14,763 bases of DNA, from assembly GCA_041736305.1 (NCBI GenBank), contig JBGSTX010000350.1, forward strand, positions 1 to 14,763, given 5' to 3'. Position 1 is the stretch's first letter. Every line of letters begins with the position of its first letter. This document shows, one piece after another, positions 1 through 14,763 of this stretch. The notes beneath the pieces were generated by a model that searched no databases, was not told the origin of the DNA, and saw nothing but the letters and a program-made list of their open reading frames with translations. The position numbers and the translations under genes were made by a program. The stretch is from Oligoflexus sp. (lineage in GTDB: Bacteria > Bdellovibrionota_B > Oligoflexia > Oligoflexales > Oligoflexaceae).

Positions 1-196
1 TTTACACGTGATGAAGTTTACCTTTAAAGACAATAAAACGGTTGATATTGCTATTTGGGATAATCCTAACAAAGCAGGTACAGTCTTTTTGAAGCGCGGG
101 GAAGACGGATTTTTCCTAGCAGATGCGCAAGTTCTCGACAATTTCAATGAAAAAGTTCAGCCCACCGAAAAAGCCAAAATAGGTGGCGAAGGTTGA
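1..196 (+). CDS. 3' end of a CDS entering from the left edge; hypothetical protein (possibly a DUF4340-like periplasmic domain C-terminus)
   Basis: The frame is open from position 2 (TTA CAC GTG ATG...) to TGA at 194-196. It reads as a beta-rich soluble sequence. The family assignment is a weak impression only. Confidence 0.55.
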   Translation, partial: LHVMKFTFKDNKTVDIAIWDNPNKAGTVFLKRGEDGFFLADAQVLDNFNEKVQPTEKAKIGGEG

Positions 197-205
197 TTCT
201 TTCTA

Positions 206-240
206 GGGACGGCCGCGCGAAGAGTCGGGCGGTCCGTCTC
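206..240. terminator. GC-rich hairpin between convergent genes; possible terminator or 3' stabiliser
   Basis: GGGACGGCCGCGCGA-AGAG-TCGGGCGGTCCGTCTC forms about 14 bp with one bulge and one mismatch. It lies between the stop at 196 and the gpsA stop at 239-241. Neither strand has a U-tract after it. Confidence 0.4.
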
Positions 241-1282
241 AAAGCTTAGGTAAAGACACCTCAGGTTTCATTTCTCGACTCAGGAGATTATGAAGAGCCT
301 CCTTTATAGTCACTCCTCCATAGAGAACTCCATGGACGGCGTGAACAATCGGAGCATCAACCTTGAGTTTTTGAGTTAAAGCATATGCTGCTCGAGTGGT
401 CCAGACACCTTCGGCTACTGAACCTAACGTCGCTAAGACTTCCTCTAGTTTTTCGCCCTTACCTAGACGAAAACCGACCGTATAGTTGCGACTTTTTTCA
501 GAAGTACAGGTCAAGAAGAGGTCACCAACGCCACCGAGGCCGAGAAAGGTCAAGGGATCAGCCCCTAGAGAGGCTCCAATTCGCGTGATCTCGGCAATAC
601 CTCGGGCCAGTAGAGCCGCCTTGGCATTTTGCTGAAATCCTAGACCCGATGCCGCGCCAGACGCTAGCGCGATCACATTCTTCAATGCGCCTGCGACCTC
701 TAGGCCAATCGGATCGAGGGTGGTGTAGACACGAAAGAATGATGAATGGAAAAGTTCCTGCACCCGGGTACCGACTTCTAGGTCTTTGCAGCCGACCGAT
801 ACCGCTGTAGGCTGCTGCTCCGCGACTTCGCTAGCAAAGCTTGGGCCAGAGAGAATGGCTGTTCGTTCGTAGAAACCTTTTCCAAGTTCTTCATCGATGA
901 TGTTGATTGGAAATCTCAGGGTCTCGTTTTCTATGCCTTTGGCGGCACAAATAACGATACAGTCCGGATGTAGTTTATTCCTGAGGGGGCGTAGAACACT
1001 ACGGAGAGACTGGGTCGGAACCGCGATTACCAGATAGCGGGTCGCGGCGAGCTGAAGCTCACTAATATCGGTACAGGCGTATAGATGCGGAGCGAGTTGG
1101 ATATGACTTAGATAGCGAGGGTTTATGTGCTTTTCATTGATTGTTTGAGCAATAGTTTTTGACCTCCCCCACATCTTGACTGAGAAGCCTTTTTGAGCAA
1201 GATGCTGAGCCAAGCAGGTCCCAAAGTTACCTGAACCCAGAATGAGTATTTCCGGGTTAGCTTGTGTAGCGGCGTTTGACAA
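239..1282 (-). CDS. gpsA: NAD(P)H-dependent glycerol-3-phosphate dehydrogenase
   Basis: Motifs GSGNFGT (Rossmann), AKGIE, SGPSFA, GALKNVIA, GVGDLFLTC and SRN. The start is placed at TTG 1282 (LSNAATQ...) because AAAGGGG lies 6 nt upstream and the ORF-track extension to 1360 does not look like GpsA. Confidence 0.95.
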   Translation of the reverse strand: MSNAATQANPEILILGSGNFGTCLAQHLAQKGFSVKMWGRSKTIAQTINEKHINPRYLSHIQLAPHLYACTDISELQLAATRYLVIAVPTQSLRSVLRPLRNKLHPDCIVICAAKGIENETLRFPINIIDEELGKGFYERTAILSGPSFASEVAEQQPTAVSVGCKDLEVGTRVQELFHSSFFRVYTTLDPIGLEVAGALKNVIALASGAASGLGFQQNAKAALLARGIAEITRIGASLGADPLTFLGLGGVGDLFLTCTSEKSRNYTVGFRLGKGEKLEEVLATLGSVAEGVWTTRAAYALTQKLKVDAPIVHAVHGVLYGGVTIKEALHNLLSREMKPEVSLPKL

Positions 1283-1417
1283 ACGAGTCCCCTTTGTTGG
1301 ATTGTGGTTTGTAGATCGCCAGAATCGTGGCAGCCTGTAGAGAGACAGGAGTGTTAGCAATTTTAAGTGTAGGATCCCAGCGAAGCAAGAACTCGCTGAA
1401 AGAGATCCGAACAGGAA

Positions 1418-1678
1418 ATGCTTGTGTTGCTTTTAAGTGGACTCATTTTGATATTTGTCATTCGCCGTAAAACCCTGCTCTCTTTTCAATGGTTACTTCT
1501 CCCTCTTCTATTCCAGACTCTGCTCTTAGCGTATGTTCTTAGTTCTGATTTCTGGTCCATCGCCTGGATTGGAACCAGCTTTATTTTGGCAGTTTGGATT
1601 TTGAGCCGTGAGCTACCACGCCTATGGCGGCAATATCACCTGGTACAGACCTCCCAGATGCGGCAGAGGAGAGGATAG
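1418..1678 (+). CDS. Small membrane protein, divergent NuoK (ND4L)-like
   Basis: 86 aa with three hydrophobic segments. IRRKTLL after TM1 resembles NuoK 'RRNL'. The C-terminal LWRQYHLVQTSQMRQRRG* matches the length and pattern of the NuoK tail (L-Y-R-x4-V...K/R-G*). Neither conserved intramembrane Glu is evident. Confidence 0.6.
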   Translation: MLVLLLSGLILIFVIRRKTLLSFQWLLLPLLFQTLLLAYVLSSDFWSIAWIGTSFILAVWILSRELPRLWRQYHLVQTSQMRQRRG

Positions 1679-1682
1679 ATAT

Positions 1683-1841
1683 ATGTTCCAGGGCGTACTG
1701 CAGATACTAAAGATTTCGGGGGCTATTCTCAGCACCAAAATGAACGGAGCCCCAGAATCCCAGCTCAAATGGCTGTTGACCATCTTTTTCAGCCTATGGG
1801 CCCTCGGTTGCTGGATTGAGGGAGGTCCCATTTTCCCATGA
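1683..1841 (+). CDS. 52-aa single-TM peptide resembling the NuoL C-terminus (end of lateral helix HL plus last TM)
   Basis: Strong RBS GGAGAGGA at 1668-1675, then ATG at 1683, 4 nt after the previous stop. Its TGA overlaps the next ATG (ATGA 1838-1841). The sequence is an amphipathic helix (FQGVLQILKISGAILSTK), then MNG, then a hydrophobic helix. Confidence 0.6.
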   Translation: MFQGVLQILKISGAILSTKMNGAPESQLKWLLTIFFSLWALGCWIEGGPIFP

Positions 1842-2890
1842 CAGACGTTTGGACGATTTCGTATCTAGTGCTTTTTTTGGCTTCATTATTTTACCAGCTG
1901 AGAAGGCAAGGCCTATCCCCAAGCGGCCTTTTTGATTTTTTGGCGTGCCTGCCCCTCGTCGCTTATCTGGTTCGGCCGGAACCCTTTCTCCCACTCCTAG
2001 CTTTTCAGATTCAGGCCCTTAGCCTTGTTGCTTACTGGAGCCGCAAAGCTCATCGAGATCAGGCTGAAAGTCTAAGCAAGTTCAGCTTCAGTATGATCAT
2101 GGGCAATTTTTTGCTTCTGAGTCACTGGATTCTCATGCAGCCAGCTGGAAGCCCCCTGCTTTGGCCTTTTGGAGCCCTCGCAGCCGAGGCGGGTATTTGG
2201 TATGAAGCTTTAGGGGCAGCGCTCGTCGGCGTCGCCCTACTCCTGCTGCTCGGTCTCCCGCCGCTTCAGCAAGGTTGGTTCGATTTATCAGAAACGCAAA
2301 GCTCTACTGAAATTGTGCGAAGCGACTTCCAGCTTCGACTAAGCTTGATCTACGGGCTGTGGGCTTATCTACCTTTTATCTTAGAAACCCTATCTCCTGC
2401 TCTCCTCGAGATTATTGCAACGACAGGAATAATAGCACTCTTTCTCGCGCGTTTGATCTCGAGCGTTCAAATGAGCGTTACACGAACTTTCGCCTACCAG
2501 GCCAGCGCTCTGAGTCTGAGTTTTTGGGTCGTTTTGGGAATGCCTAGCGAACTAGCCGAAAGTCTGCAGCTTCAGGCAATCGGTTTTAGCGCCATCCTCT
2601 TCCTTGGCTGGGGCTTTTCCTTGGTTTCCTTTCAGCGTCGCTCATCAGCAATGAAGCCATCCGTTGTCCATCCCCATTGGGATGATGCGGGTCTTTCGCC
2701 ACATACCTTCCGCAGCTTAAGGCTCATGCAAATAGTCGATCTATCGCAAGCTTTGCTGGCTTTAGCTTTAGCTTGGTTCGCGGCTCGCTACGCAATCTTT
2801 TTTGCAGTGCTAATCTATCTTATAGCCTGTGCCGGCCTTTTTCTTGACCAGGCGGCCTTTCGAGCTCGAAAAAGCCTTTCGAACGAATAA
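1838..2890 (+). CDS. Divergent NuoN/ND2-like (proton-antiporter family) membrane protein
   Basis: Colinear NuoN-like blocks: FQIQALSL~LELxSLxL, QAESLSKF~SxEAxxKY, LLLGLPPLQQGWFDLSE~FKxxxxPFHxWxPDVYE, QLR~xxK and SVQMSVTRTFAYQAS~LxQTNIKRxLAYSS, with conserved spacing. It is shorter (350 aa) than canonical NuoN. Confidence 0.7.
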   Translation: MTDVWTISYLVLFLASLFYQLRRQGLSPSGLFDFLACLPLVAYLVRPEPFLPLLAFQIQALSLVAYWSRKAHRDQAESLSKFSFSMIMGNFLLLSHWILMQPAGSPLLWPFGALAAEAGIWYEALGAALVGVALLLLLGLPPLQQGWFDLSETQSSTEIVRSDFQLRLSLIYGLWAYLPFILETLSPALLEIIATTGIIALFLARLISSVQMSVTRTFAYQASALSLSFWVVLGMPSELAESLQLQAIGFSAILFLGWGFSLVSFQRRSSAMKPSVVHPHWDDAGLSPHTFRSLRLMQIVDLSQALLALALAWFAARYAIFFAVLIYLIACAGLFLDQAAFRARKSLSNE

Positions 2891-2906
2891 AATTTAGAGG
2901 TTTTCC

Positions 2907-3689
2907 ATGTATCCGATCCTGTTTCGCGTGGGAGATTTCATTTTACCGAGCTGGCATGTTTTCTATGTGCTTGCAGGACTGGTGGCTTGGTATCTGCTCC
3001 AAAAGCTGCGGCCTATCTTGTTCCCAGAACTCGAAAGTCCAACTCTGGATACCATTTTTATAGTGAGCTACTTCTTAGGCTACATCGGTGCCCGCTTGTT
3101 TTCCTTGCTTCATGAAGGCGAGTACCTGAGAGCTGATTTTTCCTGGTGGCAGGCGCCTTTTCAATTGGGGAGTATGACCCTCTATGGAGGGGTGATTGCC
3201 GTCAGCGCCTTTGTGGTGATATATGCAAAATTCAAAAAAATGGACCTTCTAGGATTATCAGACCTCTTTATAATTCCAAGTTTGATCGCTATTGGCATCG
3301 GACGGATAGGCTGTTTTCTTAACGGCGATGACTTCGGAGCAGTGGCGAGTCCAGGAGTTCCTTGGCCTTTAGCCATGCCAATTCCCAGCTTAGGGGACGA
3401 TCTATTTCGATATTCAGTACAGATTTGGGAAACTGTCTTCTGCTGGGCCCTGAGCGCCTTTCTCTATACGCGAGTTCGAGAGAAAGTCTACCCTCGTGGT
3501 CGCATCTCGGACATAGGCATCATTTCTTATGCAGCGGGGCGCTTTGTTCTGGAGTTCTTCAGGGGCGATGATCGGGGTACTCTATTCTCGACTTTGCTTT
3601 CGCCGGCCCAATTTTTAGGAATTATTTTTGTTTGCCTGTGGCTTGTTTTTCGCATGGTATCGCAGCGGGTGGTATCGAATCGAGCTTGA
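2907..3689 (+). CDS. lgt: Prolipoprotein diacylglyceryl transferase family protein (atypical)
   Basis: MYPILF N-terminus, IGARL, MTLYGG, IGRIGCFLNGDDFG, QIWE and RFVLEFFRGD. RBS GAGG upstream; 16 nt after the NuoN-like stop. Confidence 0.9.
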   Translation: MYPILFRVGDFILPSWHVFYVLAGLVAWYLLQKLRPILFPELESPTLDTIFIVSYFLGYIGARLFSLLHEGEYLRADFSWWQAPFQLGSMTLYGGVIAVSAFVVIYAKFKKMDLLGLSDLFIIPSLIAIGIGRIGCFLNGDDFGAVASPGVPWPLAMPIPSLGDDLFRYSVQIWETVFCWALSAFLYTRVREKVYPRGRISDIGIISYAAGRFVLEFFRGDDRGTLFSTLLSPAQFLGIIFVCLWLVFRMVSQRVVSNRA

Positions 3690-3810
3690 GCTTGAGTTGC
3701 CATGAATTACCCATAAACAATACTCAGGACTAGATCGCACAAAATAGTTAAACATCGTATGATGCCTGCGGAAGTACGAGCAATCGCTCATTACTCGGAG
3801 GAGAATTTCG

Positions 3811-4971
3811 ATGAAAGCAGTTGTGTATCACAAGCCAGGCGACATGCGCGTCGAAACCGTCGACGACCCAGAGATTGTGCAAGCTACCGATGTCATCATC
3901 AAAGTCACGTCTACAGCTATTTGCGGCTCTGATCTTCATCTTTACAATGGCTTCTTTCCACAGGCTCGAAACATGATCATGGGTCATGAGTTCATGGGAG
4001 TCATCGAAGAGGTGGGATCTCAGGTTAGTATTCTCAATCGCGGTGACCGCATCGTTGTTCCTTTTGTTATTTCATGTGGATCCTGCTGGTTTTGTGAACA
4101 TCAGCTGCCCACTGCCTGCGAGACAACCAACACCAAAAACTATGGCCCGGAAGGCGGGATGATGAGTGAGAAAGGGGGCGGCCTCTTTGGCTTCACCGAT
4201 CTCTATGGTGGCTATTCTGGTGGGCAAGCTGAGTATGTGCGGGTACCTTTCGCAGAAATTGGGACCCGAGCTGTTCCGCCTGACCTTAGTGACGAACAGG
4301 TCCTTTTCCTTAGCGATATTTTGCCGACTGCGTATTCAGGATTGAAATGGGCAGAGCTCAAGGCAGGTGAGACGGTGGCTATATTTGGAGCTGGGCCCGT
4401 TGGCCTCATGGCTCAAAAGCTCGCTGTTCTCATGGGAGCTCATCGTGTGATAGCAATTGATCCAGAACCCTATCGGCTTGAAATGGCTCAGGCTGCTGGA
4501 CTTGCGACCCACGTACTGAATCCTGACAAAGTCGATGTTGTTGAGATGATACGAGAGTACACAAGCGGTCGTGGTGCGGACGTATGTATCGATGCAGTAG
4601 GGATGGAAGCAAAGCGAAGCCTGCTCGAAAAAGCGTCCAACATCATCCACGGTCAAGGCGGAACGCTCAAAGTACTAGAAACGGCCATGAGTGCGGTCCG
4701 GCGAGGCGGGCGTATCTCGGTTATGGGGGTATATGGAAGCAAGTACGATTCTTTCAATATGGCTCAGTTTTTTGACAAAAATATTACGATAAAGGCTGGC
4801 CAGGCCTGGGTCCAGAATCATATTGATGAACTCTTGTCGTTCATAAAAAGTGGTAAAGTCAAACCGGACGATATTATTACTCACAGATTGCCGCTCGAAG
4901 ATGCTCCGCATGCTTATGAAATTTTCAATAAAAAGCAGGACAACTGCGTGAAGGTCGTACTAAAGCCCTAG
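3811..4971 (+). CDS. Zinc-dependent alcohol dehydrogenase / formaldehyde dehydrogenase-like (MDR superfamily)
   Basis: ICGSDLH, GHE, structural Zn motif CGSCWFCx7C, LSDILPT, GAGPVG and DAVGMEA. RBS GGAGGAG at 3797-3803. Confidence 0.93.
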   Translation: MKAVVYHKPGDMRVETVDDPEIVQATDVIIKVTSTAICGSDLHLYNGFFPQARNMIMGHEFMGVIEEVGSQVSILNRGDRIVVPFVISCGSCWFCEHQLPTACETTNTKNYGPEGGMMSEKGGGLFGFTDLYGGYSGGQAEYVRVPFAEIGTRAVPPDLSDEQVLFLSDILPTAYSGLKWAELKAGETVAIFGAGPVGLMAQKLAVLMGAHRVIAIDPEPYRLEMAQAAGLATHVLNPDKVDVVEMIREYTSGRGADVCIDAVGMEAKRSLLEKASNIIHGQGGTLKVLETAMSAVRRGGRISVMGVYGSKYDSFNMAQFFDKNITIKAGQAWVQNHIDELLSFIKSGKVKPDDIITHRLPLEDAPHAYEIFNKKQDNCVKVVLKP

Positions 4972-4981
4972 GTCCGATGAT

Positions 4982-5012
4982 TTTTTCCTCGGGAACAGCG
5001 CCCGAGGAAAAA
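4982..5012. terminator. Perfect 12-bp inverted repeat between convergent dehydrogenase and pyc genes; probable bidirectional terminator or stabiliser
   Basis: TTTTTCCTCGGG (4982-4993), 7-nt loop, CCCGAGGAAAAA (5001-5012). Confidence 0.6.
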
Positions 5013-5020
5013 GTTTCCCA

Positions 5021-8000
5021 TCAGGCGAACTCAATAAGTAGATCGCCTTCCTGAACTAAATCGCCTTTACTCGCATTGATCTGTTTAACTTTGCCTTTTG
5101 CCTTCGCGGCAATCGCATATTCCATTTTCATCGATTCGGTAATCATGAGGACCTGGCCTTTCTCGACGATCTGGCCGTCCGTTACGCGGATTTCAAGGAT
5201 TTTACCAGGCATCGGCGCTCCGATGTGCTGGGTTGAAAGAGGGTCTGCCTTTGGCCGCTTTTTGGTGGGAGCTGCAACGGTTTCATCGATAACTTCCAAA
5301 GTCCTCGGAAAACCGTTGAGCTGAAAGAAGACGCGGCGCACACCGTCACTATCGGGTTCAGTCATCCCGGAATGGCTTATAATAAGGGTCTTCCCGGGTT
5401 CAAGCTCGACTTCTATTTCCCGATTGGCCTGGAGCCCATAGAAGAAAACATCGGTCGGAATGCCTTCGACGTCTCCGAACTCTTTAAGAAAGGATAAATA
5501 CTCTTTGAATACCTTAGGATAGAGGCGAAACGAGAGAACCTGTCGATCGTCAACTTCCTGGCCTTCAAGGATGGCTTTGAGTTCGTTGCGGGCTTTGTCC
5601 AGGCTGTCGTCTGCCGAGACGGGCGGCTTTTCTGGAGCCCCTACATGAGGACCGAGGATAAGTTGTCTAAGCTCTTCGTTAAAGCCCCCGTAGGGTATTC
5701 CCATGTGACCTTTAAAGAAGCTTACGACGGAATCTGGATAATCGAGATGGGGCCGCTTATGCATGAGATCAGGTCCGGTCAAGTTGTGCTTTTGCAGCAA
5801 CAAGGCAAAGTCTCCAACGACCTTTGAAGAAGGGGTTACCTTTACAATGTGACCAAAGAGTTCATTAACTTCTTTGTATCTTTGAGTCAGATCATAAAAT
5901 TCAGCTGCTTTGACCCCAACTTTTTGCGCCTGATCATATAAGTTGCTGTACTGACCACCGGGTATCTCGTGTTCATACACATCGGTGGATGTGGCTTTAA
6001 TACCAGGATCAAACGCTTGGTATTGAGCTCGAACTGTTTCCCAAAAACGGCTCAGTTCGTCGAGGCGATTGAGCGAAATATCAGGGCAAATTGCACTGCC
6101 CTCCAGACTTGCGATCAAAGCATTGACGCTGGGCTGTGAGGTTAGGCCAGACATTGAGCTGACAGCTCCATCGACAATATCGCAGCCTGCTTCGGCGGCA
6201 GCTAGAAGGCTCGCTTCGGAACTGCCCGCACTTGCGTGAGTATGAAGGTGGATGGGCAGACCTATCTCGTTTTTAAGAGCTTCAATTAATACTTTTGCAG
6301 CCCGTGGGCGCAAGAGTCCCGCCATATCTTTGATACAGAGAATGTCAGCTCCCATTTTTTCGAGCTGCTTAGCAATTTTAAGGTAGTATTGAATCGAATA
6401 CTTTTCTTCCTTCGAGTCTAGAATATTCCCGGTATAACATATACAAGCTTCAGCGATGGCCCCTCGCTTCTTGACTTCGTCCATGGCCACAGCCATCTGC
6501 TCTGGATTATTGAGGCAGTCAAAGATCCGGAAGAGGTCCAGACCAGCATCGACGGTAAGTCGGATGAAATCTCGAATGACCCACTCAGGATAGTTGGTGT
6601 ATCCGACAGCATTATCGCCTCGCAGTAGCATTTGCAGGAGGAGATTCGGAATGGCTGATCGCAGGCGGGCCAAGCGCTCCCAGGGGTCTTCTTTCAGAAA
6701 ACGCATCGCTGTATCGAAGGTTGCTCCACCCCAGACTTCTAGTGAGAAAAATCCAGGGGTCTCATGGGAATAGAAAGAGGTAGCCTGGAACATGTCATAG
6801 TTGCGCAATCGAGTCGCGAAGAGCGACTGGTGAGCATCTCGCATAGTCGTATCAGTCACTAGAAGGCGAGGGTGTTCTTTGATCCAGTTTTGTAGCCCAG
6901 CTACACCTTTAGAGTCCAAGATAGCCTTGGCATTCGGCGGAGGGAAGCCGCCTTTGTCTGAAGCCGGTTTGGTCTTGAGCTGATACTGATCGGGAACACG
7001 CGGATTCACTTTGCTAGAGAGTTTGTGCGGATTATTGACCGTTACATCAGCTATAAACTTAAGAAGCTTGGTGGCTCGATCTCGCGGCTGACGAATATCG
7101 AAAACCTCAGGATGCTGGGCAAGAAAGTTGGTATCTATAGTGCCTTTAGAGAACTTGGGATGGGAAACAATATTTAACAAAAGCGGTATGTTGTGTTTGA
7201 CTCCTCGAATCCTAAACTCCTTGAGTGCCCGCACCATTTTCTGTACGGCTCCGAAGAGGTCAATGCTATGCGCAGTGACTTTAACTAAGAGCGAATCATA
7301 GTAGGGAGTTACTATTCCACCTGGAGTGCCGAAGCCTTCATCGAGGCGAATACCAAAGCCTTGGGCGGGCCTATAGGCGAGTATCACTCCAGTATCGGGA
7401 GCAAAGTTTTTTTCGGGATTTTCGGTAGTCACCCGGCATTGAATAGCTACACCATTGACGCGAATGTCTTCTTGTCTTTGGATGCCTATTGCGGGGTGAC
7501 TCATTCCCCGGCCGGCTGGTAGCATGATGGACATTTGCAGAAGGTCCTTGCCCGTGATCATCTCGGTGACGGTATGTTCGACCTGTATGCGGGGATTGAC
7601 CTCTAAGAAATAATGTTTTCCATCTTGGCCCACTAAAAATTCTACGGTACCGACTCCTACATAATTTACCTGTCTGGCGATCGCGACCGCATCGTGCAAA
7701 AGCTGCTTCCTTGTCTCTGCGGAAATACCGAGGGCAGGGGCTAATTCGACAACCTTTTGATGGCGGCGTTGAACCGAGCAATCTCGCTCGAAGAGGTGGA
7801 TGACTTGACCTGTCGCATCACCCGCGACCTGGACCTCGATGTGCTTCGCATTCTGTATGTTTTTCTCAATGTAGATTTCAGCACGACCGAAAGAGCTCAG
7901 AGCTTCGGATTTGGCTCTTTGAAAGGCTTCGACAAGTTCACTTTCAGAAGAGACGGCTCGAATCCCCTTTCCACCTCCACCAGAGAGCGCCTTAAGGGTT

Positions 8001-8491
8001 ATAGGATAACCGATGCCTGCGCAGTACTCTCTAGCCTCTTCAAGCGTTTCCACCTCGGATTCTGTGCCTGGAATGACAGCCACACCAGCCTGTAGAGCAA
8101 CTTTTTTAGCCTCTAGTTTATTGCCAAAAAGATGAAGTATGCGTGCGGAAGGGCCACAAAAAAGAATCCCGTTATCAGCACAAGCCTGAGCGAAATCAGG
8201 ATTTTCTGAGAGAAACCCATAGCCTGGATGAATCATGTCGGCTTTCTTGTCGATGGCCACCTTAATAATATCTTGCCAGTTGAGGTAGGCGCCGAGCGGA
8301 TCACCTTTGGTCCCAACTTTATAGGCCTCATCAGCCTTAAAGCGATGACCTGAGAAACGATCTTCGTGGCTGTAAATAGCGATGGTTTGCATATTGAGTT
8401 CGGTGGCCGCCCGAAAAATGCGAATGGCTATCTCGCCACGATTAGCTACAAGCAGGCGTTTATTGGCGATGACCTTGCTGGTGGTTTCCAT
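5021..8491 (-). CDS. pyc: Pyruvate carboxylase
   Basis: Biotin carboxylase domain (ANRGEIA, HPGYGFLSEN, GGGGKG, RDCSVQRRHQK, EVNPRIQVEH). Carboxyltransferase domain (RDAHQS, WGGATFD, IKDMAG, HLHTH, KVTPSSK). Biotin carrier domain (ESMKME). 1156 aa. Confidence 0.98.
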   Translation of the reverse strand: METTSKVIANKRLLVANRGEIAIRIFRAATELNMQTIAIYSHEDRFSGHRFKADEAYKVGTKGDPLGAYLNWQDIIKVAIDKKADMIHPGYGFLSENPDFAQACADNGILFCGPSARILHLFGNKLEAKKVALQAGVAVIPGTESEVETLEEAREYCAGIGYPITLKALSGGGGKGIRAVSSESELVEAFQRAKSEALSSFGRAEIYIEKNIQNAKHIEVQVAGDATGQVIHLFERDCSVQRRHQKVVELAPALGISAETRKQLLHDAVAIARQVNYVGVGTVEFLVGQDGKHYFLEVNPRIQVEHTVTEMITGKDLLQMSIMLPAGRGMSHPAIGIQRQEDIRVNGVAIQCRVTTENPEKNFAPDTGVILAYRPAQGFGIRLDEGFGTPGGIVTPYYDSLLVKVTAHSIDLFGAVQKMVRALKEFRIRGVKHNIPLLLNIVSHPKFSKGTIDTNFLAQHPEVFDIRQPRDRATKLLKFIADVTVNNPHKLSSKVNPRVPDQYQLKTKPASDKGGFPPPNAKAILDSKGVAGLQNWIKEHPRLLVTDTTMRDAHQSLFATRLRNYDMFQATSFYSHETPGFFSLEVWGGATFDTAMRFLKEDPWERLARLRSAIPNLLLQMLLRGDNAVGYTNYPEWVIRDFIRLTVDAGLDLFRIFDCLNNPEQMAVAMDEVKKRGAIAEACICYTGNILDSKEEKYSIQYYLKIAKQLEKMGADILCIKDMAGLLRPRAAKVLIEALKNEIGLPIHLHTHASAGSSEASLLAAAEAGCDIVDGAVSSMSGLTSQPSVNALIASLEGSAICPDISLNRLDELSRFWETVRAQYQAFDPGIKATSTDVYEHEIPGGQYSNLYDQAQKVGVKAAEFYDLTQRYKEVNELFGHIVKVTPSSKVVGDFALLLQKHNLTGPDLMHKRPHLDYPDSVVSFFKGHMGIPYGGFNEELRQLILGPHVGAPEKPPVSADDSLDKARNELKAILEGQEVDDRQVLSFRLYPKVFKEYLSFLKEFGDVEGIPTDVFFYGLQANREIEVELEPGKTLIISHSGMTEPDSDGVRRVFFQLNGFPRTLEVIDETVAAPTKKRPKADPLSTQHIGAPMPGKILEIRVTDGQIVEKGQVLMITESMKMEYAIAAKAKGKVKQINASKGDLVQEGDLLIEFA

Positions 8492-8544
8492 AGAGCCCTC
8501 ATGTCAAGTCGAAGCTTTTGATCGCATTTTCCTGTACGTTTTCT

Positions 8545-8573
8545 ATTATAAAAACGAGGGACCCTCAAGTCAC
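8545..8573 (-). promoter_or_regulatory. Putative sigma70 promoter for pyc
   Basis: On the minus strand: GTGACT (8573-8568), a 17-nt spacer, and a perfect TATAAT (8550-8545), about 54 nt upstream of the pyc ATG. Confidence 0.55.
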
Positions 8574-8628
8574 AGTACCGAAGGAAGAGGTTTCTGAGGA
8601 CAGTGACTTACGCATAGGCAGGAGAAGC

Positions 8629-11600
8629 GTGCAGGCGCATCATAGTATATCAAGTCTTTATGACGTTATTGTACAGAAAAGCAGAGACAAAAAGCCTCTT
8701 AGCCTCATAGGTCTCAGTGAAGGTCAGAAAATATGGCTTCTATCTTTGCTCGTACAAGGCTGCATGAAACGGCCCAGTTCCGTGAAGGGCCGCCTTATCA
8801 TTGTGCACAGCGATGCTAAATATCTCCAGCAGGTCGAAAGTCTTATACGCAGTAATTGCTCGCTTACGGCAGATATTCTCGAGCTTGAGCCCCAGCAGTT
8901 TTGGGGTCTCAATCGTTTTGCCAATCAGGGCGATATAATCAGCGAACGCTTGCGAGCCATGACTGTCTTGAGCATTAAGCCAGGTGGACTTGAGGTGATG
9001 TTTGCGAGCTTTGCGGGTTTGATGCAGAAGACCGCGCCGCAGAGCGTTTTCAATGCTTCACTGTTCAGACTGGAGAAAGGCAGCGACTACGATTTCGAGC
9101 AAGTGATAGAAGCACTAGAAGAGCGAGCTTATCGACAAGTCGACCAAGTTGACGAGCCCGGTCAGTATGCCATTAAAGGCGGGTTGCTCGATGTTTTCAG
9201 TCCGGCCCACCATCTTCCTCTTCGCTGTGAATTTTTTGCTGATACTCTAAATTCCCTCAAAACTTTTGAAGCGGACAGTCAGCTCTCTCAGGGAGAAATG
9301 GACATTGCTTGGATCGTTCCCCTGTGGGAGCAGCATTTTCCACGGAGTGAGAGAGCCACAGCAACACAAAAGCTCTATGAGGCTTTGCTTGAGCAAGCTA
9401 TTGCGGCCGCTGATAGGCAGGGTATAGTCGATGCATTTGCATCGTTTTACCCAGTGGTGGAAATGCCCCTACTTTTGCCTGCTTTAAGACCGGGGCCCAG
9501 CAGCTGTATTTGGGATTTTCTTGATCCTAACGACACTCTTTTCTTTCTGGATCCAAGCAGCAAGTGCCTGGATCGATATATCCATTTTTTGGAACGTCAG
9601 CAGGCTGAAGCACTTGAGGATGCTGCAGCGCAGCGTCCTGGGTTGCCACCAGATCAGCATTTTATGAGCACTGCTGAAGCGCAGGTTCGCTTAGATCGCC
9701 CCCTGCTGCGAGTTGAATGTGGAGAGATTTTCAATTCCGAAACCATAACAGTTCATCGCATTCAGAGCCCGGTTCCTTTAGAGTGGCAAAGCTCTGGCGC
9801 AGCCCTAGCAGAGGCGTCAGGACTGAGCTTTTGGATGAAAAACCTCATTACCCTGGAAAGTACAGGCCAGAAAATTTTGATCCTGGTTCGTCAGGAAGAG
9901 CATGTACTTCGACTAAAAAGTCTCCTGCAGCACCATCAGCTTAGCTTTCATTTGAGCCAAAGCACAGCCGTCGAAGCAGCTCATGAACGACCTTCGGAAT
10001 CGGTGCGGATCGTTCTAGGTTCTCTCCCTCAGATGCTCTGGGAGGATCGGGAGGGTCTTCTCATCCTGCCCGAGCACGTGCTCTTCGGCGAAAGCTTTCA
10101 AGCCTTGCGCCGAAGAAAACGATCTTCGGCTGCAGTATTTCGCTCTTTTCAGGATCTGGAGGCCGGTTCTTTGGTGGTGCATGTCGACCACGGTATAGGT
10201 CGCTATATAGGTATGAGGACCATGGAAGTTGCTGGAATTAGGACAGACTTCCTAGTCCTTGAATACGCTGATCAGGATAGGCTTTACTTACCTGTCCATC
10301 GGCTCAACCTACTCCAAAGATATAGCGGCTCGACCGATAATGAAGACCACCCAGCTATTGACAAACTGCGCAGCCAGGCTTGGGGCAAGCGCAAGTCGAA
10401 AGCTAAAAAAGCCATCAAGGAAATGGCTGATCAGCTGCTTAAGATCTACGCACAACGCAAATTAGCTAAAGGCTACAGCTACTCGGTGCCTAGCGACGAA
10501 TATTTCCAATTCGAGGCCGATTTTTCTTTTATGGAAACGCCTGATCAGCAAAAGGCTATTGATGAAGTCAACAGCGATCTTTCAAGTCCTCAACCTATGG
10601 ACCGTTTGGTTTGCGGAGATGTCGGTTTTGGTAAGACCGAAGTCGCTCTGAGAGCAGCTATGAGAGTGGTTTTAGATGGCTTTCAGGTCATGGTCCTCGC
10701 ACCGACTACACTACTGAGTTACCAGCACTGGGAGACTTTCAAAGCTCGATTCAAACGTTTTGGAGTGGAGGTAGGCTTAGTTAATCGCTTCGTTAAGGCC
10801 GAAGAAATTCGAAAAACTCTAAGCGGATTCAAAGGAGGACAAGTCGACATTCTGATTGGCACTCATAGACTCTTATCGAAGGACGTCGAACCGAAGAGAC
10901 TTGGACTCCTTGTCGTTGACGAAGAGCAAAGGTTCGGGGTGGGTCACAAGGAAACTATCAAGAAGATCAAAGCTAACTGCGATGTGCTGACTCTAACAGC
11001 CACCCCCATACCTCGCTCGCTGCACATGGCGCTACTGGGAATTCGCGACATTTCGGTTATTGCAACGCCTCCGACTGAGCGTTTGGCGATTAAGACTTTT
11101 ATTGCTCAGTTTGACGATGAGCTCATTCGCAAAGCGATTTTGCAAGAAGCTCAAAGAGGCGGGCAGGTGTTTTTCGTCCATAACCGAGTCAATGACATTC
11201 TAGAAGTGCGGGCCCATCTGCAGAAAATTGTGCCTGAGGTATCAATCGCTATTGCTCATGGACAAATGAAGGAAAACAATGTCGAGACGATAATTATCGA
11301 TTTCATTCAAAGGAAATACTCGCTACTCCTCTGCACTACTATAATCGAATCCGGTATCGATATGCCTAACGTAAATACTATAATTGTTAACAATGCAGAT
11401 AGATTCGGGCTCTCGCAGCTCTATCAGATGCGAGGTCGGGTGGGGCGTTCAAACCGGCAATCGTTTGCGTATTTTTTAACCCAAGGAGCACTGGCCGATC
11501 GCGATAACGCTCGTCAGCGACTCGAAATCCTAGCCGCTCACCAGGAGTTGGGCGTTGGTTTTCAGATTGCGAGCTATGATATGGAGCTTCGGGGGACAGG

Positions 11601-12180
11601 AAATCTCCTCGGTGGCGAGCAGTCTGGCCAGATGAGTGATATTGGATATGAGCTCTATCTCGACCTTTTAGACAAAGAGATTGCAACGATGAGGGGCGAA
11701 GAAAAAGCTCCTGATGTTGATCCCGAAATCAAAATTCCTATTTCAGCCTCGATTCCGGAAACTTATATCCCCAAAGAAAAGCAGCGCTTGGCTTTCTACA
11801 AAAGTTTATTTTCCGCCACGGTCCTCGAAGACGTGCAGCGTCTCGCTTTCGAAATGCGCGACCGTTTCGGCCCTCCGCCTGAAATCGCTTCCGCACTTTT
11901 CGGAATTGCCTCGCTCAAAGTGGTGCTTCGTCAGCTGCGCGTGGCGCAGATTCAAAGAGTCCGTGATGGCACCTACGAACTCCGCTTCGGACAGCTCGAA
12001 GCCTCAGCCATAAAGGGAGTTGCTGAAGCTTGCGAGCAGCGGCCTAAGAATCTTCATCTGACCGCTGATTTTCGTCTCATCTTAAAAACCAAGGTAGTCG
12101 GTGATACTGGCCAAGAACTCGCAGAGCTGATCGAACAACTCTTGCCTCTGACGATGGGTCAGGACCATCAGAAGCTATAG
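8629..12180 (+). CDS. mfd: Transcription-repair coupling factor
   Basis: UvrB-homology (GGLLDVFS), RID/CarD (VVHVDHGIGRYIG), helicase motifs GDVGFGKT, DEEQRFG, TATPIPR and QMRGRVGR, TRG motif (DMELRGTGNLLG) and TRCF C-terminus. The start is placed at GTG 8629 behind AGGAG (8620-8624); the ORF-track start TTG 8518 overlaps the pyc promoter. Confidence 0.96.
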   Translation: MQAHHSISSLYDVIVQKSRDKKPLSLIGLSEGQKIWLLSLLVQGCMKRPSSVKGRLIIVHSDAKYLQQVESLIRSNCSLTADILELEPQQFWGLNRFANQGDIISERLRAMTVLSIKPGGLEVMFASFAGLMQKTAPQSVFNASLFRLEKGSDYDFEQVIEALEERAYRQVDQVDEPGQYAIKGGLLDVFSPAHHLPLRCEFFADTLNSLKTFEADSQLSQGEMDIAWIVPLWEQHFPRSERATATQKLYEALLEQAIAAADRQGIVDAFASFYPVVEMPLLLPALRPGPSSCIWDFLDPNDTLFFLDPSSKCLDRYIHFLERQQAEALEDAAAQRPGLPPDQHFMSTAEAQVRLDRPLLRVECGEIFNSETITVHRIQSPVPLEWQSSGAALAEASGLSFWMKNLITLESTGQKILILVRQEEHVLRLKSLLQHHQLSFHLSQSTAVEAAHERPSESVRIVLGSLPQMLWEDREGLLILPEHVLFGESFQALRRRKRSSAAVFRSFQDLEAGSLVVHVDHGIGRYIGMRTMEVAGIRTDFLVLEYADQDRLYLPVHRLNLLQRYSGSTDNEDHPAIDKLRSQAWGKRKSKAKKAIKEMADQLLKIYAQRKLAKGYSYSVPSDEYFQFEADFSFMETPDQQKAIDEVNSDLSSPQPMDRLVCGDVGFGKTEVALRAAMRVVLDGFQVMVLAPTTLLSYQHWETFKARFKRFGVEVGLVNRFVKAEEIRKTLSGFKGGQVDILIGTHRLLSKDVEPKRLGLLVVDEEQRFGVGHKETIKKIKANCDVLTLTATPIPRSLHMALLGIRDISVIATPPTERLAIKTFIAQFDDELIRKAILQEAQRGGQVFFVHNRVNDILEVRAHLQKIVPEVSIAIAHGQMKENNVETIIIDFIQRKYSLLLCTTIIESGIDMPNVNTIIVNNADRFGLSQLYQMRGRVGRSNRQSFAYFLTQGALADRDNARQRLEILAAHQELGVGFQIASYDMELRGTGNLLGGEQSGQMSDIGYELYLDLLDKEIATMRGEEKAPDVDPEIKIPISASIPETYIPKEKQRLAFYKSLFSATVLEDVQRLAFEMRDRFGPPPEIASALFGIASLKVVLRQLRVAQIQRVRDGTYELRFGQLEASAIKGVAEACEQRPKNLHLTADFRLILKTKVVGDTGQELAELIEQLLPLTMGQDHQKL

Positions 12181-12192
12181 ATTTTTTGGGTC

Positions 12193-13302
12193 ATGAAGCC
12201 GTATAATAAGCGTAAAACACCATTACGCGAGCCTTTCATGAAACTCAAAATCAAGAAGCGCTGGATTTTTGCAGGCATTTGGACCGGATGTTTCGTGTTT
12301 GGATCATTTGCCTGGAAAGTGCTTCATACCGGATCGTTTTCTTATGAAGGAAAGTCGGAGATCAATTCGGTGGAAGATCTTGACCTGACGGTTTCTGTAG
12401 GTGACTTTCTGATTACCCGAGAAGATATTGAGTGGGAATACCAATATTATATGCAACAGCTCACGGATCTAGGCTCGCTTGATCATGACGAAGGCAACGG
12501 CAAGAGCGATGCTGAAGATGAAAATAGGATCTCCCAGGAGAAGGGGCAGACGCCTTCTGGACAAGAGCAAAAGCCGATCATCGAACTCTACAATAAAATC
12601 TTGAGTCAGCTGATAGAGCGCAAACTCCTTTATCAGTTTCTCTCCAGGGATGTACACTTTGATCTCAACGATCCTGCCCGATTTACAAGCTGCTTGCAGG
12701 AGTGGCAGAAGACAGTTGATAGTCAGGCAGTTTTTTTCAGGGATGAAAAACCCCGTAATTATCTCAAGGCAATGCTCTGCGAGCAAAATATCCTTCAGCA
12801 GTATGTAAATGAGCGCATTTTGGCGGCTATTCATTTCACTGATGAGGAGACGCGTTCGTACTACGAAGAGCACAAAGCTGAATTCTCCCAACCCGCACGC
12901 GTAACAATAAGGCAAGTTGTGTTAGCTTCAGAAAACGAAGCAAAAAAGATAAGGGCGCGGATAACTAGTCAAAACTTTGCGAATATCGCCAAAGAAGCTT
13001 CGATTTCCCCTGAGGCGGAGGTAGGTGGCCTTTTAGGGCCCTTCGCGAAAGGCGAAATGCCATCTCTTTTTGACATATCATTCGACATGGCTCCAGGAGA
13101 AATTCAGGGAATCTTAAAGTCAACTTATGGCTTCCATATTATTATGCTAGAGAAAAAATTTGCAAAGGCGCAACTGGGATGGGAAGCTGCCCGGGCGCAG
13201 ATTGAAAAGAAACTCAGTCGTAAACGTGAAGAAGAGGAATACAAAAAATGGGTCGAAATGGCTCTGAACAATATACAGATCAAGTCATCTCGAACATTCT
13301 AA
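12193..13302 (+). CDS. Membrane-anchored parvulin-type peptidyl-prolyl isomerase (PrsA/SurA-like)
   Basis: N-terminal basic stretch plus TM, a SurA-N-like helical region, and parvulin motifs SISPEAEVGGLLG, MP and STYGFHII. An alternative start is ATG 12238. Confidence 0.88.
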   Translation: MKPYNKRKTPLREPFMKLKIKKRWIFAGIWTGCFVFGSFAWKVLHTGSFSYEGKSEINSVEDLDLTVSVGDFLITREDIEWEYQYYMQQLTDLGSLDHDEGNGKSDAEDENRISQEKGQTPSGQEQKPIIELYNKILSQLIERKLLYQFLSRDVHFDLNDPARFTSCLQEWQKTVDSQAVFFRDEKPRNYLKAMLCEQNILQQYVNERILAAIHFTDEETRSYYEEHKAEFSQPARVTIRQVVLASENEAKKIRARITSQNFANIAKEASISPEAEVGGLLGPFAKGEMPSLFDISFDMAPGEIQGILKSTYGFHIIMLEKKFAKAQLGWEAARAQIEKKLSRKREEEEYKKWVEMALNNIQIKSSRTF

Positions 13303-14297
13303 GGCCTTCTTTTGGGGCCTTAATCGGACTTTGGATCAGTTTTGGCATTTCGACTCCTCTATTGGCCGCTGAACAACTCATCGACCGCTTACTTGCAGAA
13401 GTGAATGGTGAGGCCATTACCTATAGCCAGGTCCAGACTAAAGTAAGCAAGGGCCCGCTTATAGAAGTGTCCCCTTACCCTGCCCTCGAAAGTGATCCGC
13501 AGGAACGGATAGCACTCCAGGACCTCATAAATAAGACTATGATCATGCAAAAGGCAGACGAGCTCGATCTCGAGGTTTCCGACTCGGAACTTCAGGAGGA
13601 AATTAATAAATTTCTTCAGCGTCGCCAGATGACTAAAGAAGCGCTTATGGAAGCTCTCGCTCAGCAAGGGATGAGTTACGAGCAATACAAAGAGGATTTT
13701 CGCACGCAGTCGATTATTCAGATGTTTCAAGGTCGGGAACTCTTGCCTCAGCTAAAGGTCACCGATCGTGACGTGCAGCTCTATTATCTGCGTAATTCGG
13801 GAAGTCTTGGCGAAAACATCAAGCTCTCGCTCAAGCAACTTGATGTCTCCATCCCTAGCGATGCAGTTCCTGCTGTAAAAGAAGGTAAAAAGCAGCTCAT
13901 TGAAAAAGTCTATCAGGAGCTCGAGGGTGGGATGCCTTTTGATCAGGCTGTGAAGATCTATTCTGACAACGAGAGTGCGCGTGAAAACGGCGGCGCAATG
14001 CCGCAGATCTTTCTGAAGGATCTCGCGCCTATGTTTCAAAACAGTATCAAAGATCTTGAAGAGGGTCGTTACACACGACCTATAGAAACCCCGGGCGGGT
14101 ACTTCATTTTTTATGTCGAGAAGCGGGAATTTGCGGGTAACGACGATTATCAAAAGAAAAAGCCCCAGTTGGAAGCGGCCCTGAAACAGGAAGAAATGGG
14201 CAAGCTGCTGCAGAAATGGATAGAGAGCCAGCGTCGTCGCTCGAACATAAAGATTAAGGACGACGCTGTGGGCAAGGAAAAAGCAGCGGCTAGTTAA
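13248..14297 (+). CDS. surA: SurA-like periplasmic chaperone / PPIase
   Basis: Signal peptide ending PLLA, then IDRLLAEVNGEAIT (SurA N-terminal signature) and one parvulin domain (YSD...NGG...L.P.F...PIETPGG). It overlaps the upstream gene by 55 nt; GAGGA precedes the ATG. Confidence 0.85.
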   Translation: MGRNGSEQYTDQVISNILRPSFGALIGLWISFGISTPLLAAEQLIDRLLAEVNGEAITYSQVQTKVSKGPLIEVSPYPALESDPQERIALQDLINKTMIMQKADELDLEVSDSELQEEINKFLQRRQMTKEALMEALAQQGMSYEQYKEDFRTQSIIQMFQGRELLPQLKVTDRDVQLYYLRNSGSLGENIKLSLKQLDVSIPSDAVPAVKEGKKQLIEKVYQELEGGMPFDQAVKIYSDNESARENGGAMPQIFLKDLAPMFQNSIKDLEEGRYTRPIETPGGYFIFYVEKREFAGNDDYQKKKPQLEAALKQEEMGKLLQKWIESQRRRSNIKIKDDAVGKEKAAAS

Positions 14298-14587
14298 GGA
14301 AGCCTGCTGTTGCGGTTTCTGATAATTATTGCCGCTAAGATGAGACTAAAGGCCAACAGTCTAATCAGGTAGACCCAGCTGTTTGCTTCGGTGAGGTCGC
14401 TGCGGGATCGAGTGGCCGAATCGTGGACTACGAAAAGTACGACCCTTTCGATTGAAAGGCAGGCTAAAGCCGCAGAAAACATCAAAAAAAAACGGTCTTT
14501 CGAAGCTATCCAAAACTTCAAAAAGAAAATCGCGGATGCAGCAAAAGTGGCCATGCTGATCCCCGACAGAAAATCAGCCGCATTCAT
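14294..14587 (-). CDS. Small 3-TM membrane protein, DUF5985-like
   Basis: FLSG...IFFLKFW..SKDRFF..F...ER...VYLIRLLAF.LI..AII..N matches my recollection of the DUF5985 pattern. ATG at 14587 with GGAG 8 nt upstream. Confidence 0.8.
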   Translation of the reverse strand: MNAADFLSGISMATFAASAIFFLKFWIASKDRFFLMFSAALACLSIERVVLFVVHDSATRSRSDLTEANSWVYLIRLLAFSLILAAIIIRNRNSRLP

Positions 14588-14763
14588 CAAGCTCTCTCCA
14601 ATTGAAACCTCGTCCTTTAGGGCGAGGAGGAATTTGGAGGGATCAATCTCCCAGGTCGGAGATAATCCCCAAAGGGTGCCGGTCTTTCCCGGCTGTCAGT
14701 CTCGTGAGAGACATCTGAGTTACCTCAGCGTACTCCGCTTGCGCGGGTAAAGGTCTCCTCGCC
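14588..14763 (-). mobile_element. 3' portion of a probable non-autonomous IscB-type IS200/IS605 (HEARO/omega-RNA) element, truncated by the window edge
   Basis: The minus strand reads GGCGAGGAGACCTTTACCCGCGCAAGCGGAG...GAGGTAACTC (resembles the HEARO/omega-RNA 3' region). Later it reads TTCCTCCTCGCCCTAAAGGACGAGGTTTC...TTG|ATGA (IS200/IS605-type imperfect terminal hairpin followed by ATGA). No iscB ORF lies in between. Confidence 0.7.
14715..14763 (-). ncRNA. 3' end of HEARO/omega-RNA-like structured RNA (continues beyond window)
   Basis: Two GNRA-capped hairpins on the minus strand, CCGC-GCAA-GCGG (14746-14735) and CTGAG-GTAA-CTCAG (14728-14715), preceded by GGCGAGGAGACCTTTACC. Confidence 0.62.

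Follow-up and report, generated by a model that had tools for sequence, protein, structure and literature searches.

Probable left end of an IS200/IS605-family element directly upstream of a DUF5985 gene at a contig edge of an Oligoflexia-like chromosome

Insertion sequences of the IS200/IS605 family are moved as single-stranded DNA by the Y1 HUH transposase TnpA. In a published account of IS608, the target motif precedes the left hairpin by 19 nt and remains outside the IS, the right hairpin is followed after 10 nt by the cleavage site, and guide bases stand just 5' of each hairpin foot (PMC3201880). A preference of the family for the lagging-strand template is described in PMC5027513. According to Meers et al., the right end (RE) is the source of the guide-RNA scaffold for TnpB as well as for IscB, with the guide outside that end; IscB RNA is situated upstream of iscB; and TTCAT is the transposon-adjacent motif (TAM) next to the left end (LE) of ISGst5, an IscB element (PMC10055086). 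The Rfam model for HEARO (RF02033) is stated to recover only 65% of IscB 5' untranslated regions (PMC9755519). The archaeal RNAs HgcC and sot0042 are described as overlapping the 3' end of tnpB and as carrying the "RE-like tetraloop" of IS200/IS605 ends (PMC4615843), and transcripts of PATEs are also on record (PMC4615843; PMC10055086).

The window analyzed here (the whole 14,763-nt stretch of DNA) belongs to a Bdellovibrionota/Oligoflexia-like chromosome and carries housekeeping genes, namely those for gpsA, lgt, a zinc alcohol dehydrogenase, pyruvate carboxylase, mfd, and two SurA-like PPIases. The region examined comprises the 173 nt upstream of a DUF5985 gene, as far as the window edge. 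We consider it probable (roughly 65%) that positions 14588 to 14763 comprise the LE of an IS200/IS605-family element, together with the adjoining part of its interior, and that this element was inserted 3' of TTCAT. The host gene and the features assigned to the LE are as follows.

14294 to 14590, minus strand: host gene flanking the element, intact, encoding a DUF5985 small membrane protein of 98 aa (Pfam PF19447, 61 bits)
14583 to 14587, plus strand: TTCAT, the putative target or transposon-adjacent motif flanking the LE, assigned from a documented TAM and from the reference spacings
14588 to 14607, plus strand: predicted left-end spacer of 20 nt, which includes the 5' strand of the predicted outer stem (14593 to 14601)
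14608 to 14627, plus strand: imperfect palindrome CCTCGTCC-TTTA-GGGCGAGG, the putative TnpA-binding hairpin on the top strand, assigned from BLAST, consensus, and sub-threshold Rfam matches
14628 to 14642, plus strand: 6-nt internal loop AGGAAT and 3' half of the outer stem (14634 to 14642), parts of the predicted two-tier left-end fold

The locus resembles the LEs of IS608-type elements, Arsenophonus apicola (NZ_CP123757.1), and Methylovirgula pHY1. It shares with them a near-identical sub-terminal hairpin, a target motif 16 to 20 nt 5' of the hairpin foot, guide-like bases, a two-tier stem with 6-nt loops, and a position next to a host start codon without visible duplication (in Methylovirgula, that of ccoS). 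HgcC and sot0042 have the same conserved 8-bp hairpin followed by AGGA; unlike them, the window has neither a TCAA-type boundary at +10 nor an upstream tnpB. HEARO/IscB elements belong to the same transposon superfamily, and ORF-less copies of them are known, whereas the end seen in the window reads as an LE and the next gene is DUF5985. PATEs and omega-RNA-only ISGst elements are noncoding DNA bounded by IS200/IS605 hairpins, of which a single one is visible here.

On the plus strand, the palindrome fits the consensus of IS200/IS605 end hairpins at 20/20 positions, compared with three mismatches on the minus strand. Consensus matches with three or fewer mismatches were expected by chance only 0.01 times, on the basis of 200 shuffles of the window. 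Read on the minus strand, the palindrome is CCTCGCCC-TAAA-GGACGAGG at 14627 to 14608, inside TTCCTC...GTTTC. This is how an earlier, sequence-only reading had presented it, and its attribution to a terminal hairpin of the Y1-transposase type was borne out by the consensus comparison. When the region was compared with plasmids and phages using BLAST, the same 26 to 44 nt were matched in many records; a 67-nt query matched 571 plasmid records, 425 of which were from Klebsiella. Annotated matches fall at the very end of IS200/IS605 elements, as listed below.

Methylovirgula pHY1: match beside tnpA (Y1_Tnp, 128 bits)
SMV1, IS200-605 element of a Sulfolobus virus: match after IS605 orfB
Phage phiKX1: match after TnpB (confirmed by Pfam)
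Arsenophonus plasmid: matches at both ends of repeated tnpA-tnpB elements
Klebsiella: match after a tnpB remnant

Homologues of the hairpin at the ends of tnpA/tnpB elements span bacteria, archaea, and phages, and orphan copies occur in Streptomyces, Moellerella, Microvirga, and Allochromatium plasmids. Judged from these matches, the palindrome is a genuine IS200/IS605-family (Y1 TnpA) sub-terminal hairpin. A consensus scan of the window detected no second copy, and no repeats of 14 nt or longer within the window involve the region. In Methylovirgula, the tnpA frame passes through the same hairpin (...PPRPKGRGF). One minus-strand frame of the window likewise crosses it and reads KFLLALKDEVS, in agreement with the FLLALKDEVS translation given in the sequence-only reading.

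In reference elements whose body is known, the strand with the TTTA loop was the tnpB-sense top strand at all RE (6/6) and all LE (5/5) copies. By this sequence comparison, the plus strand of the window is the active top strand of the element. The hairpin region folds better on the plus strand (z score of -3.58) than on the minus strand (-1.93), as expected for a top-strand element. The cumulative GC skew climbs across the window, which lends weak support to the plus strand being the lagging-strand template.

The bases and the predicted folds give the hairpin the geometry of a left end. The hairpin is preceded by TTCAT at a distance of 20 nt from its foot, and a guide-like GAAA (14604 to 14607) stands directly 5' of the foot on the plus strand. 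The predicted stem has two tiers, with an outer helix of 9 bp (14593 to 14601 with 14634 to 14642) and symmetrical 6-nt internal loops around the hairpin. A two-tier fold was also predicted for the Methylovirgula LE (centroid) and the Arsenophonus LE (minimum free energy) and was absent from the Arsenophonus RE, a comparison that involves two independent reference LE families only. The Methylovirgula LE consists of TCAT, 18 nt, and the hairpin with GAAA directly 5' of it, and all four Arsenophonus LE copies consist of (T/A)TTAT, then CAAATCCGCCGTAAAA (16 nt), and then the hairpin. In the Arsenophonus RE copies (4/4), the hairpin is followed by AGGATGTCAA, beyond which the flanks diverge. TCAA, TCAG, or TTAA was present at +7 to +10 in 7 of 8 independent RE-type loci, locus L070 being the exception. 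The tail AGGATGTCAA is absent at +10 in the window, where AGGAATTTGG stands after the hairpin, and the window is therefore unlike an RE. Moreover, if this end were an RE, the body of the element would coincide with the intact DUF5985 gene only 17 to 20 nt away. The two kinds of end can thus be told apart from sequence alone by target motif, spacing, and two-tier stem, and this call decides whether a guide RNA is to be expected at a given end.

Homologues of the DUF5985 protein share 52 to 60% identity with it, and the nearest relatives (at most 61% identity) are found in Oligoflexales and Bdellovibrio metagenome-assembled genomes. In 15/15 Bdellovibrionota-type loci, an ORF of 85 to 104 aa ends at or overlaps the DUF5985 start. 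The neighboring ORFs share the same family features in all nine cases translated, and both of the two that were checked proved to be DUF5985 themselves. Because the neighbor is DUF5985 in these relatives, a tandem DUF5985 pair is indicated there by the translated sequences. The junction of the pair reads ...TCATGA... in all seven close loci inspected. No paralogous DUF5985 gene is present within the 173 nt upstream of the DUF5985 gene of the window. The simplest reading of this comparison, in which the relatives are from other genomes and have 44 to 61% protein identity, would be an insertion exactly between two DUF5985 genes. The alignment of related loci comprised 6 sequences; a first alignment of 19 had no sufficiently conserved stretch.

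TTCAT at 14583 to 14587 is the reverse complement of ATGAA, that is, the DUF5985 start codon and two bases. The ATG at 14587 is probably the ancestral DUF5985 start, and the TTG at 14590 that precedes it would be derived from the element. The 22 to 24 nt before the ATG faintly resemble the 3' end of the missing neighbor (GFNWREL versus GLIWELT), and this segment ranks 51st of 2,106 window tiles for likeness to the neighboring gene. As a relic of that gene it was rejected as not significant, with 227 of 2,000 shuffles reaching the mean score; if real, the likeness would place host DNA where the LE model puts the spacer. In a BLASTN comparison of the leader with 63 DUF5985 loci, the best E value was 0.17, and none of the matches lay upstream of the gene.

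The 136 nt past the hairpin (14628 to 14763) are noncoding and strongly structured on the minus strand. Over 179 nt, the minus strand folds with -78.9 kcal/mol (z score of -5.46; 0/200 shuffles as stable), compared with a z score of -3.43 for the plus strand. For 14630 to 14752, the values are -52.0 kcal/mol on the minus strand (z score of -5.20; 0/200 shuffles) and a z score of -2.24 on the plus strand (5/200 shuffles). The predicted structures are the following.

14638 to 14749, minus strand: five consecutive hairpins, internal to the proposed element, predicted by folding and best formed on the minus strand
14731 to 14749, minus strand: hairpin with a GCAA loop
14715 to 14728, minus strand: hairpin with a GUAA loop
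14699 to 14712, minus strand: hairpin with a UCAC loop
14678 to 14693, minus strand: hairpin with a GAAAGA loop
14638 to 14670, minus strand: hairpin with a GACCUG loop
14755 to 14763, minus strand: GGCGAGGAG, a perfect inverted copy of 14621 to 14629 (3' arm of the sub-terminal hairpin plus AG), seen in sequence and fold
14676 to 14698, minus strand: TGACAGCCGGGAAAGACCGGCAC, a 23-nt hairpin motif identical to an intergenic motif of phages and plasmids

The minus strand of the window begins with GGCGAGGAGACCTTTACC (14763 to 14746); this start, the GCAA and GUAA hairpins, the palindrome, and its TTCCTC...GTTTC context had all been read correctly from the letters before. GGCGAGGAG would either form a closing helix of 9 bp, as its 5' strand, or be the initial arm of a further end hairpin truncated at the edge. 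No coding signal was detectable in 14628 to 14763, and ARAGORN found no tRNA or tmRNA gene in the region. No promoter-like site was found in 14000 to 14763, and the sole terminator-like site of that search lies elsewhere, at 14176 to 14162. A 39-aa frame (14762 to 14646, minus strand) was considered as the tail of a TnpA, TnpB, or IscB protein and rejected, with no Pfam match at an E value of ≤10 and no BLASTP alignment with the Methylovirgula TnpA. Its one match among 1.84 billion representatives, a 1,362-aa eukaryotic-type repetitive zinc-finger protein with seven repeats, was judged to be spurious. The sequence-only reading had called the element ORF-less, which agrees with the visible 136 nt, where no protein gene is seen before the window stops.

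Some observations speak against the LE model. The window stops 136 nt past the hairpin, and neither a transposase, tnpB, or iscB nor a second end is visible. The two reference LEs have the end of tnpA no more than about 35 nt from the hairpin; at the present locus, the hairpin adjoins at least 136 nt of structured noncoding DNA. The internal array, moreover, has its better fold on the bottom strand, which a plain LE would not predict.

Searches with Rfam models gave no match at the gathering score anywhere in the window. On the plus strand, and over the hairpin only, sub-threshold scores were obtained for HgcC (RF00062; 19 to 20 bits versus a gathering score of 50), sot0042 (RF02656; 11 bits versus 88), and RAGATH-10 (21 bits). 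The remaining matches listed at an E value of ≤10 were snoRNA, miRNA, and CRISPR direct-repeat noise. In SMV1, HgcC and sot0042 mark the 3' end of tnpB and the RE, with E values of 5e-10 and 2e-5, respectively. A TnpB omega-RNA was rejected for the window, given the sub-threshold scores, the lack of a +10 boundary motif, and the occupation of the upstream side by DUF5985.

The sequence-only reading had assigned the region to an IscB/HEARO-type element. Such an ORF-less guide-RNA element would be read on the minus strand over about 200 nt, with a right-end hairpin starting at 14755 to 14763, some 130 nt of scaffold between the hairpins, and the guide past the window. The better fold of the minus strand (z score of -5.20) with its two GNRA loops agrees with this proposal, as do the repetition of the hairpin arm in the last 9 nt and the orientation of IscB scaffolds, which run from RE to LE on the bottom strand, here the minus strand. 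Furthermore, TTCAT is the TAM of the IscB element ISGst5, and omega-RNA-only and PATE-like elements are described in the same source (PMC10055086). HEARO (RF02033) was nevertheless not among the seven and eight matches listed at an E value of ≤10 in searches of 564 and 184 nt on both strands, so that the covariance search over the available sequence spoke against the assignment; since this model finds just 65% of IscB 5' untranslated regions (PMC9755519) and the window edge may truncate the RNA, this null result only lowers the odds. The left-end geometry also weighs against a guide scaffold at this end, and the polarity of the hairpin in the proposed minus-strand RNA departs from the consensus (UAAA loop and C.A mismatch). 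Neither iscB nor tnpA or tnpB is visible in the window, the second hairpin itself lies out of sight, and the flank of the edge 9-mer on the plus strand (GTCT|CCTCGCC) is unlike the GAAT/GAAA guide positions 5' of the reference hairpins. With IscB elements also reported as much rarer than TnpB ones (PMC10055086), we consider the assignment very unlikely. The same 9 nt could alternatively belong to the RE of a second, inverted IS200/IS605 (TnpB-type) element that lies beyond the window and is nested in or next to the owner of the hairpin at 14608 to 14627. It would read ...GGCGAGG and then AGACCTTTAC on the minus strand, with its flank, the guide region, beginning at 14745 and running toward lower positions. 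The position of the arm copy coincides with the contig edge, where an assembly typically breaks in a repeat, and the two bases past the arm (CT on the plus strand) fit a bottom-strand reading of the reference hairpins better. However, the proposal is built on 9 to 11 nt, and AGACCTTTAC, the ten bases after the arm, shares few positions with AGGATGTCAA; we give it slightly less credence than the IscB assignment.

A host origin of the structured segment would make it a riboswitch-like cis-regulatory 5' leader of DUF5985 containing an exapted or relic IS hairpin. The 9-bp closing helix (14755 to 14763 with 14621 to 14629) and a long hairpin pairing UCCCUCC with GGAGAGAG would then be the on and off conformers. 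The strands of the closing helix and of the IS hairpin are indeed mutually exclusive, the Shine-Dalgarno sequence lies within the outer stem, and the multi-branch fold is very stable (z score of -5.46). Against this, no Rfam family matches, the 63 DUF5985 loci have no upstream similarity, and 15/15 close relatives have no leader at all, with the paralogue abutting the start codon; the hairpin, TTCAT, and the two-tier fold are features of transposon ends. We therefore regard a host leader as quite unlikely. Least probable of all is a chimeric or collapsed contig end that joins DUF5985 to unrelated repeat DNA. The feature does lie in the last 176 nt, and both the phage-like 23-mer and the transposon hairpin are prone to repetition, but the junction falls exactly at TTCAT with the correct left-end spacing, the signature of a real insertion.

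Under the preferred reading, an IS200/IS605 LE at this site, insertion 3' of TTCAT would have placed the element immediately upstream of the DUF5985 ATG on the other strand, splitting the paralogue pair. By analogy with the family, TnpA would bind the two-tier hairpin (14593 to 14642) on the lagging-strand template and make its cut after TTCAT, with the bases immediately 5' of the foot serving as the guide. The element may be a full IS or an ORF-less (PATE-like) derivative of about 200 nt, as the window ends before the RE and the cargo, which may be tnpA, tnpB, iscB, or none. For routine annotation, a transposon end at the contig edge would explain both the contig break and the split DUF5985 pair.

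On its minus strand, the spacer provides a Shine-Dalgarno-like GGAGAGAG and the TTG just before the DUF5985 ATG. The Shine-Dalgarno-like sequence of DUF5985 would thus now be supplied by the LE; the element would set a sequence of its own before a host start codon, as is seen at ccoS in Methylovirgula. A minus-strand RNA of the 136-nt interior would read outward through the LE into DUF5985. A bolder proposal is that the five-hairpin minus-strand segment (14638 to 14749) is a transposon-borne noncoding RNA new to Rfam, situated between the two end hairpins of an ORF-less element of about 200 nt and read into the neighboring gene. It would act either as a divergent IscB-type scaffold usable in trans or as a regulatory module around the TGACA-GCCGG-GAAAGA-CCGGC hairpin. 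We consider this proposal unlikely.

The 23-nt motif TGACAGCCGGGAAAGACCGGCAC was found in 32 phage records, including phages of Enterobacteria, Pseudomonas, Stenotrophomonas, Xanthomonas, Acinetobacter, Aeromonas, and cyanobacteria, as well as in several plasmids and in 5 of 5,426 Escherichia coli genomes. A literature search for the 23-nt string found no mention of it. Across seven loci, neither an Rfam family over the motif nor a common larger fold around it was detected, and 11 neighboring ORFs yielded no informative Pfam domain. This hairpin, whose function is seemingly undescribed, is exactly conserved between the interior of the proposed element and many unrelated phages. In diverse phages, the TGACA-GCCGG-GAAAGA-CCGGC hairpin often lies just upstream of tRNA genes.

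The interior of the inferred IS200/IS605-family element contains a 23-nt hairpin motif that is also found in phages.

14676-14698, minus strand: 23-nt motif TGACA-GCCGG-GAAAGA-CCGGC-AC, also present in comparison loci L066, L067, L073 to L077, and L082 to L087

In 32 phage records from widely differing hosts, the motif was intergenic and near-identical in every letter, and some plasmids likewise carried it. These intergenic copies were, without exception, in the sense orientation relative to the flanking genes. A tRNA gene lay less than 400 nt 3' of the motif on the same strand in 6 of 13 loci, with gaps as short as 2 nt (L076) and 11 nt (L086). A second copy, at position 1956 of the Stenotrophomonas phage BUCT708 locus (L067), had a stem altered in a compensatory way (GCCCG...CGGGC). 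No Rfam family overlapped the motif in the seven loci compared with Rfam, and folding of seven loci showed no larger common structure around it; a literature text search for the 23-nt string returned no match.

L066 2463-2502 and L086 1163-1202: upstream extension of the motif, near-identical in two phages

Xanthomonas phage DIBBI and Escherichia coli phage mEp390 had nearly the same approximately 35 nt immediately 5' of the motif (...GTTAGGCCGATGAGTTCAA.TGGCAATAAAGAAC). Conservation in some phages therefore extends beyond the 23 nt. Separately, the immunity region of BUCT708 contained an RprA-like match with a terminator (L067 2216-2335), which was subthreshold (50 bits versus a gathering score of 70; E value, 7e-4).

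A host ATG adjoined the element left end both in the window (DUF5985) and in Methylovirgula pHY1 (ccoS; L064).

14588-14607, minus strand (probable left end), and L064 2528-2545: left end beside host ATG

Because each left end provides a Shine-Dalgarno-like GGAG/GAGG 7 to 9 nt 5' of this ATG, the downstream gene may remain translatable after insertion. DUF5985 genes in Bdellovibrionota-type genomes were part of a conserved three-gene unit.

Approximately 2300-3300 in each of L001 to L011, L014, L019, L046, and L053: three-gene DUF5985 unit

A protein of approximately 130 aa, for which Pfam gave no convincing match, was followed by a pair of DUF5985 membrane proteins; these two are paralogues, and their genes overlap at ATGA. 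In some loci (e.g., L008), a Na+/H+ exchanger with TrkA-C domains was encoded 5' of the unit.

The SMV1 IS200-605 element (L065) had additional end-hairpin copies at 2430-2449 and 4357-4376, one located 56 nt outside the right end in unchanged orientation and the other located past the annotated left boundary and inverted. Clusters and inverted pairs of IS200/IS605 end hairpins therefore arise in nature.
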